Of a stretch of 42,616 nucleotides of DNA, positions 1 through 42,616 are shown in pieces. The position numbers and the translations under genes are program-made. The number at the start of each line of letters is the position of its first letter. Within the stretch, counting starts at the first letter, position 1. The notes beneath the pieces were generated by a model that had not been told where the DNA came from, did no database searches, and saw only the letters and a list, made by a program, of their open reading frames with translations. The DNA comes from a virus. The stretch spans positions 1 to 42,616 of IMG/VR virus record IMGVR_UViG_3300039098_000013; one strand, given 5' to 3'.

Positions 1-6668: not shown

Positions 6669-9386
6669 TTATGATATAACTTTGGTATTTGTTCCCCACC
6701 CACCAGCAGGCTCTACTGTCGATGATGATGAGTTAATGAAGTTAACACTCATGACATTTGCGTCGATGTTAAATGCACCTGACGAGTTAAATGATGCGCT
6801 ATCACTTTTTATAAGGGTTAGCACAGCAGCTTTTCCACTAGCAATAGAGAATACAGTTGATGATATATTTATGATGCTATCGCCCGTCATTCTGACTGTT
6901 GTATCACCTTCGATCTGAAATGCACTAGCGCCTGTAAATATCATTCCGTTACCGAATCTTATCTTGCTGTTATCTAGCGATGTGACCCCTGTTGCTGTGT
7001 GAGTTCTGTTGTTGAATCTAAGCTCTATATTTACCGTGGTATCTGACAGTATCGGTGTTGTTGAAAACGTTTCAGTTGTGGTTGTTGATGATCCGTTTCG
7101 CAACTTCACTGACACATTTTGGTCTTTAAATACGCGATTTAATGCACCTTCAAGTGTTAACAGCGCAGAGTTATCATCGAATCCATAGTAACTATCAGAT
7201 CCTAATCCAGACCCGCTTATATTTGAGAATATCTCCCGTATTGGTCGTCGGTCGAAAGCCTCGTAGTAAACGGTAGGTGTACCCTGTCCATCGTTTCGTA
7301 TTGTGTAAGGTGTGGTTTGGATTAATCCTTGGTTAGGCGTTGCGTCTGCTGCATCCGTTGCAATACACCCTTGCATTAGGTTTATTTCTACATCGTTCTC
7401 AACATAAGACGCTAGTGGTCCAGTGCATCCGAAATCGAACTGCGAGAATGTAACCTTACTTCCCCCACCGAATCGACCAATAGGCTTAAACAATCGATTA
7501 GATGGTAAGAATGTTTTACCAGCGCTAAATTCTGCATTGCAACCCCTCAATGCCATTAGAGACTCATTAATACTCTCAGAGTGAGCCATGCCAACAAAGA
7601 AAGACGCATTTTGACCAAGGTATGACCTATTGTATTTTTCTTGTACCCAAGTCCCTATCTCAACTCTTCCGCTAGTAACATCTCGTATCACTAACGATGA
7701 TGGTACGTCGAAGTCACCAGTAACGAATGTCATAGCGTCTACATCAACCCACCAAGGCGGTAACACGTTACCGTATCTGATTCGGTCGCCAATGGAATTA
7801 CAGTAGTTTATACCACCTATATTCCCAACTGTACCTTCGAATATTGATAAAGCACTATCAAATGTTTGCGCCAAGTTGCCGTCGTAGTCGTAATCCCAAC
7901 ACGCTTGAAAGGAAGGTCCGTGCACTGTCTGTGACCAGTAGTTATTTTTCACCCTGTGCGACGACCCAACAAGCCTTAAAGGACTGAAGTGTATATCTCC
8001 TGTGTTGTTGTCATGTAGAGCAACGTCTGGGCATACAAGAATGTTTTCTATTCGCACGCCATCTACAGCCGTGTATTCTGCGTTATCTAGGTTGGTATTA
8101 GTTATAGCTATTGTTGTGCTAGTTATTCTCGTTCCGACAGAGTTAAAAGGTGCTGCATCAAAAACGTATTTAGTTTGTTTGGTTGCACCAAAGTTTGGTA
8201 CAAAGAAAGATCCAAGTTTGGTGTCATTGAATAAATCCATACCAAATGTTCTGATCACCGGAACGCCGATTATCGAGGTGTTAGGGTTTAACTTAACCAC
8301 ATCACCGAGCATGTACCTTGTTTGCGGTGTCGGTATTGATATAGCAGCCCTGAAAGTTCTAAGTACAGCGTTTGTTGCAGCTACGGATCCCTGCCATTCA
8401 AATGGGTTTAAATAACTAATAGCGTTTTCTAGTATGGGAGTGTTATCTGTTCCTGAAAGTGCCGCTTTATCCCAGTCACCTTTACCACCAGCCTGTAGAT
8501 AGTTCAATTCCTTATCAAACAGCAATTCTATTATATTTCCTGCTGCATCTGTGTGATGAATCAACCCGCCTGAATCCATATTGAGGGGGAATCCAGTTGG
8601 ACGCACAAAGTATTTTCCCCCACCACCATCATTAGGTGAGTAGTACCCTTTTGTATTTAATGTGGATCCTACAGGGAATGTACGGCTTGCAAAGTCAGAA
8701 ACAACTTGAACTTGATAGTTCAGTCCTGTTAATTTTACCGGATTACCATCTATGGTTGCGTTTCCGTTTTGAGGATCCCAAACAGTAACCGTACCATATG
8801 TTATTGGGCTAAAGATAAATCTCCCGTAAGTGGCATCATTAAGAATTTCCGCCCCTACCGGTACGTTATTGTTAGGAGGAGAAGTTGACACGCTTGCGGT
8901 TGCGTCTGTAGGGTATATAGACCCGCCGGATAACTTACCATCACCAGCGTTAGCCTGTTCTTGTGCTATTTGCTCAGCGCCTTCTTTGTTTATATCGCTG
9001 AATGGCTCAATATTTGAATCGCTTGTTGGGTCTGGGTATGTAGCTGAATCAATTGTGTAAGGAAGTGGCGTTCCTGGTATTGGAGTGCGTGGTGGCATAG
9101 CTTTCCATAACGATGGGCCAGTTGTCGCCCCTGCCCTGTCAAATACAACGTACTCATTGTATGAATTAAGCGTTAAGTTTGAACTGTAGTCGCCAATATC
9201 AACACCGCCTAGTGATGAAATTAGGTTATCAGCAGCATCATTAATCCCTTGCAGTGTTCTAATCTGCTTGCCAGATTTTGATGTTGTTGATGAGCTGCTT
9301 GACTCAACAACATCAGACAAAGTGTCGGTATCTTTACCAGCATCAATTAGCTGTGCATTTGTAACTAAGCCTGAACAGTCAGCCAT
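6669..9386 (-). CDS. Tailspike / tail fibre protein with a probable right-handed beta-helix (pectate-lyase-like) domain
   Basis: 905 aa and the last gene of the tail module. GGKGDWDKAALSGTDNTPILENAISYLNP resembles the start of tailspike beta-helix domains. Confidence 0.6.
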   Translation of the reverse strand: MADCSGLVTNAQLIDAGKDTDTLSDVVESSSSSTTSKSGKQIRTLQGINDAADNLISSLGGVDIGDYSSNLTLNSYNEYVVFDRAGATTGPSLWKAMPPRTPIPGTPLPYTIDSATYPDPTSDSNIEPFSDINKEGAEQIAQEQANAGDGKLSGGSIYPTDATASVSTSPPNNNVPVGAEILNDATYGRFIFSPITYGTVTVWDPQNGNATIDGNPVKLTGLNYQVQVVSDFASRTFPVGSTLNTKGYYSPNDGGGGKYFVRPTGFPLNMDSGGLIHHTDAAGNIIELLFDKELNYLQAGGKGDWDKAALSGTDNTPILENAISYLNPFEWQGSVAATNAVLRTFRAAISIPTPQTRYMLGDVVKLNPNTSIIGVPVIRTFGMDLFNDTKLGSFFVPNFGATKQTKYVFDAAPFNSVGTRITSTTIAITNTNLDNAEYTAVDGVRIENILVCPDVALHDNNTGDIHFSPLRLVGSSHRVKNNYWSQTVHGPSFQACWDYDYDGNLAQTFDSALSIFEGTVGNIGGINYCNSIGDRIRYGNVLPPWWVDVDAMTFVTGDFDVPSSLVIRDVTSGRVEIGTWVQEKYNRSYLGQNASFFVGMAHSESINESLMALRGCNAEFSAGKTFLPSNRLFKPIGRFGGGSKVTFSQFDFGCTGPLASYVENDVEINLMQGCIATDAADATPNQGLIQTTPYTIRNDGQGTPTVYYEAFDRRPIREIFSNISGSGLGSDSYYGFDDNSALLTLEGALNRVFKDQNVSVKLRNGSSTTTTETFSTTPILSDTTVNIELRFNNRTHTATGVTSLDNSKIRFGNGMIFTGASAFQIEGDTTVRMTGDSIINISSTVFSIASGKAAVLTLIKSDSASFNSSGAFNIDANVMSVNFINSSSSTVEPAGGWGTNTKVIS

Positions 9387-9411
9387 TTTATTTACCTCAA
9401 ATTCATTTCGT

Positions 9412-9424
9412 TACATTATAACAT
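9412..9424 (-). promoter_or_regulatory. Extended -10 promoter motif TGTTATAATGTAAC
   Basis: Minus strand reads aaTGTTATAATgtaacgaaatgaatttGAGGtaaataaaATG and leads into the tailspike gene. Confidence 0.5.
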
Positions 9425-11931
9425 TAAAAGAACCCATCACTAAAGCCGTCACTAAACCCTGATTTAATAACCTGCACTGGATCAAACTCATAATACAGGT
9501 CTGAGTAATTAACGGCCTTTATTTTAACTGAGTTCTTATCACTAGGGTCAATCTCTTGCGGTATCATCAATTGACCTTTCAGCCTTGACTCACTGCCAAT
9601 ACTAAACTCTGTCCTTAGCGCGCTATTTCCGGTGTAAATATCCTCACCAGGTAAAAATCCAAGCTGCACGACTCTATATTTCGGGTTATCAAACACAGGT
9701 ATCGACTCAGTAGAGCCATCACGACGCTTTAATACTATTGTGTAATCTTCACCAGCCTCAAATGGTATATCTTGCGACAGCGCCAATAGAAGACCATTTT
9801 GTTCAAGTATTTCACCGTCGTAAGTAAATACACGGCTACCTTTAACTACGCTAATTACCTGCTGTGGACGTACGAAGCGACCCTCTGGTGTCGAAGTGAA
9901 ATCAACGGTGATTTCTTGGAACCTTAACTTCTGGTATTCACGCATCATTCGCCATGTAGCTTGGGTTATTCCTTTTATTCCACTTATCTCAAGTTTTAAC
10001 GGATTCTTTCCGCTTCGGTCTTCGGGGAAGTAAAGTATCTCCTGTGTGTAGAATTCATCATCAGTGTACTTAAATTCTATTGAGTCTTTTCTATCAGTGG
10101 ATGAAAAATCACGAGTCCACGTTTCACTATTTGGCACTTTTGACCGATGAGTAAATACCATGTTAGGTATTGATTGCGGCTGCTCAAACCACCCCTTTAA
10201 TACTCGACCCTCACGCCACAGGGTAATAAATGCAGCGTTAGCAATGGTGTAAAACGTATCTTGTGCAGTTGTTTTTGTTGAGTCGAACGAGTAACTAAAC
10301 TGGCCTGATAAAACACTATTAAAATATGATTCGTTTTCATCTTGAATTTGTATTAATAAATCAGCATCAAGCTCGCTTAAATGCCTACGACCAACTTTAG
10401 GGTCTAACGCTAATCTTATAAGGCTTTGCATTGCTTGAGTGTTAACAGATAGATTCGTGTCAAACACATCATTGCCAAGGTACTTATAAATCTTCTCTGT
10501 AGCTATTACATTTACTTCAGGCTCTTTTATGACGGTTGTTTTATCTATGGCCTTTCTCTGAGTTTGGATAGTTGTTACGTTACCGAAATCAGTTTTATTA
10601 ACTGAGAACAACCCGAATACAGAACGGAGCTTTATCTCATCAACAACATTGCCGTTAAACTCATAATCTTTAGGTGTATTTCTTTGCACCCACCAACGAA
10701 CGAACGTTAACCCGCCAAGGTTAACATCTGTAGTGTTACCTTTTACCGATGCATTACGGCCGCTAATAATCTGGTCTATTGGTGTTTCTGGACCTACAGG
10801 ATCTAAGTTGTCATTAAGCTTTTGATAGATAACCGTGTAATCAACTTGAGTTCCTTGACGTCCGTCAGCCTCTTCTTTGTACATTCCAGCAGGCGCATAA
10901 ACATTAACGATCAACCGGTCAATCTTTGTTGATGAAATTGTATAAGGACCAATCTTTGTATCGCCAACCTTTTCAACTCGTGGAAATAGCCCCCTATCTA
11001 TTGGTTGTCCTCCAGGTAGTATTCCCGCCCAAGATGGATCGCCACTAATATCAAACTGAATGCTGGTTGATGTAACAGCCGTTACAGGCATAGCATTAGG
11101 ACCGATTACTTGACCGTTAATCTCAACGTTAACTAGCTTAGCCATATCTCCAACAATAAATGTCTGGTCGAAATCAGCATTTGCCTCAAATAATCCAGTT
11201 GGATATAAAATCTCATTTGTTCCACGAGTATCAATAGCAACTTCGTTTGAAGCTGGTATTGTCTGGTCCAATGCATCTGTAGGCTGAAATACGCCGTAAA
11301 CAGTCTCATTTATTAACTCGCCAACCTGAATATCTGGCGCTGAGTTGTTCGGTGATTTGTACGGACCGTAAACACCGGCAGATTGTTCAGAGTCAGAAAA
11401 CAAAGTGTCGCCATCACGAATATCTTTAACATCTATATTGTTTCTAGCTATACAGTAATAACCGGTTCTAACTTCGATATCACTCTCATACTTTGCCCAT
11501 TCTGCTGCGGCAACATCAGGAATTGATTTAACCTCACCGCAAATATCAACAATACGCTGATTAGGTCTAGGTGTGTTTCTACGGTCTGAAAGTGAGTTGT
11601 TTGGTGACTCTTGCTGCCTGTTTACGTTATCTAACGCCTTTGGTTGGGGCGTCAGCAAGGCAACGCCAACACCAACAACAACGGCAACGATTGCGTAAAC
11701 AGCGGTAACAACATCACCTGGAGCGGTTACAATGCAAACATCAGTGGCAAATTCCATAGCGTCAGAATGAGTTATTTCATGCTCACCAGATAATCCACCT
11801 TGGTAAACTTTGAATGAATTGCCACCTGACAGATTATTAACTATCCACTCATGTGCAAACCCATCAAACGCAATGGTTTCGTGTTTGTATTCTTTCTCAG
11901 CATCAAAACTGTGTAGTTGAATTATCGCCAC
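9424..11931 (-). CDS. Tail tip / host-specificity protein (gpJ-like, with a gpI-like N-terminal segment)
   Basis: 835 aa, downstream of the NlpC/P60-like gene. The N-terminal 100 aa include a hydrophobic AVYAIVAVVVGVGVALL segment, followed by SPNNSLSDRRNTPRPNQRIVDICGEV. Confidence 0.55.
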   Translation of the reverse strand: MAIIQLHSFDAEKEYKHETIAFDGFAHEWIVNNLSGGNSFKVYQGGLSGEHEITHSDAMEFATDVCIVTAPGDVVTAVYAIVAVVVGVGVALLTPQPKALDNVNRQQESPNNSLSDRRNTPRPNQRIVDICGEVKSIPDVAAAEWAKYESDIEVRTGYYCIARNNIDVKDIRDGDTLFSDSEQSAGVYGPYKSPNNSAPDIQVGELINETVYGVFQPTDALDQTIPASNEVAIDTRGTNEILYPTGLFEANADFDQTFIVGDMAKLVNVEINGQVIGPNAMPVTAVTSTSIQFDISGDPSWAGILPGGQPIDRGLFPRVEKVGDTKIGPYTISSTKIDRLIVNVYAPAGMYKEEADGRQGTQVDYTVIYQKLNDNLDPVGPETPIDQIISGRNASVKGNTTDVNLGGLTFVRWWVQRNTPKDYEFNGNVVDEIKLRSVFGLFSVNKTDFGNVTTIQTQRKAIDKTTVIKEPEVNVIATEKIYKYLGNDVFDTNLSVNTQAMQSLIRLALDPKVGRRHLSELDADLLIQIQDENESYFNSVLSGQFSYSFDSTKTTAQDTFYTIANAAFITLWREGRVLKGWFEQPQSIPNMVFTHRSKVPNSETWTRDFSSTDRKDSIEFKYTDDEFYTQEILYFPEDRSGKNPLKLEISGIKGITQATWRMMREYQKLRFQEITVDFTSTPEGRFVRPQQVISVVKGSRVFTYDGEILEQNGLLLALSQDIPFEAGEDYTIVLKRRDGSTESIPVFDNPKYRVVQLGFLPGEDIYTGNSALRTEFSIGSESRLKGQLMIPQEIDPSDKNSVKIKAVNYSDLYYEFDPVQVIKSGFSDGFSDGFF

Positions 11932-12287
11932 AGCGTAACCCCTTCAAAACTTTTAATGAAGCTATTATAACTTTGATGAACGACTTGACCTAATGCCCTG
12001 TCACAATGAAATACTCGCCCATTATGATACACACCGCAGTGATAAACCTTCGATGACCCCTTAGTCTTTGACCCGATAACAACATCGAAGTCTTGATGTG
12101 AATCAACTTTTGATAGTCCGTGGTCTATTTTACTCATTTCACTAGTTATCGTATTGAATGCATCGCTAAGGTTTTTTACTATGAAATCCTTTGTATTTAT
12201 TCCTGCTTGCTCTCGTATATCCTTGACGTATATCCAACAGTGATAATCACGGAATGAGTAAGGCTTACCAATCTTGAAATCAATCAT
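11922..12287 (-). CDS. NlpC/P60-like tail tip assembly protein (gpK-like)
   Basis: Cys/His candidates lie in YHCWIYV and VYHCGVYH. Position is between the DUF1833-like and gpJ-like genes. ATG at 12287 forms an ATGA overlap; the track start 12308 is the alternative. Confidence 0.45.
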   Translation of the reverse strand: MIDFKIGKPYSFRDYHCWIYVKDIREQAGINTKDFIVKNLSDAFNTITSEMSKIDHGLSKVDSHQDFDVVIGSKTKGSSKVYHCGVYHNGRVFHCDRALGQVVHQSYNSFIKSFEGVTLWR

Positions 12288-12784
12288 ACAGACCTCAACA
12301 TGGGCCATGTTTGAAAGTCATAAATCTCGCCGGTCTCGTCCGAGTTAAGTTTAGGTACACCCGTCTGGATGCTAAATGAGCCTTTCTTTTGCGGGACTTT
12401 ATCGACTTCATACACTAACCACTCAGCAGGGCTATCAAGAAAGTCACTTTCGTATATTCCGAAAGTTGCGAGAATATTTTCAGTGTTACCAATTGGTATC
12501 CTATCCAATTCATCATCAAGAATGTTTTGAACGTCTGGTAGTGAATAAGTAGCGGTTTGAGACAGATCATTACTGTTTACCGCGTTAGATGATTGAAACG
12601 GTAAAGCCGTATATGTTCTAGATAACCCATCGTTATCATTGGCAACTAGATCAACGGAGTCATTAACAAAGTAATACGTTTGGCTTAGTAGTGAGTGAGA
12701 TAATATTAAAGTCTCGTAATACCGCCTCCCTTCCGGCTTTGAATTTAGCAACTCCTTGTATGCTTGAAAGCTTTCTGCGCTCAT
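12284..12784 (-). CDS. DUF1833-like minor tail protein
   Basis: YYETLILSHSLLSQTYYFVNDSVDLVAND...YTALPFQ resembles DUF1833, and it sits in the tail-tip block. Confidence 0.5.
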   Translation of the reverse strand: MSAESFQAYKELLNSKPEGRRYYETLILSHSLLSQTYYFVNDSVDLVANDNDGLSRTYTALPFQSSNAVNSNDLSQTATYSLPDVQNILDDELDRIPIGNTENILATFGIYESDFLDSPAEWLVYEVDKVPQKKGSFSIQTGVPKLNSDETGEIYDFQTWPMLRSV

Positions 12785-13278
12785 TATTGGTACTCCAGCT
12801 TGTTTTCCATATTAACTATTACGCTATCTAAATTAGATAGGATGCTTGGAAGTTGATCTCCATAGCAGTTATATAGATCGTAAAAGTTTGGACAATCTTC
12901 TTCAAGTTGTGACGATGTTGACTCTGCGATTAATGTAACGGCTAGATACCAATTACCATTGGATGGTCGCGTCATTTTCCATGTGCCAGGAACGATTATA
13001 CATTGATGCTCTTCTATGCCATTACCGCTATCAAGCTGCATCTTAAATGAATCAGCGCCGTGATTAATGCGCCAGTCGTAAAAGTAACTTAATGCCTTGT
13101 ATCCATTATCGCTTAGCGTGAAGTTGAGCTGAAATGGTACAGCTTCGATACTAAGGTTTAATCCAATACGAGGGACGCCGCCAGCAACATCGATATTAAC
13201 GATATTTGACCCGCGTGAAGTTGTGTAAGACTTGTTAAGCAATGGCTTTATTGTTGGTGGCCACACTTCATCGCTCAT
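12784..13278 (-). CDS. Minor tail protein (distal tail, gpM-position)
   Basis: 164-aa ORF immediately after the tape measure gene. Called by position only. Confidence 0.4.
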   Translation of the reverse strand: MSDEVWPPTIKPLLNKSYTTSRGSNIVNIDVAGGVPRIGLNLSIEAVPFQLNFTLSDNGYKALSYFYDWRINHGADSFKMQLDSGNGIEEHQCIIVPGTWKMTRPSNGNWYLAVTLIAESTSSQLEEDCPNFYDLYNCYGDQLPSILSNLDSVIVNMENKLEYQ

Positions 13279-13288
13279 AAATTACCCC

Positions 13289-15430
13289 TTAGAATCCTGG
13301 TTGACCGCTGGTTGTTTTTCTAGCCTTAGCTATCTGGGATGTGTTGTTTTGCAAGTCGCCTGCTACAGTGTCACGTATTAAAAGTATTGTAGATCCATCA
13401 TCCCCATTTTCCTCTGTGAATGTTTTATTGCCAGAAGACTGATCGATTACCGTGAGATTAACATTTGCTTGTTGCCCACCTGCCGCGCCACCCATCAACT
13501 GCATCATTTGCTGTTTAGTTCTAACTCTACTGTTAGATGACGGCGCGATGACCTCGATTTCACCTTGTTCAGCGATGGTTGATTGCTGACCCGCCGCCAA
13601 GTCACCACCAGTATGACGAGCTGATGTGATTGCGCTTACATTTGCTAAGCCTGCACCAATTGCAACGCCAGCAGCGGCAGCACCTAATGCTGGACCAACG
13701 TAAGGGATGCTTGCAAGTGCAGCATACGCTCCGTTTGCAGCTGTGTATGTGTCGATAGTCGCTTGAGTTATTGCAGCAGCCTTGTATATTGACGACTGCT
13801 CACCAAGTGTTGATTTTAGAGAGCTTGTTGTGTTATCCAATGCTGTTAACTGAGCTGCTTGCTGTTGGTTTGCGATCACCTCGTTAAGCTTTGCATTTCT
13901 TTCATTGTCAGCGGTGATTGCATCATTAGCCGCTTTGTTTTTATCTGAAAGTTGAGTGTAATAATTGTCCCATACTTCTAGCCGTAACGCCGCCTGCTCT
14001 TGCTCAGACAGCGTTGAATTTGAAATTAATTCAGCTTGGTTAAGGGTACTTTGAAGTAATGCTTCTTCCTCTGATAACAAGCCAGTTCTTATTGTTTCAA
14101 CCTGCTTATCAATTCTATCTTGAGTTGCCTGAACTCGTTTAGCTTCAGATTCAGCCTCTTTTGCTAAAATTTCATCCTGCTTTACAATTCTTGCCGCTGC
14201 GTCTGCGTCATCTAGCGATTTTTGCTTAGCAATTCCAGCAGCCCTAGCGTCGGCCGCTGCTTGTTCTTTGTCTGCTAGTGCTGCAATTAAATCATCCTGC
14301 TCAGATAGCGAATCATTATATAAGCCTTGAGCTACAGTAAGCTGGTCAACTATTCCTTTCCTCTGAGTCTCGAAAGCAGCCAAAGCCTGACCGCTACCAA
14401 GAGCTTTTCTTTGCTCATCGCTATATCTGAGTAGCTTGTCATTTAGCGCATCTATTGCTTTTTGCTGCCCATCCATTGATGTGGTAATTGTATCTAGCTG
14501 GTTCTCAGTTGTTCCGCCTGTTATTAAATCAGTCATTGATTGAAGCGAGCTTGATAGCCAGTCAACAGCATCGCCTGTTGCTGTTACCGTTCCAGTTTCA
14601 CTAGCTAAGGCAATGGTGAACTCTTCCCATTTCTGACCAGCAGTATCAAACTTACCTGCAAGTGAGTCACTGGCAACAGCAGCGCCAGCGCCGCCTACCT
14701 GCTCTTGTAGCGCTGCAAGTATTACCTGCTGAGCGCCTGCAACGTCGCCACCTTCTTGTAAAAGCTGGATTGTCTCTTTCTGAGTGCTGTTAAAAGATAT
14801 TCCGACCCTGGTTAATGCGGACATCCCCGTTATTGGATCTTGTAATGCCTTGCCTAATTGAACCGCATTTGATGTTATTGACCCGAATCCAGTTTCAGCA
14901 AGATCTTGCGATAGCTCGATAGCCTCGGTGAATACGTCACGAGTAACGCGGTTAAATGTTAATAATTGAGCTTGCGCTGCCTGAACTTCCTTAGTGCTTG
15001 TTAATGTTGCCAGTGCTAATTCAGCGGCTTGATCTTGTAACTCTTGCGCTGATATTCCAGCGGCATTGCCCGTCGCCTTTAGTAACGCTTCAGTCCTTGC
15101 AAGGTTTACATTGTAATCATCAATGTTTTGCGTACCCTGAAACATGGCAGCACCAACACCAGCAATAGCCACACCAAAACCAGTAGCGACAGCGGTTCCT
15201 GATGTAAGCACTGTGGTTAGTGATGCTATTCTTCCAGATACAGCTCCGAGAGGCCCGTTAATACTTGCCACTGCAGCCGACGCGTTTCTTCCTACAGATT
15301 TTAATGAATTTTCTAGTTTATTAACATTCTTTGACGTCTTACCAGCCTGAGTTGATAGCCCTTTAAGCTCTTTCTCTGCCTTTGACGCGCCTTTGGTTGA
15401 CACCTCTGCTGTTAGTTTTGCAGTCGCCAT
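13289..15430 (-). CDS. Tail tape measure protein
   Basis: 713 aa, Ala/Gln-rich coiled-coil composition with hydrophobic G/A stretches, directly downstream of the frameshifted chaperone pair. Confidence 0.85.
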   Translation of the reverse strand: MATAKLTAEVSTKGASKAEKELKGLSTQAGKTSKNVNKLENSLKSVGRNASAAVASINGPLGAVSGRIASLTTVLTSGTAVATGFGVAIAGVGAAMFQGTQNIDDYNVNLARTEALLKATGNAAGISAQELQDQAAELALATLTSTKEVQAAQAQLLTFNRVTRDVFTEAIELSQDLAETGFGSITSNAVQLGKALQDPITGMSALTRVGISFNSTQKETIQLLQEGGDVAGAQQVILAALQEQVGGAGAAVASDSLAGKFDTAGQKWEEFTIALASETGTVTATGDAVDWLSSSLQSMTDLITGGTTENQLDTITTSMDGQQKAIDALNDKLLRYSDEQRKALGSGQALAAFETQRKGIVDQLTVAQGLYNDSLSEQDDLIAALADKEQAAADARAAGIAKQKSLDDADAAARIVKQDEILAKEAESEAKRVQATQDRIDKQVETIRTGLLSEEEALLQSTLNQAELISNSTLSEQEQAALRLEVWDNYYTQLSDKNKAANDAITADNERNAKLNEVIANQQQAAQLTALDNTTSSLKSTLGEQSSIYKAAAITQATIDTYTAANGAYAALASIPYVGPALGAAAAGVAIGAGLANVSAITSARHTGGDLAAGQQSTIAEQGEIEVIAPSSNSRVRTKQQMMQLMGGAAGGQQANVNLTVIDQSSGNKTFTEENGDDGSTILLIRDTVAGDLQNNTSQIAKARKTTSGQPGF

Positions 15431-16169
15431 TATTCACCCCTGCTGTATGTAAATATTCCATCAATGCTCATGATTGTCTCAGCCTCCCACGGGGCGAATG
15501 TATATCCTGATAATTCAGAATATGCGTTTATATCATTCCATTTTATCACATCACGGGCGATCAATAAAAAACCGTCATCATTTCTAATGCGGCTGAACTT
15601 CATTGTCTTGAATATATTAACTAGATAGGTGAGTGAGAAATCCAACTCAGGTTCTTTTTCTTCAGGAAGTGCACCCATTGAAATTAGGGCGTTGATGTGA
15701 TCACGGTCATTTCCACCGTGCTTTGATGGTGTAAGTCCGCGATAATGGAACTCACACCAATCAAGAATGTTATCTATTTTTTTTTATGCTTTGCTTCGTG
15801 ACCGTATGCAATAGCAATAATTGCCCATGCTAACCCGTCGTTTTCTTCAAGTAACTGGAATAGCATCTTTTTATCTAACTCACCAAAAGACCACTCTTTG
15901 ACTAGAACCATTGCGAAGTCGATATTTATTACTTCATCTTCTTGCTTTTTCTCAGTCAATAGGATTGATTGATCTTTCTCATCTTTATACTTTTCAGCAA
16001 TGGCAGCGCGTGAGACTTGCCATTTAATTCGAGAATTAGAAACTGATTTAGCCTCAACACCAGAGACCTCAAGTGATTGGCCTGTCTTCTTGTTGTTTTT
16101 CTTGAGTTCAAGGGTAACAGTATCTTCACTGTTTGTTTTTGTTAGGAAGTCTTCAAATGTATATGTCAT
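15430..16169 (-). CDS. Tail assembly chaperone, long form made by a -1 programmed frameshift (GT-like, about 246 aa)
   Basis: The 0-frame ORF ends CAT AAA AAA AAA TAG. The -1 frame is open from the A-run through 33 codons into the 15430..15678 ORF; I checked this codon by codon. Confidence 0.7.
15774..16169 (-). CDS. Tail assembly chaperone, short form (G-like)
   Basis: 131-aa acidic ORF between the major tail and tape measure genes. Confidence 0.7.
   Translation of the reverse strand: MTYTFEDFLTKTNSEDTVTLELKKNNKKTGQSLEVSGVEAKSVSNSRIKWQVSRAAIAEKYKDEKDQSILLTEKKQEDEVINIDFAMVLVKEWSFGELDKKMLFQLLEENDGLAWAIIAIAYGHEAKHKKK
15777..15785 (-). promoter_or_regulatory. Slippery A9 tract (A AAA AAA heptamer) for a -1 ribosomal frameshift
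   Basis: There are nine consecutive T on the plus strand at 15777-15785, immediately before the 0-frame TAG. Confidence 0.7.
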
Positions 16170-16196
16170 AGTTTGCCCGATTTATTATGCCGTGTT

Positions 16197-16274
16197 AAAA
16201 ACTTGAGCAGACCGCACACGGACGGAGGACGGTCGTTTCGGGTATCCCCTAGCTCAAGTGTTACATTATAACGC
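16197..16274 (-). promoter_or_regulatory. Promoter-like -10 (GTTATAATGTAAC) followed at about +1 by a ~60-nt branched hairpin and a U5 tract
   Basis: Minus strand reads cGTTATAATgtaacaCTTGAGCtagGGGataCCCgaaacGACCGtcctccgtccgtgtgCGGTCtGCTCAAGTTTTT. It lies between the major tail and chaperone genes. Confidence 0.5.
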
Positions 16275-17435
16275 AGGTAGTCGCTGAATCACAATTGAGC
16301 TTTGCAGTGTTGATCCTGTTGCTGTTCCTTCGATACTTTGCGTGATCGAAGTCGCCGATGACAAGTCAGGACTGACAGCAGTTAATACAGTCTTAGGGTT
16401 GCTGAAGGACATAGCACCGTCAATTCCTGAAAGGATCGTAGTGATACTAACCTCGGTTTCATTGATGTACTCTTCAAGTAAAGTTACATCCTCCATGAAT
16501 GCCGCTGCGCTTACCGTGTTGGTAATTGTACCGCGCTCAACAAAGGCCGTGTATTTACTACCAAGCTCAAACTGAGCAGCCGCGGCTGAGTCACTGGCGA
16601 TTGTCATTGATGTTACATACGCCAATACAGCACCATCTTTAACAACTTTCCCATCAGTACCAGAAAACTGTTTAGTGGTTAAATCAGGCGCGTATGTTGA
16701 ACCGGCAGGAGGCATTGCAATAACTTCTTGCTTCCGCCCAATGAACGGGAACGATCCTGTCACTGTCGCGTTTACTGCAACTTCAATGTTGTAAGATGTG
16801 AACTCAACACCACGGGTGATAATAAACTTATCGACTGTCCCACACTTACCAACTAGCCAAGTTAATACCGAGAATGTACGACAAAGGTTTCCAGTCTCAA
16901 GGTAATCACCGACATTGAAGTCAGTAGTTACTACTTCGTCCGTTAGCTCAACTGTTATAGCCGCACCAGTAACCACCAATGCAGAAACAGAGGTTACAAT
17001 GAACGGTTTTGCGTTGTTTCCAGTAAGCGAATCAAATCTAATTAACTGACCAACCTCAACCCCGTCTGCAACATAATCGCCAGCAGTACGAGTGAACTTT
17101 TTACCGACTGAATCGACCGTAACTTCTACAGATGCAACAGTAAAGCCAGATTGCCACTCATTAGACAATGCCGATGCTAATAGATCATCTTGAGAGGTTT
17201 GCGATAACTCTACACCGTACTCGCCAGAAACTTGCTCGTTGCCAGTACGAATTGATGTGATTTCACCAGAGTTATCCAGCTCATTAGATTGAAGAGTATC
17301 TTTTGCTACTACTGGAAAGCCGCCGGTATTTCTAATCTTAGTAAAAACAGGGTTCTGTGGTGTTACTCCAGGTGTATCTTCCTCGACGTACCATTGGGAA
17401 GATGCCTTACCAAGAAATGGATTGTTCGTTGCCAT
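16266..17435 (-). CDS. Major tail protein
   Basis: 389 aa, directly upstream of the G/GT chaperone pair, with its own promoter and strong RBS (aaggaatcataactATG). Confidence 0.6.
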   Translation of the reverse strand: MATNNPFLGKASSQWYVEEDTPGVTPQNPVFTKIRNTGGFPVVAKDTLQSNELDNSGEITSIRTGNEQVSGEYGVELSQTSQDDLLASALSNEWQSGFTVASVEVTVDSVGKKFTRTAGDYVADGVEVGQLIRFDSLTGNNAKPFIVTSVSALVVTGAAITVELTDEVVTTDFNVGDYLETGNLCRTFSVLTWLVGKCGTVDKFIITRGVEFTSYNIEVAVNATVTGSFPFIGRKQEVIAMPPAGSTYAPDLTTKQFSGTDGKVVKDGAVLAYVTSMTIASDSAAAAQFELGSKYTAFVERGTITNTVSAAAFMEDVTLLEEYINETEVSITTILSGIDGAMSFSNPKTVLTAVSPDLSSATSITQSIEGTATGSTLQSSIVIQRLPAL

Positions 17436-17467
17436 AGTTATGATTCCTTTACTGTGCGTTAGGTTGA

Positions 17468-17476
17468 ATTATAACA
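17468..17476 (-). promoter_or_regulatory. Extended -10 promoter motif TGTTATAAT for the major tail gene
   Basis: Minus strand reads caTGTTATAATtcaacctaacgcacagtAAAGGAatcataactATG. Confidence 0.5.
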
Positions 17477-18161
17477 TGGATAGAATTTTCTCTAAATCAA
17501 CAAGGAAAAATCCACCACAGCTATCTCTCTTCCCTCTTAATACTGATGATAAGTGTGATTTATTTAATCCGTGGACCCTACTGAATTCAGATTGATTAAT
17601 CACTATAAATAACTGTCCTAGTTTATCTGATAAAAACCACTTTTCACCATGCGCTCCCATTGCTTTAGATGCATTGTTTGCTCTAGTTACAAACATGCAA
17701 GTGTCAGGGCCGTATAGCTTATTTCCATCTATTTTTATGTCTTTATCTAAGTCATAGTTCTTACCATCTGATGGGTAATTATTATTATACCACTCAGCAA
17801 ATTCTTGGTAGCACAGCCAGGCATCGGATACATAGCAGCCTACATATGTTTTGTTTCTTGATAGAAAATCCTCGTTATAGCATCTAGATAGCATTCCACA
17901 CCAAGTTTTATATGCTCTTTTTTGTTCGCCTGTTGATGTGTATTTACCATACCCAAAGTAACCATGACCATAAACTGAAGCTCTTAGCTTGTCTCTAACT
18001 TCACCTTTCCGTATATGATCCGCCCTGCAATGTGTATCGTTTAAGGTATCTAGAAATTTAACGTGAACTTTTTCATACGACTCATAGCCTAACACTTCTA
18101 TATCACCACTTCTTTTTGTATGGTGAATAGATCCTACGATCATATCATTCGGTGTTTTCAT
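17469..18161 (-). CDS. Free-standing homing-endonuclease-like protein with a C-terminal NUMOD-like DNA-binding motif
   Basis: YKTWCGMLSRCYNEDF...YVGCYVSDAWLCYQEFAEWY and the C-terminal GLNKSHLSSVLRGKRDSCGGFFLV resemble phage homing endonuclease modules. It interrupts an otherwise canonical tail gene order. Confidence 0.5.
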   Translation of the reverse strand: MKTPNDMIVGSIHHTKRSGDIEVLGYESYEKVHVKFLDTLNDTHCRADHIRKGEVRDKLRASVYGHGYFGYGKYTSTGEQKRAYKTWCGMLSRCYNEDFLSRNKTYVGCYVSDAWLCYQEFAEWYNNNYPSDGKNYDLDKDIKIDGNKLYGPDTCMFVTRANNASKAMGAHGEKWFLSDKLGQLFIVINQSEFSRVHGLNKSHLSSVLRGKRDSCGGFFLVDLEKILSML

Positions 18162-18188
18162 ACTAACCTCGTCAAGTTATTCGTCATT

Positions 18189-18256
18189 AAAAAAGCGGAA
18201 ACCATTGACGATTATGGCTTTCGGATGGCCGTCCTATCCGCTGGTACATTATAACA
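18189..18256 (-). promoter_or_regulatory. Second promoter-like -10 plus branched hairpin plus U6 cassette
   Basis: Minus strand reads aaTGTTATAATgtaccAGCGGAtaGGAcggccaTCCgaaaGCCATaatcgtcaATGGTtTCCGCTTTTTT, upstream of the endonuclease-like gene. Confidence 0.5.
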
Positions 18257-18664
18257 TTACACGGTTGTGTAGGCACTAAAGGTAATTGTTAGTGATTTCT
18301 TACCCCACCCACCATCAACTAACAGCGGGCTAACAGATAAAGACTCGACACCAAAGCACTCACCATCAAAGAAGTGATCGCTTCCTATCTTGAATAAATT
18401 TCCAACCTTATCAATCATTTTATTTATTGGTGATGATCCAAGATGAGAGCTGTAATTAACATCAACTTGATATAGACCGTCAACCAATTCATTCACAGAT
18501 AAGTCAGCTGATGATTGATCGCTTGCCAATAAGAAACCAGCCAGAAATGGCACTGATTCATCAGTAGGGCAATCTATATTTTCACGGCAAACCTTTATTG
18601 ACTCATCAACGCCAAGCTGCGCTAATGGTAAATCGAATGCCTTTTGAGCTTGAGTGGTTATCAT
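18257..18664 (-). CDS. Tail terminator protein (DUF4128-like)
   Basis: 135 aa, between the gp10-like and major tail genes. The GLYQVDVNYSSHLGSSP pattern resembles tail terminators. Confidence 0.5.
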   Translation of the reverse strand: MITTQAQKAFDLPLAQLGVDESIKVCRENIDCPTDESVPFLAGFLLASDQSSADLSVNELVDGLYQVDVNYSSHLGSSPINKMIDKVGNLFKIGSDHFFDGECFGVESLSVSPLLVDGGWGKKSLTITFSAYTTV

Positions 18665-19107
18665 TTTGGCAATGTCCTCTTAGCTTCAGCCTCTAGTAGT
18701 TTATTAAACCTAGCTATATTTATACGGACCATTCCAGCGGGAGCTTGCCTTGAGTATCCACCGACGGTCTTCGGCCCTTCGCTGTACAATCCATACTCTA
18801 GACTTGGTATATATGCCAAGTTATTAGTTAAGGTAAAGACTGACCAATCCTGTAATGACAAAACAACCGACGTCGCATTGGTTATCGCAGACTCACCAGT
18901 CACATCCTTACCGCTTGATGTGACTTTAACTGATGGCTTTTGTCCAGTAGCGAACCAGTTAGATCTAGCTCGGCCGGAGTCAACTGGGGTTGCTTTGATT
19001 ATTGAAGACCATAGTTTAATAGTGGCCCCTCGGATCGCTTGCTCAGCGCCAGTATTAAACGAGTCAGCCCAATTTTTAACATCTAACGTAAATGAGTCCG
19101 ACATCAC
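18661..19107 (-). CDS. HK97 gp10-like tail completion / neck protein
   Basis: ATPVDSGRARSNWF and LTNNLAYIPSLEYG motifs are typical of the HK97 gp10 family. Confidence 0.65.
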   Translation of the reverse strand: MMSDSFTLDVKNWADSFNTGAEQAIRGATIKLWSSIIKATPVDSGRARSNWFATGQKPSVKVTSSGKDVTGESAITNATSVVLSLQDWSVFTLTNNLAYIPSLEYGLYSEGPKTVGGYSRQAPAGMVRINIARFNKLLEAEAKRTLPK

Positions 19108-19529
19108 TTCCTCACTTGAATCTTGTATAGCACGATTAATTCTTTACCGGTGTAATCTGCTGCTGGTGTATTTACGATTGACCAGTTAGCGCCATCGATC
19201 ACAACTTTATCGTTTACTGCTGGAATGATATCTTTATGTGTAGCTCCTAGCTCATCCTCGAATTCAACCGATACACTGAGCATCTTATCCCCACTGCGAA
19301 TAGTTGCGCCGTTTACCATCGCCTCGGACACAGTTTGTTCTACACCAGTCATGAAGTATTTAGTATCAGGACCAATTACGTCTTCGCCCTCGAACGGATC
19401 CCAAGTTATCGAACCCTGCTTTAATATGGCTAATCGCGTACTACCTTCTCGACCGTCAAACTTAGTTAATAGTTTAGTCGCAACTTTATCGCGCATCTTT
19501 TTAGCAAACTTCTGACCAAATGCACTCAT
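19104..19529 (-). CDS. Head closure / head-tail joining protein
   Basis: 141 aa. Called by position between the adaptor region and the gp10-like gene. Confidence 0.4.
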   Translation of the reverse strand: MSAFGQKFAKKMRDKVATKLLTKFDGREGSTRLAILKQGSITWDPFEGEDVIGPDTKYFMTGVEQTVSEAMVNGATIRSGDKMLSVSVEFEDELGATHKDIIPAVNDKVVIDGANWSIVNTPAADYTGKELIVLYKIQVRK

Positions 19530-20656
19530 GACAAGCCCAACCTTTTCATATTGAACCCAAGCGAGTTAATAGTGATTGTCGATGTTCCAGCTGCCGTATA
19601 GACATAAACCTCAACCAAATCAGCTTCTGTAATAATCGCCTCGGTGAATGTTGAGATAGCCGCTGAGCCAGAGTCGATATTGTTATTACTAAGGTCTATA
19701 GCGCTAATTAGCCCGCTAGGCGCGCCGTTAACGTAAGCTTCAAGAAATATGACTGTATTTGCTGTAGATGTGATCGATACAGTGCCGTTAAATTCATAGT
19801 AACCAGAAAAGCCGCCTGGTGATGGAGAAAAAGTACCACGAAACCCATTACCTGATGCGATTGCTTGCACGTTGGTATTGATTGAAAAAGGAGCGTTACC
19901 GTAACCTTCAATTTGCTGTGGTGTAGTATTTATTGCCTGAGTTACATTTGAACCATCACTTCTAAGCTGACCAATAGCCACAGGAACTTCAAGACGAGAT
20001 GTCGCTGTGAATATCTGACCTGTAACACTTGATGTTAATACGGTAGCTGCAACACTTGCGATCGCTGGAGGTATGTTTGTTAATGCGCCAGGAGTAACGT
20101 CGCTCACATAAAGAATATCACCAGCAGCGAACAGTGACGTATCAACATCTGACACTTTGCCAATTCGAGTAACGTAACCAGTTTCTCCAACAGGTATATC
20201 ATGGGTAGCAATACCCGATGCTGTTGCGTTTGCGATGCTATCAGCGAGCGCCCTAACCACCGTAGGCACTCCGCCTATCGCAGCAGTAAGGACAACAGCT
20301 TGACCGTTAGTTATCGTCGCGCCGTTATTGTTTAGCACCTTAATTACTATTTCTTGACCACAGTTAATCTTGGTGTCTGATTCTTCATTGTAATAACTTA
20401 AGGCTTTCTCGGTATCATCCCAAAATACCAGCCCCTCTTGATATGCAGGGTCTGGGTTTGGTGATGCAGCATTTCGAAGTAGGATATTTTTGATAGCGCC
20501 AAGCATGAATTGCTCAGCAAGTTCTGACATATTCACATCAGAAGAAATCATTTCCTCTAAACCTTGGCGCAACTTTGCAGGAGTTATAGCGCCAGTGCCG
20601 TTATCAGGGTAAAGGTTAGCTATTAGAGCTAGTAGGTCATTCTTGTTGGATGCCAT
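19526..20656 (-). CDS. Fibre-like structural protein in the neck position, with a C-terminal jelly-roll (C1q/TNF-like) appearance
   Basis: The N-terminus LLALIANLYPDNGTGAITPAKLRQGLEEM is a fibre-type N-terminal motif. The C-terminus is GYYEFNGTVSITSTANTVIFLEAYVNGAPSG...LVEVYVYT. Confidence 0.35.
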   Translation of the reverse strand: MASNKNDLLALIANLYPDNGTGAITPAKLRQGLEEMISSDVNMSELAEQFMLGAIKNILLRNAASPNPDPAYQEGLVFWDDTEKALSYYNEESDTKINCGQEIVIKVLNNNGATITNGQAVVLTAAIGGVPTVVRALADSIANATASGIATHDIPVGETGYVTRIGKVSDVDTSLFAAGDILYVSDVTPGALTNIPPAIASVAATVLTSSVTGQIFTATSRLEVPVAIGQLRSDGSNVTQAINTTPQQIEGYGNAPFSINTNVQAIASGNGFRGTFSPSPGGFSGYYEFNGTVSITSTANTVIFLEAYVNGAPSGLISAIDLSNNNIDSGSAAISTFTEAIITEADLVEVYVYTAAGTSTITINSLGFNMKRLGLS

Positions 20657-20657
20657 A

Positions 20658-21164
20658 TTAATATCTCACTGTTCTAAATAGTACGCCACTTCCGCCGATA
20701 GGGTCGATTAAGCAACCAAGCATATCAACCGCCTCTGTGATAACCGTCGTTTCAGCAGTCTTGAATGATTGGAAGTATTCCTCCTTAACTGCGCCAACCA
20801 CCTCATCGAGTTTAACCTCTACGCCAGTGTCATTGCCACGTACAGTTTCACCTGCTGTGATTGCATTGCTGTAGATAACTTGTGCGTAACCCGCCTTCAT
20901 TAACTGGTAATCAATCGACATTTCATTTCCATCGCAAAATACACCGGTACGCGGGAAGGCTAACGGTTGCTCTGGTAGTAACTTTGTACCTTTGAATGAG
21001 TTGTTATCTACATACACCGCACCTTTACGCAGTGCTACATCTGCCTCATCATCATCAACTGGCAGCGTGTAACCGTACTTTAATGCGTAAGCTCTGGCAT
21101 CTGCCAAGCTAATATATGAATCAGCGAGCGGGTTATCACCACTACCAGTTTCAACGACAAGCAT
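20658..21164 (-). CDS. Head-tail adaptor (gp6-like connector)
   Basis: NPLADSYISLADARAYALKYGYTLP...ADVALRKGAVYVDN resembles gp6-like connector proteins. It is the second gene of the neck operon. Confidence 0.55.
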   Translation of the reverse strand: MLVVETGSGDNPLADSYISLADARAYALKYGYTLPVDDDEADVALRKGAVYVDNNSFKGTKLLPEQPLAFPRTGVFCDGNEMSIDYQLMKAGYAQVIYSNAITAGETVRGNDTGVEVKLDEVVGAVKEEYFQSFKTAETTVITEAVDMLGCLIDPIGGSGVLFRTVRY

Positions 21165-21165
21165 A

Positions 21166-21324
21166 TTATTCGGACTCCAGCATTGACTTAACAGCCTCGC
21201 CTAATTCCATAACGGATTCAGGGACAAATGTTTGACCTAGCGCGTAACCCATCGGATCGTCATCTAGGCGCTTTGATAGATAAACTCGACCATCTTCAAG
21301 TAATTGAACTGTGATTTCTTTCAT
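21166..21324 (-). CDS. Hypothetical 52-aa protein, first gene of the neck/tail operon
   Basis: gagggttaacagATG gives MKEITVQLLEDGRVYLSKRLDDDPMGYALGQTFVPESVMELGEAVKSMLESE. Confidence 0.4.
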   Translation of the reverse strand: MKEITVQLLEDGRVYLSKRLDDDPMGYALGQTFVPESVMELGEAVKSMLESE

Positions 21325-21352
21325 CTGTTAACCCTCGAAAGTTTATTGATAT

Positions 21353-21361
21353 ATTATAACA
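21353..21361 (-). promoter_or_regulatory. Extended -10 promoter motif TGTTATAAT for the neck/tail operon
   Basis: Minus strand reads ggTGTTATAATatatcaataaactttcGAGGGttaacagATG, just downstream of a terminator. Confidence 0.5.
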
Positions 21362-21370
21362 CCGTTGCCT

Positions 21371-21399
21371 ATAAACAAGAAAACCCCAATTAAGGGGTT
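21371..21399 (-). terminator. Rho-independent terminator closing the accessory island
   Basis: Minus strand reads AACCCC-ttaatt-GGGGTT followed by TTCTTGTTTAT. Confidence 0.6.
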
Positions 21400-21529
21400 A
21401 GTGTATTGTTACTTGTCTGATTTCGTCATGGCTTAGTAATTCATACCATGCGCCGTTGTGGTAAACAGTGCCTCCGTTATCCTCTTGCTCGAATGGTAGA
21501 TAATACTCACCTTCTTCTGGTATTCTCAT
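21398..21529 (-). CDS. Hypothetical 43-aa protein
   Basis: ATGA overlap with the upstream ORF. Sequence is MRIPEEGEYYLPFEQEDNGGTVYHNGAWYELLSHDEIRQVTIH. Confidence 0.35.
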   Translation of the reverse strand: MRIPEEGEYYLPFEQEDNGGTVYHNGAWYELLSHDEIRQVTIH

Positions 21530-21948
21530 AACTTAAATACTCTAACTTTACCGCCTGAACCTGAATCTCTTGTCTTGGCGTAGTTAACAGCATCTTTGGC
21601 ATTGCATCCAAAATCCATCGCAGCAATAGCCCAATCAGAACCGCTACCAATGGCGTCGTTATTGATTAACTTCTGCTTCCATAGTGTACCATCACTCTCA
21701 ACACCGCAACGGTATGCGATCCCATCATCAATTGTAATTGCTCCAGCGTCAGGTATTAACTTAGAGCTACCAGTTGAGTATGCATCAATCAGTAAGTCTT
21801 CATCACAAAGAGCGCCGCACAGAAAGAACATAACTCCATTCACCTTTCTGTACTTTATACTTTTATCGTTAACTATTAACGAACCTCTTGTTGTCCTGCT
21901 TTCCACCGCGATTTCCTTATCTTTGTGGTTGTACGCGATAGTAGTAAT
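21526..21948 (-). CDS. HslV / proteasome-beta-like Ntn-hydrolase (putative threonine peptidase), apparently starting at ATT
   Basis: The in-frame extension upstream of the track's GTG reads (I)TTIAYNHKDKEIAVESRTTRGS, followed by CGALCD and AIGSGSDWAIAAMDFG. An in-frame TAG lies 4 codons upstream, and no ATG/GTG/TTG lies before the Thr-Thr. Confidence 0.55.
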   Translation of the reverse strand: MTTIAYNHKDKEIAVESRTTRGSLIVNDKSIKYRKVNGVMFFLCGALCDEDLLIDAYSTGSSKLIPDAGAITIDDGIAYRCGVESDGTLWKQKLINNDAIGSGSDWAIAAMDFGCNAKDAVNYAKTRDSGSGGKVRVFKL

Positions 21949-22075
21949 AAATCCACCCTAGCCATTAATGACGTTATTTAAATGATTCGACCGTAAACCT
22001 GAATTTGTAACCATGCTGATTTTACACCTGTTATCTTAAGTATGTAGTTAGTCACCTCTTACTCCTTACTCTAAA

Positions 22076-22261
22076 TTAAATCTTAACTTTCATCCAAGCC
22101 TTGACGTCTGGTATTTCATCCTTAGTGTCATAGTTAAAGAATTTATCACGCACTTTAAGCGCTTTGTGAAATGTCCATCCACCACCAAATATACCGTTAT
22201 TCACTTTAACTAAAATTGGTTCGCATGTTGGAGCTAGTTTTAGTTCATCATTCCACTTCAT
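22076..22261 (-). CDS. DUF551-like small protein
   Basis: ggagtgcgagtgATG gives MKWNDELKLAPTCEPILVKV...DVKAWMKV, a W...P...W pattern like DUF551. Confidence 0.4.
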   Translation of the reverse strand: MKWNDELKLAPTCEPILVKVNNGIFGGGWTFHKALKVRDKFFNYDTKDEIPDVKAWMKVKI

Positions 22262-22279
22262 CACTCGCACTCCTGTAAA

Positions 22280-22504
22280 TTAAATTTCATTCAAAGCAAG
22301 TAATTCAACATCATCATGATCTGTTGATCTTTCTAGTAGTGGTGTGATTTCATTGTGAGCCATCCCTCTAGCGCAGATAACCAAGTCATCAGCGCTTAGC
22401 GGTAACCATGATTTAATGTTCATTACACCATTCCAATAACTGTACTTTCCAGTGTTGTTATTGTGTGCCATTTTTGCGCTTACGAAATATGTTCTTTTAA
22501 TCAT
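22280..22504 (-). CDS. Hypothetical protein (start moved to the ATG with RBS aaggtgtataaaATG)
   Basis: The track ORF 22280..22528 begins at TTG. The internal ATG at 22504 has a clear Shine-Dalgarno sequence. Confidence 0.5.
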   Translation of the reverse strand: MIKRTYFVSAKMAHNNNTGKYSYWNGVMNIKSWLPLSADDLVICARGMAHNEITPLLERSTDHDDVELLALNEI

Positions 22505-22898
22505 TTTATACACCTTAATTTTAAACAATAAGTATCACTAGACCCCTTCTTGCATGGATGGGGAATTGATATCGTTAATCTACACAACAGTAATCAGGCA
22601 ACCGTTCACAATCCGTGTTGGTGGTCGAATCCATATACCATGCAATAAAGCCTGTTTATCTCGGGTCAAAAAGTCGTGTGTAGCGATCAGTTAAATTGTT
22701 CGGGTTTCGTTTACTGGGAAAGCCCGCTATAAAGACAGGCTGATTGGAAGTGGCGATTGATAGGCAATAAAAAAGAGCTTAGGCGGAATCTATTTAGAGG
22801 TAGTGCAAGCTGGCGTAATGATGGAAACGTAGCTTCTCTTAATAGACCCTGTCTAAACTCTTTCGTATCATCAGGCACTACTCCGAATCAACCTAGTC
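22505..22898 (-). ncRNA. Candidate structured non-coding RNA(s) or long structured leader (~390 nt)
   Basis: No credible ORF on either strand, visibly more G+C than its neighbours, and driven by the promoter at 22899-22926. Several hairpins and long-range complementarities are present, plus two internal U-tracts (A-runs at 22769-74 and 22668-72 on plus). Confidence 0.45.
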
Positions 22899-22926
22899 AT
22901 TATATAACAACTAGGCGATTATGCAA
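22899..22926 (-). promoter_or_regulatory. Strong sigma70-like promoter TTGCAT-16-TATAAT, -10 embedded in a 6-bp inverted repeat
   Basis: Minus strand reads TTGCATaatcgcctagttgttaTATAATgactagg. Inverted repeat CCTAGT(22892-97)/ACTAGG(22910-15) brackets the -10. Confidence 0.6.
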
Positions 22927-22934
22927 AACTTTGG

Positions 22935-23225
22935 TTATCTCGGAAACTCATTAATGTTATTTGTTAGGCTTGTTAGCTCCAAACTTAAATCAATAGCCCA
23001 TACTCTTTCAACCCAGCTATCACCAGTCATATACATTGACCATATGAAGTAATCATTATGCGCCTTTGATAGTAATATCTCTTCTTCACCCTTACCTTCA
23101 TTAATCACTTTAGCTACTTTAACTAATATTTTCCGCTTGTCTCGCTTTCTCTGAATTACTATAAATCCACCAGCTTTGATATCTTTAACAAGTACGCACA
23201 TATTCAATGAGTTTAACTCGATCAT
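22935..23225 (-). CDS. Hypothetical protein
   Basis: 96-aa ORF (ATG at 23225; the track uses GTG at 23228). Confidence 0.5.
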   Translation of the reverse strand: MIELNSLNMCVLVKDIKAGGFIVIQRKRDKRKILVKVAKVINEGKGEEEILLSKAHNDYFIWSMYMTGDSWVERVWAIDLSLELTSLTNNINEFPR

Positions 23226-23350
23226 CACTCCACCTCTTCCAATTCACGTAAAATTAACTCAGCAATATCGACACTCATCATAGTCGGATAGTCTCGCTTT
23301 AATCGCTGGAGTAGTTTAGTTATCTGCTCGTGCTTTTCTGATTGGAACAT
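23225..23350 (-). CDS. Hypothetical 41-aa protein
   Basis: My translation is MFQSEKHEQITKLLQRLKRDYPTMMSVDIAELILRELEEVE. Its stop overlaps the next start. Confidence 0.35.
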   Translation of the reverse strand: MFQSEKHEQITKLLQRLKRDYPTMMSVDIAELILRELEEVE

Positions 23351-23359
23351 TAGTTGTCC

Positions 23360-23977
23360 TTATTTATTGCGGTAATTCTTGAATGTCACGTAGTTGTAAA
23401 TAGCCTCTGCATCACTTGGTGATTTGTCATTTTTCATAAAATCAGCTATTTCGTGTAACTCACACTCACGCGCCTTGGCTGCTAATTCTTCTTTATTTAA
23501 TAACTTGCTGAAATCAGCCTTATCAGTACGGCTAACTACTACATCAGCGCCGTGAACACATACGTCAGGTGTATCTATTGCGAACACGAATGACTCAGCC
23601 TTATACATAAGTACAACACCTGTTCGATCATCTACAGAGCCAAATCCCCACATGCTATTATGAGGAGTGACTACGCATCGATAACCAACTGGTGGCAATC
23701 CTTCACCATCCCACTCTACCGATGTATCTAGCTGTGCTTGTATATCATCCATTGTCATCTCTGTGTAATCATCGTCTTCAAGGTTACTGATTAATGAGTG
23801 CGCTAGCTCAAGACCGTCACCGTAATCACCAACAAGAACAATATTATACTTCTTAACCTCGCACTCTTCACCGCCGGGATTCCACCCGATTCCCAGCTGA
23901 AATGCCAGCTGAAATGCCAGCTTCTGAAGCTCAATTGTAGCCTTACCTTTTGCAAATTTATTTAATAGATTAATCAT
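23360..23977 (-). CDS. Hypothetical protein with an internal 12-bp tandem duplication (LAFQLAFQL)
   Basis: 205-aa ORF. I recognised no family. Confidence 0.55.
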   Translation of the reverse strand: MINLLNKFAKGKATIELQKLAFQLAFQLGIGWNPGGEECEVKKYNIVLVGDYGDGLELAHSLISNLEDDDYTEMTMDDIQAQLDTSVEWDGEGLPPVGYRCVVTPHNSMWGFGSVDDRTGVVLMYKAESFVFAIDTPDVCVHGADVVVSRTDKADFSKLLNKEELAAKARECELHEIADFMKNDKSPSDAEAIYNYVTFKNYRNK

Positions 23978-24135
23978 TACTTCTCATCCTTATTTAATTC
24001 GTCGGCTTTCTCTTGTGCTTCTGCCGCGTAGTAGAATGGCCCTACATAGTTAATCTCTGCATCATCATCATCGTTATATGCCCACCACATATCCTGATGG
24101 TGTTTCTCGCTATACATCAAGTGCCTTTCCCACAT
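23977..24135 (-). CDS. Hypothetical acidic 52-aa protein, first gene of the leftward island operon
   Basis: My translation is MWERHLMYSEKHHQDMWWAYNDDDDAEINYVGPFYYAAEAQEKADELNKDEK. Confidence 0.35.
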   Translation of the reverse strand: MWERHLMYSEKHHQDMWWAYNDDDDAEINYVGPFYYAAEAQEKADELNKDEK

Positions 24136-24149
24136 ATCCACTATCCAAT

Positions 24150-24184
24150 AAAAAACCCATGAGCTAATTATCTAGCTTCATGGG
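24150..24184 (-). terminator. Strong hairpin plus U6 in minus orientation, in the divergent intergenic region
   Basis: Minus strand reads CCCATGAAGCTAgataatTAGCTCATGGG followed by TTTTTT. It would stop antisense read-through coming across the inverted plus block. Confidence 0.55.
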
Positions 24185-24295
24185 TTAATTTGATAATCGT
24201 TTGTACCTATCAATCATCTAGATTGAGAAGATTTAAACGATTGGAGTCTATTCCATTTCAGGCATAGCATTAACTCAACAAACGAGGAGATAGTG

Positions 24296-24607
24296 ATGAA
24301 AAATAACAACGGTTACACACCAGCATATCCATTAACTAATGAGCAGATTGACCACTGTGAGCGTGGTGGTGATTATTCAGGAATGACTAAGCGGGAGATG
24401 TTTGCAATGAATGCCCCTGAGATGCCACAGTGGTTTGAGCGTCAATGGTCACAGCTTAATTATGATAATAAAGATTACTTCAATAACTTTCATGATGAGT
24501 TTGCACCTATATGCCCAACAACAACCAGTGAAATACTTCCAGCTGGTAGCGCTGCCCTAATGAAGGCGTGGCGATTCGGTTACGCTGACTTAATGCTGGA
24601 GGATTAA
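24296..24607 (+). CDS. Hypothetical protein
   Basis: RBS gaggagatagtgATG; 103 aa. Confidence 0.55.
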   Translation: MKNNNGYTPAYPLTNEQIDHCERGGDYSGMTKREMFAMNAPEMPQWFERQWSQLNYDNKDYFNNFHDEFAPICPTTTSEILPAGSAALMKAWRFGYADLMLED

Positions 24608-24610
24608 TAA

Positions 24611-24715
24611 ATGAACATTCAGCAACGATTCGCAAAACTAGAAAAACAACGCAACCCTAAGTGGTATGTAAATCGACACATTGCACATTTGATGAATAAA
24701 TTTAAGCGAGGTTAG
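24611..24715 (+). CDS. Hypothetical basic 34-aa peptide
   Basis: MNIQQRFAKLEKQRNPKWYVNRHIAHLMNKFKRG, packed 3 nt after the previous stop. Confidence 0.3.
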   Translation: MNIQQRFAKLEKQRNPKWYVNRHIAHLMNKFKRG

Positions 24716-24716
24716 T

Positions 24717-24830
24717 ATGTTTATCACAGAAGAAATGAGCGGGTTCTTCCACAGTATGGTTTACATGACAATCTTTGGCGCGGTTGTTTGGGGATTTAAT
24801 CACCTTTGTATGATGGGAGTGTTTGCATGA
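24717..24830 (+). CDS. Hypothetical 37-aa membrane peptide
   Basis: MFITEEMSGFFHSMVYMTIFGAVVWGFNHLCMMGVFA has one hydrophobic helix. It overlaps the next start (ATGA). Confidence 0.3.
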   Translation: MFITEEMSGFFHSMVYMTIFGAVVWGFNHLCMMGVFA

Positions 24831-25132
24831 AGATGAGTGATGTATTTGAAGGCAAGGTTATATCTCATGATGGTATGCACCTGCTAAACGGGTCTAGAGA
24901 GATTAGGCTAGAGTATTCAGATGGATGTAAGCTGGCTGACTTTGGTAACAAAAAACAATCAGACCATGCAGCTGTCGCAATTAACAACCATGACGCATTA
25001 GTTGATGCGCTTGAGTTCTGCGTCAGTGAGATGAAGAATTACGACTTTATGTGTGATGAAACAAAATGTGACGCTGTAATTAAGCTTGGTGATATAGAAA
25101 AGTTATTAGCCAAAGCAAAAGGTGAATCATAA
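24827..25132 (+). CDS. Hypothetical protein
   Basis: 101 aa starting at ATG 24827 (MKMSDVFEGK...). The track uses an upstream TTG. Confidence 0.5.
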   Translation: MKMSDVFEGKVISHDGMHLLNGSREIRLEYSDGCKLADFGNKKQSDHAAVAINNHDALVDALEFCVSEMKNYDFMCDETKCDAVIKLGDIEKLLAKAKGES

Positions 25133-25278
25133 TGGGCGCTAAACACAGAGGTAAGGTGCAAGACAAAGAGCGCGCTAAACTTATATCTAAACGTGAGCAG
25201 ACTCGTCGGTTTAACGAGAAGTCAGATGAGTTTGTTAAGTTAGTTATGGGGATGTCTAGTTATGCGCAATGCAGCTAA
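25132..25278 (+). CDS. Hypothetical basic 48-aa protein
   Basis: TAATG overlap with the previous gene; MGAKHRGKVQDKERAKLISKREQTRRFNEK... Confidence 0.35.
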   Translation: MGAKHRGKVQDKERAKLISKREQTRRFNEKSDEFVKLVMGMSSYAQCS

Positions 25279-25411
25279 TGATTTATTTGATTTGTTTACG
25301 CTAGTGGTTGTTGTTGGTGCGGTTGTGGCTATCGTCTACGCCGCCAATAATGCTGAGTTTAGTAATTACTTGACGGAGATTAAACATGCGATTTCTGATT
25401 ACTTTCTTTAA
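25262..25411 (+). CDS. Hypothetical 49-aa membrane peptide
   Basis: MRNAANDLFDLFTLVVVVGAVVAIVYAANNAEF... has one TM helix. Confidence 0.3.
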   Translation: MRNAANDLFDLFTLVVVVGAVVAIVYAANNAEFSNYLTEIKHAISDYFL

Positions 25412-25444
25412 TATTTTAGTTATGACGATTGTGGGGTTAGTGTC

Positions 25445-25645
25445 GTGAAGAATAATAAGCAAGTTAAGCAGATGATATGTAATGCGGTACATAATCACTT
25501 TAATGGTCAGTGCGGGTCAATATGGTGGGAGCACGGCGGAGTTATTGTCGATGGTGCTTACGATGAAGAGTCTGCATTTATGATAGACCAAGGTGTTGTA
25601 TCTATCGACGGTAACGGTGACTTAATCGCAACGAGTAAGGGTTAA
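25445..25645 (+). CDS. Hypothetical protein (GTG start)
   Basis: 66-aa ORF-track entry. The start codon is uncertain. Confidence 0.4.
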   Translation: MKNNKQVKQMICNAVHNHFNGQCGSIWWEHGGVIVDGAYDEESAFMIDQGVVSIDGNGDLIATSKG

Positions 25646-25647
25646 TT

Positions 25648-25770
25648 ATGAATAACGGTGATGAGTTTCTACAAATACCAGTAGTGGTAATAGGTGCAGC
25701 CTTAGCAGTGTTAACAGGGTTGTTTGTAGCTATGGCGGTTTGTGGTGATAGTGGGGTTAGTGATGAGTGA
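25648..25770 (+). CDS. Hypothetical 40-aa membrane peptide
   Basis: MNNGDEFLQIPVVVIGAALAVLTGLFVAMAVCGDSGVSDE has one TM helix. Confidence 0.3.
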   Translation: MNNGDEFLQIPVVVIGAALAVLTGLFVAMAVCGDSGVSDE

Positions 25771-25951
25771 AATTAAGCATGCAGTAAAGCGCGGTGCAGT
25801 AATGGCATCGCTAGAAGCACCAAGCCATAGGTTAACTAGATTCGTATATAAAATAACAAACAACCCATACAGCCATTCAAAGTTATTACATGTAGCTTGG
25901 CATAATTCATTTTACGATGAATGCAAAAGAATAGGGCGAGGTATTAGATAA
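25763..25951 (+). CDS. Hypothetical protein
   Basis: ATG at 25763 (MSEIKHAVKRG...) overlaps the previous stop; 62 aa. Confidence 0.45.
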   Translation: MSEIKHAVKRGAVMASLEAPSHRLTRFVYKITNNPYSHSKLLHVAWHNSFYDECKRIGRGIR

Positions 25952-25956
25952 CAATT

Positions 25957-26205
25957 ATGCTTGATGTTCACAACCTAAAGATAATGCCAGAGTATTTTAA
26001 TAGAGTGCTAGACGGTAGTAAGAAGTTTGAAATAAGAAAGAATGACCGAGACTTTAAGAAAGGTGATACTGTAATTCTTAATGAATTCAATGATGGTAAA
26101 TTTACTGTAAGGTCGATACTTGCAAATATTGGATACGTTTGTGATTACATGCAGAATGATGGCCACGTAGTATTCTCACTAATCGAGCCTGAAATTGAAC
26201 AATAA
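25957..26205 (+). CDS. ASCH-fold protein (DUF3850 family)
   Basis: HNLKIMPEYFNRVLDGSKKFEIRKNDRDFKKGDTVILNEF matches the DUF3850/ASCH signature. Confidence 0.8.
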   Translation: MLDVHNLKIMPEYFNRVLDGSKKFEIRKNDRDFKKGDTVILNEFNDGKFTVRSILANIGYVCDYMQNDGHVVFSLIEPEIEQ

Positions 26206-26209
26206 AACT

Positions 26210-26229
26210 AGCCCCTAATTAAAGGGGCT
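26210..26229. terminator. Hairpin terminator at the convergent junction
   Basis: agcccct-aattaa-aggggct, with T-rich flanks on the minus side (agttttattg). Confidence 0.55.
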
Positions 26230-26248
26230 ATTTGTTATAATGTAACAG

Positions 26249-26425
26249 TTATTTAGCTCTACCTTTTCGGCTGATTGCATTGCACTCTTCTAGAGTCGCA
26301 TTTTTAATCGCTTCAACAGGCTTTAGTGTCAGCTTTAATTTATCGATATCAGACTGAAGTGATTTAATTTTGCTAAACACTTCGTTGTTATGCTCTTTGT
26401 TTGACTTAACTTTCTTATCTACCAT
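26249..26425 (-). CDS. Hypothetical 58-aa coiled-coil protein following the capsid gene
   Basis: gaggtagtgATG gives MVDKKVKSNKEHNNEVFSKIKSLQSDIDKLKLTLKPVEAIKNATLEECNAISRKGRAK. Confidence 0.4.
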   Translation of the reverse strand: MVDKKVKSNKEHNNEVFSKIKSLQSDIDKLKLTLKPVEAIKNATLEECNAISRKGRAK

Positions 26426-26468
26426 CACTACCTCAATCTGTAGAGGGGCTATTAACCCCTTATATTAA

Positions 26469-27476
26469 TTAGCCATTGGTCTGAATAAACGCCATCGGTA
26501 CGTTCTTACGCTCCCAAACTCGCGTCCAGTTAGCGTCATCAGCAAGCTCTGCAAGAGTAGCTGATTGACCTGCGACACTAGCGCCAGTAAAGCTAAATCC
26601 TAGAGGGTGAATAATATCAGCTCGGCGAGAGTAGATAGTATTCTGACCGCCACCATTACCAGCGGCTGGAGTGCGATCCATTTCAGACGGCGTTTCTGTT
26701 CGGCCTTCACCGTTAATCCACGCGCCAGTACCAAACAACACAGATGTGTATGTGATGCGGTTAGTGCCAGCAATTGCAGGCAACGAATCATCTAGAACTA
26801 CGCGCATGTTATTGTAGACCTGGAATAAAGTGTTGTTATCTGCGTCACGGATATCAACGATTAACTGTTGTTTCTCAAGCTCAGCATGCACAACCGAGTG
26901 CATTGCGATTGCAGCAAAGCCGCCCTTGTGATCACCAGCAGTTTGACGCGCATCGATAATTACTTCTGCGCTAATTTTCTCAGCAGCGAGAACAGGCAAT
27001 ACCGCATCGGTGGCGACACTAACGACCATATCAGAAGCGTTGTTTGCAACGTTATCAGCAAGCACACCAAGAGATGAACTAATCAATCGACGTTCATTAA
27101 TGGTCGCCCAGTACGCACCTTGACGACCAGTAATCGCACCTACTGGATCAATTAATGAAAGCTCAATCGCTAAATCCATAGTTGACCACGATTGGTTCTG
27201 TGATGCTAAGCGCCAATCCATTTTTGCAGATGTAACTTTATTAGGGGTTGAAACGTTGGTTGGTACATCATCAGAATAATTAGGCTCTTGAGTGCCTAGT
27301 GGTTTGAAGAATGGTAATTCTCCTTTGTTGCCGCCAACGCTAGCCTGTTGTGAGACTCGCGGGTCTGTAACCATAATACCAGACGCAAGGAATGCATTAA
27401 GCTCAACCTGGGCTTCTTGCTCGCGGCGTGCAAAGGTAAGCGGGTTATAAATATCTGCTAACTGAACTACAGCCAT
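26469..27476 (-). CDS. Major capsid protein
   Basis: 335 aa, directly after the scaffold-like gene, with strong RBS (aaggagccttaaaATG). Called mainly by position and size. Confidence 0.75.
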   Translation of the reverse strand: MAVVQLADIYNPLTFARREQEAQVELNAFLASGIMVTDPRVSQQASVGGNKGELPFFKPLGTQEPNYSDDVPTNVSTPNKVTSAKMDWRLASQNQSWSTMDLAIELSLIDPVGAITGRQGAYWATINERRLISSSLGVLADNVANNASDMVVSVATDAVLPVLAAEKISAEVIIDARQTAGDHKGGFAAIAMHSVVHAELEKQQLIVDIRDADNNTLFQVYNNMRVVLDDSLPAIAGTNRITYTSVLFGTGAWINGEGRTETPSEMDRTPAAGNGGGQNTIYSRRADIIHPLGFSFTGASVAGQSATLAELADDANWTRVWERKNVPMAFIQTNG

Positions 27477-27487
27477 TTTAAGGCTCC

Positions 27488-28126
27488 TTATTTAATCATT
27501 TGTTTATAAAGTTCTGGATGCTCATTGGCAAACTTTGCCTCTTGAGTCGCAGTCATATCTTTCAGGCTAACAGCTCCGCCACTGCCTTTGTTTCCGGTAG
27601 CCCCGCCACCAATTGAACCACCAACCTTGATGTTATCTGCATAACGTGAGTTAGCGGTAAATTCCTTGTTTAAGTCCTCGACAGTTAAAGCTGTTAGATT
27701 GCCCTCTGGGTCTAAAACAACTGCTCGACCGTCGCGAATGTCAATTCGTGCTTGGTACTCGTTACTCATTGCATCAAGTGCAAGCTGTGAACCAGTACCG
27801 TATTTAGTTAAAAAGTCACTAGCTAACTGACTCTTCTTTGCTGTTAGGTTTGCGCCATTCAAGCCATCGATAATGGCTTGTAAGCTCATAACCTTTTCAT
27901 CGTATGAATTAGTAACGCTTTCAATGTCACCCTTTGCCTTTGCTGCCGCTAAAGCTTCAGTGCCGGCCTTCGCTACGGCTTCATCTTTAATACGTTGAGC
28001 TTCTTTCTTTTCGTTCAGCAAGTCATGGTTATTTTGCTTTAACCCGACAATGCTTTCATCAAACGTGGTTTGTAATTCCGCTTTCTGTGCGTCAAGTAAC
28101 GCTTGAATCTCAGGTGTAATTTCCAC
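27488..28126 (-). CDS. Scaffolding protein
   Basis: 212 aa, helical/charged and Ala-rich, immediately upstream of the capsid gene. Confidence 0.6.
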   Translation of the reverse strand: MEITPEIQALLDAQKAELQTTFDESIVGLKQNNHDLLNEKKEAQRIKDEAVAKAGTEALAAAKAKGDIESVTNSYDEKVMSLQAIIDGLNGANLTAKKSQLASDFLTKYGTGSQLALDAMSNEYQARIDIRDGRAVVLDPEGNLTALTVEDLNKEFTANSRYADNIKVGGSIGGGATGNKGSGGAVSLKDMTATQEAKFANEHPELYKQMIK

Positions 28127-28177
28127 ATAGCCCCCTAGGCTTCGTCCGATTTAGTTAGCGACTCTGTCACTTAGCGT

Positions 28178-28207
28178 ATTTTACCACTGTATGGCGCAAT
28201 GTGCCAA
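28178..28207 (-). promoter_or_regulatory. Sigma70-like promoter TTGGCA-18-TAAAAT ahead of the scaffold and capsid genes
   Basis: Minus strand reads TTGGCAcattgcgccatacagtggTAAAAT in the 80-nt gap after the Mu-F-like gene. Confidence 0.45.
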
Positions 28208-29257
28208 CTAGCTGATATATTCAGCTATACGCTTATCTTTCTTTGCCATTTCATCAATAGTTAATGGCTGTCCTAGTCTATCTCTCGAAGCGGCCCTAAA
28301 CTCTTCAGGTGTTAAGCCTGCATTGCGGAATATCTTACCTCGCTCTGGTCCTAAAGCCTCATCCTGAAATGATGCCGGTTGCGATTTAATCCAAGAGTAA
28401 TACGTTTGATCACCTTGTACTTGCTTGCCGCCTTCAGCACCTTTACTCGCACGAGTTGAGCCTTCATCTAGAAAATCAAACTTATCATTAAGCAATGGAG
28501 CCGTTGTTGTTCTGCAATTTGGGTGAAATGGTGGCATAGGCTTGAACGTGTCGCTATTCATTACCTCTGTTCCATCCCAACCTTTACACTCGTTACTAGT
28601 GCGATCGTCTAGCGTTGCAACAATTACATAGCCAATAACAATGTCATTGTTTTCTTTATACGTTTGATTTTTCGCCTGTGTTGCCATGTGATTAGTGGCT
28701 GTGATTGCTAGCGTCCTTGCGTTACGTTGCGTTGTATTTAACTGCCCGAGTAAGTTAGCCGTTATCTGGTTGGTTGTTTGGCCCTGATAAAAGCCACCAG
28801 AAATAATGCCTGTAGCGCGCTTAACTTCGGTAGGTGTAAAGTTTTTAAGCATCGTATCGTAGTTCACAGCCCCACCGCTAGCGCCTATCACTAATGGGTT
28901 ATTACTTGCCGCTGAAACAACTTGCGCAGTTGACGGCACGTCAGTTTCAAGCTTTACCGTAGTGCTCAACAACTCAGACTGAAAACCAGCCTCATAACCT
29001 GCAAGTGTATCTAGGTCAGAATTAAGCATCTTTGAATATTTATTCAGGTCTTTTGTGTATCGCTTATTAACATCAGCAAGAAGGGCATTTAGCGCCTTCT
29101 TGGTTTCAATCGTAGTGCCTTGCGCGTTAAGTTTCTTCCTGACCCATCGCCCGAAATCCTCGAGTATTGGATTTACTTGATTCGCACTACCTACGGCTAA
29201 TCTATTCAGGTAGATTTGATGCTGCGTCTCCGCTGAGTTCAGTTGCTCGTTCTGCAT
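28208..29257 (-). CDS. Minor head protein, Mu gpF / SPP1 gp7-like
   Basis: LDDRTSNECKGWDG...PPFHPNCRTTT is the Phage_Mu_F signature. The gene follows portal. Confidence 0.75.
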   Translation of the reverse strand: MQNEQLNSAETQHQIYLNRLAVGSANQVNPILEDFGRWVRKKLNAQGTTIETKKALNALLADVNKRYTKDLNKYSKMLNSDLDTLAGYEAGFQSELLSTTVKLETDVPSTAQVVSAASNNPLVIGASGGAVNYDTMLKNFTPTEVKRATGIISGGFYQGQTTNQITANLLGQLNTTQRNARTLAITATNHMATQAKNQTYKENNDIVIGYVIVATLDDRTSNECKGWDGTEVMNSDTFKPMPPFHPNCRTTTAPLLNDKFDFLDEGSTRASKGAEGGKQVQGDQTYYSWIKSQPASFQDEALGPERGKIFRNAGLTPEEFRAASRDRLGQPLTIDEMAKKDKRIAEYIS

Positions 29258-30710
29258 TCGCCACCTCCGCTACAGGTTCAGCAAAGTTTAACCCAGTACC
29301 GCCAGTTTCAATCTCAGCCCTGAAATCTTCCTCGGTAGTATCGTGAGGTATGATTCCAGCCTTCTTGTACGCATTGAACAGCGTTGAGAATGGGATAACT
29401 GATTGCATGTACTCAGCCATATATTGCGCACGGTCTTGAGCTGTTAGCGCCTCAGTGAAGAACTGGTTATTTAAGTCTAATGTAAATTCATTATCTTCAA
29501 CGCCGGTCATCATCCAGATAGCCTCATTAACAGCCTCTCGCATCATTGATTGGCAGTTGTTGATTACATCGCCTAACAATGCAGTGTCTTGACCAGCAGA
29601 TATACGGGCCTCCTCTGCTGTACGTTGAACCGTTGGGTTAGATAACTTAGCGCCCATCTGAATCATGTCATCAAGGTCTGACTTTAAAGCCTCGGTTAAT
29701 GGACCACCAGCTTGCACTTGAAGTAATTGAGCTGATCCAGTTTGCCCCAGGTAAGTACCGTTACCACCACCAACAGTAATTGCAGCCTTGCCTAAATCCT
29801 GATTGTCGCCAGTTATAAACAATGTACCCGTTGCGTATAGCTTGTTATTCAATCGCCAATCAGCATCAGAGTTATAATGACCTATGTTTCGGTCTGCAAT
29901 CTTATAGAATGGCGGGTTATCAGCCGTTGAATCGTTATTACGCGACCCGCTAAAGTAGAATGCAATATGGTCTAACTGCTTGCCACTGTAATCTTTGATT
30001 GGCACAGGCTCGCCGATTAACTCAGTACCTTCAGCGTCACCATAAACGCGCTGCTCGTAACCTTCTTCAGTGAGAATTAGGAATCGGTAACGGGTTTCGC
30101 ATTCAGTTTGGTATGTATCTGGATCGCGAACGTTAACTTCTTCGCGCAACTTAACCAGTGATAGCTTTTTGACGCCATCAACAACAGACACTCCCCAATC
30201 AACAATTGATTCAGGAGTGTAAGGCTTAATGTAAACCTGACCTCGACCGTCGTTAATATCGCGCTTAGTCTTATCTCTTGGCAGCCCGTTATCATCTAGC
30301 AGCTGCTCAGGAGGCTCAACCAGTACACCGAATCGACCCATTGACATAGTGTCAGCAACATCATCTTTGAGCAGGTCTTGCAGGCTGTTACCCTCACCGT
30401 CTGCATTGGTATTTAGGTAATCAACCGAATCAGGCAATTCGATAGTTGGAGGAATACGCCATGCAGCACCCATCATCATTTCCAATGTTGAGCCGGTAAC
30501 ATTCATGAATCGACCTAGCTGTTTTAATGCTGCGTAAGTTTCATCAGCCATGCCAGGCGTTCTAATCAGATATTGTTGCCGCGGCATTTGGTCTAAGCAA
30601 GTTGAAATATCACCGGATACCACATCATCGTTAATACAGTCACGAATGGTCTGATATCTAGGTGACAGCTTGATGTACTGTGCGTGAAATGCACTGCTGT
30701 ATGAAGCCAT
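29202..30710 (-). CDS. Portal protein
   Basis: 502 aa, directly downstream of TerL and upstream of the Mu-F-like gene. Confidence 0.75.
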   Translation of the reverse strand: MASYSSAFHAQYIKLSPRYQTIRDCINDDVVSGDISTCLDQMPRQQYLIRTPGMADETYAALKQLGRFMNVTGSTLEMMMGAAWRIPPTIELPDSVDYLNTNADGEGNSLQDLLKDDVADTMSMGRFGVLVEPPEQLLDDNGLPRDKTKRDINDGRGQVYIKPYTPESIVDWGVSVVDGVKKLSLVKLREEVNVRDPDTYQTECETRYRFLILTEEGYEQRVYGDAEGTELIGEPVPIKDYSGKQLDHIAFYFSGSRNNDSTADNPPFYKIADRNIGHYNSDADWRLNNKLYATGTLFITGDNQDLGKAAITVGGGNGTYLGQTGSAQLLQVQAGGPLTEALKSDLDDMIQMGAKLSNPTVQRTAEEARISAGQDTALLGDVINNCQSMMREAVNEAIWMMTGVEDNEFTLDLNNQFFTEALTAQDRAQYMAEYMQSVIPFSTLFNAYKKAGIIPHDTTEEDFRAEIETGGTGLNFAEPVAEVANAERATELSGDAASNLPE

Positions 30711-30733
30711 GTTAACCCCTTATTTTTTGGATA

Positions 30734-32344
30734 TTATACACCAAGACCAAACGAAATACCTTTAATGGCTTTTCGCTTACTTTCTGCCACGGCTAGGTAT
30801 CTAAACCCATCAGCACCGTGTGAAGCCCAATCATGAAGCGGCCTGTCTCTCCAGCACCCTAGCTTATCATTCCACTCTTTACGGTAATGCTCTAGGCACT
30901 TAATGCCATCCTCGCAATTAACCTCATCAAATACGCAGTTAGGTAAAATGTCACGCGCTGCTTGTATTCCGTCGTCAATGCCAAGCTTTGGTACTATTTC
31001 AAACTTCATACTGTACGTCTTATTACCGTACTCGATGCCTTCTTGCGCCATCTCTTTACGGGTTTTGCCCTTACTGGCAAACTCTCTGTTATTCATGTCG
31101 TGAGGGCCGTAATGCGTACCAACGATCCAATCATTCTGCTCGAACTTATCTTCAATATATTTCATGTAATACCCAAGCGGCTCACCTGAGTTCTCATGAT
31201 AATGCAAAATATGATACTCACTACCAACGACTCGATAGAACCATACTGCTGTTGAGTCGCCGATGCCGATATCACACACAGTATTTACGTTGTTGCTATT
31301 TGGATACACAGCTTCAATATTATTTACTATGCGCTCATCTTTGTAGATAGCGGCAAACTGCTTCGCATAGTAAGCACCCTCAATAGCTTGTTCGAATGCC
31401 TCGTCGGGTGTTGACGGATATTCTCGCTTCATATCCTCACCTTGATCTGATTCAATCAAGGTATACCACTTCATTTGCTCTAGCGTTAAATCGATGCCGT
31501 GTTTATTTTTAAGCTTTGCAAAGTAAACCTGTAATCTCTCAGGTATATCTACATCCTCATTAATAAAGTATTCGGGGTCCATCCACCAGCTAAAGAAGTG
31601 AAACTTGAATTGCAATGATGCTGGCTCTTTACTTTGGTCTTTTAACTTCTTAGCAGTCGCACAGTAATCATAAAAGTAGCCATGCTTACCCTCTGCTGTT
31701 GATTCAATTGTCTTAGTGCAGTTCTTACCAACTGAGTTAAACGCACCAGTTACAATCTCTTTTGCCTTGTCTGGATACTTCTTACATATCTTACCGAACT
31801 CTGAGATGTGGAGGCTTTGCAGTGTGCCGCCACGATAACCAGTTGACACGCCAATTGATGAGCCATTACTGAATACATAGCCATTGTCTTTGTCATTTAT
31901 CGGTGTTGGGAATTTGTAACCTATCCTAGCAAGCATCTGAATAATTGAAGGCTTCACATTGTTATATGCGAATCTAATCTTGTTACGGTATATATCCTTT
32001 GAATCTTTCTCATTATGAGCAATGCAACCGCACGAAGTGTTTTTTCTAAACAGGCAAGTATCTAGATCGTGAATCATCTTGAATGTAGTAAATCCAAGCT
32101 GCCTAGCCTTTAGGATAATGTCATTTTGGTGTGAGTTTTTGTAATACTCTATCTGAGCTACGTTTGGCGAGAATCTTACTTTATTACCGTCCTTATCCTT
32201 AATGAAGTAAAACGCACAAAGGCGAAAGAACTTAAGTCTAATCGCCTTCTTGAATTCACTTTCAGTCAAATCTCTATTGTTAAACTTGTATACGTAATAG
32301 AGTGACTTTTCTACCTCATCACTCTTCATCACTAGCTGCATCAC
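30734..32344 (-). CDS. terL: Terminase large subunit
   Basis: 536 aa. ILKARQLGFTTF is a Walker-A-like motif of headful-type terminases. The C-terminal nuclease part contains DIGIGDSTAVWF. Confidence 0.85.
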   Translation of the reverse strand: MMQLVMKSDEVEKSLYYVYKFNNRDLTESEFKKAIRLKFFRLCAFYFIKDKDGNKVRFSPNVAQIEYYKNSHQNDIILKARQLGFTTFKMIHDLDTCLFRKNTSCGCIAHNEKDSKDIYRNKIRFAYNNVKPSIIQMLARIGYKFPTPINDKDNGYVFSNGSSIGVSTGYRGGTLQSLHISEFGKICKKYPDKAKEIVTGAFNSVGKNCTKTIESTAEGKHGYFYDYCATAKKLKDQSKEPASLQFKFHFFSWWMDPEYFINEDVDIPERLQVYFAKLKNKHGIDLTLEQMKWYTLIESDQGEDMKREYPSTPDEAFEQAIEGAYYAKQFAAIYKDERIVNNIEAVYPNSNNVNTVCDIGIGDSTAVWFYRVVGSEYHILHYHENSGEPLGYYMKYIEDKFEQNDWIVGTHYGPHDMNNREFASKGKTRKEMAQEGIEYGNKTYSMKFEIVPKLGIDDGIQAARDILPNCVFDEVNCEDGIKCLEHYRKEWNDKLGCWRDRPLHDWASHGADGFRYLAVAESKRKAIKGISFGLGV

Positions 32345-32777
32345 CCATTAATGAATCGAAGTCATCTGTTAGTGTTATTTTCTTTTCTGACTTATCGAGG
32401 AATGCTTGAACGTCTACGTGCTTACCGACAATCTCTAATGCCTTATTGGCACCCGAGTGCTCAAACTTATAAACGTTGTTCCCGTCAGCGTCCGTGAGAG
32501 GCTCACCAGCGACCATAACCTGTTCTGCTTGCATACATCTGTCATAGACCTTTACTGCTTGACGTAGTACCCATGCAGCGTCTATCTTTGTCTTTTCAAC
32601 TCTCTCTTTCATTAATTCGGCAATCCTTTCAGATACACCAAGTTTTACCAAGTTTTCTGGGCCTACTTTATTTGCGTTTTTCTCGCCATATCCTGCTCTA
32701 ATTGCAGCCTGTGTTGCATTCAAATCCTTTAAATACTCTAAACAAAAAGCCTCCTGCTTTGCAGTTAAACCGCCCAT
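32319..32777 (-). CDS. terS: Terminase small subunit (Terminase_2-like)
   Basis: agaggtggttatATG gives MGGLTAKQEAFCLEYLKDLNATQAAIRAGYGEKNANKVGPENL, the classic TerS N-terminal HTH. Confidence 0.8.
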   Translation of the reverse strand: MGGLTAKQEAFCLEYLKDLNATQAAIRAGYGEKNANKVGPENLVKLGVSERIAELMKERVEKTKIDAAWVLRQAVKVYDRCMQAEQVMVAGEPLTDADGNNVYKFEHSGANKALEIVGKHVDVQAFLDKSEKKITLTDDFDSLMGDAASDEE

Positions 32778-32835
32778 ATAACCACCTCTACAGCCTCTAG
32801 CTGCTAAAGTTAACCACACTGTGGTAGGTTGTTAT

Positions 32836-32844
32836 ATTGTATCA
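32836..32844 (-). promoter_or_regulatory. Extended -10 promoter motif TGATACAAT ahead of terS
   Basis: Minus strand reads aaTGATACAATataacaacc, 20 nt after a terminator and about 55 nt before the terS ATG. Confidence 0.45.
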
Positions 32845-32859
32845 TTTATCTGAGATATT

Positions 32860-32881
32860 AAAAAACCCCGCGTTAACGGGG
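32860..32881 (-). terminator. Rho-independent terminator separating early genes from the packaging/head operon
   Basis: Minus strand reads CCCCG-ttaacg-CGGGG followed by TTTTTT. Confidence 0.6.
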
Positions 32882-32903
32882 CTTGGGTTATCTTTTGCTA
32901 ATA

Positions 32904-33206
32904 TTAAATTGACAGCTTTTCTCGCAACAAGTAACCCTCAAGCATCCAAATCTTATTAACTGCATTATCTCGCGCAATCTTAGCGCCGAGCTCAGAGTCA
33001 AAGTTTTCAGGTGACGCGCATGCTGACTCGCCATGAACTGTAAAGCCATTCTTTAATGTAAGCAGGCACGATGTAAAAGTGGTCCCGTCAAATACATGAT
33101 ACTGCTCTTTAACCACCAGAGACTTAATGTGATCTGGAGTTATGCGAGGCGCGGTTAACCCTTTATCTTGAATTTCTTTTTCTATTTCTTGGTCGTTCAT
33201 ATTCAT
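32904..33206 (-). CDS. Gp49-like protein (N4 gp49 / Sf6 gp66 family)
   Basis: EQYHVFDGTTFTSCLLTLKNGFTVHGESACASPENFDSELGAKIARDNAVNKIWMLEGYLLREKL matches the family closely by eye. Confidence 0.75.
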   Translation of the reverse strand: MNMNDQEIEKEIQDKGLTAPRITPDHIKSLVVKEQYHVFDGTTFTSCLLTLKNGFTVHGESACASPENFDSELGAKIARDNAVNKIWMLEGYLLREKLSI

Positions 33207-33475
33207 AACCAATGTTCCTTATAGTAAGTTTCTTTCTTCGACGATACAGCATCATCAGTAACGGACTTATTACCCTTTAGGGCGTTAAGTATAGAGATTA
33301 TTTCATAGTCAGTTATCGGTTTCAACTCAGCAAGCAAATGACCTCCACTATCGCAATGAGCGCCGAGCCAAGTATCGTTATTTATGTCTATTTTAAGTTG
33401 TGCTTTTTGCTTCTCGCTTGAATATAGCTTCCCAATACAAAATACTAACAACCTCTTGATTAACCTATCACTCAT
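33203..33475 (-). CDS. Hypothetical protein
   Basis: ATG at 33475 (MSDRLIKRLL...). The track ORF uses an upstream TTG. Confidence 0.45.
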   Translation of the reverse strand: MSDRLIKRLLVFCIGKLYSSEKQKAQLKIDINNDTWLGAHCDSGGHLLAELKPITDYEIISILNALKGNKSVTDDAVSSKKETYYKEHWL

Positions 33476-33557
33476 CACTAAACACCTTATATGCAAACCA
33501 TCCAACAAATACCAACGCTATCACTCCGTAAATAGATAGCTCTAGTGCGCTATTCAT
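33468..33557 (-). CDS. Hypothetical 29-aa membrane peptide
   Basis: MNSALELSIYGVIALVFVGWFAYKVFSDE. Both its start and stop overlap the neighbouring genes. Confidence 0.25.
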   Translation of the reverse strand: MNSALELSIYGVIALVFVGWFAYKVFSDE

Positions 33558-33846
33558 CTTTAACCTCGAACTCAATACAGCCAAAATCAGGTTTTGTTAG
33601 TAAAAACCCTATATCGTGCTCTTCTCCTAGCGGAATTGCCGATAAGCTTTCATCTTCAGTCATAGAAAATTTATCGCAAGTTCCGAGCTCTGTGTGCGCA
33701 TCTGCTATAAAATATTTACAATTATTACACTTCATCTTATTTATAGCTTTGCATACATCACAAATAACTGGAGTGTCGCCCCACTTATCACCACAAGTCA
33801 TACTACCAGATTGACCAATTTCTATTTTATTTTTGCATTTACTCAT
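33550..33846 (-). CDS. Cys-rich (putative zinc-binding) small protein
   Basis: Multiple CxxC pairs (CDVCKAINKMKCNNCKY, GTCDKF). Confidence 0.5.
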   Translation of the reverse strand: MSKCKNKIEIGQSGSMTCGDKWGDTPVICDVCKAINKMKCNNCKYFIADAHTELGTCDKFSMTEDESLSAIPLGEEHDIGFLLTKPDFGCIEFEVKDE

Positions 33847-34366
33847 CACACATCCCCTTCAATGTAGGTGATAGGTTCATAGCTTCCATTACTACAGCAG
33901 CAGCGCTTTCATCCATGTTGCTGTTTACTTCGCCTAGGATTAATTCTGATTTTGTTAGTGGGGTGCGGTATTTACAGTTAACACCTAAAATATCACTTTT
34001 ATCCAGTATCCACTTATCGCTACAGTTTAGAAACTCAACGCTATCACCTCGACACTTACGCAATAACGCCTCAACTAGCATCATTTCACGGTCTGTTGTT
34101 GGCGTGTACTTTTTACAGCTAAAATCATGACAGCTTGCCATCTTAATTACTTCTGGCTCGACTAATATAGAGCCACCAGATGCGCATACGAAATTCACAC
34201 TCAACTGATATGACTTATTAGCATCACCAAACGATTGTCCAATTCCATCTATCATAAACATAGATTTATGGGTAATACCGTTTCGTGTAAAGCCTACCTC
34301 TATAGCCTCATTGTTGCTGAATGCATCCGATGCCAAGCTGTGCATATCTTTGCTTATATTAATCAT
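33839..34366 (-). CDS. Hypothetical protein
   Basis: 175 aa with RBS ggagtaaagagtgATG. Confidence 0.55.
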   Translation of the reverse strand: MINISKDMHSLASDAFSNNEAIEVGFTRNGITHKSMFMIDGIGQSFGDANKSYQLSVNFVCASGGSILVEPEVIKMASCHDFSCKKYTPTTDREMMLVEALLRKCRGDSVEFLNCSDKWILDKSDILGVNCKYRTPLTKSELILGEVNSNMDESAAAVVMEAMNLSPTLKGMCDE

Positions 34367-34416
34367 CACTCTTTACTCCGTCCGTTTATGTACAGTTATT
34401 ATCGGTTATTAGTTTG

Positions 34417-34530
34417 TTATATTAAATAGACAAAAATGAAAACATTGATTCCAATAATAAATAAAAAGCCAGCACCTAGTTGATAGATAGCTGACTTCTT
34501 TATCATGCGTCCGTTCATTCTATAATGCAT
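34417..34530 (-). CDS. Hypothetical 37-aa membrane peptide
   Basis: MHYRMNGRMIKKSAIYQLGAGFLFIIGINVFIFVYLI. Confidence 0.25.
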   Translation of the reverse strand: MHYRMNGRMIKKSAIYQLGAGFLFIIGINVFIFVYLI

Positions 34531-34539
34531 CCTGCACCC

Positions 34540-34689
34540 TTAATCGTTAAAGTTGACCTCTTGCTCTTTATCGTCATCATCAGGTAGATTTGATAAGTCA
34601 TACCCTTTATGGTCATCCATCCACTGTGCGTATTCAGCTTTCAATCGCTCCTTGATATGTTCAGCTTTCTCTTTAAGTGATTGCGTCAT
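34540..34689 (-). CDS. Hypothetical acidic 49-aa protein
   Basis: MTQSLKEKAEHIKERLKAEYAQWMDDHKGYDLSNLPDDDDKEQEVNFND. Confidence 0.35.
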   Translation of the reverse strand: MTQSLKEKAEHIKERLKAEYAQWMDDHKGYDLSNLPDDDDKEQEVNFND

Positions 34690-34699
34690 AGTTAAAGCC

Positions 34700-34954
34700 T
34701 CAGTTAATTTGTGATTTAACTTTTTGCTTGGTTTCTTCGTCTAGCTGGGAAAGTATTTCTTTGATTATCTTGCGGCGGTTACTTGCTGAGTTGGTTCTAG
34801 TGTTGATTATTGCGCATGTTACATAAACAAGCCCGAATCCAGCAGTACATAATACGCTAATCGCGGTCGCGTTCTGAGTTATCACCCCCATCAATCCGCT
34901 TGTAGTTGCTGCACCTAGACTCACATTCTGTACCGTGTTCTGAATGTCTGACAT
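34700..34954 (-). CDS. Hypothetical membrane protein
   Basis: 84 aa with hydrophobic segments (GLMGVITQNATAISVLCTAGFGLVYVTCAII). Confidence 0.5.
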   Translation of the reverse strand: MSDIQNTVQNVSLGAATTSGLMGVITQNATAISVLCTAGFGLVYVTCAIINTRTNSASNRRKIIKEILSQLDEETKQKVKSQIN

Positions 34955-35071
34955 TACTATTACCCCGATACTCGATGATTATCTTTACTATACCAAATAG
35001 CATAGTGGTTAGTTGTATGATTATAATTGCTGGAACAGGGTTTGCGTTTATCCATTGAATTATCCACATTA

Positions 35072-35116
35072 CCTAGCCTTGTGTTTGGTTTGTTATATTG
35101 TAACACTTTGGCTAGG
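35072..35116 (-). promoter_or_regulatory. Extended -10 promoter motif TGTTACAAT enclosed by a 7-bp inverted repeat
   Basis: CCTAGCC(35072-78)...GGCTAGG(35110-16) brackets minus-strand agTGTTACAATataacaaacc. Confidence 0.45.
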
Positions 35117-35133
35117 TACAACAAAATTAGTGA

Positions 35134-35358
35134 TTACGCTTCTAAAAAGTCATCGATATCTATTTCCTCAAACGGTAATCCATCATTTCTAAACCCACTC
35201 TTACCACGGGTATTACTTCGACCATTACGTACTCTAAAGTCCTGGCGTTGTTGCTCCATGTTAAGCGCTGCTTGTATGGCCAGTTGCGTTTCTCTACCTA
35301 CCAATGCAACGACTAATACGGTCAACATTATCTTGGCTGTTTTCTTAGTCCATTTCAT
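35134..35358 (-). CDS. Hypothetical signal-anchor protein
   Basis: MKWTKKTAKIMLTVLVVALVG is an N-terminal TM segment. The acidic C-terminus is EEIDIDDFLEA. Confidence 0.5.
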   Translation of the reverse strand: MKWTKKTAKIMLTVLVVALVGRETQLAIQAALNMEQQRQDFRVRNGRSNTRGKSGFRNDGLPFEEIDIDDFLEA

Positions 35359-35570
35359 CACTTCTTCCCCCTGAAAAAGTCACGTTGCCATTCTAGGTTG
35401 TCTATGTCGTCTTCCTCTAAATCACTTACGTCTAAGTACTTCTTTGGCTTAGGAAGATGAACGGGCTTACTTGCTTTAACTATGCGACTCTCACTCTTTG
35501 GTACGCATACAAGTATTAGCAAAGTTACAAATGCAGCCAGTCCTATGCACATCCATACTATTCCGCTCAT
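35358..35570 (-). CDS. Hypothetical membrane protein
   Basis: aaggagtaagtgATG gives MSGIVWMCIGLAAFVTLLILVCV... Confidence 0.5.
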   Translation of the reverse strand: MSGIVWMCIGLAAFVTLLILVCVPKSESRIVKASKPVHLPKPKKYLDVSDLEEDDIDNLEWQRDFFRGKK

Positions 35571-35593
35571 CACTTACTCCTTACCCTGTAGGG

Positions 35594-35929
35594 TTATTTA
35601 TTAATTATCTCGTAGTTTTGGTTTACTATTTTTATTGTGTTTTCCTTGATGTCGAAACTCTTAAATTCTGTTTCTTTCCTATCAATCATGCCGAGTAAAA
35701 CGTTAATGCACACCGTTGACTTGAATAGCGCAGTTTCCAACTCCTTCACGCGTAAGTGGGTTTCCTTTGTGTTATTGCTGATTTGAGATGCTAGCTGCTT
35801 TTCCAATGATTCGATATAATCTCTAACTTCAATCTGCTCAGCTACGGTAAACATAGTTCCGTAATCTTCTATCTTTCTAACGCCCATTCCGATTTCACAT
35901 CGTTTAATTTTATCTACCACATCACTCAT
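35594..35929 (-). CDS. Hypothetical coiled-coil protein
   Basis: 111-aa ORF from the track. Confidence 0.5.
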   Translation of the reverse strand: MSDVVDKIKRCEIGMGVRKIEDYGTMFTVAEQIEVRDYIESLEKQLASQISNNTKETHLRVKELETALFKSTVCINVLLGMIDRKETEFKSFDIKENTIKIVNQNYEIINK

Positions 35930-36050
35930 CTTCTATTCCTTCTAGCTGTTAATTATTTAATTGTTAGTTCGCCGTCTTTTACTGTGAAATTTACTTTCCC
36001 GTCATCACCGGTAACCTCATTAACAGTAAATGTAAGCCGAGGCTTTATTC

Positions 36051-36227
36051 TTAATGATCCAGCATATAGTTACCACAAGCTATAAGTGCGCCATAAATAG
36101 CAGACTCACCATCGCAGTCCATAATAAGTCCATTAATTACAACATCTGGCTCACCATCAATCCCTTTTGGGAATTTTACTGAAAATCCTGAGCCAGGGTG
36201 TTTTGCATTCGTGATTACTGGTTTCAT
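36051..36227 (-). CDS. Hypothetical 58-aa protein (possibly the 5' part of a frame-disrupted gene)
   Basis: MKPVITNAKHPGSGFSVKFPKGIDGEPDVVINGLIMDCDGESAIYGALIACGNYMLDH. A startless 34-codon open frame follows in the -1 frame down to 35953. Confidence 0.35.
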   Translation of the reverse strand: MKPVITNAKHPGSGFSVKFPKGIDGEPDVVINGLIMDCDGESAIYGALIACGNYMLDH

Positions 36228-36397
36228 TATTTAAACTTCCTATTTTTCTGGCGCGCTATTAACTTATAACGCGCTCGTTTTGATTCTTCTAATACACTCA
36301 TGAAGTGATAGTGTTTACGCTTGTTTGCTGCCTTTCCCTTTGGTTTCATAGCATCAGTAAAGGCTTTGCGCTTTGATGTGCCTTTCTTCTTAGTCAT
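36227..36397 (-). CDS. Hypothetical highly basic 56-aa protein
   Basis: MTKKKGTSKRKAFTDAMKPKGKAANKRKHYHF... Confidence 0.35.
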   Translation of the reverse strand: MTKKKGTSKRKAFTDAMKPKGKAANKRKHYHFMSVLEESKRARYKLIARQKNRKFK

Positions 36398-36400
36398 AAG

Positions 36401-36550
36401 CTAAAACCATAACCATGTACCGTGAGCAACCGCTATCGGGAATGCGATTGCACCAGCAACCAAGAACCCCCAAGCCTCTTCGTTAAAGCACGTAATTATA
36501 TGAGTAAACCATGAAGCTAAAATCCATACAAAAATTACTAATTGAATCAT
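36401..36550 (-). CDS. Hypothetical 49-aa membrane protein
   Basis: MIQLVIFVWILASWFTHIITCFNEEAWGFLVAGAIAFPIAVAHGTWLWF. Confidence 0.35.
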   Translation of the reverse strand: MIQLVIFVWILASWFTHIITCFNEEAWGFLVAGAIAFPIAVAHGTWLWF

Positions 36551-36561
36551 CACTCTTTCCT

Positions 36562-36735
36562 TTATTTAGTTTTATCAGGCAAACCATCAATCATACATTT
36601 AAGTCTGGTTTGGGCTTTATCATCACCGTTACAGTTCATGTGATACCACTCTTGCCCTCGCCCCCAGTAATCAAGGGCATCTTTCACCATCCAGCCCTTG
36701 ATTTTAATCATTCCTGTAAACTGTGTTTTTGTCAT
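36562..36735 (-). CDS. Hypothetical 57-aa protein
   Basis: MTKTQFTGMIKIKGWMVKDALDYWGRGQEWYHMNCNGDDKAQTRLKCMIDGLPDKTK. TAATG overlap with the clamp-like gene. Confidence 0.35.
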   Translation of the reverse strand: MTKTQFTGMIKIKGWMVKDALDYWGRGQEWYHMNCNGDDKAQTRLKCMIDGLPDKTK

Positions 36736-37322
36736 TAAAGCCTCGCTGGCATAATTAACATTAACTCTTTAATGTCTGGGCTGCATACTCTACGAAGTGT
36801 GAATATCATCGCTGATTTATCATCAAAACTCTCCATCTTAACTAGTGGGTAAAGCTCGCCTTTCATCATTAGGTTTAGCATTGCTAGGTATTCAGTATTA
36901 ACACCAATTGGATCGTTTGTTTTGCCTGACTTTCTTGTGGTAGATAAAAGTTTAGGTGTATTTGGGTATCGACCTACAACAACCTCACCCATTCCTACCG
37001 CAACCTGCACGCCACAAATATCCATGTATCGGATTAATGCTTCATCCTCTGTAATTTCAAACACTGCCCACTGAATGTTCTTTTGCCTTGTTGATGCTGG
37101 TACTTTACCGTCAATATTAACTATCAATTCGCTTGGGTTGATCTCACCATCAAACCAATCTGGATTCTTTTCTTTACTAGCTGACATATAAGCAACATGC
37201 CCGTTAGTTGATTCGATACGATTTGATTTAAAATGAATACCATTAAGGTAATAACGAACATCATTCTTTGCAACGCAAACCATCGCAGCTCTAAGCTGTC
37301 TAATTGGCACTATAAATTTCAT
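36735..37322 (-). CDS. Truncated DnaN-like (sliding clamp beta) protein, about two clamp domains
   Basis: VRYYLNGIHF (compare TRYYLNG), GRYPNTPKLL (compare G-FPDY) and the C-terminal LIMPARL (compare MPMRL). Only 195 aa, versus about 366 for bacterial DnaN. Confidence 0.6.
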   Translation of the reverse strand: MKFIVPIRQLRAAMVCVAKNDVRYYLNGIHFKSNRIESTNGHVAYMSASKEKNPDWFDGEINPSELIVNIDGKVPASTRQKNIQWAVFEITEDEALIRYMDICGVQVAVGMGEVVVGRYPNTPKLLSTTRKSGKTNDPIGVNTEYLAMLNLMMKGELYPLVKMESFDDKSAMIFTLRRVCSPDIKELMLIMPARL

Positions 37323-37431
37323 CACTAATTCCTTTCTAATTGTTATCCCCTGTGGATGTAATAGATACTACTATACGATTATCATATAGTCTAATGATTT
37401 GTAGTTATATGAATCACTTTCTTATACACAT

Positions 37432-37463
37432 AAAAAAACCCTACGGTAGCGATAAGGTAGGGT
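37432..37463 (-). terminator. Hairpin plus U7 in minus orientation, inside the early control region
   Basis: Minus strand reads ACCCTAC-cttatcgctacc-GTAGGGT followed by TTTTTTT. Confidence 0.5.
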
Positions 37464-37641
37464 TCTTTCTCCGAACATATTCTAATGGTCACTATTCCCG
37501 TGTAGTGACAGTCGGTAACATAGGCTTTTTAAACCTTCTCAGGTCGCCCGATTATCGCTAGTAGTTTCTCAACTATCGCTGAGCAAGTGATCACCTTCTT
37601 TAGGGGCTATCCATGCCGTACTAACTACTAATTATTCTAGG

Positions 37642-37650
37642 TGATATAAT
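37642..37650 (+). promoter_or_regulatory. Extended -10 promoter TGATATAAT for the lysis cassette
   Basis: Plus strand reads ggTGATATAATaccaatt, 43 nt upstream of the endolysin ATG (RBS agaggatttaatATG). Confidence 0.5.
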
Positions 37651-37692
37651 ACCAATTCGGAAATACTGATTAGTAATAACAGAGGATTTAAT

Positions 37693-38205
37693 ATGTTCGA
37701 CACAGCATTCGATCGCGTAATTGGTCATGAAGGCGGGTTTCAAGACATGCACCATGACCGAGGCAACTGGACTTCAGGAAAGGTAGGTGTTGGCGAACTT
37801 AAAGGAACTAAGTTTGGTTTATCTGCCATGACATACCCTGACTATGATATTAAGAACTTAACCATTGAGCAGGCTAAAGCTATCTATTTTGAAGATTGGT
37901 GGATTGAGTTAGGAATGGAGCGATTCCGCCCTGCGATGCAATACCAAATGTTTGATGCTGCAATTAACCACGGCATGCGCAATGCAAGCAAGATGGTTCA
38001 GCGTGCAGTTGGCGCTAAAGATGATGGCGCTATAGGTAAGAATACTATGAAAGCCATTAAAGCTAAGTCAGTTGACGACCTACTGCTACTATTTATCTCT
38101 GAGCGAATCGCGTTTTTCACTAAAGTAAAAACGTTTGATAAGTACGGTAAGGGATGGATGAATCGCATGGCTGGCAACTTGAAACTTGCTGCGGAGGATA
38201 ATTAA
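37693..38205 (+). CDS. Endolysin, glycoside hydrolase family 108 with a PG_binding_3-like C-terminus
   Basis: AFDRVIGHEGGFQDMHHDRGNWT..KFGLS is the GH108 signature. The C-terminus has FDKYGKGWMNRM. Confidence 0.85.
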   Translation: MFDTAFDRVIGHEGGFQDMHHDRGNWTSGKVGVGELKGTKFGLSAMTYPDYDIKNLTIEQAKAIYFEDWWIELGMERFRPAMQYQMFDAAINHGMRNASKMVQRAVGAKDDGAIGKNTMKAIKAKSVDDLLLLFISERIAFFTKVKTFDKYGKGWMNRMAGNLKLAAEDN

Positions 38206-38206
38206 T

Positions 38207-38674
38207 ATGTTCGATAAGATAGCAAGCGTACTAACTGGCGGTTTAGCTGGAACAATTATGGATGGGATTAAATCATATTTCCCACCTGATATGTCAGACC
38301 AGCAGAAAGCAGCACTTAATCTTGAATTGCAGAAGATTGAGTTACAAAAACAAGCAGAAGTTAACGATGCTATAAGCGAAGCTCAGAAGTCTTTCAATGA
38401 TCGCATTGCGCAGTATGAAGGCACAGCTAAAGACCTACTAGCACTGCCTGTGGTTGGTAGAATTTTATTATTCCTTCGTGGTGCACAAAGACCTGTATGG
38501 GGATTCGCTACGTTATGGGCTGATTACTGTTGGTTTTCTAGCGCGTGGGGCGCCTTGACGGAGAAGCAAGAAACCGCGTTAATAATTATCAACATCCTTG
38601 TGCTGGGATTCCTGTTTGGTGAGAGGGCAATTAAGAATCTTGAGCCGCTTATAGGTAGGTTACTCTCTAAATAA
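38207..38674 (+). CDS. Holin (3-TM holin family, DUF3154-like)
   Basis: An N-terminal coiled segment (KAALNLELQKIELQKQAEVNDAISEAQKSFNDR) is followed by hydrophobic segments. The gene is adjacent to the endolysin. Confidence 0.6.
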   Translation: MFDKIASVLTGGLAGTIMDGIKSYFPPDMSDQQKAALNLELQKIELQKQAEVNDAISEAQKSFNDRIAQYEGTAKDLLALPVVGRILLFLRGAQRPVWGFATLWADYCWFSSAWGALTEKQETALIIINILVLGFLFGERAIKNLEPLIGRLLSK

Positions 38675-38678
38675 ACGA

Positions 38679-38707
38679 AAGCCCAGTTATTAGCTGGGCT
38701 TCTTTTT
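38679..38707. terminator. Bidirectional terminator between the lysis cassette and the convergent dcm gene
   Basis: aagcccag-ttattag-ctgggctt followed by cttttt; the minus side is followed by tttcgtttat. Confidence 0.7.
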
Positions 38708-39560
38708 ACGATAATTCCCTAAAGAAATGTGTAGTAGTTCTTATATCCCACCCGTTACCGACCATCAATTCAGCCTGCCGTTGAGATACACAATCCAAAT
38801 AATCATCGGGAAACCCAGCCAGCCGGCATAGCTCATTTTTAGTTGGCTTTCTTAACTTTCCATTAGGTGTTTCAACGTAGTTACCATTCCATGACGCATA
38901 CTGCCTGGCGGTCATTGTTATTCCTTTATCGCCCTCCCTGTTAACCCAGGAGTATTTCTTTTTTGTTTGAAATTCTCCGTTCTTTTCCCACCACTTATGC
39001 CACCCATCGCTCATTGTATTTTCAGCTGATGACATATCCATGCAATCAGTAAAGCAGATATCACTATCGTCTGGAGTGTCTAGCGGAAAGTTTGCCCAAT
39101 AGTTTCTAGGCCTTGAGCATGGCGATGAGTGCTTTGCATCGTGAAAGAATGGCTCAACACCAACATATTCAGTAATTACATCCATGTGTTCACTCTTCAT
39201 CTTTACGTTTTCCAGCATGAACTTAACTGATTGGTTAACTGATTTTATGTGATTTAGAATATCGGCGAACACAAAGAACAACACCGATCGTGAATCATCA
39301 AATGCAAGTTGCTTTCCTGCATAACTAAACCCCTGGCATGGGCTTCCAGCTATCAGCAAATCAAGACTTGACCAGTCAATATCCCACTCTCTCCACTTGG
39401 TCACGTCCCCTAGCTGAATTATATCTGGCCAGTTTTTTGATATAACTTTTTGACAGTTCTTCTCAAACTCACTTGAATAGTGGTTATTTACAGAAACACC
39501 AGCGTTGTGAAGTGACTGAGCTCCACCTTCCATGCCGGCGAATAAATCGAGTACATTCAT
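38706..39560 (-). CDS. dcm: DNA (cytosine-5)-methyltransferase
   Basis: Motif I VLDLFAGMEGG, motif IV GSPCQGFS and motif VI FMLENV. Confidence 0.9.
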   Translation of the reverse strand: MNVLDLFAGMEGGAQSLHNAGVSVNNHYSSEFEKNCQKVISKNWPDIIQLGDVTKWREWDIDWSSLDLLIAGSPCQGFSYAGKQLAFDDSRSVLFFVFADILNHIKSVNQSVKFMLENVKMKSEHMDVITEYVGVEPFFHDAKHSSPCSRPRNYWANFPLDTPDDSDICFTDCMDMSSAENTMSDGWHKWWEKNGEFQTKKKYSWVNREGDKGITMTARQYASWNGNYVETPNGKLRKPTKNELCRLAGFPDDYLDCVSQRQAELMVGNGWDIRTTTHFFRELS

Positions 39561-39715
39561 AATTTATTCATCCATTCAATAACTACAGGTCCAACATTCC
39601 ATATAATCAAGAATGAATAGAATACTAACAGATAACCAATCACATCTAACGCTGATGGCCAATCTTGACTATCATCATATTTCTCTCTACAATCTTTCGT
39701 ACTAGGCGTTCTCAT
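39557..39715 (-). CDS. Hypothetical 52-aa membrane protein
   Basis: MRTPSTKDCREKYDDSQDWPSALDVIGYLLVFYSFLIIWNVGPVVIEWMNKL. ATGA overlap with dcm. Confidence 0.4.
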   Translation of the reverse strand: MRTPSTKDCREKYDDSQDWPSALDVIGYLLVFYSFLIIWNVGPVVIEWMNKL

Positions 39716-39748
39716 CACTCGCTTATTCCTTACTACCTTCGATTTGTT

Positions 39749-39787
39749 ATTCTATCCGCTTAAGTTTATTGCTTAAGCGGTTTTTTT
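39749..39787. promoter_or_regulatory. 9-bp-stem hairpin with a plus-side T7 tract, next to a minus-strand TAGAAT -10
   Basis: ccgcttaag-tttattg-cttaagcgg followed by ttttttt on plus. Minus strand reads ggaTAGAATaacaaatcg upstream of the 39715 ORF. Confidence 0.4.
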
Positions 39788-40052
39788 ATGCGCGTCCGTT
39801 AATGAATGCCATGTAAACATTCGATAAAGCCTGGAATCCTTCATTGCCCATTGCGTATGTAATCACTGTGTACGCCGTGTATTTATCACTGAATAACTGA
39901 ACCTTCCACTGGTGATTTATTCCTACCTCTAAGTTAAGCTTGCACCCTTTGCTAATCATATCTAGGCACATGATTACTGCGTTGTCGTAACGGTACTTTC
40001 TAGCTAGTTCTTTTTCTTCTGGTGTTTGCTGTGTTGCTATAGTGTCAATCAT
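39786..40052 (-). CDS. Hypothetical protein
   Basis: 88-aa ORF from the track. Confidence 0.5.
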   Translation of the reverse strand: MIDTIATQQTPEEKELARKYRYDNAVIMCLDMISKGCKLNLEVGINHQWKVQLFSDKYTAYTVITYAMGNEGFQALSNVYMAFINGRA

Positions 40053-40393
40053 AATTTGTTCACCGTATTATCAATTATTTCAAATGAACCATCAGTAACA
40101 TCACTAAGTGGTGCAACATAATCACCGTCATCCCATAAAGCCCACATCTTGAAATCATCACACCAAGCAACTTCTAGTGAGCACGTAAAACCACGGCATG
40201 CAATAACGTCACGTTCAAATAGTTCATTGCCATTTTGGCATTTCATCCCTGTAAATTGTCGCTTAGCTATCACCTCAAGTAGCGAGCAGCTACTTAATTT
40301 CTGGCAAAGAATCTCATCAATATCGTATGTGTTATTAAACATCTGGCCTGTTACGGTGTGTTTTGTTATTAGCTCAAACTTTAACTCTCTCAT
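40049..40393 (-). CDS. YopX-like protein
   Basis: MRELKFE..., RQFTGMKCQNGNELFERDVI and a C-terminal EIIDN resemble the YopX family. Confidence 0.55.
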   Translation of the reverse strand: MRELKFELITKHTVTGQMFNNTYDIDEILCQKLSSCSLLEVIAKRQFTGMKCQNGNELFERDVIACRGFTCSLEVAWCDDFKMWALWDDGDYVAPLSDVTDGSFEIIDNTVNKL

Positions 40394-40476
40394 CACTCTT
40401 ACTCCATTGCTTGTGTGTGTTTATTATCTTGTATTTGGCTTGGTGTGTCTTGTAGGTTATTCCGTGGTGTTAGGTG

Positions 40477-40896
40477 TTATTCATCGAGATTTATACCTTG
40501 GTTAGCTGCGAATGCGTAAATAAGCTCAATCATTTCACTCATCCACTTAACCGACTCGCGACTAGTTGACGCGCCAAGTAATACCATTTGGTTGGAGTTT
40601 GGGTCTTGTGCCAGCTTGGCTTCACCGTTTAATGATGCTGAGAATATGTCTTTCCAATTCTCACTAGTTAGTAACTCCTGCTTAATCGTGCCGTCAGGGT
40701 ATCTCACAGCCCACTCTATTCTTTTTGATACCGTTGCAAGGATAGCCCATAGTTTCGCGTTCTGAGATAGCTTGCGCGTCGATTCCTGCACTGTTACGAC
40801 CATCGGATTCGAGCCAACTGGCTCAATCTGGTTAACCATTGCCATTGCGTTCTGTTTTATTGCTTCTGAGTAGATAAAGAATCGTTGTGGCTTCAT
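40477..40896 (-). CDS. ninB: NinB/Orf-family recombination protein
   Basis: RKLSQNAKLWAILATVSKRIEW, ENWKDIF, VLLGASTSRESVKWMSEMIELIYAFAANQGI. Confidence 0.7.
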   Translation of the reverse strand: MKPQRFFIYSEAIKQNAMAMVNQIEPVGSNPMVVTVQESTRKLSQNAKLWAILATVSKRIEWAVRYPDGTIKQELLTSENWKDIFSASLNGEAKLAQDPNSNQMVLLGASTSRESVKWMSEMIELIYAFAANQGINLDE

Positions 40897-41402
40897 TTCA
40901 TTGAGTCCCGATCGATTAAGTGCACTGATTGCTTAACCGGCGATAGTGGATCGAATATAAATACCACCGAGCCTTTGTTATTTCCGTTTACTGGCTTACC
41001 TGTTTCGGCATTGATGAAAGATAATCGCCCTGAGATAAAGTGGCACTCGGTGCAGTTTTCGAATGCCAACTTAAACCACTTAACCGATGTGTCAGCAGGA
41101 ATTAGCATTACAACTGGTATGCATGACTCTTTTGCTATATCCCTGCACATCATGACCCATGGCATAATATTACTGTACGGGGGATTGCAGAATACAGCCC
41201 CAGAAAGAAATGACGCCTGATCTCTATTGAATGCACTATCTTCTTTTGTGCAATACAGCCCACATAGTGAATTCTTATCGCTCGCAGCTAAGTCATACGC
41301 AAATTCAAACCGCTCATTGTAATAATCAAATACAAACTTAGGAGTCTGCCATAGGTCTTTAATTTCTGCTGCTGTGTTGGATTTATGTTCTGTGTTCATC
41401 AT
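40893..41402 (-). CDS. dam: DNA N6-adenine methyltransferase (phage Dam family)
   Basis: WQTPKFVFDYYNERFEFAYDLAAS and the catalytic FCNPPYS motif. Confidence 0.85.
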   Translation of the reverse strand: MMNTEHKSNTAAEIKDLWQTPKFVFDYYNERFEFAYDLAASDKNSLCGLYCTKEDSAFNRDQASFLSGAVFCNPPYSNIMPWVMMCRDIAKESCIPVVMLIPADTSVKWFKLAFENCTECHFISGRLSFINAETGKPVNGNNKGSVVFIFDPLSPVKQSVHLIDRDSMK

Positions 41403-41424
41403 CTTCCCTTATTGCTGTTGATAG

Positions 41425-41763
41425 TTAAATATTCCAGCCAGCCAAATCTATAAGTTTATCTGTTGACTCGTGCCTGTGATGGCACTCATCTTTTCTTTTG
41501 TATCGGTCTGTGTATACGCTTGGTAAGTCAACGAGCATTCTATACACGCCCCTTAGCCCTCCAATGATAAATACTGCAATTATTGCCAATGGAAGAGAAA
41601 CAGTAACAATCACTTTCATTGAGATTGAATTCTGCTCCTCGATGTAATAGCTGTCTTCTCTCTCAACAAAATAAATTGAGCCAGATATCTTTTGTGCAAT
41701 AGTAAATTTTCTTTTTGTAAATATCTCGCAAAATTCTTTGTGGCTAACTTTGAACTTTTTCAT
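41425..41763 (-). CDS. Hypothetical membrane protein
   Basis: 112 aa with a central TM segment (VIVTVSLPLAIIAVFIIGGL). Confidence 0.5.
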   Translation of the reverse strand: MKKFKVSHKEFCEIFTKRKFTIAQKISGSIYFVEREDSYYIEEQNSISMKVIVTVSLPLAIIAVFIIGGLRGVYRMLVDLPSVYTDRYKRKDECHHRHESTDKLIDLAGWNI

Positions 41764-41823
41764 TAGTTATTCCTCTTGTTGTTATTTAAATTAACAATTT
41801 CATGTATTCTTTTTGTGCTTTCG

Positions 41824-42108
41824 TTATTTGCTTTCTGATTTTGTTTTCGCTATCTGGTTTAATTTCCCATCCACCATATGGCTACCAATATTCTCACCAC
41901 AAAACGGACAGTATTTAAATACAAGGCCATTTGGAAACTGCTTTGATTTAATACCTGCAAAGCTTCGTGATGGCTTTCCTGTTTTTACATTATCGTACAT
42001 CCAGAATGTCATCCCCTTAGCTCTGCCTGATGATGGTGTTTCAGTGTTTTCATTTAATGAATCACACATCATTAATAATTTTCCGTCTTTCAATTCGCAC
42101 TTTTCCAT
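41824..42108 (-). CDS. Hypothetical protein with a CPFCG zinc-ribbon-like motif
   Basis: gaggaataagtgATG gives MEKCELKDGKLL...KYCPFCGENIG. Confidence 0.5.
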   Translation of the reverse strand: MEKCELKDGKLLMMCDSLNENTETPSSGRAKGMTFWMYDNVKTGKPSRSFAGIKSKQFPNGLVFKYCPFCGENIGSHMVDGKLNQIAKTKSESK

Positions 42109-42111
42109 CAC

Positions 42112-42616
42112 TTATTCCTCGTTATTATTTGGATTCCAATACTTATCTTCGTCTGGAAGTGTTCTTAATACGCCAGCCATCAATCTCATGTATCCAGCTT
42201 GAAATACTGTTTCATGATCTGCATAGCGATGAGCGTCTGAATATATACCGAAGTAAACCTTTCCTTTATCTCTAAAGATTCGAGTTCCAATGAATGCCTG
42301 AATCTCGTGTCTAACCCTAGCTGTATCAAGAATATCAAATGCTGTTGGCTCTCTATCTTTGCAATCTTCTTTAAGCTGCCCGAGTAATATTACCGATATA
42401 CCAAGCTCTGATGCTGTATTCTTTAGCATTCGAACATCATCACCCATTGCATAGGTCATTTGCTTATGACTGGTATCGAATGAAATCCTGTGAAGGTGAT
42501 CAACAATTACCAGCTTTAACTTTTTACCTTTTGCAGACATTAACTGATGTTGCTTTCTCATCTCTGAAACAATGTACTGCATGTTTACATCTTTCTTACC
42601 GTCGATAGTTACACGC
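42112..42616 (-). CDS. dnaB: DnaB-family helicase, C-terminal part (same gene as 1..958; bases 42498-42616 duplicate 1-119)
   Basis: KLKLVIVDHLHRISF and ISVILLGQLKEDCKDREP are RecA-fold helicase motifs. The frame is in phase with 1..958 across the overlap. Confidence 0.85.
   Translation of the reverse strand, partial: RVTIDGKKDVNMQYIVSEMRKQHQLMSAKGKKLKLVIVDHLHRISFDTSHKQMTYAMGDDVRMLKNTASELGISVILLGQLKEDCKDREPTAFDILDTARVRHEIQAFIGTRIFRDKGKVYFGIYSDAHRYADHETVFQAGYMRLMAGVLRTLPDEDKYWNPNNNEE
42498..42616. repeat. Right copy of the 119-bp end overlap
   Basis: Identical to 1-119. Confidence 0.95.

Follow-up and report, generated by a model that had tools for sequence, protein, structure and literature searches.

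The accessory island of IMG/VR virus record IMGVR_UViG_3300039098_000013, whose 42,616 nucleotides constitute the window analysed here, contains a gap of 430 bp (positions 22505-22934, minus strand), and nowhere else in this neighbourhood was DNA similarity to other phages detected. The ORFs that overlap the gap are all short (65 aa at most), and both the absence of a credible gene and the raised G+C content remarked upon in the initial annotation hold: G+C is 0.43-0.44 in the gap and 0.34-0.38 in the flanks, and the GC skew flips sign. The stretch also proved to be structured, as had been claimed, with folding of the sense strand at z = -2.76 and of the antisense strand at z = -1.57. We have identified a promoter followed by three modules, U1, U2 and U3, which are combined differently between phages, and then the ribosome-binding site (RBS) of a 74-aa gene (Table 1).

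Table 1 Features of the non-coding gap and its borders, in window coordinates
Feature	Position	Strand	Details	Basis
Sigma-70-type promoter	22899..22927	-	-35 TTTGCA 22927-22922; 17-nt spacer; -10 TATAAT 22904-22899	10/12 match
Inverted repeat CCTAGT/ACTAGG	22892..22915	.	flanks -10; putative operator	repeat found; operator role conjectural
U1	22763..22892	-	~130-nt pseudoknotted RNA; 5' GUUGAUUCGG; predicted start site G22892; ends in U-tract	
U1 pseudoknot stem a	22875..22881	-	GUAGUGC; partner a' 22800-22806	nine complementary versions
U1 long helix b, 5' strand	22836..22868	-		RNAalifold and pair counts, MAFFT alignment A5
U1 apical loop (type-a U1)	22812..22824	-	conserved CCAUCAUUACGCC	alignments
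U1 pseudoknot stem a'	22800..22806	-	GCACUAC; partner a	same tests as a
U1 long helix b', 3' strand	22767..22799	-	leads into U-tract	same alignment evidence as b
U6 tract and AUUGCC	22763..22774	-	straight after helix b'; terminator-like 3' end	CTTTTTTATTGCC conserved
U2	22688..22726	-	hairpin CGGG(C)UUUC...GAAACCCG (22726-22701), then conserved GAACAAUUUAAC	stem covaries
U3	22518..22685	-	doubly pseudoknotted domain 22685-22541; conserved tail UAGUGAUACUUAUUGUUUAAAAU 22540-22518	model R1
U3 H0, 5' strand	22677..22683	-	CUACACA; partner 22580-22586	pairing and covariation
U3 H1, 5' strand	22663..22667	-	GACCC; partner 22541-22545; crosses H0	covariation
U3 junction H1/H2	22655..22662	-	GAGAUAAA; GAUAAA invariant	alignments
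U3 H2, 5' strand	22650..22654	-	CAGGC; partner 22595-22599	pair counts
U3 P2, 5' strand	22638..22643	-	GCAUGG; partner 22552-22557; crosses H2 and H0	pair counts
U3 hairpins H3, H4	22608..22633	-	H3 UGG 22633-22631 / CCA 22621-22619; H4 ACA-CGGAU-UGU 22618-22608	
U3 H2, 3' strand	22595..22599	-	GCCUG	pair counts
U3 junction H2/H0	22590..22594	-	AUUAC, invariant	alignments
U3 H0, 3' strand	22580..22586	-	UGUGUAG	as for 5' strand
U3 P2, 3' strand	22552..22557	-	CCAUGC	pair counts
U3 H1, 3' strand	22541..22545	-	GGGUC	covariation
RBS and start of 74-aa gene	RBS 22516-22511, ATG 22504	-	RBS AAGGUG	begins 2 nt past U3 tail

Distribution and mosaicism

Altogether, 96 phage records match the gap (93 Vibrio and 3 Pseudoalteromonas; 84 records in an earlier search), each at one place, always in an ORF-free gap and in the orientation of the flanking genes. 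The hosts of these phages are all gammaproteobacteria. The genes flanking the element are unrelated from phage to phage, and the 6-kb neighbourhood has no near-identical match by megablast. In several loci the element sits in accessory islands together with methylases, HNH nucleases and small genes without assigned function. Homologous loci carrying element modules are referred to below by L-numbers (L001, L114 etc.). A pattern search across representative genomes of 185,579 species produced 22 matches, of which two were true, the pattern being strict, so that divergent copies may have escaped; these two lie on a 37-kb and a 7.5-kb contig, both from metagenome-assembled genomes. Plasmids gave zero matches to the element. 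Judged from these sequence comparisons, the modules are swapped among marine phages, beside unrelated genes, and are essentially confined to phages. Some carriers have other modules instead: a second type of U3 in L003, L224, L136 and L162, a different 3' module in L007-L009, and different first modules in K30 and BS5.

Promoter and U1

The promoter, first described as TTGCAT-16-TATAAT and equivalent to TTTGCA-17-TATAAT, is one of only four minus-strand sites within 19 kb with a match this good. A promoter of the TTTGCA/TATAAT type is found at the same place in most homologues, and GUUGAUU, the conserved RNA 5' end, follows its -10 box at a distance of 7 nt (8 in one locus). The inverted repeat reported around the -10 box is indeed there and is a possible operator; the repeats surrounding the promoters of homologues differ in sequence (CCCCAC...GTGGGG, CCCCATTTT...AAAATGGGG).

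U1 was modelled on 12 seed sequences, with 5 divergent members outside the seed; the latter (L062, L162/L205, L393, L425) retain both helices. With covariance model R2, the sense strand reaches 118.9 bits at 22892-22759; sense-strand model scores run from 100 to 128 bits, as opposed to 27-34 bits for antisense self-matches. The predicted fold is an H-type pseudoknot in which the long helix b/b' of 16-18 bp is crossed by the 7-bp stem a/a'. On MAFFT alignment A5, 11 of the 16 pairs of b/b' are changed on both sides; it is 94.2% paired (76.2% in shuffles, 22-63% in slid controls), and the covariation score of 0.620, compared with 0.267 after shuffling, was reached by 0/500 shuffles. Conserved U·G pairs of this helix would be A·C mismatches on the opposite strand, which places the sense strand under selection. 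The TAGAC-agg-GTCTA hairpin proposed in the initial annotation lies within one strand of helix b and is not conserved.

Stem a/a' is the pairing GAGGTAGTGC/GCACTACTCC that had been picked out by eye, and it covaries, 22881-22875 pairing with 22806-22800. It occurs in nine sequence versions, each of them complementary (7/7 Watson-Crick pairs, or six plus one G·U). As shuffled sequences often reach 7 bp, a free search for a/a' helices of this length allowing G·U is uninformative, and a cross-pairing test was used instead: when the a and a' segments, as identified per lineage, are combined between lineages, a mean of 3.9 pairs form and none of the 72 cross-pairs reaches seven.

At the 3' end of U1 the stable, covarying helix stops 0-2 nt before the conserved U6-7, as in intrinsic terminators, but the loop is ~70 nt long and holds a hairpin and strand a' where a compact loop (~3-8 nt) would be expected; because of this large loop a simple terminator scan misses the U1 end. 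CTTTTTTATTGCC is kept in both U1 types despite their differing stems, and the same tail trails a canonical small terminator hairpin in L114.

U2 and U3

U2 is a small hairpin, and its stem, noted at the outset as CGGGTTTC...GAAAGCCCG (22726-22701), covaries in a few lineages: GGG/CCC is replaced by CGC/GCG in L002 and L015 and by CGG/CCG in L393. This piece is by itself common to many V. breoganii phages. The AGCCUGU/ACAGGCU stem said to close it exists, although its second arm lies at 22735-22741 and not at 22733-22739, and it is poorly conserved, its 7 bp here dwindling to 4-6 imperfect pairs in L001, L031 and L393. It overlaps and competes with helix H2 of U3 and could be an alternative conformer.

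The third module, U3 (~165 nt), is predicted to form six helices (H0, H1, H2, P2, H3 and H4) in a nested double pseudoknot that ends just ahead of the next RBS. The homologue set comprises 35 distinct sequences, and the one copy that covariance model R1 detects within the window lies at 22670-22522 (128.8 bits). A helix of 7-12 bp between the two H0 regions is found in 35/35 homologues, at the homologous position in all but a few; on the structure-blind alignment A7, 10 of its 12 pairs are changed on both sides and 88% are paired. Double changes affect 7/8 pairs of H1 on one alignment and 6/7 on the other. In H2, CAG/CUG is invariant and the next two pairs covary, about one-third of the sequences being unpaired there. 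P2, which the initial annotation had recorded as GCATGG/CCATGC, is 100% paired in 24 sequences, contains one covarying column (UA 13, GC 7, AU 4) and lengthens to 7-9 bp with lineage-specific sequences. Taken together on a structure-blind alignment of 34 sequences, H0, H1 and H2 are 87.3% paired versus 66.8% (slid controls 29-45%), with a covariation score of 0.519 versus 0.184 (0/500 reach 0.519). For the set H1, H2, P2 and H3 the values are 90.6% versus 74.4% in 26 R1 matches, which were drawn from metagenome and genome scans and include a few duplicates of seed sequences. The helices covary strongly on alignments made blind to structure, one of the points on which the first description had made its RNA reading depend. 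In 26 sequences inspected, the suggested CCCC/GGGG hairpin is not maintained; its GGGG(UC) pairs instead with GACCC at 22667-22663, forming H1.

The H4 loop contains an invariant GGA on a stem that appears as ACA/UGU, AAA/UUU, AUA/UAU or UCA/UGA. Pairing between the GGAU loop and the CAUCC strand has one compensatory change (L062, GGAG/CUCC), and several sequences break the fourth pair. The invariance of the U3 junctions is in part an effect of ascertainment, since GATAAACAG was in the search pattern, although it is also present in five lineages found by BLAST; likewise, the patterns that collected the homologues partly produce the invariance of GAUAAACAG and CUGAUUAC, and the same caveat applies to AUUAC.

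Three U-rich strings on the RNA strand had been interpreted as the ends of successive units. The first is the U-tract after b', the second (UUUAUUGC, 22649-22642) is a non-conserved junction inside U3, and the third is the conserved tail of U3 and belongs to that module. The reading as promoter-driven, structured RNA survives, while the division into three tandem small RNAs gives way to U1, U2 and U3.

Coding status and neighbouring genes

Among the listed records, those of the Nahant collection, vB_VnaS-L3, BS5 and 14E30.2 have the annotation 'none' for the homologous stretches, whereas the K-phage records and 199E37-1 have short 'hypothetical protein' calls beneath the match. Intact genes were looked for in the homologues and none was found. 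Alignments of the homologues carry indels of 1, 2 and 5 nt, that is, not multiples of three, and a protein-coding gene or pseudogene was rejected, as no reading frame is conserved, indels break the frame and substitutions compensate across helices. A 5-codon mini-ORF in the U3 tail (ATG/GTG, four codons, TAA) is present in many sequences and was judged coincidental because several lineages are without the start codon and no ribosome-binding site is conserved with it.

In 10/17 listed loci an ORF of at least 35 aa begins no more than 25 nt from the end of the nhmmer match to U3. Other phages have unrelated genes downstream of U3 (methylase, HNH endonuclease, scaffold, adaptor and various small ORFs), which excludes a leader specific to the 74-aa gene; a gene-specific leader or riboswitch was rejected more generally, with no one gene family or pathway consistently downstream. 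A terminator-like hairpin follows U3 in L114, L006 and L115, in the latter two with a fresh promoter behind it. Small homing-type HNH genes come after the element in two lineages only. A conserved protein partner was sought with tblastn, using eight neighbouring window proteins against all loci, and rejected, the matches being scattered; an HslV-like peptidase recurs in five loci. No reverse transcriptase or RuvC/HNH effector domain of the fitting family is present among the window neighbours, as would be expected for the non-coding RNA of a retron or other reverse transcriptase or for an IscB/TnpB guide RNA. Tandem Repeats Finder detected no tandem repeats or iterons in the region, where direct repeats do not exceed 12 nt and have two copies each; an antitoxin RNA of a type III toxin-antitoxin system and a CRISPR-like array were rejected as tandem direct repeats of one unit were not found.

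Overall, we are highly confident that the gap is a genuine conserved structured RNA locus. In its predicted organisation the locus is self-contained and driven by its own promoter, and it encodes two non-coding RNAs with intricate pseudoknots, U1 and U3.

Comparison with known RNA families

No Rfam 15 family matched anywhere in the window at gathering thresholds, the families including riboswitches, ribozymes, sRNAs, introns, tmRNA, RNase P and 6S as well as C4, GOLLD/ROOL/HEARO, EAR, Qrr and CsrB. With E-values of up to 10, the interval 22300-23100 gave merely four chance-level matches to eukaryotic snoRNAs and miRNAs. ARAGORN found no tRNA or tmRNA in the window, in line with the initial annotation, which had recognised no known riboswitch, tRNA or tmRNA. 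Relative to Rfam, the predicted U1 and U3 are two new RNA families.

GOLLD, ROOL and HEARO resemble the locus in having elaborate covarying folds, in occurring in phages or mobile elements and in having no consistent neighbour gene; the present locus, modular and of lesser size, is equipped with a conserved promoter of its own, is so far limited to phages of marine gammaproteobacteria and lacks a match to these families in Rfam. From viral metagenomes in IMG/VR, 10,006 candidate structured RNAs have been catalogued (PMC10690425), and some unnamed ones precede DNA adenine methyltransferase or capsid genes, as the element does in some of its loci; the catalogue gives such candidates no function or architecture.

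A terminated, promoter-proximal phage transcript is known to act as an sRNA in Shiga-toxin phages, where StxS is produced from PR'-tR' (PMC7547250). Like U1, the lambdoid PR'-tR' transcripts (lambda 6S; StxS) begin at a strong host-type promoter as a structured RNA of ~130-190 nt that ends in a terminator-like helix and U-tract, ahead of a long untranslated leader and genes. The element differs from them in lying within accessory islands of the structural gene run and not between Q and the lysis genes, and in that its terminator helix forms part of a pseudoknot. Homology to the lambda PR'-6S leader, indicated by eye by the collinear blocks GGTTRATTCG, GTAGTG, ACTACC and GATTCCGCCTA, was rejected by nhmmer profile, covariance model and a shuffled Smith-Waterman control, the blocks not being above chance.

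Proposed mechanism

Tentatively, as the likeliest of the readings considered though with less than even confidence, we propose from the sequence features a two-part mechanism that would combine a terminated sRNA, U1, with a cis-acting read-through leader, U3. Host RNA polymerase would fire the promoter unaided, and most transcripts would stop at the b/b' helix and its U-tract, leaving a discrete, stable sRNA of ~130 nt whose conserved single-stranded 5' end and apical loop may be available to a conserved host RNA or protein. Such a product would resemble the short lambdoid PR' transcript that is ended at tR' and doubles as StxS in Shiga-toxin phages. Read-through transcripts, together with late ones arriving from upstream, would include U2 and U3, with U3 serving as the folded 5' leader of whatever accessory gene comes next. 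It could act in cis by processing, stabilising or gating translation of the message, alone or via a conserved host factor; the downstream genes being unrelated, it would sense nothing specific to them.

Several points count against this two-part scheme. Where transcription starts, whether it ends at the U-tract and whether it continues beyond are deductions from sequence. The putative terminator has the large loop described above, and the window offers the 5' end and apical loop of U1 no target above chance. Neither U2 nor U3 has its own promoter, and efficient termination of U1 would mean that they are poorly expressed from the U1 promoter. A strictly cis-acting role is weakened by loci in which U3 is not beside an ORF. 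Moreover, the fold of U3 exceeds the needs of a stabilising leader, which indicates a more specific activity, such as catalysis or recognition of a ligand or protein.

Alternative explanations

The HDV-type ribozyme fold is a nested double pseudoknot (P1, P2, P3, P4), and among its hallmarks are a short L3 with P1.1, a G·U at the cleavage-site end of P1 and a catalytic C in J4/2. The order of strands in U3, H0a-H1a-H2a-H2b-H0b-variable hairpin-H1b, reproduces the HDV order P1-P2-P3-P3'-P1'-P4-P2', with H0 and H1 crossing and covarying. U3 might then be a self-cleaving ribozyme of a new kind, or some other RNA that catalyses or senses a ligand autonomously. The locus would in that case be an RNA-processing cassette, with the polycistronic transcript cut or switched by U3 at a point between U1/U2 and the gene downstream. 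The invariant GAUAAA, AUUAC and GAA junctions and GGA loop, a hairpin that varies in length as P4 does, a conserved inner helix of 3 bp and a downstream gene that is not fixed all fit such a role, as does a place between co-oriented phage genes, a frequent site of small ribozymes; HDV-like theta ribozymes occur in phages, at intergenic locations (PMC10879173). The counterpart of L3, however, measures ~55 nt and contains one strand of P2 and two hairpins (H3, H4), H0 is closed at its outer end mostly by U-A and not G·U, U3 is about twice the size of HDV-like ribozymes, the sequence names no cleavage site, and no Rfam ribozyme or riboswitch, the HDV family included, matched even at E-values of up to 10. 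A common-metabolite aptamer, and with it a riboswitch, is further disfavoured by the near-absence of the element from bacterial genomes. On balance, we regard a ribozyme or sensor as unlikely. Rather improbable, too, is control in cis of transcription of the downstream late structural operon, whether by a promoter-proximal attenuator that a phage antiterminator overcomes, as in lambda PR'-tR'/Q, or by an RNA akin to HK022 put or Bacillus EAR, in which the RNA itself renders RNA polymerase terminator-resistant. In every locus a long series of co-oriented structural genes lies downstream of the element (the adaptor and tail genes in this phage, those for scaffold and capsid in L002, L003, L006, L008 and L009), and in L001 and L010 the element is close to the end of the genome. 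With Ant, Erf and RusA, the window phage is lambdoid-like, the strong promoter, 130-nt terminated RNA and long untranslated leader mirror lambda Q-PR'-6S-tR'-S, and the late region is punctuated by terminators (32884-32863, 26230-26209 and 21399-21382), so that some antitermination is likely. The put and EAR RNAs share with the locus a structured RNA that is promoter-proximal or within the operon, upstream of long operons, and needs no specific gene. Against such control, no Q-family protein was found by Pfam/PHROG matches among the tested neighbours or in the stretch preceding the terminase genes, the element has no conserved protein next to it, and its likeness to lambda 6S did not exceed chance. 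The element lies inside the structural run and not at its head, with terminase, portal and capsid genes upstream in this phage, and U3 is followed by terminator-like hairpins in L006, L114 and L115 and by new promoters in L006 and L115. A processive antitermination RNA should precede its terminators, whereas here the terminator-like structure of U1 comes before U3, the most complex domain; EAR had no match in the Rfam search.

The modules could also act in trans, each as an RNA in its own right that binds or imitates some conserved component of the host (candidates being CsrA, Hfq, RNase E, RNA polymerase or a defence nuclease) for takeover or counter-defence, their place before ORFs being incidental in a compact genome. 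They shuffle independently among unrelated phage backbones without a conserved phage protein partner, so the common denominator would be the host or the RNA itself; residence in accessory islands with methylases, HNH nucleases and small genes and the restriction to gammaproteobacterial hosts point the same way. The SELEX ligand of CsrA is RUACARGGAUGU, and H4, whose 3-bp stem covaries and whose loop of 4-5 nt always includes GGA, carries in ACA-AGGA-UGU what we take to be the core of that ligand. CsrA/RsmA leader hairpins share the GGA in a short loop and the 3-bp stem, and a GGA-containing RBS is often downstream of the element; they differ in that H4 is a single such hairpin, ~100 nt from the RBS, and its loop may rather contact the invariant UCC of CAUCC within the molecule. 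GGA occurs three times in 391 nt, in a loop only at H4, and this lack of enrichment excludes a CsrB-type CsrA sponge. In addition, most loci have no terminator following U3, which would not be freed as a discrete RNA unless processed, and we consider a purely trans-acting role improbable. Far less credible is conservation at the level of DNA, as a replication origin, packaging site or recombination hotspot, or as the remnant of a decayed protein gene. The region is mosaic and exchanged among phages, inverted repeats flank the promoter, and some records place small hypothetical ORFs beneath the match. Yet compensatory changes preserve long-range helices, pseudoknots included, U·G and G·U pairs fit one strand, sense and antisense model scores are widely separated, iterons are lacking, and the indels disregard reading frames.

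A bolder and rather doubtful reading would make U3 a new class of catalytic or sensor RNA (HDV topology, ~165 nt) and U1 a new class of pseudoknotted phage sRNA, forming together with alternative modules swappable RNA-only cassettes. If so, these cassettes would process or gate the transcripts of accessory genes, or disarm a conserved host factor or defence.

Significance

Phage genomes are usually annotated protein by protein, and the listed GenBank records of carriers leave this non-coding stretch empty or fill it with short hypothetical calls; yet similarity at the DNA level among these otherwise unrelated phages was detected in no other part of the accessory island. Its predicted RNAs fold as intricately as known ribozymes and riboswitches and offer RNA biologists two well-defined new families with alignments and testable helices. 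For phage biology, they are RNAs with a possible part in host takeover or gene control, open to experiment in the Nahant and oyster-farm Vibrio phage collections; cultivable carriers are Vibrio phages 1.131.O and 1.135.O, with Nahant hosts, and vB_VnaS-L3, with V. natriegens. Should U3 be catalytic or ligand-sensing, it would represent a new class; should U1 act on host targets, the idea of the terminated transcript as sRNA would reach beyond lambdoid coliphages.

Within the window, no pairing targets above chance were found for the 5' end or apical loop of U1.

The promoter and its predicted ORF-free transcript

The gap (22505-22934, ~430 bp, read on the minus strand) encodes a structured phage non-coding RNA that fits no described family. 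It lies in an accessory island, as stated in the initial annotation; the island (~21.2-26.4 kb) is placed between the capsid gene and the head-tail adaptor, in a phage of lambdoid-like character (Ant, Erf, RusA, terminase, portal, Mu-F-like head protein and major head protein). The reported lack of credible ORFs was borne out, all overlapping ORFs being short (≤65 aa), as was the raised G+C content (0.43-0.44 vs 0.34-0.38 around); GC skew changes sign at the gap. The promoter is present and, with 10 of 12 positions matching, is among only four minus-strand sites of that quality in 19 kb; a repeat scan places its -10 within the inverted repeat CCTAGT/ACTAGG, as noted before. Folding is better than in shuffled controls for the sense strand (z = -2.76) but not for the antisense strand (z = -1.57). 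The first reading had recognised no known RNA class, and neither the Rfam scan that it proposed (gathering and permissive thresholds) nor ARAGORN gave a match; none of the described RNA families tested for membership fits the locus.

In many homologous loci (L002, L004, L007-L009, L011, L015, L016, L136, L162), G+C-rich inverted repeats flank the -35 and spacer of the promoter and vary by lineage (CCCCAC...GTGGGG, CACCCAC...GTGGGTG, CCCCATTTT...AAAATGGGG, CCCACC...GGTGGG), whereas in the window CCTAGT...ACTAGG is placed around the -10. From their sequence these repeats look like candidate operators.

Features of the RNA locus and terminators of the window
Feature	Position	Strand	Remark
ORF on one side of gap	23228-22935	minus	97 aa
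ORF on other side of gap	ATG 22504	minus	74 aa
Promoter	-35 TTTGCA 22927-22922; -10 TATAAT 22904-22899	minus	17-nt spacer; 10/12 match
U1	22892-22763	minus	promoter-proximal RNA module
a/a'	22881-22875 with 22800-22806	minus	
b/b'	22868-22836 with 22799-22767	minus	16 pairs, RNAalifold on plain MAFFT alignment
U2	22726-22688	minus	hairpin CGGG(C)UUUC...GAAACCCG, then conserved GAACAAUUUAA
U3	22685-22518	minus	multi-helix domain and tail
H0	CUACACA 22683-22677 with UGUGUAG 22586-22580	minus	first seen in repeat scan
H1	GACCC 22667-22663 with GGGUC 22545-22541	minus	double changes at 7/8 pairs (26 U3-model matches)
H2	CAGGC 22654-22650 with GCCUG 22599-22595	minus	three pairs invariant, two partly covarying
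P2	22643-22638 with 22557-22552	minus	100% paired (26 U3-model matches)
H3		minus	small hairpin of U3 (26 U3-model matches)
H4	22618-22608	minus	3-bp stem (ACA/UGU, AAA/UUU, AUA/UAU, UCA/UGA); loop with invariant GGA
Consensus terminators	32884-32863; 26230-26209; 21399-21382		

Distribution and modularity

Sensitive blastn with the gap plus 100-nt coding flanks matched 84 phage records, all alignments lying within the non-coding part at 70-79% identity. The gap alone matched 96 (93 Vibrio and three Pseudoalteromonas phages), at a single place per record and in constant orientation; the surrounding 6 kb had no near-identical megablast match in the same collection. At ten loci inspected, the match sits in an ORF-free gap of ~400-700 nt, co-oriented with its neighbours, except for a few very short annotated ORFs in phages K30 and 199E37-1. 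Scanning IMG/VR, metagenomes and a single genome of each species for sequence patterns brought in more loci. Among 185,579 species, 22 pattern hits included only two true U3 copies, on metagenome-assembled-genome contigs of 37 kb and 7.5 kb; 72,556 plasmids gave no match.

All-against-all comparison of the gaps resolved three blocks, combined differently between loci. U1, with its promoter, is common to the window, 1.135.O, vB_VnaS-L3, 199E37-1, 1.177.O and 2.095.A; U2 plus U3 to the window, 1.131.O and 1.132.O; U2 alone to the window and many V. breoganii phages; and U3 alone to the window, the K phages, HS2 and BS5, where it stands 3' of other promoter-proximal structured units. Neighbouring genes vary by locus (DNA methylases, HNH endonucleases, a nucleophile aminohydrolase, many small unknown ORFs), none of the window's proteins consistently has its gene near the element in other loci, and the ORFs 3' of U3 in other phages are unrelated proteins, an ORF of at least 35 aa beginning ≤25 nt past the end of the nhmmer U3 match in 10 of the 17 loci listed. 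The locus is modular, essentially confined to phages and independent of any particular neighbour gene.

Alternative modules also exist. A second U3 type (after U2 in L003, L224, L136/L231 and L162/L205) keeps the GAGACC...GGUCUAAUGAUA ends around a large, different interior; in 199E37-1, 1.177.O and 2.095.A (L007-L009) U1 is followed by an unrelated structured block of ~300 nt; and K30 and BS5 (L004, L006) begin with different promoter-proximal hairpin-plus-U-tract units. Taken together, they point to a wider family of RNA cassettes that can replace one another. In L114, L006 and L115, U3 is succeeded by a terminator-like hairpin, with a new promoter in the latter two. In L114 (~9090-9030) and L006 (3165-3290) the terminator is small and canonical, and its tail, TTTTTTATTGCCTGC, is the string found elsewhere 3' of the long U1 helix; a fresh TTGAC-type promoter comes next in some loci. 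This common tail may mark a junction at which modules recombine.

The promoter-proximal module U1

The promoter is kept in twelve diverse copies of U1. A conserved GUUGAUU lies 7 nt past the -10 (8 nt at a single locus), though the bases between differ, which predicts a start at G22892 and a conserved single-stranded 5' end. The long helix b/b' abuts a conserved U6-7, after which comes AUUGCC. The helix is 94.2% paired (76.2% in shuffles, 22-63% in slid controls), 11 of its 16 pairs have changes on both sides, and its covariation score is 0.620 vs 0.267. Two positions are conserved U·G wobbles, which the opposite strand would turn into mismatches. The GAGGTAGTGC/GCACTACTCC pairing of the initial annotation proved to be stem a/a', which covaries across nine sequence versions (GUAGUGC, GUCGUGU, GUGGUGA, GUGAAGC, GUGGUAG, GUGAAGG, GUGAAAG, GUCGAAG, GUGGAUU). 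Every version complements its own a'; with the a' of other lineages the mean is 3.9 of 7 pairs, and no combination attains 7. Since a/a' crosses b/b', U1 is an H-type pseudoknot. In searches with a b/b'-based covariance model, sense-strand matches reach 100-128 bits against 27-34 for antisense ones; the model also finds divergent members 5' of U3 (L062, L425, L393) or of a U2 copy (L162, L205), all of which retain a/a' pairing, again with new sequences. The TAGAC/GTCTA hairpin proposed earlier falls inside strand b and is not conserved.

The downstream modules U2 and U3

The U2 hairpin, pointed out in the first reading, is conserved, with compensatory stem changes in a few lineages (GGG/CCC to CGC/GCG and to CGG/CCG). 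An AAUUUAA motif precedes U3 even at loci lacking this hairpin, so U2 may be an optional 5' extension of U3. Around it, the 7-bp AGCCTGT/ACAGGCT stem exists, with its second arm relocated to 22735-22741, and is elsewhere only partly maintained; it draws on the same ACAGG as H2 and is a possible alternative conformer.

A U3 covariance model from a 15-sequence seed matches the window once (22670-22522, 128.8 bits); phage and IMG/VR loci yield 20 matches, and those from the metagenome and genome scans 26. Over these 26, H1, P2, H3 and H2 together are 90.6% paired (74.4% in shuffles, 25-40% when slid). P2 corresponds to the GCATGG/CCATGC pairing noted earlier, and one of its columns covaries (UA 13, GC 7, AU 4). 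A helix of 7-12 bp occurs in the H0 region of all 35 distinct homologues, at the homologous position in all but a few, and its sequence differs in most lineages. In a structure-blind MAFFT alignment of 34 sequences, H0 (12 pairs, 10 with double changes) is 88% paired, H1 (seven pairs, six with double changes) 86% and H2 87%; the set reaches 87.3% vs 66.8%, with slid controls at 29-45%, and a covariation score of 0.519 vs 0.184. Covariation, which the initial annotation had named as a check, is thus present in both U1 and U3, neither score being reached by any of 500 shuffles. As in U1, the strand is fixed by conserved wobbles, here two pairs that close H0 on its inner side.

The strands run H0a, H1a, H2a, [P2a, H3, H4], H2b, H0b, a variable hairpin, P2b, H1b, so that H0 crosses H1, while P2 crosses two helices, H2 and H0. 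The junction sequences GAUAAA and AUUAC do not vary, partly from being in the search patterns, yet the five BLAST-found lineages also have them. Neither the CCCC/GGGG hairpin nor the second U-rich string UUUAUUGC, once read as an RNA end and here located in the H2-P2 junction, is conserved. The conserved tail after H1 (22540-22523) can often be read as a mini-frame of start codon, four further codons and TAA (window GTG ATA CTT ATT GTT TAA; BS5 ATG ACA CTT ATT ATC TAA); the start codon is absent in several lineages, and the homologue tails share no conserved ribosome-binding site.

Proposed function and alternatives

The locus is a conserved transcription unit whose sense-strand RNA structure is under selection; that it is a DNA element or a pseudogene is very improbable. 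We tentatively favour a two-part reading, in which U1 is a terminated sRNA and U2/U3 a cis-acting read-through leader. Host polymerase would make U1, and most transcripts would stop at the helix and U-tract, yielding a discrete pseudoknotted sRNA that exposes its conserved 5' end and loop. Transcripts that read through, and late ones, would bear U2 and U3 as a folded leader of the next gene, with U3 acting in cis on that transcript. Any partner is probably a conserved host component, because the element occurs on different phage backbones and is accompanied by no partner protein; otherwise the RNA would act alone. That the modules are instead purely trans-acting, host-directed RNAs seems distinctly unlikely. 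The nearest precedent for the U1 half is the terminated PR' transcript, which serves as the sRNA StxS (PMC7547250). The likeness to lambda 6S RNA is architectural only; homology was rejected, the sequence blocks seen by eye not being above chance.

A late-operon attenuator or antitermination element is unlikely, if a little less so. A strong terminator, AAGCCCCGTTAACGCGGGGTTT plus a T-run (32863-32884, minus strand), lies directly upstream of the small terminase gene and would fit late transcription under antitermination control; a Q-family antiterminator was not detected among the neighbours tested or in the region upstream of the terminase genes. It is realistically possible that U3 is a more unusual kind of RNA. 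HDV-type ribozymes have the strand order of a nested double pseudoknot (P1, P2, P3, P4), and U3 follows the same order but adds one helix and has a far bigger inner loop, the likeness being topological only; a new ribozyme or sensor is as unlikely as the purely trans-acting RNAs. A published catalogue (PMC10690425), which lists 10,006 candidate structured RNAs of the same metagenomic origin, unnamed and with no architecture or function assigned, may contain fragments of the element.

Genomic surroundings

A block of small plus-strand genes (24293-26205) is inserted into the otherwise minus-strand structural region. It and the capsid gene converge on a terminator that is perfect and bidirectional (TAGCCCCTTTAATTAGGGGCTA, 26209-26230). 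The run of late genes is therefore broken physically, shortly upstream of the RNA locus. The window encodes a small HslV-family or nucleophile-aminohydrolase-like protein (21526-21906, minus strand, 126 aa, phrog_1040); its type is found within a few kb of the element in five other loci (L427, L062 with two copies, L401, L009), and no other neighbour was seen more than twice. The window also has two genes for DNA methyltransferases away from the element (38706-39560 and 40893-41402, minus strand), and in several other phages a methylase directly adjoins the RNA element.
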